The position numbers and the translations under genes are program-made. The notes beneath the pieces were generated by a model. It made no database searches and was not told the DNA's origin. It saw only the letters and a program-made list of their open reading frames with translations. A stretch of 64,000 nucleotides of DNA. Source: Microcystaceae cyanobacterium. GTDB lineage: Bacteria > Cyanobacteriota > Cyanobacteriia > Cyanobacteriales > Microcystaceae. How positions within the stretch are numbered: position 1 is the stretch's first letter; every line of letters begins with the position of its first letter. This document shows, piece by piece, positions 1 through 64,000 of this stretch. The DNA is taken from positions 9,991-73,990 of the forward strand of contig JBGTGT010000022.1 in the NCBI GenBank assembly GCA_041746575.1, in the 5' to 3' direction.

Positions 1-255
1 GTTAAATTTTTCAGAAGGATTGATGGGAATAATTCTCAGATATTTTTGGAATATGCTACTATGCCTGAGATTGGTTACCAATAATTCCCCTAAGCGGATA
101 TCTATGCTATTTTATCTGTAAACTTTGTCATTCGTATATGGCCGGTTATCATAACGAGAGATTAGCTGAATCAAAAGAATTTTGTATTTTCTCAATCGTT
201 CAGCTATTCCATTACATAAAACCCTATTAAAAGCCAGTAAAAGAGGCATAACTTA

Positions 256-1803
256 ATGAAAACCCTTATTTCTCCTATTTTACTTACCAGTAGTTTAACC
301 TTGGGTGTGACGACACTAGGCATTCCTGCCGCTCAAGGGGCAACATGGACGTACAATGCAATTCCCACCAGCAAAGCGTGTTACGCTGATTCACGAATCG
401 ACCCGAATACCGCACTCTGTAGCAATCCCAATGATCCGATTGATTTCCTCACCACGGGATATCTCAATGGTAGCAATACGGTTACGCCCCGCGGCACACA
501 AAATATTTATGCGGCCTTCGATCTCAGTAATATTATTAGCGATTTGCAAACCTTGCAAACTAATAATCCCAACTCAGACTATCTAGTGCGGATTGTTAAT
601 GCCAACGTGACAGCCTTACAAAGCTCAGAAAATGATGCGAACCCCAACAATCCCAATGGTTCGCCCCGTCTGCAACCGAGCTTTACTCGAATTACGCAGT
701 TTGATGCGAGATTAACAACGACAACGTGGAACGAAAGTACCTTAACCTTTGCCAATAAACCGACCGTTAATCCAGCGAGTATGCCTCTGTTTTCGGGGGC
801 AATTTCGGCTAATGCCAATGGCACAAGATTAAATACTTATACAGGGGATGGATTAAACGGCTTTTTCGACCAAGTGTTAAATGGGGCGGTTAGCGGCACT
901 CCAACTCCCTCGGAATTATCTTTTGGCATTCAATCTACGACGGGAAATTTTAGACCGAATTTGCCCTTTCGCGCCTTCCCTATTGATGACTTTGTGGCGG
1001 GGTCTTTCAACCTCAATTTACAATTGGAAGTCTATGAGAGGCAATTATGGACAGCGGTAAACCGTATTGGTGGAAAAAATACGTGGGAACACGCCCTCAC
1101 TACTGACAACACCGGAATCGTCATTCCAACGCCTATTGATCGCACATGGGTCAGTAATCAACAGGTGCCTTTTCGACTCCTATACGACGAAGCCACCCGT
1201 CAAGTTCAGTTTATTCTCAATCCATCGAGTGCCAATCCGCAAATTACGACCTATACGGCACCCCCCTTAACCGCCAATAATAAATTAGAAGGGATTGAGA
1301 TTCTGGCCAATGTTCGAACGGGTTTTTGTGCCAACGGAATTGACCAAAGCGTCAGTCCTAACACACGCTCAACCCTGCAAGTAACCAGTATTAGAGCAAG
1401 AGGCTCATCGACAAGCGTCAATATTAAACCTACGGCGGGAACAGCCAGTGCCATTGAGCCAACAATTCCGGGCTTTGAGCAGCAAAAAATGTTTATTCCC
1501 TTCAGTCAAATTTTAACCAGCGCAACCAACAAAGATGCCAGTCGCATTGATGGCTTCGTCAATATTAATTGGCCAGCCAGTGGGGTCAATCCGCAAACCT
1601 CTTGTCGAGATGGGGCAAATGCTCGAATTACCTCCCAAATTATTCCCTATTCAACGATCCCTCAAACGAGTCTCCCAACGACGACGGCATCCCCTGATAT
1701 TCAATCTACGCCCGAACCGAGTTCAATCTTCGGCTTGTTGTTAATGGGAACCGCCGGAATTCGTTTACGCCGTCAATCCAACAAAGAGGATGACAAAAAA
1801 TGA
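256..1803 (+). CDS. Secreted PEP-CTERM protein, possibly with DNRLRE-like and choice-of-anchor W-like regions
   Basis: Signal peptide ending AQG-A; C-terminal TPEPSSIFGLLLMGTAGIRLRRQ sorting signal; TTWNESTLTFANKP resembles DNRLRE domains (domain calls tentative). Confidence 0.85.
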   Translation: MKTLISPILLTSSLTLGVTTLGIPAAQGATWTYNAIPTSKACYADSRIDPNTALCSNPNDPIDFLTTGYLNGSNTVTPRGTQNIYAAFDLSNIISDLQTLQTNNPNSDYLVRIVNANVTALQSSENDANPNNPNGSPRLQPSFTRITQFDARLTTTTWNESTLTFANKPTVNPASMPLFSGAISANANGTRLNTYTGDGLNGFFDQVLNGAVSGTPTPSELSFGIQSTTGNFRPNLPFRAFPIDDFVAGSFNLNLQLEVYERQLWTAVNRIGGKNTWEHALTTDNTGIVIPTPIDRTWVSNQQVPFRLLYDEATRQVQFILNPSSANPQITTYTAPPLTANNKLEGIEILANVRTGFCANGIDQSVSPNTRSTLQVTSIRARGSSTSVNIKPTAGTASAIEPTIPGFEQQKMFIPFSQILTSATNKDASRIDGFVNINWPASGVNPQTSCRDGANARITSQIIPYSTIPQTSLPTTTASPDIQSTPEPSSIFGLLLMGTAGIRLRRQSNKEDDKK

Positions 1804-2103
1804 TCAATAAGCAATAATGCGATAAACTGCCTTTTTATCCTTAAAATTGTGGAAAATATCGACTTTATGGGGGATTGGAGTCTAGCACGCTAATCCTTTC
1901 TGCTGAAAAATCTTGACGTTAAACTCAAAATAAACTGAGAAGCTATGTTACATTTTTTAATAGGTTCAGCCAATCGTCGGCTTAAACCAAAACCATGCCA
2001 TCGTAAGCATAAACCGATTCTTGGAAGACTGACCCCCTCGGTTTTATACTAGATGGATCAGACTTCCTCAAGTGTAACCCTTTCATTTTTACGTTTAGCT
2101 TTA

Positions 2104-2772
2104 ATGTTTTCCAAACAAGTCTCTGATTCTCCTGTCTTCAAATGGTTTGACGAACGCCTAGACGTTGAGGCCATTTCCGATGACATCACCAGTAAATACG
2201 TTCCTCCCCACGTCAATATCTTTTATTGTTTGGGAGGACTCACCTTAACCTGCTTTTTAATCCAGTTTGCCACTGGATTCGCCATGACCTTCTATTACAA
2301 ACCAACGGTAGCAGAAGCCTTTACCTCCGTTCAATATATGATGAATGAAGTGAACTTTGGCTGGTTAATCCGTTCTGTCCATCGTTGGTCAGCGAGTATG
2401 ATGGTTCTGATGATGATCCTGCACATTTTCCGCGTCTATTTAACCGGTGGTTTCAAAAAACCGAGAGAATTAACGTGGATTGTTGGCGTCACCATGGCCG
2501 TGATCACCGTATCTTTTGGCGTAACGGGTTATTCTCTGCCTTGGGATCAAGTGGGTTATTGGGCGGTTAAAATCGTATCGGGTGTACCTGCCGCTATCCC
2601 CGTCGTTGGGGATCAAATGGTGGAATTACTGCGAGGCGGTGCCAGTGTCGGACAATCAACCCTCACCCGTTTTTACAGTATCCATACCTTCGTTTTACCG
2701 TGGTTAATGGCAGTATTTATGTTACTGCACTTCCTCTTAATTCGGAAACAAGGGATTTCTGGCCCCTTGTAA
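2104..2772 (+). CDS. petB: Cytochrome b6
   Basis: [37 protein letters not shown]-terminal QGISGPL; ATG at 2104 gives 222 aa. Confidence 0.98.
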
Positions 2773-2882
2773 AGCTTATCAATGACCTCCCGTGATCTTC
2801 GTTATGATTTAGGGAGCATTGCCACAATTCAGGACGAATCCCTCTTACCGATTCTTAGTCAAATTAAGGAGAGATCCTATCC

Positions 2883-3365
2883 ATGTCAACCCTCAAAAAA
2901 CCCGACCTCAGTGATCCCGCCCTGCGCGCCAAACTGGCTAAAGGCATGGGACACAACTACTATGGGGAAATTGCCTGGCCGAACGATATTCTTTATATGT
3001 TCCCTGTCTGTATGCTAGGGATTTTAGGTCTAGTCGTTGGTTTATCCATCTTAGATCCTGCCCTCATCGGAGAACCGGCTGATCCCTTCGCAACTCCCCT
3101 AGAAATTTTACCCGAATGGTATTTATACCCCGTTTTCCAAATTTTGCGGGTACTCCCCAATAAACTCTTAGGAATTGCTTGTCAAGGGGCGATTCCCTTG
3201 GGATTAATGCTGATTCCTTTTATTGAAAGCGTTAACAAGTTTCAAAACCCTTTCCGTCGTCCAGTGGCGATGACGGTTTTCCTATTCGGCACTTTCTTCG
3301 CTATTTATTTAGGAATTGGGGCAGCTTTGCCCATTGATAAATCGTTAACCCTAGGCTTGTTCTAA
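2883..3365 (+). CDS. petD: Cytochrome b6f subunit IV
   Basis: [13 protein letters not shown] motif, 160 aa, follows petB. Confidence 0.98.
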
Positions 3366-3382
3366 CAGCCGAATTCTCTCTG

Positions 3383-3440
3383 CCTGCGGTTGCTTCTTGG
3401 TGTCAGTCATGAAGGGGCGATCGCAGGTCTTGTTTTGTCT
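3383..3440 (+). terminator. Hairpin after petD, likely terminator or 3' stabilising stem
   Basis: cctgcggttgc...gcgatcgcagg imperfect stem followed by tcttgttttgt. Confidence 0.5.
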
Positions 3441-3498
3441 CTGTATCAAGAAAATTGCTGATTATCTACCCTAAAAAAGGTTCTAAAAGAAAGGGATT

Positions 3499-4116
3499 AT
3501 GGCGACCATTGCAGTAATCGATTATAATATGGGAAATTTGCACTCTGCCTGTAAAGGCCTAGAAAAAGCGGGCGCAACGCCAAAAGTGACCGATTCTCCC
3601 CAAGAAATTGCCCAGGCAGACGCTATTGTCTTACCCGGTGTCGGCTCATTCGATCCGGCCGTTAAACAGCTTCGTTCTCGGCACCTCGTCGAACCGCTCA
3701 AAGAGGCGATCGCCAAGGGAAAACCGTTTTTAGGCATCTGTTTAGGGTTGCAAATCCTGTTTGAAGGGTCCGAAGAAGGCAAAGAAGCTGGTTTAGGCAT
3801 TATTCCGGGAATGGTGCGCCGATTCAAGTCAGAACCCAGTTTGACCATTCCCCACATGGGCTGGAATCAATTAAACTTAAAGCAGAATTCTCTTTCCCTC
3901 TGGCAAAATTTACCCCCCTCTCCCTATGTTTACTTTGTTCACTCCTATTATGTTGATCCTGTAGATTCCCAAGTGACTGCAGCCACCGTGCAGCATGGTC
4001 AGCAAGAGGTGACTGCCGCCATCGCTAAAGGTAACCTGATGGCCGTACAATTTCACCCCGAAAAGTCCTCGGAGACAGGATTACAAATTTTGTCCAATTT
4101 TGTGCAACAGCTTTAA
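3499..4116 (+). CDS. hisH: Imidazole glycerol phosphate synthase glutaminase subunit
   Basis: DYNMGNLHS, GICLGLQ nucleophile, YFVHSY, QFHPEKS. Confidence 0.97.
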   Translation: MATIAVIDYNMGNLHSACKGLEKAGATPKVTDSPQEIAQADAIVLPGVGSFDPAVKQLRSRHLVEPLKEAIAKGKPFLGICLGLQILFEGSEEGKEAGLGIIPGMVRRFKSEPSLTIPHMGWNQLNLKQNSLSLWQNLPPSPYVYFVHSYYVDPVDSQVTAATVQHGQQEVTAAIAKGNLMAVQFHPEKSSETGLQILSNFVQQL

Positions 4117-4161
4117 AAACGCTTAATCATCGACAGAGATAGCTGACGGAGGGACGAGATC

Positions 4162-4647
4162 GTGTTTAAAAAAATTTTAGTCGCAATGGATATGTCTGAC
4201 ATCGGGGAAAAAGTCTTCGATGAGGCGTTAGCTTTGGCTATGGTGTATCAGGGTTCTTTATTGTTGGTTCATGTCCTTTCTTCTGAAGAAAACAACAGCC
4301 CTCTTCCTATTCCGCCTGATCTCTCCCAATTATATCCCGCCCAAGGCAATGATTTAACCTTAGAAATGTGGCGACAACAGTGGGAAGTCTTTGAACAAGA
4401 AGGTAGAGAAACGTTAATTAGAAGAACCCAAAAAGCAACGCAACAGGGATTAGACGTTAACTATCGTCAAATTTCGGGAAGTCCGGGGCGCACTATCTGT
4501 AAAATCGCTCAAGAAGAAGCTATTAACTTAATTGTCGTTGGACATCGAGGTTTATCGGGACTAGAAGAACTATTGATGGGCAGTGTCAGTAATTATGTCT
4601 TTCATCACGCCCCTTGCTCGGTCTTAATTGTTAATGGTAAATCTTGA
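4162..4647 (+). CDS. Universal stress protein (UspA family)
   Basis: FKKILVAMD N-terminus; LIVVGHRGLSG...GSVSNYV..HAPCSVLIV. Confidence 0.93.
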   Translation: MFKKILVAMDMSDIGEKVFDEALALAMVYQGSLLLVHVLSSEENNSPLPIPPDLSQLYPAQGNDLTLEMWRQQWEVFEQEGRETLIRRTQKATQQGLDVNYRQISGSPGRTICKIAQEEAINLIVVGHRGLSGLEELLMGSVSNYVFHHAPCSVLIVNGKS

Positions 4648-4725
4648 ATTTTGAACTTATTTTCTTTTTTAACAAAAAGAGGCCTTTAATTAAAATTTAT
4701 CATTTATATTACATAATTGACAAAA

Positions 4726-7700
4726 ATGAATGAAAACTGGCAAGTGTCTTTATTTGAAAGTTTAGATGAGGGTATTGCTTTAATAGAAGAAACAAGCTTT
4801 ACTTTTTGCCAAGTTAATCCCTCTTTTGCTCATTTACTCAATTCTACAGTCAATCAACTCCAAGAACAACCCTTAGCGACGGTGATTCCCGATGCCGATT
4901 GGCCAATTTGGTTAGAAAACTTAACCCAATGGCGAGAGACTCAACACCCTCAATGGCGAACCCAAGAGATAAGGATTAAGGGAAATCGCTTACGGGCTAA
5001 ATTGCAATATCCTTACTCTGATAAGGGACAAAATTATTACATTTTACAGTTAGCGTCTTTTGATGATGCCAATTGTCCCCAAAATCCCATCTATCAATCC
5101 GTCTTGCAAGAATTACGCAGAAGCGAAAAGCGATTTCGAGAGATCGCTGAAAATATTCGAGATGTTTTTTATATTGTTTGCCCCAATAACGGTCAAATTC
5201 TTTACCTCAGTCCTGCTTATGAGCAAATATGGGGAAAACCCTGTCAAGCTGTTTATGAGAATCCCGATGCTTGGATAAATAGAATTCATCCTCAAGATAA
5301 ACCAAAAATACTAAAGCATATTGCAAAAAATGATGTTTCCTTGGAATTTAAAGAAGAATATCGCATTATTCGCCCCGATGGAGAAATACGCTGGATTTGG
5401 GATCGGGCATTTCCGGTGTACCAACAAAACGGAATTTTAGATTACTATGTGGGAATCGCAGAAGATATTACGGAGTATAAACTAGCAGAGCAGGAATTAA
5501 GACAATCAAAAGCCCAATATCAATCAATTTTGAACCTTAGTTACGAAGGATTTCTGATCATCGATACAGATGGCCACATTGTGGAAGTAAATGATGCTTA
5601 TTGTCATCTGTTAGGTTATACCCGAGAAGAATTATTGCGGTTAACCATTGCGGATATAGAATCCCTTAAACACGGTAACTGTCGTTCGCTCAAGTATGAA
5701 GAAAACTTTAAGAGCGATCGCTTTGAAACCTGCCATCGGAAAAAAGACGGAACTATCCTTACAATTGAAGCTAGCGTCAATTATTTGCCTGATTGTGGCT
5801 ATACGTTCAGTTTTATGCGCAATATTAGCGAACGCAGAAAAACAGAAGAAAAACTACGATTTCAAGCCCAGTTACTAGACAGTGTCAGAGAATCGGTAAC
5901 CGCCGTTGATCTAGACGGAAAGATCATTTACTGGGGAAAAGGCGCAGAAATTCTGTATGGTTACACCGCCGCAGATGTGGTAGGAAAGGAGATGACGCCG
6001 TTGATTGTTTCTCCTGCCCAGCAATCGGAAGAACAAATGCGCCTTGAAACAGCTATTGAAAAAGGATACTGGAAGGGGCAGTACTGGCAAAAACGAAAAG
6101 ATGGTTCTGAATTTTGGTCGGATACACTTATTTCCGTGATCAGAGACGAAGAGGGACGACCTCGTGGCTTAATTGGGATTGATCGGGACATGACTGACTG
6201 GAAACGCTATGAAATTGCCCTTCAACAAGAACGGGAATTTAAGAGTCGGGTGTTAGATAATCTCCCTATTGGTATTGCGGTTCATACCCTTGATTATACG
6301 GAACAATTATACATTAATGAGCAATTTTGTCAAATTTACGGACTTTCTCCCCATAAACAGATCACAATTACTGAATTATTCAATACTATTTTTCCCGATT
6401 CCCTTGAGTGTCAACAACAATTAGAACAATTGATGAGCGATCTTAGCAGTGGAGATCCTGAGCGAATGCATTGGGAAAATATCACCATTTATGGAGGAAA
6501 AACGAACGAAAAAACCATTAATGCCAAAAATATTCCCCTTTATGAGCAGAATTTGATGATTTCGACCGTTTGGGATGTGACTCCTCAACGCAAAGCAGAA
6601 GAGGAACTAAGGGAAAGTGAAGCGCGATTTCGGGCGATATTTGAACAAGCAGCTGTCGGTATGGCCATCGTAGCCATTTCAGGGCAATTTTTGCGTGTTA
6701 ATCAGAAATTATGCGATCTAACGGGTTATAGTGAGGCAGAATTACTAGAGATGGATTGCGGAGATCTTAATCATCCGGAGGAGCAAGATCTTTGTGTAGA
6801 AATTCGGCAAAAAATGGCGAGGGGCGAACTGACAACCTTGTCTGCGGAAAGAAGACAAATGAACGCCCAACATCAAAGTATATGGTGTCATTTTACCGTT
6901 GCTATCATTAAAAATGGTCAGAATATTCCCCAATATTTTGTTGCGATTGTACAGGATATTCAAGATCGCAAAGAAACCGAACTCGAATTACAAGAAGCCA
7001 AAGAATGTGCAGAAGCAGCCAACCGAGCAAAAAGTCAATTTCTAGCAAATATGAGCCACGAACTCCGAACACCCCTTAATTCTATCCTTGGCTTTACTCA
7101 ATTAATGACCCGCTCTGCTCAAACCCCTGTCAGACATCAGCAGTATCTGGAAGTAGTGAGTCGCTCAGGAGAACATTTATTGGCACTCATTAACGATATT
7201 TTAGATTTATCAAAGATCGAAGCTGGAAAAAATGAATTAGCATCCGAAAACATTTCGTTAAGTCTATTTTTAGAGAATATCCATCAAATGTTTCGCTTGA
7301 AAGCCGAAACGAAGGGATTACAGTTACAATTTGCGATCGCTGATGAGGTGCCTAACTGTGTTCAAACCGATGTCAAAAAATTACGCTCGATTTTGATCAA
7401 TTTACTGAATAATGCCCTCAAATTTACAGAAACAGGCAAAGTAACCGTTAAAGTAACCTGTTTAAGCGATGATCGACTAATCCCCCATCAGTGTCGCCTC
7501 TGCTTCACCGTTGAAGACACCGGAGTTGGCATCGATGCTTCAGAATTAGACAACATTTTCGACGCGTTTGTGCAAACCTCAAAGAGCCAAAAATTACCTG
7601 AAGGAACGGGGCTAGGATTAGCTATTAGTCGCAGTTTTGTCAAAATGATGGGAGGGGACATTCAGGTAGAAAGTTACTTCGGAAAAGGCTCAATTTTCAC

Positions 7701-8172
7701 CTTTAATGTCGTGGTTTCTGTTGTTCAGTCCAGTCAACTTCCTTCGAGTGTACTCTCCCACGAAGTGGTTTGTCTTGCAGAAGATCAACCCCATTACCGA
7801 ATTTTAGTTGTGGAAGATCACCCAACCAACCAAGACCTTTTGGTTAATTTGCTTAAATCGGTAGGATTTTACGTCAAGGCGGCCGATAATGGTGAAATGG
7901 CCGTCGAGCTTTATCAAAGCTGGCAACCTCACTTGATTTGGATGGATATGCGCATGCCTGTAATGGACGGTTATCAAGCAACTCAGCGTATTCGCGAACT
8001 GGAAGGAGAAAATTCGGTGGTTATTATAGCTTTAACTGCAACGGTTCTAGAATCCCAACAAATTCAAATGTTAGCGGTCGGCTGTAATGACATTGTCGCT
8101 AAACCCTATCGTCAATCGGTGATTTTTGAAAAGATGGCCCAACATCTAGGAGTTCGTTACGGCTATAAGTAA
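4726..8172 (+). CDS. Multi-PAS hybrid sensor histidine kinase (PAS repeats, HisKA, HATPase, REC)
   Basis: Five to six PAS/PAC units, H-box FLANMSHELRTPLN, NLLNNALKFT, DTGVGI, GTGLGL, receiver LIWMDMRMP; no TM helices; start may be TTG 4717. Confidence 0.93.
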   Translation: MNENWQVSLFESLDEGIALIEETSFTFCQVNPSFAHLLNSTVNQLQEQPLATVIPDADWPIWLENLTQWRETQHPQWRTQEIRIKGNRLRAKLQYPYSDKGQNYYILQLASFDDANCPQNPIYQSVLQELRRSEKRFREIAENIRDVFYIVCPNNGQILYLSPAYEQIWGKPCQAVYENPDAWINRIHPQDKPKILKHIAKNDVSLEFKEEYRIIRPDGEIRWIWDRAFPVYQQNGILDYYVGIAEDITEYKLAEQELRQSKAQYQSILNLSYEGFLIIDTDGHIVEVNDAYCHLLGYTREELLRLTIADIESLKHGNCRSLKYEENFKSDRFETCHRKKDGTILTIEASVNYLPDCGYTFSFMRNISERRKTEEKLRFQAQLLDSVRESVTAVDLDGKIIYWGKGAEILYGYTAADVVGKEMTPLIVSPAQQSEEQMRLETAIEKGYWKGQYWQKRKDGSEFWSDTLISVIRDEEGRPRGLIGIDRDMTDWKRYEIALQQEREFKSRVLDNLPIGIAVHTLDYTEQLYINEQFCQIYGLSPHKQITITELFNTIFPDSLECQQQLEQLMSDLSSGDPERMHWENITIYGGKTNEKTINAKNIPLYEQNLMISTVWDVTPQRKAEEELRESEARFRAIFEQAAVGMAIVAISGQFLRVNQKLCDLTGYSEAELLEMDCGDLNHPEEQDLCVEIRQKMARGELTTLSAERRQMNAQHQSIWCHFTVAIIKNGQNIPQYFVAIVQDIQDRKETELELQEAKECAEAANRAKSQFLANMSHELRTPLNSILGFTQLMTRSAQTPVRHQQYLEVVSRSGEHLLALINDILDLSKIEAGKNELASENISLSLFLENIHQMFRLKAETKGLQLQFAIADEVPNCVQTDVKKLRSILINLLNNALKFTETGKVTVKVTCLSDDRLIPHQCRLCFTVEDTGVGIDASELDNIFDAFVQTSKSQKLPEGTGLGLAISRSFVKMMGGDIQVESYFGKGSIFTFNVVVSVVQSSQLPSSVLSHEVVCLAEDQPHYRILVVEDHPTNQDLLVNLLKSVGFYVKAADNGEMAVELYQSWQPHLIWMDMRMPVMDGYQATQRIRELEGENSVVIIALTATVLESQQIQMLAVGCNDIVAKPYRQSVIFEKMAQHLGVRYGYK

Positions 8173-8326
8173 AGAAGCTTAATTGACACTCCCATCGACG
8201 GAGTCGAGGGATTCTTGGTTCTATGAGGTTGCTTGCTTTGACAGAATTACTTCAGTTAAAGTAGAGGCATCCTCTCCCCAAGCGTTTTGACTATCAGTTA
8301 GCCAAGTTCCCGTATGCCCTGCGGTA
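8167..8326 (-). ncRNA. Predicted omegaRNA (reRNA) scaffold plus flanking guide
   Basis: TnpB guide RNAs overlap the tnpB 3' end and right end, with the guide read from DNA past TCAA (here ttaagcttctttactt); boundaries approximate. Confidence 0.55.
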
Positions 8327-9459
8327 ACGGCAGTTGCTTCTCTTGGGGAGACCCCAAGACCGCACTGCCTCCTTAATCCTATCTTAAGAATATTAATCGC
8401 TGCATTTTCGTCTCTGTCTAGGCGACAACCACAAGAACAAACATGAGTTCTTGTTGATAGAGATTTTTTAACAGTTTCTCCACAATTAGAGCATTTTTGG
8501 CTTGTATATTGAGGCGGGACGGCAATAGTATGCTTGCCGTACTTAACCCCAAAATACTCCAACCAAAGACGAAACTGATACCATGCAACATCGCTTATCG
8601 ACTTAGCTAGACAGTGGTTTTTAACTAGGTTCTTTATTCTCAAATCTTCGTAAGCAATCAAGTCTCTCGACCGAACTACGCAGTAAGCTATTCTTTTAGC
8701 AAACTCTTTACGTTGCCTACTTATCTTGAGGTGTCCCCTACTTAATCTAGTCCGCGCTTTCTTTCTATTGGAAGACCCTTTCTTCTTCTTAGAAACTCTT
8801 CTTTGAAGTTTCTTAAGTTTCTTTTCTCCCTTTCTTAAAAAGCGAGGGTTTTCAACTTTATTCCCCTCGTGGTCAGTATAGAAAGATTCCAAACCAACAT
8901 CTAAACCGATAGCTTTACCTGTTGGTTGTGTCTCTATCTTTAGGTTAACTGAAAGAATGAATTGGCAATAATATCCACCCGCACGCCTGACCAATCTAAC
9001 CCGTTTTATTGATTCAATGGGGTAGAAATGTAAGTCATATGTTCCAACCAGTCTAAGCCGTCCAATACCTTTTTTATCAGTAAAGGTAATCGCTTTACGG
9101 GTATTGTTATCAAGATTCCATCCAGTGGTTTTATACTCTACAGAATGGCAATTCTTTTTAAACTTTGGATATCCTTTCTTACCTGGATTTTTCTTCTTGC
9201 AGTTGTCGTAAAAACGAGATATGGCTGACCATGCTCTTTCAGCACTTGACTGTCTAGCTTGAGAATTTAGCTTGTTAGCGAAGTCAAAATCATGAGCCAA
9301 TACACGACAATATTTATTGAGGTCATATCTTCCGACCTTTTCATTATCCATCCAATAGCGTAAACATTTATTTTGGACGAATTGAGCGGTACGGATTGCC
9401 TCGTCTATTGCTGTATATTGATGTTTTTTAGCTCTGACTTTAAATTCAAAAACTAGCAT
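8221..9459 (-). CDS. tnpB: RNA-guided endonuclease TnpB
   Basis: RuvC motifs GLDVG, AYEDL, DRDENAA; zinc ribbon CSNC...CSCG; GYPKFK; 15-codon in-frame insertion near C-terminus. Confidence 0.95.
   Translation of the reverse strand: MLVFEFKVRAKKHQYTAIDEAIRTAQFVQNKCLRYWMDNEKVGRYDLNKYCRVLAHDFDFANKLNSQARQSSAERAWSAISRFYDNCKKKNPGKKGYPKFKKNCHSVEYKTTGWNLDNNTRKAITFTDKKGIGRLRLVGTYDLHFYPIESIKRVRLVRRAGGYYCQFILSVNLKIETQPTGKAIGLDVGLESFYTDHEGNKVENPRFLRKGEKKLKKLQRRVSKKKKGSSNRKKARTRLSRGHLKISRQRKEFAKRIAYCVVRSRDLIAYEDLRIKNLVKNHCLAKSISDVAWYQFRLWLEYFGVKYGKHTIAVPPQYTSQKCSNCGETVKKSLSTRTHVCSCGCRLDRDENAAINILKIGLRRQCGLGVSPREATAVTAGHTGTWLTDSQNAWGEDASTLTEVILSKQATS
8327..8371 (+). repeat. 45-nt structured short dispersed repeat (SDR-like), copy A, in frame inside tnpB
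   Basis: acggcagttgcttctcttggggagaccccaagaccgcactgcctc; removing it restores KIGLSTAGHTG. Confidence 0.85.
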
Positions 9460-9565
9460 TTATGTCAAAGTGAACAACCTAGATCTAGGTTAGCATCGTT
9501 TTATTTTTATTGACCAAAATCTTTTCAAGCGTGCTACGCTGTTAATATATTGGTCAGCTTTTCAT

Positions 9566-9610
9566 GAGGCAGTTCTGTTGGCGGGTTCCCCGACATAAAG
9601 AAACTGCCGT
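9566..9610 (-). repeat. 45-nt structured short dispersed repeat (SDR-like), copy B, inside the IS left end
   Basis: Minus strand acggcagtttctttatgtcggggaacccgccaacagaactgcctc; 31/45 identical to copy A with the same termini. Confidence 0.8.
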
Positions 9611-9893
9611 CCCATCGGCGGAGCCGAGGGTCTTCAATCTGACATTTTAAGATAAAATCAAAATACCAAAAAACTAAAGATAAAATAAAAGTTAAGCTAT
9701 TTTTTGTAATTATATTGTTCTTTGATTGATTTTTACCACCTGATTGAGGCATTATTCAATGATGAATGGGTATCACTGTTGAGGGTAAAGATGACAGAAA
9801 ACGATAAAAAAAGTTTGAAAGATTGGCACTCTTTCCCAAATCTCCTTTTATAATAAGCGGATTCATGATCAAACAGAGGTTTAACGATACAGA

Positions 9894-11384
9894 ATGCTTA
9901 ATAACCTTGATCTAAGTCTTACCCTTGACAAAGATACTTATCGTCAACAAATTGAAGCCCTGATGCGTCAATTGCGATCGCTTCAACAAGCGTGTTGGGA
10001 AGAACAATTACCCGTTATTATTGTCCTCGAGGGATGGGCAACAGCCGGCAAGGGAACTTTACTCAAGCAAATGGTAAACTATATGGATCCTCGCGGATTT
10101 GCGGTTCATCCTATTTTACCCCCCACTTCCCAAGAGCAACGTTATCCTTTTCTCTGGCGATTTTGGCATAAATTACCCGCTAAAGGCAGTCTGGGCTTCT
10201 TTTATCATAGTTGGTACACCCATGTCCTAGAAGATCGTCTTTTTGAGCGCGTAGAAGACGGAAAGGCTCCGCTTTTGATGCAGGATATTAATGCTTTTGA
10301 ACGACAATTAACCGATGATGGGGTGGCGATCGCCAAATTTTGGATTCATCTCAGTCGCAAAGAATTAAAAAAACGCCTGAAAAAATACGAATCCGATGAA
10401 TTAGACTCATGGCGCGTTCGTCCTGAAGATTGGCAACAAGCGAAGAATTATGAGACTTATTCGAGATTAGTCGAAGAAATGCTTATCTATACTAGCACAG
10501 GAGCGGCCCCTTGGACGTTAGTGGAAGGAGACTGCCAACGGTGGTCACGGCTTAAGGTACTCTCTCAGTTAGTGGCTACTCTTACCCAAGCCCTAGATCG
10601 CTTGAAATTACCCAAAGTCGGAACTCTGGTGATCGCACCCCAAACGGAACACTTGCCCACTGAACCAGATTTTTTAGCTAAAGTGGATTTAACCGCCAAA
10701 TTAGAGAAAATTGACTATAAAATTCAACTCAGAGAAGCTCAAATCGAGTTAAATAAGCTACAAATTAAGATTTTTCAGAAAGGTGTTCCCGTGTTAGCTC
10801 TCTTTGAAGGATGGGATGCGGTGGGCAAAGGGGGCGCAATTAAGCGATTAACCGATACTTTAGACCCTCGGAGTTATAAAGTCAATACTTTTGCGGCACC
10901 TACCCAAGAAGAAGCTCGTTATCATTATCTTTGGCGATTTTGGCGGCATCTCCCCGGACAAGGAACAATTGGCATCTTTGATCGCAGTTGGTATGGACGG
11001 GTTTTAGTAGAACGCATTGAAGGATTTGCTACAGAAGCAGAGTGGCAAAGAGCTTATCAGGAAATTAATGAGTTTGAAGCGCAATTGACTAATTATGGGG
11101 TTGTTTTGCTAAAATTTTGGCTACATATCAGTCCAGAAGAACAGTTACGCCGCTTTGAAGAACGCAAAAACAATGTGTTTAAACAATATAAAATTACAGC
11201 AGAAGATTGGCGCAATCGGGAACGCTGGTCATTGTATGAGGTCGCGGTTAATCAAGCAATCGCGCGTACCAGTACCCCAGCCGCCCCTTGGACGATTGTC
11301 GCTGGCAATGATAAGTATTTTGCTAGGGTAAAGGTGTTAAATACGGTAATTGAGTCCGTCAAAGCCGAATTAAAACGGAGATAA
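9894..11384 (+). CDS. pap: Polyphosphate:AMP phosphotransferase (two-domain PPK2)
   Basis: Two PPK2 domains: EGWATAGKG and EGWDAVGKGG, FDRSWYGRVLVER, KFWLHIS. Confidence 0.92.
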   Translation: MLNNLDLSLTLDKDTYRQQIEALMRQLRSLQQACWEEQLPVIIVLEGWATAGKGTLLKQMVNYMDPRGFAVHPILPPTSQEQRYPFLWRFWHKLPAKGSLGFFYHSWYTHVLEDRLFERVEDGKAPLLMQDINAFERQLTDDGVAIAKFWIHLSRKELKKRLKKYESDELDSWRVRPEDWQQAKNYETYSRLVEEMLIYTSTGAAPWTLVEGDCQRWSRLKVLSQLVATLTQALDRLKLPKVGTLVIAPQTEHLPTEPDFLAKVDLTAKLEKIDYKIQLREAQIELNKLQIKIFQKGVPVLALFEGWDAVGKGGAIKRLTDTLDPRSYKVNTFAAPTQEEARYHYLWRFWRHLPGQGTIGIFDRSWYGRVLVERIEGFATEAEWQRAYQEINEFEAQLTNYGVVLLKFWLHISPEEQLRRFEERKNNVFKQYKITAEDWRNRERWSLYEVAVNQAIARTSTPAAPWTIVAGNDKYFARVKVLNTVIESVKAELKRR

Positions 11385-11504
11385 TCTTATATAAGGCGAA
11401 AGTTAAGATTATAGCGTTTCGCGACTTGCTCTTTTTGCGATCGCACGTAGGCTATTAAGCCCCGATTAATCAATAAAGTTGCCTCCAATTTGACTTTCTA
11501 AATT

Positions 11505-11654
11505 ACGTGAGTTCGATCCTCAAAAAATCTACGAGCCTTCTTTATCTAATTTTTTTGTGCAGGGGGTTTGGGGGGCTAGTCCCCCAATCAGAATTTGTTT
11601 TTCTTTTTAGAATAGACAAAAGGATTAAGATAATTGCCCTCGTCGAACTCACGT
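11505..11654. mobile_element. 150-bp MITE with 12-bp terminal inverted repeats and 6-bp target-site duplication
   Basis: acgtgagttcga (11505-11516) and tcgaactcacgt (11643-11654); taaatt at 11499-11504 and 11655-11660; internal ggggg-ctagt-ccccc hairpin. Confidence 0.85.
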
Positions 11655-11744
11655 TAAATTCGCTTTCAGGGTCGTCAAACCCCTTAAAACTGCGCTAAGA
11701 TGGGTTTCTTTGGTTTTTTCTGCATTAAAGTTGTTTTGTTGATT

Positions 11745-12839
11745 TTAAGGAACATAAGACATCAATAACTGAATTGTTGCTCGAATTGAAGCTAAAGAGG
11801 CGGTTTCTTCGGCAGTATGATAACCTGTGGTGGGAATTTGCAGAGTTGTGCCATTAATATTACCTCCAGAGGCGACGACTAGGCGACCTAGTTCTGTTCT
11901 TCCCAAAGAAAGCGGTTTACTTCTCTCTTTATTTTGCGCTTCGATATAGGCATCCTTATAATTGTAAGTAATACCCAACTCTTGACATCTTTGGGCAATT
12001 TCTGCTGTCATTTCTTCAGCAAATCTCCCGTTGGCATCCTTGCGTCGTAAAACAAGTTGTTGCTCATCAGCCACTTCACGAGTAGGGTAAGGACTGGTAT
12101 CTAATACAATTAAACGCTGTGTTGTGAGGTTATGACGCAAAAACCAAGCAAGGGCATAACGCCAACTCCGTCCTGCTTCTTCCTGCGCCGTAAAAAGAGC
12201 CGTTCCTTGAAAACCACAGCGAAAGAGATAGACTAGAATGGCCGCACTTAAAACATTATCTAACTGAGCAGAGGCATAACCGTCAGTCACTTGTAAACGG
12301 TCTAAAAAAGCGACAGGTGTACCCGGTTGCAGAAAATCAAGGCCATCCAGTTCAAAAATCAGATTTTTACGAGCAGGACAGATATAAGTCCGAATAATTT
12401 GTCCTTGTCCCAAATAAGTACCAGTATAAGGCAAATGCGCCTGTACTCTTCCTCCTTGAAAGCGATTCTCTATGAGATATAACATCTGTTCGGATACTGA
12501 ATCCCCCGTCAATTCACTTTGGTTACTAGCAATGAAAGCGGCATACTGAAATTCATTGGGGCCGGTACAGAGTAAGCCATGACGGTCAATATGGGCAGAA
12601 AGAATGAGGCTTTCAGGGTTATTTCCTTCTGCAACGAGAACCCCCTGATAATAACTCACTTTTGCGCCAACTTCTTCTAATTCACGACGAAGCGTCCGAA
12701 AAAAAGCATCTTCACAGCCGACGACAGAAGGTTCACGGATCAGAGCATGAAGCAGACTGAAGAATTCTGTTAAATCTAGGTCAGTATTAAGAAAATGACC
12801 ATTTTGCTTAGCAGTGACGGGCGCGACAAATTCCAGCAT
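11745..12839 (-). CDS. M42/M28-like zinc metallopeptidase
   Basis: SAHIDRHG, SAQLDN, TAQEEAG and C-terminal GYHT metal-ligand pattern. Confidence 0.75.
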   Translation of the reverse strand: MLEFVAPVTAKQNGHFLNTDLDLTEFFSLLHALIREPSVVGCEDAFFRTLRRELEEVGAKVSYYQGVLVAEGNNPESLILSAHIDRHGLLCTGPNEFQYAAFIASNQSELTGDSVSEQMLYLIENRFQGGRVQAHLPYTGTYLGQGQIIRTYICPARKNLIFELDGLDFLQPGTPVAFLDRLQVTDGYASAQLDNVLSAAILVYLFRCGFQGTALFTAQEEAGRSWRYALAWFLRHNLTTQRLIVLDTSPYPTREVADEQQLVLRRKDANGRFAEEMTAEIAQRCQELGITYNYKDAYIEAQNKERSKPLSLGRTELGRLVVASGGNINGTTLQIPTTGYHTAEETASLASIRATIQLLMSYVP

Positions 12840-12967
12840 ATCTTAACATCTATTATGATAGATAATTGAAAGAGGGATAATATTAGGTGACCATACAACT
12901 TACGTCAGCTAAAAAATGTAATCTAAAATACATTTTACAAAAAGACGAATAATTTAGAAATCTCAAT

Positions 12968-14848
12968 TTAATCAAATTTGTGAACCTCAGAAGCGGTCTT
13001 TTCAGGTTGACCCGATAGAGGAAAAATCAAAATACCATTAATCCTATTGTTGGAAATTAATTCCTTCAAATGATGCAATTGTTGATCGGTAATTGCAATG
13101 CCTGCATAACTTTGAGCATATTTTAATTCTTCTTTAAAATTCGATTCAGCGTAGGCTTGAATAAACACTCGATCAATATTCCAATTTGCCCAATCTGCGG
13201 CAAAATAACGCTTTGCCCAATAAGGGTTATGATGACAAATATCAAAACTGACCGATGGATTCGCTTTCTTCATCGCCGTTGTCATTTGTTGCACAAATTT
13301 GCTTAAATTAGCAGTACGATCAACCTGACCCGGTAATTCAGCATGATACCCTAAATAATCGTCCCATTGAACCGCATCAATTTGGGGATATTTCTGCACA
13401 AATTCCACTAAAATATTCGTAAAGAATTGAGCAATTTCCGGCACTTCCACATCTAAGACATAATGATCAATGCCACTATAGGTTTTATCTAGCCCTGGAA
13501 CGAGCCATTTGCGCTGAATCGCTAAGTTAAAAATCGGACTATTTTGATCAATTTTAATGCCTTTTTCAAAATAAGCATGGACTTCCATTCCTTGTTTATG
13601 GGCTTCATCTATTAACCAATTCAACCACTGATCTTGAAACTGATTCGGACAACTTTGATACCCCAAGGTTTTCTGCATCACTTCACTTTTATACATTGTA
13701 CAACCATTCCCCCAAACCCCATGAATAATTGTATTAATCCCTTGAGAATGATAATAACGAACCCTTTCTCTGATGGTTTCTTCGCTGGCATTATTCGTGA
13801 TTTGATAGCGGCTTAAATAAATGCCTCGAATGGCTTTTTTTCGCCAAGGGGTTTCAGCAATGGGAGCTTTTTTTAAGGGAAATAATGCTGTTTGTGTTTG
13901 AGAGACCTTAGTTTTAGCAGACTCAATAACCTGTTGTCCCGGCGGAGACATCACATAACCCAAAAACGCTTTAACCTGAGGTTGAATCGGTTCTCGATAA
14001 ACATAGAATAAAGAATGCTGATAAGGGTAATCCGTTGCTTCAGGAATTAACCCATCAATGGGGACAATTCTAACGGTTAATTGATTCTTCACTTGAGCAT
14101 AAGAGGCATAACTAATTCCCTCTTTTCCTAAAGTTTGTAAAATCGCCGGCGTTGAATCTTGATTTAAAGAATTAGACTGAGCATTATTGCCAAACTTTTC
14201 CCCTTTTAAAGCAATTTCTTGAAAAACCTGATAGGTTTCACTGAGCGGAGGGCGGTTAATAATTTTAATCGGTTGATTATCCCCTTTAAAGGCTGACCAA
14301 TGAGTAATTTTTCCCGTAAAAATCTCCCTAACTTGTGTTTGAGTTAAACCTCTACGAAAAGGATTATTCACATGAACAATAACCACAATTTTGTCTTGAG
14401 TAATCGGAATTTGTTTTAAACCTTGAGCTTTTTCTGTTAAAGTTAACGGCCGAGACACTGCCGCAATATCAATTTTATTCGCTAACAATTGCTGAATTCC
14501 AATTTCTGAACCTTGGGTATTACTATTAACAGTTGTCCCTAAAAAACGTTGTTGAAAAGCTGTTTTTAATTCCTGATTAATTGAAACTAAACGAGTAGAA
14601 CCCTCTAAGTTAATCACTGTTCCTGAAGAGACATTTGTCGGTAAAGGAAATGGGGGGATAACCTCATCGCTAACAGCGGAAATAGGAGCGGTAAAAATTG
14701 GCGAAAGCGTTTCTCTGGCCTGACGAGACAAAGAAAATGGCGTCAAATATTCATTTGACGCCAACCATCCATATCCAATGCCTAAAATAGCCAAAAGGAT
14801 TAGAAAATTAACGCATCCGCATCCTGCTTTTTGATTTTGGGGTGACAT
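12968..14848 (-). CDS. Membrane-anchored PstS-like substrate-binding domain fused to a GHL10 (DUF187) glycoside hydrolase-like domain
   Basis: N-terminal TM; GSTRL..GSEIGI..IDIAAVSR..IFTGKITHW; then IRGIYL, IDEAHKQGMEVHAYFE, IDAVQWDDY. Confidence 0.8.
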   Translation of the reverse strand: MSPQNQKAGCGCVNFLILLAILGIGYGWLASNEYLTPFSLSRQARETLSPIFTAPISAVSDEVIPPFPLPTNVSSGTVINLEGSTRLVSINQELKTAFQQRFLGTTVNSNTQGSEIGIQQLLANKIDIAAVSRPLTLTEKAQGLKQIPITQDKIVVIVHVNNPFRRGLTQTQVREIFTGKITHWSAFKGDNQPIKIINRPPLSETYQVFQEIALKGEKFGNNAQSNSLNQDSTPAILQTLGKEGISYASYAQVKNQLTVRIVPIDGLIPEATDYPYQHSLFYVYREPIQPQVKAFLGYVMSPPGQQVIESAKTKVSQTQTALFPLKKAPIAETPWRKKAIRGIYLSRYQITNNASEETIRERVRYYHSQGINTIIHGVWGNGCTMYKSEVMQKTLGYQSCPNQFQDQWLNWLIDEAHKQGMEVHAYFEKGIKIDQNSPIFNLAIQRKWLVPGLDKTYSGIDHYVLDVEVPEIAQFFTNILVEFVQKYPQIDAVQWDDYLGYHAELPGQVDRTANLSKFVQQMTTAMKKANPSVSFDICHHNPYWAKRYFAADWANWNIDRVFIQAYAESNFKEELKYAQSYAGIAITDQQLHHLKELISNNRINGILIFPLSGQPEKTASEVHKFD

Positions 14849-15410
14849 TACAATAAAATCTTAAATTGTTTATTACTCTGTCCTAAAAATAAGGCCGCCT
14901 ATTCTTCATCTCTTCACAGTCACCAATAACCTACAGATGAGAATCGTTTTCTTACTTTATGTTCTATTTTAACATACCTAAAAATACAGCGTCTTCTTGC
15001 TTTTTTTCCGTTAGCAATTCGCAGAATCCCGTAAACTCTCGGTGTCTGTCCAAAAAGAAATCGAAAAGTTTCTCTGCAAAAATACCGAATAACATTGCCT
15101 TAATAAAATTTCATGACAAATAACGAAAAAGACTGTTACTTTTTTGAGCCGTTAGGGAAGACTAAGAAAGTAGAAAAAAAGAAAGGAGTGAAATTTCAGA
15201 CAATTCATCGCTCTAACGATTCCAGAATTTTGTAGAAACCACTCCCATCCCACTACCGCATTGTGAACATCATCATCAAGGGTTTGTCCCAAGATACCCG
15301 CTAAAGGCCATCTTGCTCCATGAAGTATGATCTTCTAAGTCTATATTAAACGCTACCCTCATTATCTGTCCAACTTTTATTCTGCCTTGTGATCTGCGAG
15401 GAGTCCAACG

Positions 15411-16475
15411 ATGACTAAAATCACTGAAACTAGCCCCAATTCCCCATCAAGAGAAACTAATCAAAACCTTTCTTGGTGGAAACGCCCCGTTATGGGAGAA
15501 GGAAGTATCCTTGAAGCATTATTGGGAGGACAAGCCCAAGAAGACGTTTCCGAAAGTGCTTTAATGTTACACAATCGGGAGATGATGGATATCAAGGTCT
15601 TTGCTAAAACGGCAGAAGCGATTGATAGTGAAAAGTTTGGTAGCGAGGAATTTTTGCAATTCGTGCGTCTGAAATACGCCATTACCAGAGATTTAGATGA
15701 ATATAAAGGACTCGATCAAAGTATTGAATTATTGAAAGTGGCTATTGATGCCAAAGATAGTTTTATCTCGATTGACCAAACCGAATTACGTTATCGCGGC
15801 ACAAAACAGCAAGATTTCTATCAATATGTTGAAGATTTATTGAACAATGAGACAACCCGAACCGATGAAGATTTGTTTCGTGAAAGGGTAACCGCTCAAT
15901 TAGACGAATTGTTGCCTCAAGTCAAAACCGAAGAAGGTCGTACGGCTCTACAAGCTTATGCTCATCATCTTGATACCTTATCGGAAAGTCGCTTAGGCTT
16001 AAAATTATTGGCGTTGTTTAAAACCTATCAACTCGCTGACTATTCCATTTTGAAAATCATCTCAGATATCATTCAAGGGTTAAACAAAAAAGATTTAATG
16101 AATTTAAAAGGAATCGAATCTTTGGTCATTATTAATTATCAAGTCTTTGAAAAGCTCAGAAAAATTATTGGGATTTCAGCCAGTCAACATAAGCCTGAAA
16201 CCTATGCTCTTATCCTCCAATATATTGCCCTATCCTATCGTCATGGCTTGTCTTATCTGAAGTTTGATGAATTAATTAATATTTTGAAGAAATGGTCAAG
16301 ACATTATCATGCTTTAAACGGTATTCGTTCTGCTCACCCCTCAGAGCAGTACAAACAACCCCAAGAATTTTCTGATCCTATACCAGGAATCGCTATTTAC
16401 GAAAAATACAAAAAATCCTTAACGAATCCTAAGACAGGGATGGCTTACGTCGATTTCGGTGAAGGAGCGATTTAG
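15411..16475 (+). CDS. Hypothetical helical protein
   Basis: 354-aa ORF with RBS gaggag; no recognised motif. Confidence 0.75.
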   Translation: MTKITETSPNSPSRETNQNLSWWKRPVMGEGSILEALLGGQAQEDVSESALMLHNREMMDIKVFAKTAEAIDSEKFGSEEFLQFVRLKYAITRDLDEYKGLDQSIELLKVAIDAKDSFISIDQTELRYRGTKQQDFYQYVEDLLNNETTRTDEDLFRERVTAQLDELLPQVKTEEGRTALQAYAHHLDTLSESRLGLKLLALFKTYQLADYSILKIISDIIQGLNKKDLMNLKGIESLVIINYQVFEKLRKIIGISASQHKPETYALILQYIALSYRHGLSYLKFDELINILKKWSRHYHALNGIRSAHPSEQYKQPQEFSDPIPGIAIYEKYKKSLTNPKTGMAYVDFGEGAI

Positions 16476-16482
16476 GAGTTTA

Positions 16483-16510
16483 ACTTGAGTTCGGGATAAG
16501 CTGAAAACCC
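16483..16510 (+). repeat. Solo end related to the 11505 MITE terminal repeat
   Basis: acttgagttcgg matches acgtgagttcga at 10/12; no partner end found. Confidence 0.5.
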
Positions 16511-16565
16511 TATTGCTTTGTAGATAGCAAAACGCAGAATTGACGCCAAATCGAGCGATTATCGG

Positions 16566-18035
16566 CTACTTATAATGATGATTTCTCAGACAATTATCAC
16601 AATGACCACACCGAAATCGCTGAGCTTGTTCACCAAATCCAAAAGCATAGAGCAGAAATTGCCAACGACAGCTTTGTGTTCTCAAATACTTAAGCATTTC
16701 TAGCTGTTTTTGTTGCTGAGTAACATTTGCATGAACTAACGACGTTTCGCTTTGATTTTTAGTTAACTGATAGTGAAACGGATCTAACCATTCGAGTTTT
16801 TGCGCCTGAAAGAGCAACGATAAAGCCATCTCTCCGTAACGAAACTGAGCTTTAATGGTCTTGATGTCTCCTTGCGAGGGAATTTGTGCAGAAATACGTT
16901 GAGCGTGTAAATATTGTTTGTAAAGTTGATCTTGCCAAAATTTGTGCCGTTGATGATCGCTCGGATCGAGTAAACCCGTGGGTTCGCTAACAAAGGCCAA
17001 TGCTTGCGTCGGTTGACCATCTCTTCCGCCTCGCCCCACTTCTTGCAGATATTCCGATAATAAAGCAGGTGCTTGAAAATGAACTACCCAGCGTACATTT
17101 GGCTTATTAATTCCCATACCAAAGGCAGACGTACAGAGAACAAAGGGATATTCCCCGCTTAACCAGCAATTTTCAATCTCTCTGCGTTGACGAGAACTTA
17201 AACCTGCATGATAGGCAGCAGTTGAATAATGGCGAGCCGTCAGCCATTGACTGAGTTTTTCGCTTTCTCGACGTGATCGTACATAAATTAAACCCGATTC
17301 TTGGGAATGAGAACGAATTAACTGTAATAATTGACGACGACGACAGAAGGGTGTCCAAGCGACTTGAATCTTTAAATTTAAATTAGGACGATAGGGGCTT
17401 TCTAAGACGATTTTTGGGGCTTTAAGTTGTAAAATCTCGCAAATTTGTGCTTGAGTTTTAGGGTCAGCCGTAGCGGTAAAGGCAGTAATGCCAAAGGGAG
17501 TAGAGGGATTAACCGCCAAGAGAGACTGACGAACGATACCTAAGCGATAATAGGCAGGGCGAAAATGCTGCCCCCATTGTACCAGACAGTGGGCTTCATC
17601 AAGGATCATGCTATTAATGCGCATATTCGGGCGTTTTAGCCTTTGCCAAACGGGTTCACTCAGTAAGGTTTCTGGGGAAAGGTACAAAAGCCGTAATTTT
17701 TGCTGTTCTAGGGCGTGTAAGGTCTGTTGACGTTGGGGACGAGACAGCTGATGATGGAGTAAGGCGGCAGGTAATTGGCGTTGTTGCAGGTCTTTAACTT
17801 GATTTTCCATTAAAGCGACCAAAGGAGATACCACTAAAGTCACCCCTTCTTCCATTAAAGCCGGTAATTGAAAACAGAGGGATTTCCCCCCTCCCGTGGG
17901 CATGATGACTAGCGCATCTCGTTTAGCTAAGATGCAGTGAATAATATCTTCTTGAGCCGGGCGAAAATCACTATACCCCCAAACTGCTTGAAAGGTTTGA
18001 CGAATACGTTGCCAATCAGACGAGTAAAGATTCAT
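16566..18035 (-). CDS. recQ: RecQ family DNA helicase (short form)
   Basis: MPTGGGKSLCFQLP, ILDEAHC, TAFTATA, AFGMGI, QEVGRGGRDG, CGHCDNC; likely start ATG 18035. Confidence 0.92.
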   Translation of the reverse strand: MNLYSSDWQRIRQTFQAVWGYSDFRPAQEDIIHCILAKRDALVIMPTGGGKSLCFQLPALMEEGVTLVVSPLVALMENQVKDLQQRQLPAALLHHQLSRPQRQQTLHALEQQKLRLLYLSPETLLSEPVWQRLKRPNMRINSMILDEAHCLVQWGQHFRPAYYRLGIVRQSLLAVNPSTPFGITAFTATADPKTQAQICEILQLKAPKIVLESPYRPNLNLKIQVAWTPFCRRRQLLQLIRSHSQESGLIYVRSRRESEKLSQWLTARHYSTAAYHAGLSSRQRREIENCWLSGEYPFVLCTSAFGMGINKPNVRWVVHFQAPALLSEYLQEVGRGGRDGQPTQALAFVSEPTGLLDPSDHQRHKFWQDQLYKQYLHAQRISAQIPSQGDIKTIKAQFRYGEMALSLLFQAQKLEWLDPFHYQLTKNQSETSLVHANVTQQQKQLEMLKYLRTQSCRWQFLLYAFGFGEQAQRFRCGHCDNCLRNHHYK

Positions 18036-18200
18036 AAGAGATGCGTCGATTAGATCAATGGGGAAGGGATTGCCATTTACCGTCAGCTTTTGATCATACA
18101 CGAGTGTCGGCTCATCTTGAGTGTTCTTCAATTTTGGTCCATTCGGCGTGATAAGATAACAAGTCGAATACCTTTCGATTCTTTAATTAAGAATGATTGC

Positions 18201-18662
18201 ATGACTGATTCCCAAGATGCCTATTTAGGAGCAACAGTTCCCCACTTTTGGTTACAGCAGTACGAATCTTTAGCCCAAAAAAAAGGAAAAACAAGAGAAG
18301 AATTGATTAGGGAAGCTTTGGCAGATTATTTGAGCATAAATTCTGCTTCTGATTCTCAATCTAGTCAATTAACTCAAGAAATCACGGATCTGTCCCGACG
18401 GGTTACGGTACTAGAAACCGCTCAATCTCACCTCAATCACTTAGCGGCTCAGTTTCAGCATCTAGAACAGAAATTCAAGCAGCTTTCTGGGGAAACATCA
18501 AACAGGGATAATCAACCTCAGAACCCGCCTTCTTCCTCTAATTCAGAGAAAATTAATAAGACCTCTCCCGCTGCCAATTTTTCCCTTGTTACCCCCCCAG
18601 ATCAAGAAGATTATGATGAACCCGATGAAATTCTCTGGGATTTTAAGGGCGATCATTCATAG
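18201..18662 (+). CDS. Ribbon-helix-helix (CopG-like) and coiled-coil protein
   Basis: LAQKKGKTREELIREALADYL, coiled coil, acidic tail DEPDEILWDF; start ATG 18201. Confidence 0.7.
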   Translation: MTDSQDAYLGATVPHFWLQQYESLAQKKGKTREELIREALADYLSINSASDSQSSQLTQEITDLSRRVTVLETAQSHLNHLAAQFQHLEQKFKQLSGETSNRDNQPQNPPSSSNSEKINKTSPAANFSLVTPPDQEDYDEPDEILWDFKGDHS

Positions 18663-18671
18663 TTAAAGGGT

Positions 18672-19301
18672 TTACCGTGCTAAAACGCCATTTAAAAAAA
18701 TATCGGCAATTCCTTCGGCCATTTCCTTTAAAGCTCTCGGTGACGTATCGGGATTAATAATCGTTTCTTCCGAAAAACCAGCGATCGCAAACATCCCTAA
18801 AAAGACCTGTGCGACGATTTTCGGGTCGAGCTGACGATAAATTCCCTTATCCATCGCTGATTGAAAGAAGACTTCTGCTACATCGGTCATTTTTCCAATC
18901 ACTTCTAATTGAATTTTTTCTCGTAATTCAGGATGGAATTGCGCCTCAATAAAACAAACTCGCAATAAATCATTATTTTCCCGCATCCGAAACATCCGAC
19001 GACGCATGACTTTATCTACCGCTTTATAGCTTTCCATTTCACTCAATTCAGTCAACAAGTCCGTTAAAATTTCGCTCCATCCCGACGTGGCCACTTCGAT
19101 TAAAATCGCTTTTTTGCTGGGAAAATAACGAAATAATGTTCCTTCTGCCACATTTGCTGTCGCGGCAAGGTCTTTTGTGGTTGTTCCATCATATCCTTTA
19201 GCGGCAAACAGACGTAAAGCCGTCTGCAAAATCCGTTGACGGGGATCATCATCAGAGATTGACCCAGATTCAATCGTCATTTCTGAACGCAATTTAGACA
19301 T
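18672..19301 (-). CDS. TetR/AcrR family regulator (conserved cyanobacterial type, possibly PfsR-like)
   Basis: RILQTALRLFAAKGYDGTTTKDLA..ANVAEGTLFRYFPSK HTH. Confidence 0.92.
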   Translation of the reverse strand: MSKLRSEMTIESGSISDDDPRQRILQTALRLFAAKGYDGTTTKDLAATANVAEGTLFRYFPSKKAILIEVATSGWSEILTDLLTELSEMESYKAVDKVMRRRMFRMRENNDLLRVCFIEAQFHPELREKIQLEVIGKMTDVAEVFFQSAMDKGIYRQLDPKIVAQVFLGMFAIAGFSEETIINPDTSPRALKEMAEGIADIFLNGVLAR

Positions 19302-19495
19302 GAGGGAAACACCGTAACACTGTAGGGTTCATTTTCCTCGATCAATTGGATTAAAAGAAGCGATCGTTAATAAATTTAATGATTTTAATCCGTCCCGAAC
19401 TAACCCTTTTGCAGAGAAGAATTTTGACTTTTGAATTTCCGAAGGGGTCATTCCATACGATAATAAGAAGGACGTTAGAACTCGGAAACAAGCCA

Positions 19496-19984
19496 ATGAC
19501 CACCGTTAATCCCAGTGAGCCTACCCTAGCTGACCATGAAGTTGAGGAGATTATCGAAGATTTATTCGATGAACCCGGTACTCATAAAGACGTCATTGAA
19601 ACGGTAATTGGTAGCTTAGAACAAAATGATAGTGCGATGGTACTGCACAACAAAGAGGGCTATCTTTGGAAGTTTCAGTATGGCAGTGTTGAAGTCTTTG
19701 TGCAACTCACCGGAGAGGGCGACGATGATCTCTTAACGGTTTGGTCTCCTGTATTAACTTTACCGGCAACAGACAAAATCGGACTATTAAACCGATTATT
19801 AGAGATGAATTGGTCAGATACCTTTGAAACTCGCTTTGCTAAGGTAAAAGATCAAATTATCGTGGTTTCCCAACGAACAGTAGCTGATCTCTCCCCCGGT
19901 GAAATTTCTCGCGCCGTAACCTTGGTAGCCACCATTGCCGATGATCACGATGAATCGTTGAAAGATACTTACGGTGGCACTTAA
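19496..19984 (+). CDS. YbjN/CesT chaperone-fold protein
   Basis: WKFQYGSVEVFVQLTG...LLEMNW...EISRAVTLVATIADDHD; start ATG 19496. Confidence 0.75.
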   Translation: MTTVNPSEPTLADHEVEEIIEDLFDEPGTHKDVIETVIGSLEQNDSAMVLHNKEGYLWKFQYGSVEVFVQLTGEGDDDLLTVWSPVLTLPATDKIGLLNRLLEMNWSDTFETRFAKVKDQIIVVSQRTVADLSPGEISRAVTLVATIADDHDESLKDTYGGT

Positions 19985-19998
19985 ACAAAATTGCTAAA

Positions 19999-20790
19999 AT
20001 GACGCAAACGTGGCGATTGTTGCCCTTTTTGGAGGCTTCTGGATCATTACAAATGGCAATTGATCGCTGGTTATTACAGCAACATCGACAGAACCAACAG
20101 CCTCCGTGTCTGCGATTTTATGCTTGGTTTCCCGTGGCCATTTCCTTGGGATACCATCAACATTGTTATCCCCCTCATTGGCAATCTCTAACTTGGCAAG
20201 GTCAAGAGATTGATCTGGTGCGTCGTCCTACAGGAGGCCGTGCGGTTTTGCATCACGGAGATTTGACCTACATGGTGGTGACTTCTGGATTTAAAAGCAA
20301 ACGATTTCAAGTTTATCGACAAATTTGCCAATTTTTAATTGACGGATGGCGATCACTTGGTCTTGAGTTACACTATGGTCAAGCAGAACGAGGTTACATC
20401 CATCATCCCAATTGTTTTGGGACAGCCACTTCAGCCGATTTAGTCGATAATGAGGGTCATAAGCGTATCGGTAGCGCACAATTAAAACAGGGTGGGGCGA
20501 TTCTACAACATGGTTCAATGATTTTATACGCTGATTCTCTTTTATTTCAACAGATTTTCGGGGAATCTCCCCCTATTTCTTTGAATTTGCCCCTATTAAA
20601 AAATTCAACTTCTGCTATCCTGAAAGGAAATAAAAACGAAGAAACCCAAAATTTCAAAGAATTACTAATCCAACGATTGATAGAAGCCGCAGAAGAGTGT
20701 TTCGAGGTAAAGTTTGAACTAAAACCCCTTTCAGAGAGTGAATGGCAAGAAATAAAGCAAGATTTGAATTTTTTTAAGGTGACGACATAG
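19999..20790 (+). CDS. Lipoate-protein ligase A family protein
   Basis: QMAID, VRRPTGGRAVLH, KRIGSAQ, ILQHGS. Confidence 0.9.
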   Translation: MTQTWRLLPFLEASGSLQMAIDRWLLQQHRQNQQPPCLRFYAWFPVAISLGYHQHCYPPHWQSLTWQGQEIDLVRRPTGGRAVLHHGDLTYMVVTSGFKSKRFQVYRQICQFLIDGWRSLGLELHYGQAERGYIHHPNCFGTATSADLVDNEGHKRIGSAQLKQGGAILQHGSMILYADSLLFQQIFGESPPISLNLPLLKNSTSAILKGNKNEETQNFKELLIQRLIEAAEECFEVKFELKPLSESEWQEIKQDLNFFKVTT

Positions 20791-20796
20791 CGCAAA

Positions 20797-21858
20797 ATGG
20801 ATAGCAAAGGATTAAGGCGATCGCTGTTAGAATGGTATCAGGGACAAGGCCGTCAACTACCGTGGCGAAATCAAGCTGATCCTTACAAAATTTGGGTTTC
20901 CGAAATTATGTTACAACAAACCCAAGTTAAAACGGTAATTCCTTACTATGAACGATGGTTGCAAACCTTTCCCGATCTAGCCACCTTAGCAAAGGCAGAT
21001 TTACAGTTGGTTTTAAAAGCATGGGAAGGATTGGGCTATTATGCGCGTGCCAGGAATCTGCATCAAGCGGCACAGCAAATTCAAGGAGAATATCAGGGAA
21101 AATTTCCTGATACCCTCGAAAAGGTTTTAACATTGAAAGGTATTGGTCGAACGACGGCCGGAGGAATTCTAAGTTCTGCCTTTAATCAACCAATTTCCAT
21201 TTTAGATGGTAACGTCAAACGGGTGCTATCTCGCTTAATCGCTTTGTCTGTTCCCCCTAAACAGGCAATTAATCAATTATGGGAGATATCTGACCAAATT
21301 CTTGATCCTATCAATCCAAGAGACTTTAATCAAGCGTTAATGGACTTAGGTGCCACCCTTTGTGTTCGCAGTCAACCAAAATGTTTATTATGTCCTTGGT
21401 CAAAATTTTGTCTAGCATACAGTAAAGGTATTCAAAATCAACTCCCTATGAATGAAATGGCTAAACCGATTCCCCATAAAAATATTGGCGTTGCCGTGAT
21501 TCGCAACCATCAAGATTTGATTTTAATTGATCGTCGGCCCCCTAAAGGACTGTTAGGAGGATTGTGGGAATTTCCGGGGGGAAAAATCGAAGAAAACGAA
21601 ACAATACAAGCGTGCATCAAACGGGAAATCGCCGAAGAAATTGATATTGAAATTGAAGTAGGGGAACCTTTAATTATGATTAATCATGCCTATACTCATT
21701 TCAAAGTGACCTTGAATGTTTATTTATGCCGCTATCTGTCAGGCGAACCAAAACCGATTGAATGTGAAGAAATCCGTTGGGTTGCCTTAGATGAACTGGA
21801 GCAATATCCGTTTCCTAAAGCGAATTCTCAAATTATCGAAGCTTTAAAAAAGAGATAG
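20797..21858 (+). CDS. mutY: A/G-specific adenine glycosylase with C-terminal NUDIX domain
   Basis: VSEIMLQQTQV, GLGYYARARNL, HhH LKGIGRTTAG, 4Fe-4S cysteines, WEFPGGK. Confidence 0.96.
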   Translation: MDSKGLRRSLLEWYQGQGRQLPWRNQADPYKIWVSEIMLQQTQVKTVIPYYERWLQTFPDLATLAKADLQLVLKAWEGLGYYARARNLHQAAQQIQGEYQGKFPDTLEKVLTLKGIGRTTAGGILSSAFNQPISILDGNVKRVLSRLIALSVPPKQAINQLWEISDQILDPINPRDFNQALMDLGATLCVRSQPKCLLCPWSKFCLAYSKGIQNQLPMNEMAKPIPHKNIGVAVIRNHQDLILIDRRPPKGLLGGLWEFPGGKIEENETIQACIKREIAEEIDIEIEVGEPLIMINHAYTHFKVTLNVYLCRYLSGEPKPIECEEIRWVALDELEQYPFPKANSQIIEALKKR

Positions 21859-21888
21859 GGTTAAAAAGCATAAAATCCACCATCAGTT

Positions 21889-22782
21889 TCACGGAACGTA
21901 CAACGTCAAACTCTGCGGTACACATTCCACCTGAAGAGGCGTTTCTCCGAAAAGTTCGCCATCAATCACCACTTTTTGAGGAGGATTTGTCGTTATTCGG
22001 ATCTTTCGGGTATGAAAATAGCTAATATCATCCCGTTGAGTCGCTTCATTTTGTAAAGCTGTTTGTAAGAGATGATATGAGAGGGCAACCGCATCCGTTC
22101 GATTGATTGGGGCAACGATAGTAACATCCAGCATGCCATCGTGGGGCAGAATATAGGCCGGTCCCTGTGCCAAGATAGAGGTAGGGGGTGCGACATTGGC
22201 AACGGTCAGCGCGGCCACCTGAGAAACCGAAAATTTCTCTGTTTCTGTTTCCAACGTTGCCTCAAATTGCTTCAATTCCTGTAACTGCTGAATCCCTGAG
22301 AGAACGTAAGCGAGAAGTCCCCAGCGTTTTTTCATTTCTGCTTCAGTTTCTTCGATGGTTTCTGCTTCAAAACCAATTCCGGCCAATAATACCATCGTTC
22401 GCCCGTTACAGCGAGCCGTGTCAATCACCTGCGTTGTGCCGTTTAAAATGACTTGACACGCTTCTTCAAGATTACTGGAAATTCCTAGAGCCGTCGCCAA
22501 CGCATTTGCCGTACCACAGGGAATAATACCGAGCGGGATTGAAGTATGCAGTAATCCGCCGGCCACCGTTGAGATAGTTCCATCTCCTCCCGCCACAATA
22601 ACCCCATCGAGTCTCAAAGACACCGCCTCTTGAACCAACTGCTCAACGCAGATATCTTGATGGATAATTTGAATATCGAGCTCAAAATCAGTAGATAACT
22701 GTTGTTGAATCACGGCTAAGCTTTGGTCAGGATTACCTTGACCCGCCTTAGGATTGAAAATTAGACGAGCGATACGAGACAT
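21889..22782 (-). CDS. YegS/BmrU diacylglycerol kinase family lipid kinase
   Basis: FNPKAG, AGGDGT, PCGTANALA, IDGE. Confidence 0.92.
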   Translation of the reverse strand: MSRIARLIFNPKAGQGNPDQSLAVIQQQLSTDFELDIQIIHQDICVEQLVQEAVSLRLDGVIVAGGDGTISTVAGGLLHTSIPLGIIPCGTANALATALGISSNLEEACQVILNGTTQVIDTARCNGRTMVLLAGIGFEAETIEETEAEMKKRWGLLAYVLSGIQQLQELKQFEATLETETEKFSVSQVAALTVANVAPPTSILAQGPAYILPHDGMLDVTIVAPINRTDAVALSYHLLQTALQNEATQRDDISYFHTRKIRITTNPPQKVVIDGELFGETPLQVECVPQSLTLYVP

Positions 22783-22785
22783 ATC

Positions 22786-24342
22786 TTATATAACAAAGGA
22801 ATCGAGGGAATAATGATGCCATTGCTGGTGATGCCACTCGGCTACATAAGGACAAAGCACGAATTTAGGAGGATTACCAGCGTGAATGTCGATTTTCAAA
22901 AAAGAATAGGGTCGTCGTTTGTTAGAACCCTGGCCGTTACGACCGATAAATCTTAGGGATTGGGCAACTTGACGCATTTTGCCCCTATTATCTCTTTCTG
23001 TAAGGATTGGCCCTTGCGATCGCTGACGACGCAGGCTGTGACCACTGCCGCCACAGATTACCCAATGAATCCGAGAATCGGCGTGTCCCGTTCCTTCAGT
23101 GTAGAGATGTTCTAGACAATGGGCATGACCACAGAGGACGAGATCCACGAGAGGACGGCTTTGAGTAGTATCTCCTAAAGACTCAGCGACTTCATCTAAC
23201 ACACGACGCAAACGACGACGAATAGCCAAGGTCTGTCCTTGATCCCATTTGGTTGCTTCTGTTACGTAGGGAGGATGGTGAAAATATAATACTCTGCCAC
23301 GGCTTGTTTCTTTTTGCCATGAGCGAATCAGTTGCGCTTTTAACCAGTCCAGTTGTTCGTAATCAATCACCCCTCTTTGCTTATCGAGTCTTTTATCAAT
23401 ATCTCGTTGTTCTTCTTCAATTTGATTCAGTTTACCCCGATCATCATCGAGCTTTTCCTTATCTTTTGTGCGCTCAAAACTCAGTTCTTGGGATTCTTCG
23501 AGAATCTGTTGTTTTTGGGCTTCTAGGACTTGACGACGAATTATCAGTTCTTGACGCATTTTTTCCCCCGCTTGGGTTTCAGGAAGGGGAGCAGGGGCAT
23601 TGAACGTATTGGAATCAAGGGCAAAAAAATCAATATCACCGTAACAAAAAGTATAATAACGATTGGGTAAACGGGTAAATTGTTTGGGTTGATAGCGTAA
23701 ACAGCGATCGCCGTTCACCTGAGCTGTATAATATTGGTCTAAATGTTGGGCTAACCCTTGAGGGGTTTTAATCTCTAACAAATAATCTAAAAATGCTTGG
23801 GCATAGGCCTGACCTTGAAAAGAACCATGCCATCCTACATCAAAATCGATTTTCGTAAATAATAAATGGCGCAATCCCCACGTCAATTGAGACAAAGCAC
23901 CATAGACCAAGGGAAGATCGTAATAATCATGGTTACCGAGAACAGGTAAGAAGGGTAAATTAAAAAGCAAGCGATCATAAGCGATTTTTTCGGGAAATTC
24001 GCCACCGACTAAAAATTCTTGATAGGGTTCAATAAAGTTAGTATAATAATACTCGCTTGACCCGACTTGGTAAACCACATCCCCTGTATGCAGGATAAAA
24101 TTTGCCGATTGCTGAAGCATCATTTGCGCAATGTGTCTTTGGGGATGATAACCGTAATGGTCGCCGCAGCCACTATCACCAATGACCAAAAAAGAGAATT
24201 CTGGATTATCTGCTTTCCAGTCGTCAATGACTAAATGGGTTTGTTCAATTCCCCGTGCTTTGAGGGCAGGTTCTTGCCATCGTACTCTTCGCTTCATTTG
24301 GTTAATTTTGGCGGAGATAGGGGGGTCACTCACAAACTGCAT
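22786..24342 (-). CDS. Calcineurin-like metallophosphoesterase
   Basis: IGDSG, HTGDVVY, LGNHDYY, FHHPPY, CGHAH; internal coiled coil. Confidence 0.88.
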   Translation of the reverse strand: MQFVSDPPISAKINQMKRRVRWQEPALKARGIEQTHLVIDDWKADNPEFSFLVIGDSGCGDHYGYHPQRHIAQMMLQQSANFILHTGDVVYQVGSSEYYYTNFIEPYQEFLVGGEFPEKIAYDRLLFNLPFLPVLGNHDYYDLPLVYGALSQLTWGLRHLLFTKIDFDVGWHGSFQGQAYAQAFLDYLLEIKTPQGLAQHLDQYYTAQVNGDRCLRYQPKQFTRLPNRYYTFCYGDIDFFALDSNTFNAPAPLPETQAGEKMRQELIIRRQVLEAQKQQILEESQELSFERTKDKEKLDDDRGKLNQIEEEQRDIDKRLDKQRGVIDYEQLDWLKAQLIRSWQKETSRGRVLYFHHPPYVTEATKWDQGQTLAIRRRLRRVLDEVAESLGDTTQSRPLVDLVLCGHAHCLEHLYTEGTGHADSRIHWVICGGSGHSLRRQRSQGPILTERDNRGKMRQVAQSLRFIGRNGQGSNKRRPYSFLKIDIHAGNPPKFVLCPYVAEWHHQQWHHYSLDSFVI

Positions 24343-24629
24343 AGAGATTTTAATCCGAATTTAAAGGATAAGTCAGTCGGCAAAAATAAATCAAAAGAAT
24401 TGTGCAATATAGTACCTCAATCCTTTACTGTTGCCTCGTCTTCATTTTAAGCTGATTGACAACTATTTTCATAGATTACTTAGAAAACGGGCTTCAATCA
24501 TCATTCTTAAGAAGGAAAATCGCTTAAAAATAATTTGTCGTCTTTTTATCCGTATTCTCTGCTCATTTTTATGAATAATTAAGGGATACTGCTCTCTTTT
24601 ACGAAAATCGATTATTGGGTCAAATGATC

Positions 24630-24661
24630 AAAAAAAAAGACAGTATCGTAAAGATACTGCC
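24630..24661 (-). terminator. Intrinsic terminator after ftsH
   Basis: Minus strand ggcagtatc-tttac-gatactgtc followed by a long T run. Confidence 0.8.
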
Positions 24662-24698
24662 GCATAACTTGCCATAAAAATTGAGAGAAGGGATAAAA

Positions 24699-26549
24699 TT
24701 AGGCGATCGCTGCCATTTTTACTTCACTTTCAGTAAGAAGCTGATTTAACTCATCCGCATCTACCGTTTCTTTTTCCATCAGCATTTCTGCTAATTTATC
24801 TAGGATTGAACGATTATCGATTAACACCGCCTTGGCGCGTTTGTAAGCTTGATCCACCAGATGACGAACTTCTTCATCGATGACAGAAGCCGTTTCATCA
24901 GAAAAATCCCGATCTGAGGCGATATCCCGACCTAAGAAGACACCTCCTCCTTGACGACCTAAGGCCACAGGGCCTAAGCGATCGCTCATCCCAAAACGGG
25001 TAATCATCTGTCGTGCCACCCGAGTGACCTGTTGCAGATCACTGGATGCGCCGGTTGTGACCTCTTCTTCGCCAAAGATAATTTCTTCAGCAAGACGTCC
25101 ACCGAGAGCAACTGCCATTTGATTTTGCAAGTAAGCACGAGAATATAAACCTGATTCCATGCGATCTTCACTGGGAGTAAACCAAGTCAACCCACCCGCT
25201 TGACCACGGGGAATAATGCTAATTTTCTGCACAGGATCATAGTCAGGAATTAAGGCACCAATCAAAGCATGACCGGCTTCGTGATAGGCGACAAGGGTTT
25301 TGCGTTTTTCGCTCATCACCCGACTCTTCTTCTCTGGACCAGCAAGGACGCGGTCAATCGCATCGTTAATCTCATCCATGGAGATTTCTGTTAAGTTGCG
25401 CCGTGCCGCTAAAATAGCCGCCTCATTCAGTAAATTGGCTAAATCTGCTCCTGTAAAGCCGGGGGTACGACGGGCAATCTTATCGAGATCCACATCTTTG
25501 GAGAGAGTTTTGCCGCGGGCATGAACTTTGAGAATTTCTTGACGGCCAGCATAGTCGGGGCGATCAACCACCACTTGGCGGTCAAAGCGACCGGGACGTA
25601 GTAGGGCGGCATCCAAAACATCAGGACGGTTAGTGGCGGCAATGATGATAACTCCGGTATTGCCCTCAAAACCATCCATTTCTGTCAACAATTGGTTAAG
25701 GGTTTGTTCTCGTTCATCGTTACCCCCGCCTAAACCCGCACCCCGTTGACGACCAACGGCATCAATTTCATCAATAAAGACAATACAAGGGGCATTGGCT
25801 TTGGCTTGTTCAAATAAATCTCGGACGCGAGAAGCTCCCACGCCAACGAACATTTCTACAAATTCTGAACCCGAAATAGAGAAAAAGGGAACACCCGCTT
25901 CGCCAGCAACGGCTTTTGCTAAGAGGGTTTTACCGGTTCCGGGAGGGCCAACGAGGAGAACTCCTTTGGGAATTTTAGCCCCAATGGCCGTAAAGCGATC
26001 GGCGTTTTTGAGGAAGTCAACCACCTCAGCTAATTCCAGCTTAGCTTGTTCAATCCCTGCTACATCACCAAAGGTCACTTGGGTTTGCGGTTCCATTTGC
26101 ACTCTGGCTTTCGATTTGCCAAAATTCATGGCTTGAGAGCCGGGGCCGCTTTGAGCGCGACGCAGGAGTAAAAATAAGCCTCCAATTAAGAGAATCGGCA
26201 GGAATAGACTACTGGCTACCCGAAACCAAAATCCTTCATCACTTTGGGGTTGAATGGAGATATCAACGTTGTGATCGGTGAGAATACTGATTAAATCAGG
26301 ATCAGGAGGAAGATTCACCAGTTGCGGTGCGCCGCCTTGAGTACTGATAACCCGCGCTTGGGTGCGATCAGCACTGAGAGTCACTTTATGGATTTCGTTC
26401 TTTTCGACTTGTTGAACAAAGTCGCTATAGGCTAAGACTTCCTGCGGTGCAGGTTGTCTATCAAAGAAAGCAGATGCGAGTGCTAGGACAACAATCAGTA
26501 ATAAAGCATATAATCCGGCATTACGCCATTTTTTGTTATTTTTGTTCAC
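24699..26549 (-). CDS. ftsH3: ATP-dependent zinc metalloprotease FtsH (FtsH3-type)
   Basis: N-terminus [38 protein letters not shown] start. Confidence 0.93.
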
Positions 26550-27224
26550 GCTTGATCGGCCTCCAACAGTGATTAAGATTAAGATGGCAGGAGGGATAAC
26601 AGAGTATAAATTGAGTTATCGCTCGTCATGAATTTGATCCTTGTTAACTTATGTTAACCTTTCTCAGTAACCAGTGACCAGTCATCCGTGAGCTGATTTG
26701 TCATTTAAGGCTCGTTTTGGCTGGGGATTAAAGCTCAATTTTATCGCTAGCTCCCCCCAAATCTTCGTAAATTCGCTAGAGGAACAACCTAATATGAACT
26801 TTTTTTTAGCAGGTTGAATCAGTCAAAACGATACAGTTTAGACTGACTATCCAGGGTTGATGGTAAAAATATATTGATTTTAGACAAAATAGCCATGCTT
26901 TCTAGGGTTGTCGCATCGGCACTCCTATTTTGTCATCTTAACAAATTCGGGTCAGTCCATCCTTAAATTGTTAAGATTTTTTATTCTTAGGGGGGGGTTC
27001 ATCGACTACCTGAATTCTACCAACAGTAGATATCGTTAATATTATCCGTAATGTCCGAATGCCGGTCAAATTCTTAGCCCGCTCATTATTAACAACAGTA
27101 GATAATATTAACACAGGTACCCTTGCTGATTCAGGCAATTTTGCTACGTTTGGAACGACCGATGGTCAGATTTTTCTTTCAATCGATGCTAATTTGACCT
27201 AGCAACCGAATGTCTGAGCTTTGC

Positions 27225-27845
27225 TTAATAGGACACGCCTGGTGTTTTCTTCAGGTAAGTATCATCATTGACTTGTTTCAGCATGAAGTCAGCTACGTCG
27301 GCACGAGAAATTTTCGCCCCGTATTCGATAGATTCACCGTCACGAAACTTCCCAGTATGCGCTCCGTTGGTCAATCCTGCCGGACGGACAATTACCCAAT
27401 CTAACTGACTTTGTTTAATAATCTGTTCCTTATCCTCATGATCTGCGATCGCGTTTCGCAATACAAGCGGGATGATGATCAAACGAAATAGGAGATTAAT
27501 CCGATGGCGACTATCACCGACACCTAACGAAGACTGATAAATGAAACGCCGCACATTGTGCTTCTCCATCGCCCGCACAATATGATGCACACCTTCGGTG
27601 AGTGCCGGATTTTTCTTTAAGCTGGATGAGCCAAGGGCAGACAATACTACATCTTGCCCTTTTACTGCTTCCTCCAACGTTGCGGTATCTGTTACGTCAC
27701 CTTCAACAACCTTCAAACTTGGGTGTTGAATGTCAAGTTTGGCTGAGTCTCGCACGAATGCAGTCACTACATTTCCTAGTGCGAGTGCTTGCTTAACAAG
27801 TTCACACCCTGTGCCTCCAGTTGCCCCAAAAATTAGCAAATTCAT
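27225..27845 (-). CDS. NAD(P)H-binding atypical SDR (flavin reductase/BVR-B-like)
   Basis: IFGATGGTG, WVIVRPAGL, ISRADVADFM; start ATG 27845. Confidence 0.9.
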   Translation of the reverse strand: MNLLIFGATGGTGCELVKQALALGNVVTAFVRDSAKLDIQHPSLKVVEGDVTDTATLEEAVKGQDVVLSALGSSSLKKNPALTEGVHHIVRAMEKHNVRRFIYQSSLGVGDSRHRINLLFRLIIIPLVLRNAIADHEDKEQIIKQSQLDWVIVRPAGLTNGAHTGKFRDGESIEYGAKISRADVADFMLKQVNDDTYLKKTPGVSY

Positions 27846-27946
27846 AATATTTTCCTCGTGTAACAACACAATCGGCTTTTATCTTTTTTTAGCTATCGCT
27901 TTTTTAGAAAAGCTGTATTTAATACGATTTGGTGAGTTGTGAAACT

Positions 27947-28417
27947 TCAGGAGTGACGCGCACTCATTGTAGGCGAGATCCCTGCGGGATCACTACGAAG
28001 ATGATTGACTGGAGTCTCAACCAAGACAGAAATTAGGAGCGCACCCAGCCCCATCAATTGCAGAACGAAACGGGCTACGTGCGAGTATTCCCACTGGCTT
28101 CTTACCTGTGTCCAGTTTGCTGGCACTGACTGGGGTGTCCATTGGAAAATCTCACGATTCATCGGTTCTGTAAACACTAAGAAAACAACAAAGAACGCTA
28201 ACGCGAAACAAATAGTTCCTGCTAACGTCCACTGGAAGGTCGGTCGCCGCTTGCGGACTAAGAACATTAGCACCGGCGTTGCTAAAAAGACAGTAGCCGC
28301 CTCAAAGTACCCACCGATATGTCCGAAGCCCCAATACAAGCTTTGTTGGATTGTCGTCCAGAGAGCCGAATCGTAGTTCATCTTGGCTGGCAGTTCTAGT
28401 GCATGGGCAAATGCAAT
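27947..28417 (-). pseudogene. 5'-truncated DUF1772/anthrone oxygenase family membrane protein
   Basis: Frame continues upstream of the called Met as IAFAHALELPAK-M and runs into the IS6-type repeat; PMNREIFQW..PANW..R.QWEYSH. Confidence 0.7.
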
Positions 28418-28517
28418 GGTACTGTTGCAAAAAATTTTTGAACCACTATCTGTAGCGTAGTAGTTGGCTTGTCACTCTACTACACATAGTGTTTAGCGAT
28501 TTTTTTGCAACAGAGCC
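28418..28517. mobile_element. 100-bp IS6-family-type miniature element
   Basis: Ends ggtactgttgcaaaaaa and (reverse complement) ggctctgttgcaaaaaa resemble IS26/IS6100 inverted repeats; internal cactat/atagtg and gtagtag/ctactac stems; no target duplication. Confidence 0.8.
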
Positions 28518-28592
28518 CAAAAAGGATTCTGAGATAGGAATAATTCTCGTTTTACAGGGAAGCAAAGTATTGGCCTTTTGACGATTAAAATC

Positions 28593-28618
28593 ATAAAAAT
28601 AGGCGCAAGAGTGCGCCT
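28593..28618 (-). terminator. Probable terminator after psbX
   Basis: aggcgca-agag-tgcgcct stem followed by attttt on the minus strand. Confidence 0.65.
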
Positions 28619-28663
28619 TAAAAACAATTGTTGTAAATTTAACGAAGTTAGTCCAAAGAGAGA

Positions 28664-28783
28664 CTAGGAACGCTTAATTTTGTCGTATTGACTGATGAAA
28701 ACCAGTCCAACCGCAATGGGGATAACAACGATAACCGCGCCCCAAACTAAGCTCCAGAGAAAGTTTGCTAATGAAGGTGTCAT
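28664..28783 (-). CDS. psbX: Photosystem II protein X (missing from ORF track)
   Basis: Hand translation [39 protein letters not shown], 39 aa. Confidence 0.95.
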
Positions 28784-28857
28784 AAAGTCTTTAACCTTTG
28801 CTTGCTTCAAATATTGTCGTTTAATTATTGTAAAGGTTTGTGGTCAAGGTTAACCGA

Positions 28858-29451
28858 TTAATCTAGCGGTTCTCCTGTCGGACGATAAATTAAGATATCC
28901 CATTGACCTTCTGTTGCCGCTTCAAAGGCAATGCGAGAGCCATCAGCACTAATAACGGGATTACGGACTTCTGCGTTTAAATTTGCAGTAATATTACGTT
29001 TCTGCTCTGTTTTTCGGTCGTAAAGATAAATAGCAGATTTTCCTTGACGGTTAGCGGCAAAGACAATAACTTGTCCATCGGCGGTGATAGAGGGATGAGA
29101 GGCAATTTGATCGAGGGAATTTAACCCCGGTAGGGAAATAATTTGACGACGTAGGGCATCGAAAAGATAGATGTCTTGTGAACCATTGCGATCTGATGTA
29201 AAAACAATAAAATTTCCGTTATTTTGAGGATTTAGCTCAGAAGTTCGACTGTTTAAGCTTCTTCCTCCAGCATCAACGGGAAAATTAAGCAATCGAGGAT
29301 AACCGCTACATCCTGATAATAAGCCTACTGATAGCAATATTCCCCAAAAAACTCGATAATCAAGTATTAAATGGGGGGGGTGAGCTTTAAATCTAATCTT
29401 TAAAAACTGAGAACCGAATATCTGTTTACAGAATAAATTTAGATTAGCCAT
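28858..29451 (-). CDS. TolB-like PD40 repeat lipoprotein
   Basis: Lipobox LLSGC; IVFTSDRNGSQDIY, PSITADG, PVISADG repeats; true start probably downstream. Confidence 0.8.
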   Translation of the reverse strand: MANLNLFCKQIFGSQFLKIRFKAHPPHLILDYRVFWGILLSVGLLSGCSGYPRLLNFPVDAGGRSLNSRTSELNPQNNGNFIVFTSDRNGSQDIYLFDALRRQIISLPGLNSLDQIASHPSITADGQVIVFAANRQGKSAIYLYDRKTEQKRNITANLNAEVRNPVISADGSRIAFEAATEGQWDILIYRPTGEPLD

Positions 29452-29508
29452 TTTTCAGATAGTATGATGATCCTAATAAATTAAGCGGACGTTAAAATAG
29501 CCCCAACC

Positions 29509-31638
29509 ATGACTGAATCTTCTTTTGCAGACAAAGCCTATCCCCTTCCTGCACCATTATCTTCTTTTTTGACGCTTGAAATTGATTCTAGCGATACAGA
29601 AGCGAGCATTACCCTAGATAATCAGGAAATTGGGCTTATTCGTCAACCCGTGGGCTTAATTTTAGCAGTTTTTGAATCGGTAACCGATCATCCTCTTTAT
29701 TGTACCTGTTTGGACGTTACGCAAGATAGTGATATTTTAGTAGAATTATTACTAAAATTAAAGGATAATCAATTAATTGCTTTAATAATTAAGTCAAATA
29801 CTCCGATAAGCTTAAGCGATCGCACTAAAAATACGTTGAATCATTGGGAAAGTTCTCTAACATCCCTCGATCCTTTTCAAGGAACATACGGTATTATCGG
29901 ACGTAAAGGTTCAAGCCATCTAACGGAATCCCTTTCTTCTACGGCTCAGATGAGTTGTGCTATTACCCTTAATTATCAGTCCAATCCGGCAGAAATTGCC
30001 TATCCTGTTTTAATGCTAAGGGCAAGCGATTCAAACGGTGACCACCCCACGCCAAAAATCACTCTTGATGATTGCCCCATTCTATTTGAAGAAAAGGAAA
30101 ATGAACCTTTTAAAGTAGTTGTTTTCGATGAATTAACAGGTATTCCTTTGGAAAATGAGAGTTTTAATCCTTGGAATCCCCATGAAGAACGAAGATTTCG
30201 GGAATTAGTCGACACGTTACCTCATGGTAGAGGTATTGCCTGTTGTCTCACGATTGCTGAAGCTACCCTTTTCTCCCGTGCGGAAGCCTTATCCTCTCCT
30301 CTACAACGAGTCATTCAATCGTTAGGCAGTCGTTTTGTCGAAAAATACCAAAAAGGGCAAACGTGGTTTATGGTGGGCTATAAAGGCGTTTCGTCGGGTT
30401 CGGCTTTAGAAATACTCCAAATTTCAACCCACTTTCCCTTAATGCTGAAAGTTTGGTTATCCCCTACACTTTCCCCTTCTGTTTATTGGCAACCTCCGCA
30501 AAAATTATACGCTCCTAATTACCATAGTGACGATGCTTTTGGGGGAACATTGGCTATGGATGGTAACACCGCTTTAATGGCATCTCCCTTGGCGGATACA
30601 GCCCTAGAGCGCAATGTCGGGGCGGTTTATGTATTTCACTTTAATCAAGGGCAATGGCAATATCAACAAATGCTACAACCCCATGATCTAGAGTATCAGC
30701 CTGTTTTTGGTAAATCAATGGCAATCGAAGGAGAAAAAATTTTAATTGGGGCTTATTTTGCGGATTCCTATTGGAAAATAGCGACAGGGGCAATTTATAG
30801 TTTTATTAAAAAAGAAAAAATGTGGCAACAAAGTCAAAAATTGCAACCCCACGATTTACATCCCGAAGATTGTTTTGGCTGTGCAGTGGCGATCAATCAA
30901 GATACTGCCTTTGTAGGGGCGTACAATAGCTTAAATCTGTTCAGACAAGCAACTGGTGCGGTTTATGTCTTTAAACACATCAACGGTACTTGGCAAGATC
31001 AGCAAAAGCTACAACCCACTCATTTAGAGAAAGGAGATAATTTTGGACACTCAGTAGCTATTAATGGTAATTTTGCGGCAGTGGGGGCATATTTAGCCCA
31101 AACAACAGGCATTGTTTATCTCTTTCAGCAGGAAAACGGTATTTGGCAAGAAAGCCAAGTTATACAACCTACAGATTTACAAGCAGGAGACTGTTTTGGA
31201 TACTCGGTGGCATTAGAAGGGGATATGTTATTGATTGGAGCAAAAAATGCCAAAAAAGGGGCTAAAATTGGAGCAGGTTCAGTTTATTTTTATCAGTACC
31301 GTCATGAACAATGGCAACGTATTCAACGGTGGCAACCTTCAGATTTAAGAGGATATGAACATTTTGGGCATTCTGTTGTCTTAGACGGCGATTTAGCGAT
31401 GGTAGGAGCTGATCAAGGCAGTTCAGTGACGGAAGCTTATACAGGGGCTGTTTATACGTTTCAGCGACAAGGTAATATTTGGCAGCCTCACCTTAAATTG
31501 TATGGCATTAATGCTAAGGCCGGCGATCGCTTTGGTTATGCTATTGCCTTGAAAAGAGATCTGATTCTTGTAGGTTCACCGTCAGCAGAAGTATTTGGTC
31601 GTAAAGGGGCAGGGATTGTTTACCCAGGGCATTTTTAA
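29509..31638 (+). CDS. ILEI/PANDER-like domains plus FG-GAP beta-propeller
   Basis: SLGS..QTWFMVGYKG and YGIIGRKG segments; seven FG-x-x-x-A...GA...GAVY repeats. Confidence 0.75.
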   Translation: MTESSFADKAYPLPAPLSSFLTLEIDSSDTEASITLDNQEIGLIRQPVGLILAVFESVTDHPLYCTCLDVTQDSDILVELLLKLKDNQLIALIIKSNTPISLSDRTKNTLNHWESSLTSLDPFQGTYGIIGRKGSSHLTESLSSTAQMSCAITLNYQSNPAEIAYPVLMLRASDSNGDHPTPKITLDDCPILFEEKENEPFKVVVFDELTGIPLENESFNPWNPHEERRFRELVDTLPHGRGIACCLTIAEATLFSRAEALSSPLQRVIQSLGSRFVEKYQKGQTWFMVGYKGVSSGSALEILQISTHFPLMLKVWLSPTLSPSVYWQPPQKLYAPNYHSDDAFGGTLAMDGNTALMASPLADTALERNVGAVYVFHFNQGQWQYQQMLQPHDLEYQPVFGKSMAIEGEKILIGAYFADSYWKIATGAIYSFIKKEKMWQQSQKLQPHDLHPEDCFGCAVAINQDTAFVGAYNSLNLFRQATGAVYVFKHINGTWQDQQKLQPTHLEKGDNFGHSVAINGNFAAVGAYLAQTTGIVYLFQQENGIWQESQVIQPTDLQAGDCFGYSVALEGDMLLIGAKNAKKGAKIGAGSVYFYQYRHEQWQRIQRWQPSDLRGYEHFGHSVVLDGDLAMVGADQGSSVTEAYTGAVYTFQRQGNIWQPHLKLYGINAKAGDRFGYAIALKRDLILVGSPSAEVFGRKGAGIVYPGHF

Positions 31639-31779
31639 CCAAAAGCATCTAATTTTATTTCTTTTAAAAGAGGTATTAAGCCATTTGGTAACAGCAGTTA
31701 CCCAAAAACAGCCTCAAGCAATTCCTTCGCCATGCTCTTATAATTGGATAGTTTCTCCCAGGGTAAAGGTTAATCATTC

Positions 31780-32244
31780 GTGAAAAAACAGACATTTTCA
31801 ATTAGAGCTTTTTTTCAGTCCAAAATGGTGCGATGGTGGATTGTTGGGTTATTTTTTACGGGGTTAAATTTGCCGCTTTTAGGGCTTTTTAAGGAAGTTT
31901 TTCGCTTTAATGAAACGGTTTCTCTAATCTTAGCTGGAGAAACGGGGACTTTACTTCGTTATTTTGCCAATGATTATTGGGTATTTGGCTATCCTCGTCC
32001 AAGTTTTAGGCGGGGTTGGGAATATCATATTGCTAATTTTAGTAGTTTTCTGGTGTGGATTGTTTGCAGTAAATACGTTTTTTTACCCCTTTTAGATGCT
32101 GTATGGGGTGAGAAAATCATCGGGGATGGTTTACAACTCAATTTGTATCTTTCAACCATTTTAGCGACGTGTGTCTCCGTCGGTTGGAGTATGATTACGA
32201 ATTTTCTTTGGATTTGGCGTTCTAAGGGGAAAAAGGAGAAATAA
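31780..32244 (+). CDS. GtrA family flippase-like membrane protein
   Basis: RWWIVGLFFTGLNL, RYFANDYWVF, NFLWIW; about four TM helices. Confidence 0.8.
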   Translation: MKKQTFSIRAFFQSKMVRWWIVGLFFTGLNLPLLGLFKEVFRFNETVSLILAGETGTLLRYFANDYWVFGYPRPSFRRGWEYHIANFSSFLVWIVCSKYVFLPLLDAVWGEKIIGDGLQLNLYLSTILATCVSVGWSMITNFLWIWRSKGKKEK

Positions 32245-33838
32245 AAATTGAAGGGGGTAATTTAAAGGGTTTTAAATCTTTCGCTAAACAATTGTAAGCT
32301 TTCTGATAGCCTTGAGAATCATTAGACGTAACATAAGGTAATTTTATGACCCTTTCTGATGGTAATAGAGATTGATATCGTTCATAATCCGATTGTTCTA
32401 GTTTGATAAATTTAACGGTTTTAGGCGGAGAAATAAGGGTGATAGTTGCGTCTCTATCATAATTTTTAACTTGATAATTTTTCAACTGTAAATAAAGAGT
32501 TGTAAATTGCCAAACCCATGCTTCATTGGTCATGTTATTCTCTTTTTTGAGGGCAAGAACGGTGACATTACCGGGAATTGTAGCAATAATGTTTGCTAAC
32601 GTCCGAGAAAATTGAATGGGTGGATGAAAACTCTTATTTTGTGCTTTTCTCACTTCATTATATCCTTGTATATAAGCACCTGAAACCCGATAGCCATCAT
32701 GAGTAGTAATTAATTTTGGAGATTGAGTAATTTGGAAATAAGGGAAACTAGGCATTATTTCAAATGAAAGAATTTGTAGTAGAAAAGCTAAAGTAATGAT
32801 CACGAAACATAAACTTTTAAATTGAAAAGAAGTTAGATATTTTTTTAGGTCTAAAATAATCTTAGCAAATAAAAACGGCAGCAAGATAATACCGGGTATT
32901 AAATATTTGGGGCTAGTTAAGGTAGGTAAAGGGAAAAAAATGGGTAAAATTATCAGAATAATGGCGAAATTTCGCCATCTTCTTTTAATTAAATTCAAAC
33001 CGACGAAGTAAACAGCGTAAATAATCAATATTAACCAAACCAAAACATTTGTAATTGAAAATAAGTTATTAAAGGATTCCTGCCATGTCCACTGCTCGAC
33101 GATTGTTTCATGAGATTGGAAAATTTCAAGGATTTTCGGTACGTTGAAAATATCAGTAAGGGTAAAAATCAAGAGTAAGGTTAAACTGACGATGGTATAA
33201 ATCCCATAATTTTCCCCTTTTTCTTTGAGAGATTCATCAAAAATCATAAAATACCAAAGCAATGGTAAAGCTAATAAAAAGTCCAACCTAAAAAAGAGAC
33301 TAAAGGTTGACATTAACCCAATCATAAAATAGCGGATATTCTGCCAGCCGTGAATAGCTTTAAAAGGACTTTTTTGCCAAAATAAAAAAATCAAACAAAT
33401 TGCCATAGGTAACATAGTAAAGACAGTAGAGTTGTAATATAATCCACAAAAAAATAATTCAGGAAAGAAAATTAAGAAAGAGAAACAAAGTATTAAATTC
33501 AATTGACGTTGAGCAAATAAATAAATTCCTAAAACCAGTAAACAAATATTGAGAGAACCGATAATCTGAGGAAAAATAAATAGCAGTTTAGGTTGTTGAA
33601 AAAACCGATAAAACCCAAGGTTCAATTCATAAGCTAAAGGTTGCCAAGAATAACGATAAACCATCGCTTTTCCTTTCCAAGAAAAATTTAAAATCCCTTC
33701 AATTTGGTCGACGTCATCCCCTTCCCAACCGAGGCGATCGCCGAACCATAAAAAAGCGGATAATAAAAGACAATAAAGTATAATCAGTTTAAAGAAGACT
33801 GAGTGAAACACATTTGATATATTTGTTTTATTAATCAT
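32222..33838 (-). CDS. Polytopic membrane protein, probable GT-C glycosyltransferase
   Basis: TM1 then WEGDD loop, about ten TM helices, FRLD and PKY motifs, soluble C-terminal tail; start ATG 33838. Confidence 0.6.
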   Translation of the reverse strand: MINKTNISNVFHSVFFKLIILYCLLLSAFLWFGDRLGWEGDDVDQIEGILNFSWKGKAMVYRYSWQPLAYELNLGFYRFFQQPKLLFIFPQIIGSLNICLLVLGIYLFAQRQLNLILCFSFLIFFPELFFCGLYYNSTVFTMLPMAICLIFLFWQKSPFKAIHGWQNIRYFMIGLMSTFSLFFRLDFLLALPLLWYFMIFDESLKEKGENYGIYTIVSLTLLLIFTLTDIFNVPKILEIFQSHETIVEQWTWQESFNNLFSITNVLVWLILIIYAVYFVGLNLIKRRWRNFAIILIILPIFFPLPTLTSPKYLIPGIILLPFLFAKIILDLKKYLTSFQFKSLCFVIITLAFLLQILSFEIMPSFPYFQITQSPKLITTHDGYRVSGAYIQGYNEVRKAQNKSFHPPIQFSRTLANIIATIPGNVTVLALKKENNMTNEAWVWQFTTLYLQLKNYQVKNYDRDATITLISPPKTVKFIKLEQSDYERYQSLLPSERVIKLPYVTSNDSQGYQKAYNCLAKDLKPFKLPPSIFISPFSP

Positions 33839-33845
33839 GAATGAT

Positions 33846-35222
33846 TCACTCCTTTTGTTCAAATGCTTTATAAATTTTTTTTGCAACTTTTTGCCCTTCT
33901 CGGATAGCGTAATTTGTCCCTCGATCTTCGGGATAAATTTGTGCCATTGTAGCAATATATAATCCCTTAAGTGGACTTTCTATAGAGGGAATCAATTGAC
34001 TATAGTTACGAGTCACAATCGGCTGAGAATATTGAGCGCGCCAACAATGATAATCTAAGATCCAATCAACGCTAAATTCAGGGAACATTCGTTGTAAATA
34101 GGGAATCGCATAATTTAGGATTGCCTTGTTAGACATTTGATAGAGTTCTGCCGTTTTAGGTAAATATTTAGATAAATAGATAATATGTCTGCCACCATAG
34201 GTTTCAGTCGGTTCAAAGTTAGTATGCTCAATAACACCAACAAAGGGAAAATGGGGATCATTGACATTTAACCAGTAGGTTTGAGATAAACTGCGATCTA
34301 ATTGTAATACTAAGCAAATATTAGCTAAGTAATGAATCTTTTGCAGTTTATGATAATACTCATCAATGACATGAGGTTTGACTAAATCTGCAATAATAGG
34401 TAAAGCAGGTGTGGCGATAATGGCATCCCCTTGCAATATACCGTCTTTTGTTTGAATTCCGATTACTTGGTTATTTTCAACTATTAAAGATTGAACGGGG
34501 GTATTTAAAATAATCTTTCCTTTTTGATAGATTATTTTTGTGGCAATTTTTTCTGCTAAAGCGGCAAATCCTCCTTGATAATAAGCTAACATCTCCTGAC
34601 CCTTCTGAGAACGACTACTCCCTCGTAGTTTTACCTTATTCCAAAACCACACGGCTGAAATTTCCTCAGCAAACTCACCAAATTTTCCCTCTAATAAAGG
34701 TTGCCAAACAATTTTATAAATTTGTTTACCACAATATTTTAAAAGCCATTTTTTAGCGGTTACGGCTTCTAATTTTTGCCAATTTTTAATTCTTCTAACC
34801 CATAAAGTAAATAGACCTAAACGAATACGATTAAAAAGATTTAAGGGTTTAAAATTCAACAAATCTAAAGGAGAACTTAATTTAAAAAAGTTATTTGCAT
34901 AATAAATTCCTGTTTGTGTCGGACGATAGATCACTTTATCTTCTATCTCTAATTCTTGAATTAGATTCATTACATATTGGTCATTTGTAAACCAGTGATG
35001 GTAAAACTTCTCTAGTTTTTTGCCATTGGATAAAGTAAAACTGCTAGCCAATCCACCGATTTCTTTTTCTTTCTCAATAAGAGTAACTTGAAAACCTTTT
35101 TTAGTTAAATCATAAGCGGCTGTTAATCCCGTAAATCCTGCACCAATAATAATAATATGGGGTTGATTTTCTCTTAATTGAAATTGATAAAGGTTATTTA
35201 ATTGACTGAAAGATTGAGACAT
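33846..35222 (-). CDS. FAD-dependent oxidoreductase (amine oxidase/HemY-like fold)
   Basis: IIGAGFTGL, GGLASSF, EKFYHHWF, IYPEDRGTNYAI. Confidence 0.85.
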   Translation of the reverse strand: MSQSFSQLNNLYQFQLRENQPHIIIIGAGFTGLTAAYDLTKKGFQVTLIEKEKEIGGLASSFTLSNGKKLEKFYHHWFTNDQYVMNLIQELEIEDKVIYRPTQTGIYYANNFFKLSSPLDLLNFKPLNLFNRIRLGLFTLWVRRIKNWQKLEAVTAKKWLLKYCGKQIYKIVWQPLLEGKFGEFAEEISAVWFWNKVKLRGSSRSQKGQEMLAYYQGGFAALAEKIATKIIYQKGKIILNTPVQSLIVENNQVIGIQTKDGILQGDAIIATPALPIIADLVKPHVIDEYYHKLQKIHYLANICLVLQLDRSLSQTYWLNVNDPHFPFVGVIEHTNFEPTETYGGRHIIYLSKYLPKTAELYQMSNKAILNYAIPYLQRMFPEFSVDWILDYHCWRAQYSQPIVTRNYSQLIPSIESPLKGLYIATMAQIYPEDRGTNYAIREGQKVAKKIYKAFEQKE

Positions 35223-35284
35223 CAGGCTTGTTTCAGGTAAATTCTTAAACTACGGTGATCAAATTCTTTTTAGGCAGAAAATAG

Positions 35285-36280
35285 TCAACTTAAACTTGAG
35301 TTTTTCTCTCTAATAAGGGGAGTATGGGGAGTAGAATCAGTATGAAGAGAAGAAGACTTAAATCCTAACTTTTCTCGAATTAAATATAAAGGACGACGTT
35401 TTTCTTCTCGATAAATGCGACCAATATATTCACCGATAACGCCTAAAAATACCAATTGTACCCCTCCCATAAATAATAAAGCAATAAAGAGTAAAGTCCA
35501 GCCGGGTTCCCAAAACGAGGTAAATAAGCGTAAAATTAACGCATATATAATTCCGATAATTGCCAATCCAATGGCACAAAAACCAAACCAGATGGCTAAT
35601 CTGAGGGGAATCAGAGAAAAGGAAAGGATTCCATCAATAGCAAAGCGAATCATCTTCAAAAGCGGATATTTACTGACACCTGCTAGCCGTTTATCCCGTT
35701 GATAGGGAATGGCAATTTGGCGAAATCCCACCCAACTCACCATCCCTCGTAAAAAGCGATCGCATTCTGGCATGGCGAGTAACGCCGTTACTACTTGACG
35801 ATCTATTAGACGAAAATCCCCCGTATCAAGGGGAATTGGCACATCTGAGAGGGTATTAATCAAACGATAAAAGATTTTCGCTGTCCAACGCTTAAAAGCA
35901 CTTTCTCCGATTCTCTCTGTTCGTACGCCATAGGCAACATCATACCCCTCTTGCCATTTGTTTAACATTTCTGGGATTACTTCGGGAGGATCTTGCAAGT
36001 CGGCATCGATTAAGACGACAGCATCCCCTAAACTATATTCAATTCCGGCAGTAGTTGCCATTTGATGACCAAAATTGCGGGATAATAAGAGAATTCTTAT
36101 TCTTTCGTCTTTTCCTTGCAATTGGCGCAATAAATCTGCTGTTTGATCTTGACTGCCGTCGTCGACGTAAATTAGTTCAAAATCAGGAGTGATTTTTTCT
36201 AAAACAGCGATTAAACGAATATGTGTCGTTTGAATCACGTCTTCTTCGTTATAACAAGGAACAATAACCGAAAGCAACAT
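35285..36280 (-). CDS. GT2 polyprenol-phosphate glycosyltransferase (GtrB-like)
   Basis: VPCYNEE, VDDGSQD, SRNFGHQ, IDADLQDPP, TGDFRL, two C-terminal TMs, GEYIGRIY. Confidence 0.93.
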   Translation of the reverse strand: MLLSVIVPCYNEEDVIQTTHIRLIAVLEKITPDFELIYVDDGSQDQTADLLRQLQGKDERIRILLLSRNFGHQMATTAGIEYSLGDAVVLIDADLQDPPEVIPEMLNKWQEGYDVAYGVRTERIGESAFKRWTAKIFYRLINTLSDVPIPLDTGDFRLIDRQVVTALLAMPECDRFLRGMVSWVGFRQIAIPYQRDKRLAGVSKYPLLKMIRFAIDGILSFSLIPLRLAIWFGFCAIGLAIIGIIYALILRLFTSFWEPGWTLLFIALLFMGGVQLVFLGVIGEYIGRIYREEKRRPLYLIREKLGFKSSSLHTDSTPHTPLIREKNSSLS

Positions 36281-36307
36281 ATAGTGTTTTTATTTTTCTT
36301 TTAGGCA

Positions 36308-36592
36308 TCAAAGATGATGACGCGGTTTTATCCATAATAGTTTAACGGCTAGGGTGGCAAAGGCAATAGCAGCGATCGCTTTTAACAAACGAGCCGGTAA
36401 CACTTGCGCCATTCCTCCTCCAATGATGACACCGAGAAAACTCGCTAAAATGAGGGCAGTAATTGACCCCAAAAAGACGGCACGGGGAGACTGAGAGCTT
36501 CCTCCCAAAGCAATAGCCGCCAGTTGACTTTTGTCGCCAATTTCTGCTAAAAATACCGTTATAAAGCTTAATCCAAAAAGGTGCCAATCCAT
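36308..36592 (-). CDS. Half-size UPF0016/TMEM165 Mn/Ca transporter (Hmx2-like)
   Basis: Single EIGDKSQ motif, three TMs; start ATG 36592. Confidence 0.88.
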   Translation of the reverse strand: MDWHLFGLSFITVFLAEIGDKSQLAAIALGGSSQSPRAVFLGSITALILASFLGVIIGGGMAQVLPARLLKAIAAIAFATLAVKLLWIKPRHHL

Positions 36593-36629
36593 TAATTTTG
36601 ATGAGTTGTTAATCGTTATTAATACTGTA

Positions 36630-36962
36630 TTAATACTGTAAAACATCTACCATCAACAAGGCAGTGATAAAAAGTAAGAGGAGAGCCACTGCCGTATTCA
36701 AAATATTCGGGGATAACCGTCTGGCAATCCAATAACCAATCATTACCCCCAAAAGACTGGTGGCGATTAAGGCAGTCGATGCACCCGCAAAGACAATCCA
36801 AGGAGATTGGGATTCTGCACTGATTAAAAGGGTGGTTAATTGGGTTTTATCCCCCATTTCAGCAAAAAATATCGTCAGGAAAGTAGAACTAAATACACTC
36901 CAAAAACGCCAATTCGGAGGGGTAATGGTATTGGGAGAATCTTCTGAGGGAGTAGCCGTCAT
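36630..36962 (-). CDS. Half-size UPF0016/TMEM165 Mn/Ca transporter (Hmx1-like)
   Basis: Single EMGDKTQ motif, three TMs; start ATG 36962. Confidence 0.88.
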   Translation of the reverse strand: MTATPSEDSPNTITPPNWRFWSVFSSTFLTIFFAEMGDKTQLTTLLISAESQSPWIVFAGASTALIATSLLGVMIGYWIARRLSPNILNTAVALLLLFITALLMVDVLQY

Positions 36963-37351
36963 GAAATTGTTAATAATGAAAAAATTATGAAACATTTGGA
37001 CTGTTTCTATTTAACCCTAGTTCGGTCTGACTGGCAAAAAAGTGGACGAGAGGAGTCGGTGAGATGAAGCGTTAACTAGGATTGCAGATATATACAATAA
37101 ATTACTTATAAAATACATTGTATTAGCTTTCTTTTTCAATTAGGTGATCACCAAGGTTGTCGTTTATAAAAGGCGAGGGATTCTAATCAACTGTCCTAAT
37201 TAATCTGCTTAATGTATTATACCTAGAATTTCGGATTTTGATCAGTTTAGAATTTTGGATTAAATTTTGGGGTGGAGTGACGCCAACTGATTGCTTTTGA
37301 GACAACTATAAAAATGAAAAAGATGGAAATAATTAGGATAGTCAGAGATAA

Positions 37352-37804
37352 TTATTGAAGATCTGATCCTTCTTGCGTTAGTAAGTTAATATCCCATTGT
37401 TGCTTTTGGGTATTCCAGACAACGCTATATCGAGATTGGCAACCAAAATCATATTGTGAAACAAAAAGATTGCCTTGAAGATCTTGGGTTTCAACTCTAA
37501 TAAATTGATACTTAAAGCAGGAAAAAGTAAGCACTTTACCTGAACTGATTTGAAAGGCAACCCAATTGTCTCCATCTCCGCTCAGTTGTATTTCAATACT
37601 TTTAGGAAATCCAGTTGAATCTTTTACATATTGTATGGTGCTTTCTGGAGGGCGAATCATTTGTGTGGTATCCCGAAACCACCCATTTAGATTTTCCAGA
37701 AAAGTCGACTGTCCAAAAACAGGTTTAATAACGTAATTTAGACTTATTTCAGCTATTAGAAAAAGAAAGAACATTTTTTTATGAAATTTTTTATTACTTA
37801 TCAT
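37352..37804 (-). CDS. Hypothetical secreted protein
   Basis: Signal-like N-terminus ending VFG-Q; beta-rich body with two Cys; AT-rich. Confidence 0.6.
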   Translation of the reverse strand: MISNKKFHKKMFFLFLIAEISLNYVIKPVFGQSTFLENLNGWFRDTTQMIRPPESTIQYVKDSTGFPKSIEIQLSGDGDNWVAFQISSGKVLTFSCFKYQFIRVETQDLQGNLFVSQYDFGCQSRYSVVWNTQKQQWDINLLTQEGSDLQ

Positions 37805-38207
37805 TTTTATTCTCCTTTTCTTGAACGCTTACTTTTGAATCTTTGCCCAAAAGATAACCAACAATTGCCCCGTATAAGCCAAAAGCAGGAGCAACTTGCT
37901 CAGTGGTTAATCCCGCAGTGATAATAAATAATCCAGCAATCACAATTAATGTTGTCACTATCACCAATAAAACATTATCAGCCGTTCCTTTAAAACTTCT
38001 CAACAAAAAGACTTCACAGATAATTACCAATAAGCCAAATCCTAATACAGCTAACGAAAGCACATATTCTCTATCAGACAACAATACGGTCTGTCCTTGA
38101 GCTTGAGGAGGAGCATTTTGTCCAAAGACAATTGAATTTAATGAAGCACAAAGAACAAGAGAAAGAAAAAAAGTTACAATTAAGCTACGTTTGAAAGGTT
38201 TAACCAT
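37794..38207 (-). CDS. Hypothetical membrane protein
   Basis: Signal-like segment plus three TMs ending GAIVGYLLG; overlaps next gene by 11 bp. Confidence 0.65.
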   Translation of the reverse strand: MVKPFKRSLIVTFFLSLVLCASLNSIVFGQNAPPQAQGQTVLLSDREYVLSLAVLGFGLLVIICEVFLLRSFKGTADNVLLVIVTTLIVIAGLFIITAGLTTEQVAPAFGLYGAIVGYLLGKDSKVSVQEKENKNDK

Positions 38208-38379
38208 TTTTTAGATATCCTAACAATTCATGGTAGCTACCAAAAATAAGGACTAAATTGACGTATTTACTTTATTTTAATTCTAAAAATATTTTTAAGA
38301 CTAAATAATTTAACAAAATTAATGTTAACATTTAAAACGAGAAAATAGGCAAAACTAAGGGATACCCTACGGATTTCAA

Positions 38380-38413
38380 GTGGGCAATTAGTCGCTTTTC
38401 TTACCCACCCTAC
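38380..38413 (-). repeat. GTAG-type REP-like palindrome after ispG
   Basis: Minus strand gtagggtgggtaag...ttgcccac. Confidence 0.65.
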
Positions 38414-38429
38414 AATTAATTTTCAAAGA

Positions 38430-39644
38430 TTAAGGCTCAACCCAACGGCCATCTGCTTTAATTAAGTCAATTAAGGACTTAACGCCTTGTTCTTCGGGAA
38501 CTTTCTTAATTTCATCCCGCCCGCGATAAAGAGAAATATAACCCGGTTGCTTACCAACGTAACCATAATCTGCATCGGCCATTTCGCCGGGTCCATTGAC
38601 AATACATCCCATCACTGCTATATCTAAACCGGTAAGATGTTTGGTCGCCTCTCGCACTTTATGCAGGACTTCTTCGAGATTGAATAAGGTACGACCACAA
38701 GACGGACAAGCGACGTATTCTACCATCGTTTTTCGCAGTCCCAACGCCTGTAGAATGCTATAACAGACTGGAATTTCCTTTTCCGGAGCTTCAGTTAAAG
38801 AAACGCGAATCGTGTCGCCGATACCTTCTGCCAGTAACGTACCAATTCCAGCTGTTGACTTAATTCGCCCATATTCACCATCTCCTGCTTCAGTTACCCC
38901 TAAATGGAGAGAATAATCCATACCTGATTCATCCATGCGCTGTGCCATGAGACGATAAGCCGCTAACATCACAGGAACGCGGGACGCTTTAAGGGAAATA
39001 ATAAGGTTATAGAAGTTGAGCGATTCACAAATACGAATAAACTCTAAGGCTGATTCCACCATCCCTTCTGGGGTGTCACCGTAAGTAAACAGCATTCTTT
39101 CGGATAAAGAGCCGTGATTAACCCCAATACGCATGGCTTTGCCTTGATCTCTTAAGGAAATTACTAAAGGTTCAAGGGTTTCTCTGATTTTTTCACCAAT
39201 TTCTGCAAATTCACTTTGAGTATACTCAGTACGGGTGGCACTGGGTTTTTCAAAAACGTAGAGGCCGGGGTTAATTCTGACTTTATCAACGTGTTTAGCA
39301 ACTTCTAAGGCGATTTTCATGCCATTATGATGGACATCTGCCACCAAAGGCACAAATTTATAGGTTTTTGCTAGTTTTTCTTTGATTTCTGCTAATGCTT
39401 TAGCGTGTGCCATACTAGGGACAGTGACTCGGACAATTTCGCATCCGATTTCGTGAAGACGGCGAATAGCGGCGACAGATCCATCAATATCGAGGGTATC
39501 CTCGTTAATCATCGATTGGACGACCACAGGATACCCCCCACCAATCGTGACATCACCAACCTTAACAGGACGCGTCTGACGACGGTGAATCGTGGTATCA
39601 AATTCAGGACGAGAGGAAGATTTAGGCGTTTCTAGGGTTTGCAT
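38430..39644 (-). CDS. ispG: HMBPP synthase
   Basis: [43 protein letters not shown]. Confidence 0.97.
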
Positions 39645-39906
39645 AACGTTTTTTCAATCGGTAGCGAATCTAACCACTCTCTATTGTAAGGTTTGATGGG
39701 CAATGAATAGCGAATAATTAGGATTTGTTATTTTCAAGCTCGTTTTTTTGATCAAAGACAACAATTACAGTTGTTTGAAGATTGATTATAATTTTTAGTT
39801 AAATGTCGTAGATTCTACGGAAATAGTTTTTACTTTTCTTGATAAATCTATTGTATTTTATGTGATATCTTGAGGAGTATAAGACATTATCTAGAAGGTC
39901 AAAGTC

Positions 39907-40866
39907 ATGTGGTGGCGTAATTCTCGATTAAATCGCCTTGAAGCAACGTTAGAACGTCTAGTAGAGATTAGTGAAGTCATAACGCTTCACAATGAAAAGA
40001 AACAAGATAGAGTGGAATTCCGTTTAAATCGGATTGAAGCAATATTAGAACGTCTAGCAGAAATGAGTGAAATAACGACGCTTCATAGTGAAAAAGAACA
40101 AGATAGGGTAGAATTTCGTTTAAACCACCTTGAAGAAACATTAATAAAGTTAGTAGAAATTAGCCAGATTGCTTGTTGTCACTTTGAGCAATTTATCCAA
40201 ATATCTGAAAAAGTAATCATCGGAAACGATATCCAAAAACAAAATTTATCAAAGATATTAGAATATCATCAACAACTTGAGAGACAATTTTTAGAGATAG
40301 AACAATACGGACAAAAAATTAAAACGCTAAAAATCGAGAAACAGCAAGCGATCAAGGAATTAACTTATATTGCTGAAAAACTGGAGACAACTGAAACAGA
40401 AAAGAAAACGATAATTGCTCGCTTAGAAGCAGAATATAGTCAAGAAATAGAACGAATTAATGATGAAAATCAAAGTCTAATAATTAAATTAAAAGATAAC
40501 TACGCTATAAATATAAGAAGTTACGATAAAACAATAGGAGAACTAAACATACAAGCACAACAATATAATCAACAAATACAAGAATATAAGAGTAGCATTC
40601 AAAGATTGACCTTTGAGAAACAGAAAAATTTTGCAGAATATCGCAAAGTCAAAAAAAAACTAGAAGAAATTGATACAAATGCAAAAGTAGCGATCGCTCA
40701 AGTTAAATCCGCAAAAGAAAGCTTTCATCAAAAGTTTTCTAAAATGTTGTATTTTGCTGGAACTATCTGTATTTTAGATAATAATGACATCGAGGAAATG
40801 ATGGAAATTGACAACTCTTCACCGAGTTCTACTGATCCTCATGACCTCAATCAAAGCGATTATTAA
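39907..40866 (+). CDS. Coiled-coil protein with N-terminal 32-aa repeats
   Basis: Repeat units at 39925, 40021 and 40117 (96-bp period); long heptad region. Confidence 0.7.
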   Translation: MWWRNSRLNRLEATLERLVEISEVITLHNEKKQDRVEFRLNRIEAILERLAEMSEITTLHSEKEQDRVEFRLNHLEETLIKLVEISQIACCHFEQFIQISEKVIIGNDIQKQNLSKILEYHQQLERQFLEIEQYGQKIKTLKIEKQQAIKELTYIAEKLETTETEKKTIIARLEAEYSQEIERINDENQSLIIKLKDNYAINIRSYDKTIGELNIQAQQYNQQIQEYKSSIQRLTFEKQKNFAEYRKVKKKLEEIDTNAKVAIAQVKSAKESFHQKFSKMLYFAGTICILDNNDIEEMMEIDNSSPSSTDPHDLNQSDY

Positions 40867-41342
40867 TGACCATAAATCTTAAGATAAGAGGAATCAAAAA
40901 CATGAAATCTCGTTTAGAAAATATCATCAAAGATTTAGATAAATGTATAGAGGAAGACGTTAAAATATCATCGCAGATTTTTGGACTTGCCACCGCTTCT
41001 ATTCAGAAAAATAAAGAACTTTTAGAACAATTACAGAAAAAAATGGAAACTCATCTTCAAAATTCATCTCATTTAATTTCTGTAGAAAGCTATCCTCTCA
41101 CTCAAGAATTTTTACAAAAACAGTATAAAAATTATAACGAAGCCTATAAATTTTATCACGAAAGCTATCAAATAACTTGTAGCAGAGGATGGGAAAATTT
41201 AGTAAAAGCAATTAATAAATTGTCTTCACCCAAAAAAAGTATTAGTTTAGAGGATAAAGTAAACACCCTTGAAAATAAAGTCACACACCTAGAAGAAACG
41301 ATTAATATTTTAGTAGAGATTATTAAAAATTTGGATGGATAG
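40866..41342 (+). CDS. Hypothetical coiled-coil protein coupled to the upstream gene
   Basis: TAATG stop/start overlap; C-terminal LEDKVNTLENKVTHLE zipper. Confidence 0.65.
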   Translation: MTINLKIRGIKNMKSRLENIIKDLDKCIEEDVKISSQIFGLATASIQKNKELLEQLQKKMETHLQNSSHLISVESYPLTQEFLQKQYKNYNEAYKFYHESYQITCSRGWENLVKAINKLSSPKKSISLEDKVNTLENKVTHLEETINILVEIIKNLDG

Positions 41343-41389
41343 CTGATTATTGCAAGCATTGCACCTCTACAAATTCCCGATTACTATCA

Positions 41390-41953
41390 TTACAATACTC
41401 CATTTCCACCTTGATAAAAATGTAATCTTCCGACACCTAAATACAATCCTAACGGATTTTCTCCACTGGGATAAACCGTGACACCAAATAAATAAACGCC
41501 CGCATAATCAGGGTTACGAATGGGTTTTAAGCCAATGGTAAAAACCGTACCGCTAGGAACAGGAGAATCGAGTTGAATGGTAATCGCTTGGGTATCGGGA
41601 TCTTGGGTAACAGATTGAATCGGAATCCCATCTCTTTTATCTCGATATGTTCCTTTAAAGGCGACGGTTCTATTTAAATAAAAACGAATGGTCTCGCTTC
41701 CTCTTCGCTGTTGAATCGTGACAAAACTTAAGGTATTTCCTGCATTTTCAAGAATTTCAACGGTGAAATAATAGGTCGACTGCCAAACCCTCACCGCATT
41801 ATATGTGGTTACTGCATTTATTAAACGAGGGGATTTAGAAAAGTACCCTCTAGAAACCATTGGCGTAGATTGGGAAAGAATTGGTTGTAACGGAAAAATG
41901 GCTACATTTCCCAATAAAAGTACGAGTAATAAGGTTAGTTTTTTCATGATCAA
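41390..41953 (-). CDS. DUF2808 family protein
   Basis: Signal peptide; FSKSPRL, TYYFTV, RNP..AGVYLFGVTVYP.G...LG.GRL. Confidence 0.8.
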   Translation of the reverse strand: MIMKKLTLLLVLLLGNVAIFPLQPILSQSTPMVSRGYFSKSPRLINAVTTYNAVRVWQSTYYFTVEILENAGNTLSFVTIQQRRGSETIRFYLNRTVAFKGTYRDKRDGIPIQSVTQDPDTQAITIQLDSPVPSGTVFTIGLKPIRNPDYAGVYLFGVTVYPSGENPLGLYLGVGRLHFYQGGNGVL

Positions 41954-41978
41954 GATAAATATATAATATCAAATTAAA

Positions 41979-42383
41979 TTAAGGGTTGCCGACAAGACCA
42001 AATAACTTTGCTAATCCACCGATAATGGCAAGAATTAAACCTAACACTACTCCTCGATTAATAAATTCTTGATAATCAAGACGTTTCGATATTCCGTCAA
42101 CTTTTTCTGCTAAGGACCTTATTTCTCCGGATAATCTTTCTTCCAATCGAGCTTGTCCCACTTCTAAATTAGTCAGACGTTCATCAATTTTATCCACTTT
42201 TTGATCGAATTTTTCTTCAAGCTGATCAAATTTTTGGTCAAATTTCCCCTCAAGCTGATCAAATTTTTGGTCAAATTTTTCCTCAATTCGCTCTAAATTC
42301 TGATTAACTTCTTTAATGCTTTGTTTAATTTCTCTTAAAATTTCTTCAAGAGAATAAGTGACACTAATCGGAGACTGGCTCAT
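41979..42383 (-). CDS. Small coiled-coil protein with C-terminal TM and 11-aa repeats (DUF4164/DUF1640-like)
   Basis: KFDQKFDQLE repeats (33-bp period); QEFINRGVVLGLILAIIGG. Confidence 0.7.
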   Translation of the reverse strand: MSQSPISVTYSLEEILREIKQSIKEVNQNLERIEEKFDQKFDQLEGKFDQKFDQLEEKFDQKVDKIDERLTNLEVGQARLEERLSGEIRSLAEKVDGISKRLDYQEFINRGVVLGLILAIIGGLAKLFGLVGNP

Positions 42384-42638
42384 GGCTTAAACTCCTAATT
42401 CGCTGGATAGACTGATTGTTTTAACCTTTTCAGGGAGATCATTAGGGAACTAACTTCTATTATGCCAGTTTAATTCCTGTTACCCAATCCATCAGGCTTG
42501 GCGCAAATGATCGTGTGAGACGACTGCGCATAGGTATTGTTCTCTAAATCTAAAAAAAAGCGAGACGCTTTTCCCCTTTCCTTCTCAACCTCAATTACGA
42601 TATGTTAAGAAGTACAAATAACTAGCCTCAAAGACACT

Positions 42639-44669
42639 ATGGATTCACTTTATCAATATGCTTGGCTTATTCCCGTTTTACCTCTATTAGGGGCAATGGT
42701 GGTAGGTTCTGGGCTAATTTCTTTTAATGAAGCGACGAATCGCCTCAGACAAGTTAATTCAGTCTTTATCGTCTCTTTATTGGGCGCATCCATGGTGATG
42801 TCCTTTGCCCTTCTGTGGAGTCAAATTCAAGGTCATGCAACCTATCAACGGATGTTTGAGTGGGCATCGGCAGGAAATTTTCATCTCCAGATGGGTTATG
42901 CTATCGACCCCCTCAGTGCGTTAATGTGCGTAATTGTGACCACGGTGGCCTTTTTGGTAATGATTTATACTGATGGTTACATGGCACATGATCCGAGTTA
43001 TGTGCGTTTTTATGCGTATTTAAGCATTTTTAGTTCTTCTATGTTGGGATTGGTTATCAGTCCCAATTTAGTGCAGGTTTACATCTTCTGGGAACTGGTG
43101 GGGATGTGTTCCTATCTCCTCATCGGCTTCTGGTTTGACCGTCCAGCGGCCGCCGAAGCGTGTCAAAAAGCCTTTGTTACCAACCGCGTTGGGGATTTTG
43201 GCTTATTGTTAGGGATGCTGGGTTTATATTGGGCAACGGGAAGCTTTGAATTCGATGTCATGGGAGAAAGATTAACCGAATTGGTCAATACAGGCGCAAT
43301 TGCTCCAACTTTGGCAATTTTATTTGGTATTTTAGTTTTTCTTGGCCCTGTGGCTAAATCGGCTCAATTTCCTCTCCACGTTTGGCTACCCGATGCCATG
43401 GAAGGCCCCACTCCTATTTCTGCGCTAATTCACGCGGCAACAATGGTGGCGGCAGGAGTATTCTTAGTTGCGAGAATGTATCCTGTTTTTGAGCATATTC
43501 CCTCGGTCATGACGCTTATTGCGTGGACAGGGGCATTTACAGCCTTTTTAGGGGCAACGATCGCCTTAACCCAAAATGATATTAAGAAGGGGTTAGCGTA
43601 TTCGACTATTTCTCAACTAGGGTATATGACCTTAGCCATGGGAATTGGCGCATATACCGCCGGTTTATTTCATCTAATGACCCATGCTTACTTCAAAGCG
43701 ATGTTATTTCTTTGTTCTGGGTCAGTTATCCACGGCATGGAAGGGACAGTTGGACATGATCCCGTTTTAGCCCAAGATATGCGCTTAATGGGGGGATTAC
43801 GCAAGTTTATGCCCTTGACGTCCCTTAGTTTCCTCATAGGAACGCTGGCTATCTGCGGGATTCCGCCTTTTGCTGGTTTTTGGTCGAAAGATGAAATCCT
43901 ACATTTGGCTTTTGAAGCAAATCCTATTTTATGGTTTATTGGGTGGGGAACGGCCGGATTGACGGCATTTTATATGTTCCGTATGTACTTTATGACCTTT
44001 GAAGGGGAATTTCGGGGCAATGATAAGGATATCCAACAAAAGCTATTGAACGCGGCAGAGGTTACCCTAGAACCCGCTTTCGGCCCCGGCGCAATGGATA
44101 TTGAAGAACACGGACACAGTCACGGCGGAAAACCCCATGAATCACCGTTAACCATGACTTTGCCCCTACTTATTCTAGCGATTCCTTCGACATTCATCGG
44201 TTTAGTCGGCATTCCTTGGCAAAATCGTTTTGAACACTTAATCTACGCTCCAGGGGAAGCCGTAGAAGAAGTCAGTCACTTCAATTGGACGGAATTTCTC
44301 TTAATGGGAGGCAGTTCCGTGGGAATTGCTTTAATCGGCATTACTATCGCTATTTTGATGTATTTACAGCACAAAATTGATCCAAAAGCGATCGCCGATA
44401 AATACCCAGCTTTGTATCAATTGTCCCTCAATAAGTGGTATTTCGACGACATTTATGACCAAGTCTTTGTAACGGGATGTCGCCGTTTAGCGCGTCAAAT
44501 TATGGAGGTTGACTACCGTGTTATTGACGGAGCAGTGAATTTAACGGGTTTAGCCACGATTGTCAGTGGAGAAGGCTTGAAATACCTTGAAAATGGTCGC
44601 GCTCAGTTTTACGCTTTGATTGTCTTTGCGGCAGTCTTAGGCTTTGTGATTGTGTTTAGTGTCGTTTAA
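42639..44669 (+). CDS. ndhF1: NDH-1 subunit F1
   Basis: YQYAWLIPVLP, WELVGMCSYLLIGFW, KSAQFPLHVWLPDAMEGPTPISALIHAATMV, GRAQFYAL. Confidence 0.96.
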   Translation: MDSLYQYAWLIPVLPLLGAMVVGSGLISFNEATNRLRQVNSVFIVSLLGASMVMSFALLWSQIQGHATYQRMFEWASAGNFHLQMGYAIDPLSALMCVIVTTVAFLVMIYTDGYMAHDPSYVRFYAYLSIFSSSMLGLVISPNLVQVYIFWELVGMCSYLLIGFWFDRPAAAEACQKAFVTNRVGDFGLLLGMLGLYWATGSFEFDVMGERLTELVNTGAIAPTLAILFGILVFLGPVAKSAQFPLHVWLPDAMEGPTPISALIHAATMVAAGVFLVARMYPVFEHIPSVMTLIAWTGAFTAFLGATIALTQNDIKKGLAYSTISQLGYMTLAMGIGAYTAGLFHLMTHAYFKAMLFLCSGSVIHGMEGTVGHDPVLAQDMRLMGGLRKFMPLTSLSFLIGTLAICGIPPFAGFWSKDEILHLAFEANPILWFIGWGTAGLTAFYMFRMYFMTFEGEFRGNDKDIQQKLLNAAEVTLEPAFGPGAMDIEEHGHSHGGKPHESPLTMTLPLLILAIPSTFIGLVGIPWQNRFEHLIYAPGEAVEEVSHFNWTEFLLMGGSSVGIALIGITIAILMYLQHKIDPKAIADKYPALYQLSLNKWYFDDIYDQVFVTGCRRLARQIMEVDYRVIDGAVNLTGLATIVSGEGLKYLENGRAQFYALIVFAAVLGFVIVFSVV

Positions 44670-44680
44670 CCGTTAATTGG

Positions 44681-44720
44681 GTAGGGTGGGCGTTTTTGTC
44701 CACCTTTTCTTTTTTTCTCT
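44681..44720 (+). terminator. REP-like hairpin acting as terminator after ndhF1
   Basis: gtagggtgggcg-tttt-tgtccacc followed by T runs. Confidence 0.75.
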
Positions 44721-44883
44721 ATCTCTTGCTCAAATAAAAAATTAATGGCTAAAGCCCTAAGTGTGACGTTTAAAAAAATGACTTACTGTCTTTAAAAGGG
44801 AATAAATCTCAGATTATAATGGGCTAAAACGTATTCAAACTAGCTATTTCTTAAATTAATGCACCATTTGATTTAAAATCGTT

Positions 44884-46797
44884 ATGACTCAATTAGTTAA
44901 TTATTCCACCATGAACCATTTATCAGCCATCTGGCCGATCGCCGCCCAACGCTTTTCTGATATCGTCGCTCTTGATAATCCCCACAGTAAACCAGAAGTT
45001 AAACTCACCTATCAAGAATTGTGGGCGAAAATCCAGCAATTTGCCGCAGGATTGCAAGCACTAGGCGTTAAAGCATCTGATAAAGTTTCTCTATTTGCCG
45101 ATAATAGTCCTCGTTGGTTTATAGCCGACCAAGGAATTATGACCACAGGTGCAGCCAATGTGGTACGGTCTTCTCAAGCCGATCAACAAGAGTTATTATA
45201 TATTCTGCAAGATAGTGATAGTAATACCTTAATCGCTGAAGATTTAAAAACCTATAAGAAATTAAAAGACCATATAAGCAATATTTCCCTAGAAAGAATT
45301 ATTCTTCTTTCTGATGAAAACATCGAAACAGAAGAATCTGTTAAAGTCTTAAATTTTAGCCAATTAATGGAAGTAGGCGCAAATTCCAACTTAATTCCGA
45401 TTGAAATTTCTAAAGATTCCCTCGCAACCCTCATTTATACCTCTGGAACAACAGGACAACCAAAGGGGGCAATGTTATCCCATGGCAACTTACTTCATCA
45501 AGTCACCACCCTCGATGCTATCATTCAACCGCAACCGGGAAATACGGTCTTAAGCATTTTACCGCCTTGGCACGCTTATGAAAGAAGTGCAGAGTATTTT
45601 CTGCTCTCTCAAGGTTGCACGATGGTTTACACCAGTATTCGCACGTTTAAAAACGATTTAAAGAACTTTAAACCCCATCACATGATAGGTGTCCCCCGTC
45701 TTTGGGAATCTCTTTATGAAGGTATTCAAAAGAACTTTCGAGATCAACCTGAAAGTCGTCAAAAATTAATAACATTTTTCTTGAATATTTCAGAAAATTA
45801 CATAATCAACAAACGTATCGCTAATAAGTTAAGCCTTGATCACCTTCATGCTTCTAGTATTGAGCGTTTAATAGCAGATTTAAAAGCAATTGCCCTTTTT
45901 CCGCTTCATGCCTTAGGAGACAAACTGGTTTACCAAAAAATTCGGGAAGCAACAGGGGGAAGGGTTGAAACTTTCGTGAGTGGTGGAGGTTCATTAGCGA
46001 AACATTTAGACACCTTTTACGAAATTGTCAATGTTCCCCTCTTAGTGGGGTATGGTCTAACCGAAACGTCTCCTGTCACTAACGCACGTACTTTAACGCA
46101 TAATTTAAGAGGGTCTTCAGGTCGTCCGATTCCGCAAACAGACATTCGTATTGTTGATCTAGATACTAAACAAATTCTACCCCCAGAACAGCGAGGTTTG
46201 GTGTTAATTCGTGGACCTCAAGTCATGCAAGGGTATTATCAAAAACCCGAAGCGACGGCGAAGGCGATTGATGCCGAAGGATGGTTTAATAGTGGCGATT
46301 TAGGATGGGTTACCCAGCAAAATGATTTAGTTTTAACGGGGCGTGCCAAGGATACTATTGTTTTATCCAATGGCGAAAATATTGAACCGCAACCGATTGA
46401 AGATGCTTGCGTTCGGAGTCCTTACATTGATCAAATTATGCTGGTCGGTCAAGATCAAAAGGCATTAGGAGCTTTAATTGTTCCCAACGTGGAAGCATTA
46501 CAAAAATGGGCAGATAGTAAAAAGCTAAGCGTAAAATTCCCACAATCGGCTGATTCTTCTGCTGAAATTCCACAAAGTGATTGGTATAATGGGTCTGTCG
46601 TTGATCTATTTCGCCAAGAATTGAAGCGAGAGATCAAAAATCGCCCCGGTTATCGTCCTGATGATCAAATTAAGAGCTTTGAGTTTATTTTAGAGCCTTT
46701 TTCCCTTGAAAATGGTATGATGACCCAAACTTTGAAGGTTAAGCGTCCAGTCGTCACCCAACGTTACCAACACTTAATCAATCAAATGTTTGATTAG
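44884..46797 (+). CDS. aas: Acyl-ACP synthetase / long-chain fatty acid ligase
   Basis: YTSGTTGQPKG, GYGLTE, SGDLG, GRAKDTIVLSNGENIEP, TLKVKR. Confidence 0.85.
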   Translation: MTQLVNYSTMNHLSAIWPIAAQRFSDIVALDNPHSKPEVKLTYQELWAKIQQFAAGLQALGVKASDKVSLFADNSPRWFIADQGIMTTGAANVVRSSQADQQELLYILQDSDSNTLIAEDLKTYKKLKDHISNISLERIILLSDENIETEESVKVLNFSQLMEVGANSNLIPIEISKDSLATLIYTSGTTGQPKGAMLSHGNLLHQVTTLDAIIQPQPGNTVLSILPPWHAYERSAEYFLLSQGCTMVYTSIRTFKNDLKNFKPHHMIGVPRLWESLYEGIQKNFRDQPESRQKLITFFLNISENYIINKRIANKLSLDHLHASSIERLIADLKAIALFPLHALGDKLVYQKIREATGGRVETFVSGGGSLAKHLDTFYEIVNVPLLVGYGLTETSPVTNARTLTHNLRGSSGRPIPQTDIRIVDLDTKQILPPEQRGLVLIRGPQVMQGYYQKPEATAKAIDAEGWFNSGDLGWVTQQNDLVLTGRAKDTIVLSNGENIEPQPIEDACVRSPYIDQIMLVGQDQKALGALIVPNVEALQKWADSKKLSVKFPQSADSSAEIPQSDWYNGSVVDLFRQELKREIKNRPGYRPDDQIKSFEFILEPFSLENGMMTQTLKVKRPVVTQRYQHLINQMFD

Positions 46798-46911
46798 AAG
46801 GTGTTTTTCTAAAATTGGGTTGATTAATTGTTACAGAAAAACAAGCAATGGCGATCGCTCAGAAATCTCTAAAGCGGTACTATTAGGTACATAATCGCAA
46901 ATATAGTATCA

Positions 46912-47023
46912 TTGCCCACTCTGATTAATTTGAAAGATGATTAGGGAATTTTGTGGTCAAATATCTTAGATTATTTCTATAATTAGGCGATTTTTCCAGT
47001 TTGAAGATTTCACAAGCGATCTC
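46912..47023 (+). repeat. REP-derived ~155-bp repeat, copy 1 (degenerate, right half recognisable)
   Basis: ttgcccac...gtggtcaaatatcttagattat...gatttttccagtttgaagatttcacaa, ending in HIP1 variant gcgatctc. Confidence 0.65.
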
Positions 47024-47024
47024 T

Positions 47025-47249
47025 TCAAGCAACTTGATCCTGATAAACTTTAGGTATGGGTAAAGGTTCTCCTGCTAATTGGTAATCCTCGATTAATAAT
47101 TCTAATACTTCTACGCCGTTGGTCACAGCTTCTTCATAAGAATCACCATGAGTTCGCCATTTTTGACCTATGAAGTCGGGAAATCCTACTAAATAACAAT
47201 TGTTTTCTTCTGACCATTGAATAATCATTGTGTATTTAAGTTTATTCAT
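47025..47249 (-). CDS. hicB: HicB family antitoxin (short form)
   Basis: YTMIIQWSEE..YLVGFPD...THGDSYEEA...GEPLP. Confidence 0.9.
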   Translation of the reverse strand: MNKLKYTMIIQWSEENNCYLVGFPDFIGQKWRTHGDSYEEAVTNGVEVLELLIEDYQLAGEPLPIPKVYQDQVA

Positions 47250-47454
47250 TTTCTTGTTTCCTTTTGACTTCTTGGATGGCGTTTAAAACTTCTTTTTCTA
47301 AATAAATTTTAGCATCTGAGCTATCTTTTCCTGAAATTGTGATTCTTCCTTCATATAAAGGATGATACCAGTTTGAATGACTACCTTTGCCAGTACGAGA
47401 GGCAAATCCTGCTTTTTGTAACATTTTTTTGAGTTCTCGGATTTTCTGGGGCAT
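47242..47454 (-). CDS. hicA: HicA family mRNA interferase toxin
   Basis: ELKKMLQKAGF..GKGSH; overlaps hicB. Confidence 0.9.
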   Translation of the reverse strand: MPQKIRELKKMLQKAGFASRTGKGSHSNWYHPLYEGRITISGKDSSDAKIYLEKEVLNAIQEVKRKQENE

Positions 47455-47530
47455 TGATGAATATTGACACGATTTTTAATTATAGTTTATGTTAGTTATG
47501 TTAAAACATAGCAATCGCACTTTCTCAAGA

Positions 47531-47685
47531 GTAGAACGGGCAAGCATCGTTAATTTAGATGACACAGAATAACATTAATCGCTTGCTCACCAAAAGATTA
47601 AGATAATATCCCAAAGGTGAAATGGTGGTCAAAAATCTTGGATTATCCCATTCATTGATTGATTTTTCCAATTTAAAGATTTTAC
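47531..47685 (+). repeat. REP-derived ~155-bp repeat, copy 2
   Basis: gtagaacgggcaagc...gcttgctcaccaaaagattaagataa...ttac; colinear with copy 3. Confidence 0.85.
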
Positions 47686-47740
47686 AGGTGTTGTTAATTT
47701 ATGTTATCTTCAACTTGATAAATAATTCCATATTAATTAG

Positions 47741-47974
47741 ATGGTAAAAAGAGACAAGCTACTTCAGCGTCTTAAAAATAGTCCTAACAATGTTACATTT
47801 CAGGAAATTCGCAAATTATTAGAACTGGAAGGCTTTATTCTTGATAGAATTACAGGAAGTCATCATATTTTTACAAAAGCTGATATTGTTTTTGTGATTC
47901 CTGTTCATCGCAACCGAGTCAAAAGCGTTTATATTAGAAGAGTTATAGAATTGATTGAAGGAGACGAAACATGA
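47741..47974 (+). CDS. hicA: HicA family toxin
   Basis: VTFQEIRKLLELEGF..RITGSHHIF..IPVH. Confidence 0.9.
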   Translation: MVKRDKLLQRLKNSPNNVTFQEIRKLLELEGFILDRITGSHHIFTKADIVFVIPVHRNRVKSVYIRRVIELIEGDET

Positions 47975-48186
47975 ATTATCCAATGATTATTTATCCCTGT
48001 GAAGAAGGTGGGTTTGTTGCTGAAATTCCTGCGCTAAAAGGTTGTTTAGCACAAGGAGAGACTTTACAGGAAACGCTAGAAGAATTAATGATTGTCAAGG
48101 AATTATGGTTAGAAACCGCACACAAAAAAGGTCAAATACTTCCTGATGTTGAAGGAGAAATGGCGAAAATTAAAGCTCTTAGTTAA
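47971..48186 (+). CDS. hicB: HicB family antitoxin (short form)
   Basis: EEGGFVAEIPALKGCLAQGETLQE; ATGA overlap with hicA. Confidence 0.9.
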   Translation: MNYPMIIYPCEEGGFVAEIPALKGCLAQGETLQETLEELMIVKELWLETAHKKGQILPDVEGEMAKIKALS

Positions 48187-48201
48187 TTAAAACATCATAA
48201 G

Positions 48202-48357
48202 GTAGAATTGAAAAGCATAGTTAATTTAGATGATACAGAATAATATTAATAGCTTGCCCACCAAAAGATTAAGATAAATATCCCGAAGGTGAAATTATGG
48301 GCAATAACCTTGGATTATTTCGTTAATTGATTGATTTTCCCAATTTTCATACTCTAC
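48202..48357 (+). repeat. REP-derived ~155-bp repeat, copy 3
   Basis: gtag...gcttgcccaccaaaagattaagataaa...ctac, then HIP1 variant gcgatcac at 48360. Confidence 0.85.
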
Positions 48358-49040
48358 AAGCGATCACACTTACAAGTGGTCGCCTTAAGCTTTTTTCGGG
48401 TCGCAGAAGCAACACCCAACAAACCTAAACCAAGTAAACTTAAGATAGAGGAAGATTCAGGAACTGGAGGAATATCGTCGGGTATATGTACTCCCGTTAA
48501 AGTAAATGTGATGTCGTCATTTTCTGTAGGATAACTGTACAAAAGAGCGTATAGATCAGTATGTTCTGGTAAGTGTTCTTCAGATTTCAGAAGTAATTGT
48601 TGACTCATATTACCAGTTACGGGTAGTCCTGTAAATCCACCTCCCGGAAAGCTTTGAATACCCGATAATCGTCGATTGAGTAGAGTACCATTGTCGTTAT
48701 CAGTATCGTCGGCTGGAACTACATGTTGAGCAGAAACAAAAAAATCATAACCATTTACTTCATTGTCACTAAAAAATACCGAAAAATCCCAGCAAATTCC
48801 ATTATTAAATGGGCAGGTCTGTGCAAAATCACTTCTGCTTATACCAAATAACAATTCTGAGGCATCATTAGTACCATCCCATGAAAAAGTAGCAGTAAAG
48901 GAACTTCTGTTGTCCGCTAAACTGACATCAACAAAAGAACTTGCTTGAGCATTTGCGAAAGGTATTAAGGTAGCAAAAATTAGTCCTGTTGCCATTAAGC
49001 CGCTTTTAGGCTGAATTAATCTTATGAATAGTTGAGTCAT
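48354..49040 (-). CDS. PEP-CTERM protein
   Basis: Signal peptide ending AQA-S; PVPESSSILSLLGLGLLGVASATRKK; start uncertain (49040 chosen). Confidence 0.85.
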   Translation of the reverse strand: MTQLFIRLIQPKSGLMATGLIFATLIPFANAQASSFVDVSLADNRSSFTATFSWDGTNDASELLFGISRSDFAQTCPFNNGICWDFSVFFSDNEVNGYDFFVSAQHVVPADDTDNDNGTLLNRRLSGIQSFPGGGFTGLPVTGNMSQQLLLKSEEHLPEHTDLYALLYSYPTENDDITFTLTGVHIPDDIPPVPESSSILSLLGLGLLGVASATRKKLKATTCKCDRL

Positions 49041-49417
49041 GATTTTGCTAGAGAATGGTCTTAACATACAAGTCAAGTTTTTAAACAAGTCAAGTACAGA
49101 ACAGAGTATATAGCGTTGAATTAAAATTTGCAATCAACATTAATCTTTACTTAACTTAGCTTAATATTTGGCAAAATTCTATTCTTTAGAGTGTTTCAGT
49201 CTATCTCAAAACCCTATTGATCAACCTCGTAAACTTTTATTACAATAAAGAGTCCGAACCCTTTACCCTAATCCATCGGTAAAGTATCAATATCCATTGA
49301 CATCAAGCCCCATATAGACAAAATCCGATTGAGAAAGCGATATAATAAAATACCTTCAATCATATTGTCATTTCTCCCCAATATATCCCGTCAATCCTCA
49401 AAACCACTCAAAAAACC

Positions 49418-52400
49418 ATGACCAAACCTCGTATTAACTCCCTCACCACCCCTTCCCCCCAACCTTGGCTAGACTATGAAAGAGACGCTTGCGGTGTTGG
49501 CTTTATTGCGGACGTAAAAGGTCAAGGAAGCCATAATTTAATCAAACAAGCACTAAAAGCGTTAGGATGCTTAGAACATCGTGGTGGATGTAGTGCAGAC
49601 TACGATTCTGGGGATGGTTCGGGGGTGATGACAGGGATTCCCAGAGATGTCTTTAAAGCATGGTTTGAGGAGAAAGGGATAAATATGCCTCCCGTGGAGC
49701 AATTAGGTGTAGGAATGGTGTTTTTGCCCCAAAATGAAAAAGAACGCCAAGAAGCTTGTCAACACATTGAAGCGGTGATTAATACTAAAAATTTAGAGGT
49801 GTTGGGATGGCGTGAAGTTCCCGTAAAACCTGAAGTATTGGGACGGCAAGCACGGGAAAATATGCCTTATATTGCCCAAATTATGGTACAATGTTCCCAA
49901 GGATTAGCAGGGGATGACCTAGATCGAGTTCTCTACATCGCACGGTCTTATGTGGGTAAAATGTTAAAGGATGATTTTTATATCTGTTCCTTTTCTTGTC
50001 GTACCATTGTCTATAAAGGGATGGTCAGAAGTGTTGTCTTAGGAGAATTTTACGACGATTTAGTCAATTCCGCCTATAGTAGTCAATTTGCTATCTATCA
50101 CCGTCGTTTTAGTACCAACACCATGCCCAAATGGCCCTTTGCTCAGCCGATGCGATTATTAGGACATAACGGCGAAATTAACACCCTTTTAGGCAATATT
50201 AACTGGATGTCCACCCGTGAGCGTAATTTAAATGTACCAGGATGGGAAAACGAAGATTTAGAAGCGTTAACCCCTGTAGTGAATGCAGCCAATAGTGACT
50301 CCTATAATTTAGATAGTACGATGGAGTTATTAGTCCGCACTGGGCGCACACCTTTAGAGGCGGTGATGATTCTTGTGCCGGAAGCCTATCAAAATCAACC
50401 CGATTTGCAAGATAAGCCTGAAATTGTAGATTTTTACCAATATTATAGCGGCTTAAAAGAACCTTGGGATGGGCCTGCCTTATTGGTATTCAGCGATGGT
50501 AAGCGTGTGGGTGCGTGCTTAGACCGTAACGGGTTGCGTCCGGCGCGTTATATTATTACGAAGGATGATTATGTGGTCGTTGCTAGTGAAGCGGGGGTAG
50601 TCGATTTACCCGAAAGCGAGGTGGCCGAAAAAGGTAGACTTGGCCCCGGCCAAATGATTGCAGTTGATTTAAATACGCAAGAAATCTTGAAAAACTGGCA
50701 AATTAAAGAGCGCATCGCTTCAAAAAAACCTTATGGTGACTGGTTGAAGCAGTATCGTCATGTTTTAACCCCTCAATCCTTTACGGAAACCGCTGAAAAT
50801 AACGCTCTCTTACAACAACAAACCGCCTTTGGTTACACGGCGGAAGACGTGGATATGATTTTAGTCCCAATGGCGACGCAAGGGAAAGAGCCTACCTTTT
50901 GCATGGGGGACGACATCCCGTTAGCGGTACTTTCTGACAAACCTCGCCTACTTTACGACTATTTTAAGCAAAGATTCGCTCAAGTGACGAATCCTCCTAT
51001 TGATCCTTTACGGGAAAATTTGGTCATGTCTTTGGGAATGTTACTAGGAGAACGGGGTAATTTACTGCACATCAAAGCAGAAGATGCCAAATTAATCGAA
51101 TTATTTAGTCCTGTCATTAATAACGCAGAATTAAACGAAATTAAAGCGTCTGACATTACAAGTGTAGAATTATCAACCCTATTTGAGATTACATCAGGTC
51201 CGTATGGATTGAAAACGGCTATTGATAACCTCTGCCGATCTGCGGTAAATTCGGTTAAAAATGGGGTCAAAATCTTAATTCTAACTGACCGTAGTGGAAT
51301 AGACGAAAATAATTCTTATATTCCTCCTTTGCTTGCGGTGGGTGCAGTTCATCATCACTTAATCAAAGAGGGGTTACGTCTCAAAGCCTCCCTAATTGTA
51401 GATACGGCACAATGTTGGAGTACCCATCACTTTGCTTGTTTAATTGGCTACGGAGCTTCTGCTATTTGTCCTTATTTAGCTCTAGAATCCATTAGAATAT
51501 GGTGGAATGATGCTAAAACTCAAAATTTGATGGCGAATGGCAAGCTAGAATCTGTCAATTTGCAAGAAGCATTAAATAACTTCCGCAAGTCTATCGAAGC
51601 TGGATTGTTCAAAATCCTCTCCAAAATGGGTATTTCTCTGCTATCCTCCTATCATGGAGCGCAAATCTTCGAGGCGATTGGCTTAGGGCAGGATTTAGTC
51701 GATACTGGGTTTAAAGGGACGACAAGTCGGGTGGGTGGTTTAAGTATTGCTGAATTAGCCCAAGAAATTATTAATTTACATTGTCAAGCCTTTCCCAATT
51801 TAACCGCCAAGAAACTGGAAAACTACGGTTTTGTCAATTATCGTCCGGGTGGTGAATATCACATGAATTCTCCGGAGATGGCGAAATATCTCCACAAAGC
51901 AGTAGAAGCTTATAAAATTGGCGGCAATGGTACAAATGCAGAAGCCTACGACCATTATGCTCTCTATCAAAAATACTCAGCAGAACGTCCAGTAACAGCC
52001 TTACGAGATCTTTTAACGTTTAACCCAGATCGCTCCCCTATTCCGATTGAGGAAGTTGAACCCGTCGAAAATATGCTTAAACGCTTCTGTACAGGGGGTA
52101 TGTCTCTTGGGGCATTGTCACGGGAAGCTCATGAGACTTTAGCCATTGCAATGAACCGAATTGGCGGAAAATCGAACTCAGGAGAAGGTGGCGAAGATCC
52201 TACGCGCTTTATTATCCTTAATGATGTGGACGATGAGGGTAAATCTCCAACATTTTCTCATCTTAAAGGTTTGAGAAGCGGTGACATAGCGAGTTCTGCT
52301 ATTAAACAGATTGCATCGGGGCGTTTTGGCGTAACTCCTGAATATTTGATGAATGCCAAGCAATTAGAGATTAAAATGGCACAAGGGGCAAAACCCGGTG

Positions 52401-54028
52401 AAGGGGGGCAATTACCCGGTAAAAAAGTCAGTTCTTATATTGCCATGTTACGGCGTTCTAAGCCCGGTGTTACCCTCATTTCACCCCCACCTCACCATGA
52501 CATCTACTCCATTGAAGACTTAGCGCAGTTAATCACCGATTTACACCAAATTAACCCCCAAGCAAAAGTATCCGTTAAACTGGTAGCGGAAATTGGCATC
52601 GGCACGATTGCAGCAGGGGTAGCTAAGGCTAACGCTGATATTATCCAGATTTCAGGACATGATGGCGGCACAGGCGCATCCCCGTTAAGTTCTATTAAAC
52701 ACGCCGGATGTCCTTGGGAATTAGGGGTAACAGAAGTCCATCGGATGCTGTTGGAAAATCAACTGCGTGAGCGCGTTATTTTGCGAGCTGACGGGGGTTT
52801 AAAGACAGGATGGGATGTAATGATGGCAGCATTGATGGGAGCTGAAGAATACGGCTTCGGTTCGATTGCGATGATCGCAGAAGGCTGTATCATGGCGCGT
52901 ATCTGCCACACAAATAACTGTCCAGTAGGTGTCGCAACCCAACAAGAGAAGCTACGGGCAAGATTTAAGGGCGTTCCCGCAGATGTTGTCAATTTCTTCT
53001 ACTTTATTGCCGAAGAAGTCCGTTCTATCTTGGCGCAATTGGGTTACCGGACTTTAAATGAAGTAATTGGTCGTTCTGATCTCTTAAAACAGCGTAGCGA
53101 TGTAAAAGTGAGCAAAACGGCAGGAATGAATGTAGATTGCTTAATTCGCCTACCTGATGTTAAAGAAGACCGTACTTGGCTCAATCATGAAGACGTTCAC
53201 AGTAACGGGGATGTCTTAGATGATCAGATCCTAGCAAATGCAGATATCAGGGCGGCCATTAACCATCAAGGATCAATTACCAAAGAGATGGAGATTTTGA
53301 ACACAAATCGCTCTGTAGGCGGTCGTATATCTGGGGTTATTGCTAAAAAATATGGGAATTCGGGGTTTGAAGGTCAAATTACTTTGAAATTCAAAGGTTC
53401 GGCCGGTCAAAGTTTCGGACTATTTAACTTGCCGGGGATGATTTTGCATCTCGAAGGGGAAGCGAATGACTATGTCGGTAAAGGAATGCACGGAGGCGAA
53501 ATTATTATTATTCCACCAAAAGAGGCTAACTATACCCCAGAAAATAATGTTATTCTTGGTAATACCTGCTTATATGGGGCAACAGGGGGCGTTATTTATG
53601 CCAATGGTATCGCAGGGGAACGCTTTGCAGTGCGAAATTCGATGGCTAAGGCAGTGATTGAAGGCGCAGGAGATCACTGTTGCGAATACATGACTGGGGG
53701 CGTTATTGTCGTCTTAGGGAACGTTGGGCGTAATGTGGGTGCAGGAATGACGGGGGGATTAGGGTATTTTCTCGATGAAAGCGGAAATTTCCCCGAAAAA
53801 GTCAATTATGAGATAGTTAAGTTACAACGGGTATGCACTTATGCCGGAAAAGCACAATTAAAAGACTTAATTACGACTCATGTCGAACGTACAGGAAGTC
53901 CGAAAGGGAAGCATATTTTAGCAAATTGGGCGCAATATTTACCTCAATTCTGGCAAGTTGTTCCTCCCTCGGAAGCCGATAGTGCGGAGGCAAAAACAGA
54001 ACACGAAAAAACCTTAACCTCTGTTTAA
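49418..54028 (+). CDS. glsF: Ferredoxin-dependent glutamate synthase
   Basis: [53 protein letters not shown]; no small subunit adjacent. Confidence 0.95.
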
Positions 54029-54061
54029 TTTTAAGACTAAAATTGCCTTAATTATTGATTT

Positions 54062-54091
54062 GGGGTGGGCCAATTAGTCCACTCCTTTTTT
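54062..54091 (+). terminator. REP-like terminator after glsF
   Basis: ggggtgggc-caatta-gtccactcc-tttttt. Confidence 0.75.
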
Positions 54092-54467
54092 GAGCAGGAT
54101 TTTTAGAATTAACAGATAAATATGATGATATATTTAAATCAATTTTTTAAATGCTTAAGAGAGATAAAACGTTGAGAATGAAATTCTATCTCGACTAAGA
54201 GTAGCCAGAGTTTGATTAACTTCAGATCTTAACTTATCAAGCTGTTCCACTTCAAGAAATTTTTAAAATGTTTCCAAGTCTCTTACACTTTTTGAAAAAT
54301 AGTATGAGCCAATTGACTCAACGAGCTCTCAACAAAAAATAATGAAATCAGCATGAAATTAGATTATTCCTAGAGATATAAATTTTATTTGACCCTTAAG
54401 ATAGATCAATTAATTTATTCTTTTTTATAAGATCTAGACAAGAAAAGATAAGTAAGAAAAAAAGATT

Positions 54468-54803
54468 ATGCTATTAGTTCACGAAAAGTATCAATCCAGT
54501 TTTGATGTGGCGATGAAATGTGCCATAGAGTGTGAACATTGTGCCGAAGCCTGTATGGGTAATCCTGATATGCTCAAATGCGCTCGTAATTGTTTAGATT
54601 GTGCGGAAATTTGCCGTGCTATTTCTCTATTTATGGTACGAGGATCTCGCTTTATTGCCCCCCTAAGCAAAGCCTGCGCTGAGATTTGTCAAGCCTGTGC
54701 TGATGAATGTAGTTCTCACGATATGGATCACTGTAAAAAATGCGCTCAAGCCTGTAACGAAGCCGTCAAAGAATATCAAAAAATCGCTGCTGTAGCCGCC
54801 TAA
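54468..54803 (+). CDS. Cys-rich four-helix copper storage protein (Csp3/DUF326-like)
   Basis: Repeated CxxxCxxC motifs, HCKKCAQAC, no signal peptide. Confidence 0.88.
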   Translation: MLLVHEKYQSSFDVAMKCAIECEHCAEACMGNPDMLKCARNCLDCAEICRAISLFMVRGSRFIAPLSKACAEICQACADECSSHDMDHCKKCAQACNEAVKEYQKIAAVAA

Positions 54804-54910
54804 AAAATCACTGAAAGGCGGAAAGATAAAAATAGACTTCTTTTTCTGTCTTCCCTTGATAATTTTAGCATCGCTAAGCAACGGGAGTCGTATTAAAAGA
54901 GGAATTCGAC

Positions 54911-54960
54911 ATGAAACCCTATACTCGCTTAATGATTGCGCTTTGGGTTTCTTACTTTAC
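54911..54960 (+). pseudogene. Possible N-terminal remnant of a DUF305 gene
   Basis: RBS gagg, then MKPYTRLMIALWVSYF, resembling the first helix of TM-DUF305 proteins. Confidence 0.45.
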
Positions 54961-55120
54961 GGAAAATCTTGGTATAATAGATAGTTATTTTGGCTGGAAT
55001 TAATGTTACTTTTTGGGAATACTAAGATTGTCGCCAGCCACGAAAAAGCTAATCGAGGAGCGTAGCGACTGCGGTTGAGCTAGTCCGTTAGATCACCTTC
55101 GACATAAGGAGCTATATATA

Positions 55121-55678
55121 ATGAATCAGCAAAAGCAGATGATGGGCATGAGCTGGGGCCGCTTTGCGGCGATGATCGCGATCTCGACCTTCATCATGTT
55201 CTTCTTGATGTATCAGCTCATCTACTCACTTGACCACGCAATGTTTAGTGTGAACCGGCTGATTGCTTCATTGGTGATGGGGTGCGTCATGACTGTCGTG
55301 ATGCTAGGCTTCATGTGGTCGATGTACAGAGGAAAGGTAACCAAAATCGCCGTTCTCGCCGTGGCCACACTAATCGGCGTCATCCTACTGTCCGTGAATA
55401 GGAGTCAGTCCCTAATCGAAGACCTCAACTTCATGCGGTCGATGATCCCCCATCACTCAATTGCTATCAACAACGCGCGGAAGGCGAGCATTAGTGACCC
55501 ACGTGTCCGTAAGCTGGCGGACGAAATAATTGAGTCTCAGGTCCGCGAAATAGCCGAGATGAAGTTGCTCATTGACGATATTGCGCGCAATGGCGAACGA
55601 GGCACAACCGAGCTTCCCGCTCGCTCCGCTGAAGTGACTCCCGAGATGGAACTCAAGATTAAGAAAGCAGTGCAGTAA
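55121..55678 (+). CDS. DUF305 family membrane-anchored ferritin-like protein (GC-rich, foreign-looking)
   Basis: Three TMs, [32 protein letters not shown] taaggag. Confidence 0.88.
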
Positions 55679-56055
55679 TGAGTGAGCGGGTTGCGTCAGA
55701 GTCCGCACCCGGAGAGGTGAGCGTTGCTGAATACTGTGTGGGTCAACTAACAACAGAAACCGTTTTAAATCTTAAATAGTGCATTAACAGCCGAACTGAA
55801 TACTTTAATATTTTCTCTGATTTTGAGTAATATAAAGTTTTCCTATGCAATCTAGCTAAATAGTGTCTTAGTCGTGTATTTTCTCCTTCTATCCTCGTTA
55901 CACAAGTTTTGGGGCTCACTCTATGTCTTTCTGGTTCAATGTAAATCGCCTAAATACAGTATCCATCGGTTAAAAACCTTCGAGTGATAGTGAAATAAAT
56001 CTGTTGAAAGATAAATGAATGACGTAAAGATTATAGCTGAACAAATAATTGAAGC

Positions 56056-56157
56056 TGCTTCTAACGCTTTCTATTGGAAACACTCATGTTGTGGGGCGAT
56101 AACCGTTCATCGAACCAGCGATGAGAAGGTTTTCTAGAACTGAAAGCGTTAGAAGCA
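56056..56157. repeat. 102-bp imperfect palindrome with 16-bp perfect ends (attC-like or MITE)
   Basis: tgcttctaacgctttc and gaaagcgttagaagca; inner ctcat/atgag. Confidence 0.75.
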
Positions 56158-56250
56158 TCGTTGACCAATCCACGTATCCAAGAATTATGCACTCAGATTG
56201 TGGAAACCCAAGAATGGGAAATAAAGATAATGAAACAACTTATGGAATAA
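56152..56250 (+). pseudogene. C-terminal remnant of a second DUF305 gene
   Basis: EASLTNPRIQELCTQIVETQEWEIKIMKQLME* aligns without gaps to [31 protein letters not shown]. Confidence 0.75.
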
Positions 56251-56340
56251 ACGAAGTAGGTCATATTTTTAGATAATAGGGGAACGATGCTATCTCTTTA
56301 GTTTTAATAATATCTATGCAGAAGATTTAGCCCAAAACAA

Positions 56341-57363
56341 TTAAAAGGTACTCATTCGTTCAATCACCCAGAAAGCAGATATGGCACCAATCGCATAGGG
56401 AGCGAGCCAACCGACCCATTCGGGATAACGTCCTCGCTTAAAAACAAAAATAATCGCTAAAACGACAAATACAAAAGATAATTGACCAATTTCAACCCCC
56501 GTATTAAATAATAGTAACGCAAGGGGAATATCCTCCTGCGGTAATCCTGCCTCAGTTAACGCTCCCGCAAAACCGAATCCATGCAAAAGTCCGAAGATTA
56601 ACGCCACAACCCAAGGATAACGCGCTGTGAGTCCAATTGTGCCAAGGCGACGATAGGCTAATTCTCTGGCTAAAAATAGGATACTTAGGGCAATAATCGC
56701 TTCTACGGGGGCTTGGGGTACCGTCACAATCCCTAAGGTTGCCGCTCCCAAGGTGACGCTATGAGCAAGGGTAAAGGCAGTAATTGTCTTAAACAATAAC
56801 CAACCTTGAGAAACCAGCAAAACTAAACCCAGAACGAATAAAAGGTGGTCATATCCTGTTAAGATATGCTGAATTCCTAAGTTTAAATAAGACCAAGCAA
56901 TTTGCGGACGAGAACCTCTAGCAGGAATATTGTAACTAGGGTTAGAAGCCCGTAAAACCGCTAAATAAGTTAAACCCTCTAAGGTATCTAAGCGAAACAA
57001 AACATCATTCAAAGCAGATTCCAAACCATTAATTCTAATCTTTTGACCATAAAGTCCTCTTTCTCCACAATTAACTCGCCAACGCTTCAACATTGCTTCT
57101 GACGGATAATACGTCACTTCTGGGGTAATGACTTTGCACATATCTGGCAGTTGCGGTGATTCATTAAGGGGGATGGACGAGCCTTCGCCGACAAAAGGCA
57201 CTTTCCACGAGACGTCAAACTGTCCTCGTTCGGTTTCTTGTAAATTAAGATAAGCCGGTTGTAGGGCATGGGCGTTAACGGGTTTAACTGAAAAGCAAAG
57301 GTACAATAAGATAAGCAGTCCTAACGTGGATGAGAGTTTAAGAAATCTTAAAAAATTAGCCAT
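56341..57363 (-). CDS. HupE/UreJ family membrane protein
   Basis: LGIQHILTGYDHLLF, FTLAHSVT, FGLLHGFGFA, FNTGVEIGQ. Confidence 0.9.
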   Translation of the reverse strand: MANFLRFLKLSSTLGLLILLYLCFSVKPVNAHALQPAYLNLQETERGQFDVSWKVPFVGEGSSIPLNESPQLPDMCKVITPEVTYYPSEAMLKRWRVNCGERGLYGQKIRINGLESALNDVLFRLDTLEGLTYLAVLRASNPSYNIPARGSRPQIAWSYLNLGIQHILTGYDHLLFVLGLVLLVSQGWLLFKTITAFTLAHSVTLGAATLGIVTVPQAPVEAIIALSILFLARELAYRRLGTIGLTARYPWVVALIFGLLHGFGFAGALTEAGLPQEDIPLALLLFNTGVEIGQLSFVFVVLAIIFVFKRGRYPEWVGWLAPYAIGAISAFWVIERMSTF

Positions 57364-58321
57364 TTTCCTTGATAAATTGCTTTATGTAGGGATAATTCTC
57401 TGAAACAGTCTGATCCAGTTGAATAGTATAGCGATCGCGTAATTGTTGATAAAATTGTCGCTTAACCATTGCTCTCTGCTCATCTTTTAAACGACTGCGA
57501 ATATCGTCCTTATTTTCAGCAAAATTTGCCGGTTTTTCAGGAATTTTTAGGTCAATTTTTACCAAATGCCAGCCATATTCAGAGTAAATCGGACCTTGCC
57601 ATTGGTCAGATTTTAGGGCAAAAAGCGTGTCAGCAAAAGAATTCCCAAACAATTGAGCCACTTCCGTCGGATCTATGAGAATATAATCATGATTAAGTGA
57701 GAAGCGATCGCCTAAAGCAGAAATTCCATCAGCGAGAGAGGGATGAGATTTCAGTTGTTTCAAGACTTTTTCTGCATCTTCTTGCGTGTTTTCACCCCGT
57801 TGATCAGGATTAAAGAAGATTTGACGAAAACTTAGCTTAGGCAATTCTCTAAATTCTCCTTGATGCGCCTCAAAATAAGCCCTTAACTCGTTGTCTGTCG
57901 GTTCATGCGGAGGGGTCATATCTTGGGAGAGAAAATCTAATTTTTGGGCTAACCAACGGCGAATCATCAGATCATCTTGATCTAATCCCATATTAATTGC
58001 TTCTCGGTAGAAAATTTCTTCTTTTAGGTAAGTTTCAATTAAGCTGGCTAATTCTGACGCCGTGGGAGGTTTACGCCATTGAGTTTCCCAAGCTGTTGCG
58101 AGACGATTGACTAAGGAAGGTGAAATCAAAATCTGATGCGTCGTCTCTGTCGGCTGAAAAACAGTATAAACGCCAAAAATAAACGCCCCTATCAGTAAAA
58201 AATGAACCAGAGGTTCTCTAATAAGGGCTATTAGCCCTCGATAAACGGCAGGGATCGACATTTCTGTGGATACTTTGCAATTTTCTTGACTACTCGTCGA
58301 AGGTACGTCGTTCATAAGCAT
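57356..58321 (-). CDS. Parvulin-type PPIase-like membrane-anchored protein
   Basis: REPLVHFLLIG, EEIFYREA..GLD..D..IRR, WQGPIYSEYGWHLV. Confidence 0.82.
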   Translation of the reverse strand: MLMNDVPSTSSQENCKVSTEMSIPAVYRGLIALIREPLVHFLLIGAFIFGVYTVFQPTETTHQILISPSLVNRLATAWETQWRKPPTASELASLIETYLKEEIFYREAINMGLDQDDLMIRRWLAQKLDFLSQDMTPPHEPTDNELRAYFEAHQGEFRELPKLSFRQIFFNPDQRGENTQEDAEKVLKQLKSHPSLADGISALGDRFSLNHDYILIDPTEVAQLFGNSFADTLFALKSDQWQGPIYSEYGWHLVKIDLKIPEKPANFAENKDDIRSRLKDEQRAMVKRQFYQQLRDRYTIQLDQTVSENYPYIKQFIKENG

Positions 58322-58496
58322 TATTTGTCAAAGATTACCCAGATCACAGCCCATTGCAAGCCACTGTCATCTAGTTTACCTTTATTATTCTCTATTCTTA
58401 ATCGAGATTGACCCGCTTTAAGGATTTTTTGGATTTTAATTCCCCCATTCCCTATTTCTCATTGCGAGCGGCTTTTTACGGCGAGCTTAATCTTAT

Positions 58497-58517
58497 TCAT
58501 AAAAAAAAATTATATGA
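58497..58517. promoter_or_regulatory. Possible LysR-type box upstream of bicA
   Basis: ATA-N9-TAT (T-N11-A, 58500-58512) inside tcata...tatga; second palindrome atagaa...ttctat at 58561-58591; AT-rich so weak. Confidence 0.35.
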
Positions 58518-58631
58518 CCAGCCAAGACAAATCTCTCTTTCCCTGATATGATTCATATTCATAGAATAAAACAAATGATTGTTTGTTCTATTAACGACTT
58601 TTATAAATGAAAAAACGACGATTAATTGATC

Positions 58632-60335
58632 ATGCAGCAACTCAATCTGATTAACTTTAAGAACTTACGAGGGGATATCTTTGGGGGTGTCACTGCCGCC
58701 ATCGTTTCTCTTCCCATTGCGTTAGCGTTCGGTGTCGCCTCTGGCGCAGGGGCAACGGCAGGCTTATATGGGGCTGTTTTAGTGGGCTTTTTTGCCGCTT
58801 TATTTGGGGGAACTCCGACCCTGATTTCTGAACCGACGGGGCCGATGACAGTGGTTATTACAGGGGTAATCGCCAGTTTAGTGGCAAGAGATCCCGAAAA
58901 TGGGCTATCAATGGCTTTCGCCGTGATCATTCTGGCTGGGATTTTCCAAATCATCTTTGGTTCACTACGGTTGGGCAAATATATCACGATGATGCCCTAT
59001 TCAGTAATTTCGGGCTTTATGTCGGGGATTGGGGTCATTCTGATTATCTTGCAAATTCCTCCTTTTCTAGGTCATGCTAGTCCTAAAGGCGGAGTTTTAG
59101 GGGCATTGAAAGCCTTTCCCGAATTAATCAGCACCTTGAATCCATTGGAAACGATTTTAGGAGCCATGACGATCGCCTTAATTTTTCTGACGCCGAGTAA
59201 GGTGAAGCGGTTAATTCCCCCGCAATTGATTGCCTTAATTGTAGGAACAGTGGTTTCATTGGTATTCTTTGGCGATAGCGATATCCGGCGAATTGGCGAA
59301 ATTACGGCGGGGTTACCCAGTTTCCGAATGCCTTTCTTCTCCATTGATCAAATACAATTAATGATCATTAATGGTGCGGTTTTAGGGATGCTAGGGTGTA
59401 TTGATTCCCTCTTAACCTCCGTCATTGCTGATAGCTTGACTCAAACGGAACATAATTCTAATAAAGAGTTAATTGGTCAAGGGATTGGTAATATTATGTC
59501 CGGATTGTTCGGTGGCTTACCTGGCGCAGGGGCAACGATGGGAACGGTGGTCAATATTCAAACAGGGGCAAAAACGGCAGTATCTGGTTTAACTCGTGCG
59601 ATTATCCTATTAATTGTCGTGGTTTGGGCGGCAGGACTTACCCGCAGTATCCCCCTAGCGGTCTTAGCAGGGATTGCCTTAAAAGTCGGTATTGATATTA
59701 TTGACTGGAAATTCCTCAAACGGGCGCATTATTTATCGTTAAAAACCGCAGCTATCATGTACTGTGTGATGGCATTGACCGTCTTTGTTGACTTGATTGT
59801 AGCAGTGGGTGTTGGGGTTTTCATCGCCAATATTCTCACGATTAACCGTTTAGCAGAGATTCAAGAAGATGCAGTCAAATCGATCGACCATCACGAAGGC
59901 GAAGACGCAGAAATTCTGAGTATAGAAGGAAAAGAGTTATTAAAAGAAGCAAACGGTAAAATCTTAATCCTTGACTTAGGAGGGCCGATGAGCTTCGGTG
60001 CAGCTAAAGCGATTACGCAACGTCAAACGATTTTAGACCAATATAAGGTATTAATTTTGGATTTGACCAAAGTTCCTTTATTAGGGGTAACGGCAACGCT
60101 AGCACTCGAAAAACTGATTGATGATGCTTACCGTCAAGCTTTAGACGTGTATATCGTCGGCAGTGATGGCAAAATTCAGAAACGTCTGCAACGCTTTAAT
60201 ATTTTAGACCGTATTCCCCATCAAAATCGCATGAGAACCCGTGTTGAGGCTTTACGTCAAGCCGTTGTCAGTATCAACGGGGGAGTATCTCCCGAAACAC
60301 TTGCTACTGTCGAATCCAACAACAGCGTGATTTAA
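58632..60335 (+). CDS. bicA: SulP/SLC26 bicarbonate transporter (BicA-type)
   Basis: RGDIFGGVTAAIVSLP, ISEPTGPMT, LGCIDSLLT, PGAGATMGTVVNI, STAS domain. Confidence 0.88.
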   Translation: MQQLNLINFKNLRGDIFGGVTAAIVSLPIALAFGVASGAGATAGLYGAVLVGFFAALFGGTPTLISEPTGPMTVVITGVIASLVARDPENGLSMAFAVIILAGIFQIIFGSLRLGKYITMMPYSVISGFMSGIGVILIILQIPPFLGHASPKGGVLGALKAFPELISTLNPLETILGAMTIALIFLTPSKVKRLIPPQLIALIVGTVVSLVFFGDSDIRRIGEITAGLPSFRMPFFSIDQIQLMIINGAVLGMLGCIDSLLTSVIADSLTQTEHNSNKELIGQGIGNIMSGLFGGLPGAGATMGTVVNIQTGAKTAVSGLTRAIILLIVVVWAAGLTRSIPLAVLAGIALKVGIDIIDWKFLKRAHYLSLKTAAIMYCVMALTVFVDLIVAVGVGVFIANILTINRLAEIQEDAVKSIDHHEGEDAEILSIEGKELLKEANGKILILDLGGPMSFGAAKAITQRQTILDQYKVLILDLTKVPLLGVTATLALEKLIDDAYRQALDVYIVGSDGKIQKRLQRFNILDRIPHQNRMRTRVEALRQAVVSINGGVSPETLATVESNNSVI

Positions 60336-60481
60336 TTTGAGGTAAGACGTTAGGTTCTAGGTGTTAGGTTTTTAAGTAAGATTAAATAGACACTGTTCTC
60401 ACCTAGACCTATCTTCTTTCTCCGGTCTTCAGCCTTAAATTTTTGTCCTGTCTTTAAGTATTTTTATTCAGTTATCGTCTT

Positions 60482-60946
60482 ATGAAAATCGAGCGCAAAA
60501 ACGGTCTTAATTTAATTAGAAAAACGTTGAGCGATGATAACTTTCTAAAATTAATTAAACGGGGAGAAAATATTTTTTCAAAAATTCTTTCTTTGGCTTT
60601 ATTGTCCGTTATTGTTGTTTCAATTTTTGATTTAGTATTAATTTTAATCCGTGATCTTTTTTCAAACCCTGTGGGTTTTTTTGAAAAAACAATTATTGAT
60701 ATTTTTGGCTTGTTTTTGAATATTTTAATTGCTTTAGAGTTATTAGAAAATATTGCTGTTTATTTAAAAAAACACGTTGTTCAAGTTGAATTAGTGATTA
60801 TTACCTCTTTAATTGCTGTTGCTCGTAAAATTATTATTTTTGATTTCAGTAAATATAGCGAACTTCACTTGTTAGCTTTAGCGGTGGCTATTTTATCCTT
60901 ATCTATCAGTTATTGGCTAGTGAAACGCTTATCTTCTAAAGTTTGA
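60482..60946 (+). CDS. PsiE family membrane protein
   Basis: LNILIALELLENI..Y, TSLIAVARKIII. Confidence 0.85.
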   Translation: MKIERKNGLNLIRKTLSDDNFLKLIKRGENIFSKILSLALLSVIVVSIFDLVLILIRDLFSNPVGFFEKTIIDIFGLFLNILIALELLENIAVYLKKHVVQVELVIITSLIAVARKIIIFDFSKYSELHLLALAVAILSLSISYWLVKRLSSKV

Positions 60947-61012
60947 TTAACGTTTAATTTAACGGTACAATAAGAAACTTATTGAGTTAATCGGTCAAAT
61001 CAGCTTTTATAT

Positions 61013-61858
61013 ATGCCTTATAATCAAGAAATTAGTCGTGCAACCCCCGCTTATGTCGTTGTCCTTATTGATCAATCATTTTCAATGTGTTATCCCTATG
61101 GGTCTAAAATGGGAACAAAAGCCAAGGAATGTGCGATGGCAGTCAATCGGGTGTTGCGAGAAATCGTGTTAGCCTGTACGGACGGCGAAGAAATCAAAAA
61201 TAGTTTTGAGATATCAGTTTTGGGGTACGGTAAGGAAAAAGACAAAGCAACTAACGCTTTTTTGGGGTTTTTAGCCACAAAGCCTATTGTAACTATGCAA
61301 GAGTTAATTGAGCATTGTCCTAGAGTAGAAACCTTCCCACGTCAAGTTGCCGATGGGGCAGGAGGTTGGGTGGAAATTGAAGACCAAATTCCGGTGTGGA
61401 TTGAACCTTCGGCAGTGGGAGAAACCCCGATGGCAGAGGGATTCGAGATGGCAAGTATTTTAGTCAAAGAATGGATTAATGCTCACCCTATCAGTTTTCC
61501 GCCGATTGTTATTAATATTACGGATGGAGAAGCGAATTCTCTCCCTAAGGCAAAAGCAGGGGCAGAATATCTGACTCAATTAGCCACAGAAGATGGAAAT
61601 ACCTTACTGCTCAATGCCCATATTGCAGAAGGGAGGGAAACAGAATTCATCTTACCTGCAACACCAGAACAATTGCCAGAAAACGATAGCTATGCGCACT
61701 TTTTATACGAAATTTCCAGTATTTTACCTCCTTTAATGCTAGAAAGAGCGGCGGCGGCGGGTTGGAATCCCCAGCCTTTTGCCCGCGGATTCGTCTATAA
61801 AGCAAAACTAGAAACGCTGATTCAGTTATTAGAGATTGGAACAAAAGCAGAATTTTGA
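61013..61858 (+). CDS. vWA domain protein (TerY-like)
   Basis: MIDAS LIDQSFSM, GETPM, NITDGE. Confidence 0.88.
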   Translation: MPYNQEISRATPAYVVVLIDQSFSMCYPYGSKMGTKAKECAMAVNRVLREIVLACTDGEEIKNSFEISVLGYGKEKDKATNAFLGFLATKPIVTMQELIEHCPRVETFPRQVADGAGGWVEIEDQIPVWIEPSAVGETPMAEGFEMASILVKEWINAHPISFPPIVINITDGEANSLPKAKAGAEYLTQLATEDGNTLLLNAHIAEGRETEFILPATPEQLPENDSYAHFLYEISSILPPLMLERAAAAGWNPQPFARGFVYKAKLETLIQLLEIGTKAEF

Positions 61859-62601
61859 GTTTAATGGAAATTATTACGTTTTCTGAGCCTAAAATAGGGG
61901 AATCTTCCCGTACCAATCAAGATTACTTTGCCTTCAACCCAGAAGGAAACTTAATCGCCCTATCCGATGGGGCTGGTTCATCTTTGTATCCTAGACAATG
62001 GGCAGAAATTTTGGTCAATACCTTTTGTCGAAGTGCCGAGAATCCTATTGAAGTTATGAAACAATCTCATCAAAATTGGTTAAACTTGCCTCGACAGCAA
62101 TGGCAGCAATACTATATCCAAAAATTAACAGATTCTACCCTAAAATGGTGGCAAAAAGGGTCTGAGTTAAAAAACTACGGAGCGGCTACCTTTTTGGGGT
62201 TAAGCTTACACTTTCCATCCCAACAGTGGCAAGCGGTGGCATTAGGGGATAGTTGTTTATTCAAATTAACAGTAGAAACCGGCGATTTAACAGTTTTTCC
62301 GCAAAAAACTGCCGAAGATTTTCAAAGTGTTACCCAATGTTTCATTAGTTCTCCTGATATTACCTCATTCCCTCCCCAATTGATTGAAGGACGTTATCAA
62401 GCAGGAGATGCTTTTCTTTTAGCAACCGATGCTCTATGTCAATGGATACTGAGAAATTATGAAAATCAAGGACAAGATTGGCAAAAATGCTTGACCCTAA
62501 GAAAATCTGAAGAATTCAGTGAAATGTTAACTCAATTAAGGCAAGATAAATTAATTAAAAATGATGATACAACCTTGATGATTATTAAAGTTAACGAATA
62601 A
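61855..62601 (+). CDS. PP2C-like phosphatase
   Basis: NQD, ALSDGAG, LGDS, LATDAL, DDTT. Confidence 0.88.
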   Translation: MSLMEIITFSEPKIGESSRTNQDYFAFNPEGNLIALSDGAGSSLYPRQWAEILVNTFCRSAENPIEVMKQSHQNWLNLPRQQWQQYYIQKLTDSTLKWWQKGSELKNYGAATFLGLSLHFPSQQWQAVALGDSCLFKLTVETGDLTVFPQKTAEDFQSVTQCFISSPDITSFPPQLIEGRYQAGDAFLLATDALCQWILRNYENQGQDWQKCLTLRKSEEFSEMLTQLRQDKLIKNDDTTLMIIKVNE

Positions 62602-62734
62602 GTCGCTAAAGTTTGGAACTTGAGAAGCCTTAATTAATTCTTCTCTCATAGGCAAAATATCGTATTTTTCAAAATCACGAGGTGCATTTTCATTCAATTA
62701 TTTGTTCCCTGTTTTCCATTACCCGTTTCCTATT

Positions 62735-64000
62735 ATGCAATATCCTAGCCGTTCAGACTATCTTAATGCCATTCGCTATCCCCAATTCGCTTTTCAAAAA
62801 AAACATCAATTGGGTCAACTTAAACAAGATTTAGATGCTAGTTTAATGACAGGAAAGGCAGTAGAAAAAGTGACTCCAATGGGGACAAAAACCTTATGGT
62901 CGGCTTCTGGAAGTTGTGCGATTGTTTTTAAATATCAAACATTTTCTCCACCTAAACTTTGGGCAATTCGTTGTTTTCATCGCAGTTCTTTTGAAATTAT
63001 TAAACATTATCAAAAAGCTCTTAAACACTTAGAAAAAAGTTCTTGCCAGCAGTATTTTGTCGATTGCTTTCTTTTAGCGGAAGGCATTCAAGTTTTAGGA
63101 AAATATTATCCATTACTGAAGATGGAATGGGTAGAAGGAGAAAACTTAAAAAAATTTTTGAAGGCGAATTTACACAATACAATGCTTCTGCGAGAGCTAG
63201 CTGAGGTTTTTTATCAATTATCTCAGAATTTACTCAATTCAGGTATCGCCCACGGCGATTTGCAACATGGTAATTTGATCATTCATTCCCAAGGAAAGCA
63301 TTTATTTATTAAATTAATTGACTATGATAGTCTTTATTTTACCAAAGAATCCTATCAATTTGATGACAGTATTAAAGGGCTTTTTGATTACCAACATCCC
63401 CTAAGACAATTTCTCGAAAAACGCTGTTTAACCATTGATTTTTTTCCTCAATTAGTTATTTACTTATCTATTTTATCTTTAGCCGAAAATCCTCGTCTTT
63501 GGCAGATGTATAATATTGACGAACGGGAAGGATTATTATTTAGCGGTACAGATTTTCAAAATCCTCGGTCTTCGGACATCTTTAAAACTTTATCTTCTCT
63601 TTCTGAACCGATACCAACTTTGGCTCATAAATTAAAAGCCGTTTGTCAACTACAGAACTTTGAAACCATTCCCTCTCTTCTTCAATTTTTGTCCAATGAA
63701 CCGATTATCTTATCTCAAAAAATAACGGTATTTAATAAAGTTCAATCCTCTTTAAATTCTGTACAAAGGCTTCCTATCAAATTAAGTTATGATTCGTTAA
63801 AACAAATTCAATCTCTAAAAACGCAATGGGAATCTCAACTGCAACAAACTCAACATCTTTTTGAACAACTTCATCAAAAAAGTATCTTCCCGTTACAAAC
63901 ACTTCCCCATCAATTCAGTAATACCTCTCTAAAACAAATTCAATCTCTAAAAACACAATGGGAATCTCAACTGCAACAAACTCAACATCTTTTTGAACGA
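62735..64000 (+). CDS. Protein kinase-like protein, truncated by window end (missing from ORF track)
   Basis: Hand translation MQYPSRSDY...ASGSCAIVF...AIRCF...MEWVEG...HGDLQHGN...LIDYDS...YQHP; open to 64000. Confidence 0.88.
   Translation, partial: MQYPSRSDYLNAIRYPQFAFQKKHQLGQLKQDLDASLMTGKAVEKVTPMGTKTLWSASGSCAIVFKYQTFSPPKLWAIRCFHRSSFEIIKHYQKALKHLEKSSCQQYFVDCFLLAEGIQVLGKYYPLLKMEWVEGENLKKFLKANLHNTMLLRELAEVFYQLSQNLLNSGIAHGDLQHGNLIIHSQGKHLFIKLIDYDSLYFTKESYQFDDSIKGLFDYQHPLRQFLEKRCLTIDFFPQLVIYLSILSLAENPRLWQMYNIDEREGLLFSGTDFQNPRSSDIFKTLSSLSEPIPTLAHKLKAVCQLQNFETIPSLLQFLSNEPIILSQKITVFNKVQSSLNSVQRLPIKLSYDSLKQIQSLKTQWESQLQQTQHLFEQLHQKSIFPLQTLPHQFSNTSLKQIQSLKTQWESQLQQTQHLFER
63798..63998 (+). repeat. 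Coding repeat in kinase tail (132-bp period)
   Basis: 69-bp block at 63798-63866 and 63930-63998 differing at one base; LKQIQSLKTQWESQLQQTQHLFE twice. Confidence 0.9.

Follow-up and report, generated by a model that had tools for sequence, protein, structure and literature searches.

A decayed array of long-loop GTAG REP dimers alternating with HicAB modules and a PEP-CTERM-type gene in a Microcystaceae cyanobacterium

The partnership between REP sequences and RAYT (TnpA-REP) proteins is already of a known kind (PMC5581495, PMC6006769, PMC8266576, PMC3733652, PMC3337134, PMC2817692). TnpA-REP recombines BIMEs in vitro, and both local amplification and the capture of flanking genes have been proposed for BIMEs (PMC3333891). 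REPINs are described as almost wholly vertical in their inheritance and as decaying once the RAYT is missing (10.1101/2021.07.10.451892), and why hosts keep RAYTs and REPs at all is an open question (PMC3337134; 10.1101/2021.07.10.451892). In cyanobacteria, GTAG REP families and their head-to-head (HH) dimers have been catalogued by Di Nocera et al. (PMC3733652), whilst the HIP1 sequence has been linked to site-specific recombination (PMC4390886).

Here we describe a repeat-punctuated array in the genome of a Microcystaceae cyanobacterium (designated G000; 99.8% complete, 4.2 Mb), found in a 64,000-nucleotide stretch of DNA that we refer to as the window. The array resembles the REP/BIME (REPIN) and TnpA-REP/RAYT systems (PMC3333891, PMC8266576, PMC3337134) in having GTAG hairpin dimers of a type that elsewhere in the family flanks a cognate RAYT, in tandem or local amplification and in decay where the RAYT is missing; the gene capture proposed for BIMEs is a further parallel. 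It differs from the published descriptions in three respects: the loops of 35–45 nt vary from locus to locus, the dimers are interspersed with unrelated toxin–antitoxin (TA) and PEP-CTERM genes that follow different orders in different species, and the dimers appear, in contrast to near-vertical REPINs, to have moved horizontally with those genes. The GTAG families of PMC3733652 share the outward-facing GTAG termini and a spacer of 20–100 bp but are given loops of 2–20 bp. In the mostly open-access literature searched, we found no description of REP-punctuated, reordered TA arrays in cyanobacteria.

Genes and repeats of the array

The array occupies the interval from aas (44884–46797) to the glutamate synthase gene (glsF; 49418 on), and its features are collected in Table 1. 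The initial annotation had described three GTAG…CTAC copies. Three same-orientation repeats, designated R1, R2 and R3 and spaced about 672 bp apart, are indeed present, but only R3 has both GTAG and CTAC, and the GTAG head of R1 is missing. The spacing itself is not conserved, lying at about 610–750 bp between copies in relatives. The left half and spacer of R1 are unrelated to those of R2 and R3 (46–60%), whilst its right half is related (64–75%).

Table 1 Features of the array (positions in the 64,000-nucleotide window)
Feature	Position	Strand	Remarks
Exact HIP1 (GCGATCGC)	46851..46858		54 bp past the aas stop, left of R1
R1	46861..47013	+	Chimeric, 5'-truncated REP dimer; of the array type in its right half only, with a left half and spacer of a different type
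HIP1 variant	47016..47023		Beside the hicB1 stop; the same 11-mer borders the G002 array on its left
hicB1 antitoxin	47025..47249	-	74 aa; Pfam HicB-like/UPF0150
hicA1 toxin	47242..47454	-	70 aa; Pfam HicA
HIP1 variant	47511..47518		12 nt ahead of the R2 GTAG; flanking sequence matches that of G002 copy d
R2	47531..47685	+	Decayed head-to-head dimer of long-loop GTAG REPs; ends TTAC
hicA2 toxin	47741..47974	+	77 aa; Pfam HicA
hicB2 antitoxin	47971..48186	+	71 aa; Pfam HicB-like/UPF0150
R3	48202..48357	+	Decayed REP dimer; GTAG and CTAC ends
PEP-CTERM-type exported protein (predicted)	48354..49040	-	About 228 aa; rare
HIP1 variant	48360..48367		Within the last codons of the PEP-CTERM gene

A profile built from the three copies scores those same copies at E 1e-33 to 1e-42 and finds nothing else better than E 0.24 in the 4.2-Mb genome; with no further dimer found, identity as a scattered MITE was rejected. 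A search of Rfam with the repeat gave no match. Pairing between the hairpin arms is retained at six of ten positions in R2, five of ten in R3 and three of ten in R1. R2 folds no better than its shuffled versions (z 0.05), compared with z -2.4 for a copy in a same-genus genome (copy d of G002). A promoter scan of this AT-rich DNA was uninformative.

That the window holds two dissimilar HicAB modules on opposite strands was borne out, the two pairs aligning with each other over 15–20 residues only. In both, hicA lies upstream of hicB and overlaps it, as expected of type II HicAB modules, to which class we assign them on the basis of gene arrangement. The gene at 48354..49040 matches the Pfam PEP-CTERM model at E 0.011, below the gathering score, and the tail of its predicted product extends past that of its one homologue, which stops earlier. 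The stop codon (48354–48356) is the TAG of the bottom-strand GTAG of R3, and thus lies within the repeat, as had been annotated. A further claim, that no integrase or transposase is present, holds for the window as far as integron integrase and RAYT are concerned, the two classes that the check covered (best alignment 32 aa, E 0.29), but an integron integrase is encoded elsewhere in the genome. Taken as an observation, the array of repeats, HicAB modules and a PEP-CTERM gene is partly confirmed. The window also encodes, at 41979–42383, a protein of 134 aa that combines a repeated coiled-coil motif with a hydrophobic C-terminus and has only sub-threshold Pfam matches.

The long-loop REP family and its RAYT

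Better-preserved copies in two genomes of the same genus (G001 and G002) reveal how the repeat is built: a head-to-head dimer that begins with GTAG, a GC-rich arm, a loop of 35–45 nt and the complementary arm, continues with a spacer of ~30 nt and closes with an inverted hairpin ending in CTAC. A GC-rich palindromic stem with GTAG immediately 5' of it is intact in relatives and has decayed in G000, and both the inverted dimer with a spacer and tandem amplification are found. The proposal that the unit is REP-derived is upheld. An exact pattern for the intact monomer matches in 27 of 89 Microcystaceae genomes, with no matches for the reversed control, and finds no intact monomer in G000, whose inventory is the three decayed dimers and at most one other decayed monomer. 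G001 and G002, by comparison, have many extragenic copies dispersed over about 40 loci (39 and 26 matches), most of them without TA neighbours.

Evidence for an enzyme comes from another genome of the family, G005, in which a RAYT on contig C4, scoring above the NF047646 cut-off, is flanked on both sides by dimers of 156 bp built in the same way. This protein could be aligned to 37 of 39 RAYT-like loci. All eight RAYTs with at least 60% identity to it have two to five long-loop REP heads within 700 bp, compared with none or one at the other 29 aligned loci. A RAYT tree did not separate the partners of long-loop REPs from those of short-loop REPs. The linked RAYT carries the DHLH and YIHYNP motifs given for TnpA-Y1 subclass 2.2 in the account of Quentin et al. 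(PMC6006769). A fixed cut site 5' of GTAG was not apparent, with no dominant CT among 149 REP heads. A second RAYT group (loci L188, L189 and L194), from a different genus of the Microcystaceae, has another long-loop GTAG REP on its flanks.

No match to PF01797 was found in G000. One candidate for a cognate RAYT there (C98:37957-38448) was rejected, being 26% identical to the G005 RAYT with a different REP beside it; this RAYT-like gene (locus L199) belongs to another subclass and has its own short REP nearby. Nor was a RAYT of the cognate group found in G001 or G002, where the best matches are 45–52% identical. Decay of the G000 repeats without their enzyme fits the published expectation, as stated for REPINs (10.1101/2021.07.10.451892).

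For same-orientation copies, the median likeness of loops is 83% within a locus (20 pairs) as against 49% between loci (3105 pairs), and gene-free tandem runs of the REP are common in relatives. The copies in an array are therefore likely to have arisen by local copying, as has been proposed for BIMEs (PMC3333891). Among the tandem runs, L209:3083-3905 in genome G072 consists of eight REP monomers with a 109-bp period, and L207 and G072:C1:3479269-3480017 are made of tandem dimers.

Module order and movement across relatives

One repeat subfamily is common to the arrays of the window, G001 and G002, but the modules that it punctuates are arranged differently. The order in G000 is R-hicAB1-R-hicAB2-R. 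In G002 the array adjoins pyk and reads hicB2-R-hicAB1-R-relB/yafQ-R-brnT module-R-R-brnA-like gene, whilst G001 has DUF433-R-hicAB1-R-relB at another site. Thus hicB2 follows hicAB1 in G000 and precedes it in G002, an order swap that rests on three same-genus metagenome-assembled genomes, one with 8% contamination and one 77% complete. Despite the changed order, each module keeps its own flank and the adjoining half of the repeat across species and loci. The hicAB1 modules of G000 and of G001 and G002 are 93% identical, whereas aas and pyk are only 75–78% identical, which points to horizontal transfer.

None of 19 loci examined in relatives has a REP on the 3' side of aas, there is no array at pyk in G000, and searches of genome contigs returned the G001 and G002 arrays only. 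Metagenome contigs yielded one locus resembling the G002 array, and viral contigs searched with the subfamily pattern gave no match. Adjacency of aas and glsF was not seen in relatives among the matches listed, and neither G001 nor G002 yielded a glsF match. In hot-spring sequencing runs the aas–glsF interval is invariant and no contig skips a module, although contigs of this kind drop rare variants and two of the runs may be the source of the window DNA itself.

Filled and empty states of one locus were found in another genus. Between ldh and dnaK, only tandem dimers occur in G072 and a single insert in G071; in G064, REP copies of the same subfamily enclose a PIN module together with a PEP-CTERM-type gene, and G004 retains a remnant. 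The inserts at this locus start at nearly the same place, ~20 nt into the dimer spacer. Junctions in the arrays are imprecise, with breaks in the repeats at about 76, 104, 108 and 140 nt; the left break in G002 falls inside hicA2 and not within a repeat. The suggestion that modules moved at the repeats is therefore upheld as to blocks found in other orders and at other loci, and as to the filled and empty series, but not as to fixed boundaries, since the junctions vary and one lies inside a gene.

That gene-plus-repeat blocks occur in other orders and places in relatives suggests that the repeats are likely to be loose recombination joints and not the sites of a true integron, and the interpretation offered in the initial annotation is in this sense partly supported. 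On balance, we favour the interpretation that the locus is a decayed REPIN/BIME-like array of long-loop dimers, probably amplified locally by a RAYT not found in G000, whose direct repeats probably serve as imprecise joints for module gain, loss, reordering and transfer. The direct evidence covers the identity of the repeat, its link to a RAYT group, locus-specific subfamilies, the swapped order, the high identity of modules across species and the filled and empty states.

The steps involved can be envisaged as follows. A RAYT of the linked group would nick the DNA and carry out strand transfer, copying the dimer nearby, and TA and PEP-CTERM genes would enter in or beside the dimers by illegitimate recombination, an event that would often trim one hairpin and leave the stop codon of the gene at the junction. 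Crossovers between copies, promoted by RecA or the RAYT, could then delete or reorder gene-plus-repeat blocks. R1 appears to record one such crossover with a dimer of another type, and recombination of a block into another dimer would explain its chimeric structure. Some breakpoints in the G000 lineage may have been supplied by HIP1 sites, and with the RAYT absent the repeats would now be decaying. A more elaborate proposal, which we regard as unlikely, is that the RAYT group and the long-loop dimers make up an integrase-free cassette system, in which gene-plus-REP circles of single-stranded DNA are excised and integrated at other dimers, so that arrays of TA and PEP-CTERM genes are built, reshuffled and passed between species.

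Passive co-location, HIP1 and integron readings

The alternative that fares best against a role for the repeats as joints is one of passive co-location, in which TA and PEP-CTERM genes accumulate independently where gene ends tolerate them, and the REP later hops over short distances around them, perhaps retained as a terminator, so that the repeats contribute little to gene movement. Several observations fit. No long-loop REP lies beside homologous hicAB genes in other genera (10 of 10 loci), nor beside the hicAB1 paralogue on contig C116 of G000. A hot spot upstream of hisG, found in 13 of 14 genomes and compared in detail in six, often has several TA modules in succession that no REP separates, and G066 shows a REP inserted ahead of a gene already in place there. 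Of 149 REP heads, 63 lie within 300 bp past a same-strand stop, and R1 and R3 each sit between convergent genes. TA enrichment near REPs is borderline: in a hand tally of non-independent loci, TA-type Pfam matches numbered 15 of ~167 near REPs (within 2 kb) and 4 of 131 otherwise (p 0.054), with 149 ORFs of at most 200 aa scanned out of 313 and the two arrays found via the window left out. In this tally DUF29, DUF433, DUF2281 and DUF5615 were counted as TA-linked, which we presume them to be. In part, then, the repeats are scattered without regard to accessory genes, given the dispersed copies in relatives described above and the weak enrichment. On the side of the joint reading, a regular expression recognised PEP-CTERM tails in 11 of 89 REP-adjacent ORFs, five of the 11 from one tandem array, as opposed to 4 of 224 other ORFs, and the background rate in G000 is 55 of 3961.

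Other evidence makes passive co-location doubtful, though it is the most credible of the alternatives. Modules that gathered independently of the repeats would not be expected to retain their own flank and adjoining repeat half while their order changes, nor would the ldh–dnaK inserts be expected to begin at nearly one place in the dimer spacer. A role in termination sits poorly with R2, which lies between divergent genes, and a search of the repeats for a terminator-like site found none.

Several loci in relatives have cargo worth recording here. The TA cargo upstream of hisG differs in all six genomes compared (L218, L226, L227, L214, L228 and L232), and in about half of the 13 genomes this region has neither REP nor TA genes. 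At L112:2199-5866 (G001:C161) REPs of one subfamily punctuate a run of four or five paralogous PEP-CTERM-type genes, and at L117:1960-3817 (G001:C195) a REP lies between two PIN-like modules whose antitoxins are near-identical but whose toxins differ.

A second alternative would have HIP1-directed recombination assemble the modules, with the REP dimers as passengers. All four HIP1 or one-mismatch sites annotated at 46851, 47016, 47511 and 48360 are present. Exact HIP1 occurs in G000 at 0.42 per kb, and a HIP1-like site (at most one mismatch) lies within 30 nt of four of the six repeat ends, compared with 1.3% of 20,242 intergenic 30-mers, an excess that beats chance even when homologous ends are merged. 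A HIP1-like site marks the start of two edges of homology shared by G000 and G002, and in G002 a 6-nt word is repeated on either side of the hicB2 block. HIP1-linked recombination and SDR5, as presented by Elhai (PMC4390886), provide the precedent, the likeness being the HIP1-like sites at some junctions here. Three of the four sites are mismatched, however, two follow homologous repeat ends, and none of the REPs or junctions at ldh–dnaK has HIP1 nearby. No HIP1-like site lies within 30 nt of any of 149 intact REP heads in relatives, a scan that did not match the degenerate copy d of G002, which has such a site. HIP1 as a general boundary was thus not borne out and, unlike the HIP1-linked precedent (PMC4390886), the repeat here is not inserted inside HIP1, which is absent from the REP flanks of relatives. 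Assembly of the array by HIP1 therefore seems improbable; HIP1 may account for a few breakpoints in the G000 lineage but does not define the repeat unit.

TA genes are common integron cassettes, and the array shares with integrons and CALINs a changeable order of small genes that each have a repeat as partner and are in many cases TA genes. G000 itself encodes an integron integrase on contig C126, scoring 472 bits and above the TIGR02249 cut-off. Intact and located beside glmS, it has restriction-modification-like genes upstream (C126:7862-14642, L246), at the end of an element that, judging from gene order and size, we take to be Tn7-like; a broken copy lies at C120:70355, ahead of another pair of restriction-modification-like genes and of TA-like genes. 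The idea that the C126 enzyme acts in trans on the array, with the repeats as attC-like sites of a CALIN lacking its own integrase, is nonetheless largely refuted, and we regard it as highly improbable. A pattern test found no RYYYAAC…GTTRRRY core pair in the G000, G001 or G002 arrays, and neither integrase gene has a copy of the repeat family nearby. No integrase scores above the cut-off in G001, G002, G064 or G072, and the family to which the repeat belongs is one of RAYT-linked REPs. Unlike integrons and CALINs, the array has no linked integrase, carries genes in both orientations and has imprecise junctions; an attC/CALIN identity was accordingly rejected. Because the junctions vary in place, within repeats and a gene, and attC cores are lacking, the integron-like site-specific system suggested in the initial annotation is not supported.

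What the array means for this family depends on which reading holds. Were passive co-location correct, the locus would be an ordinary TA hot spot with decayed repeats; were the RAYT cassette system real, domesticated RAYTs would gain a host-level function. These loci occur naturally in filled, empty and reordered states and supply defined substrates and a candidate enzyme (G005:C4), which makes the gene-capture idea directly testable; they also suggest that REP dimers can cross species lines together with cargo genes.
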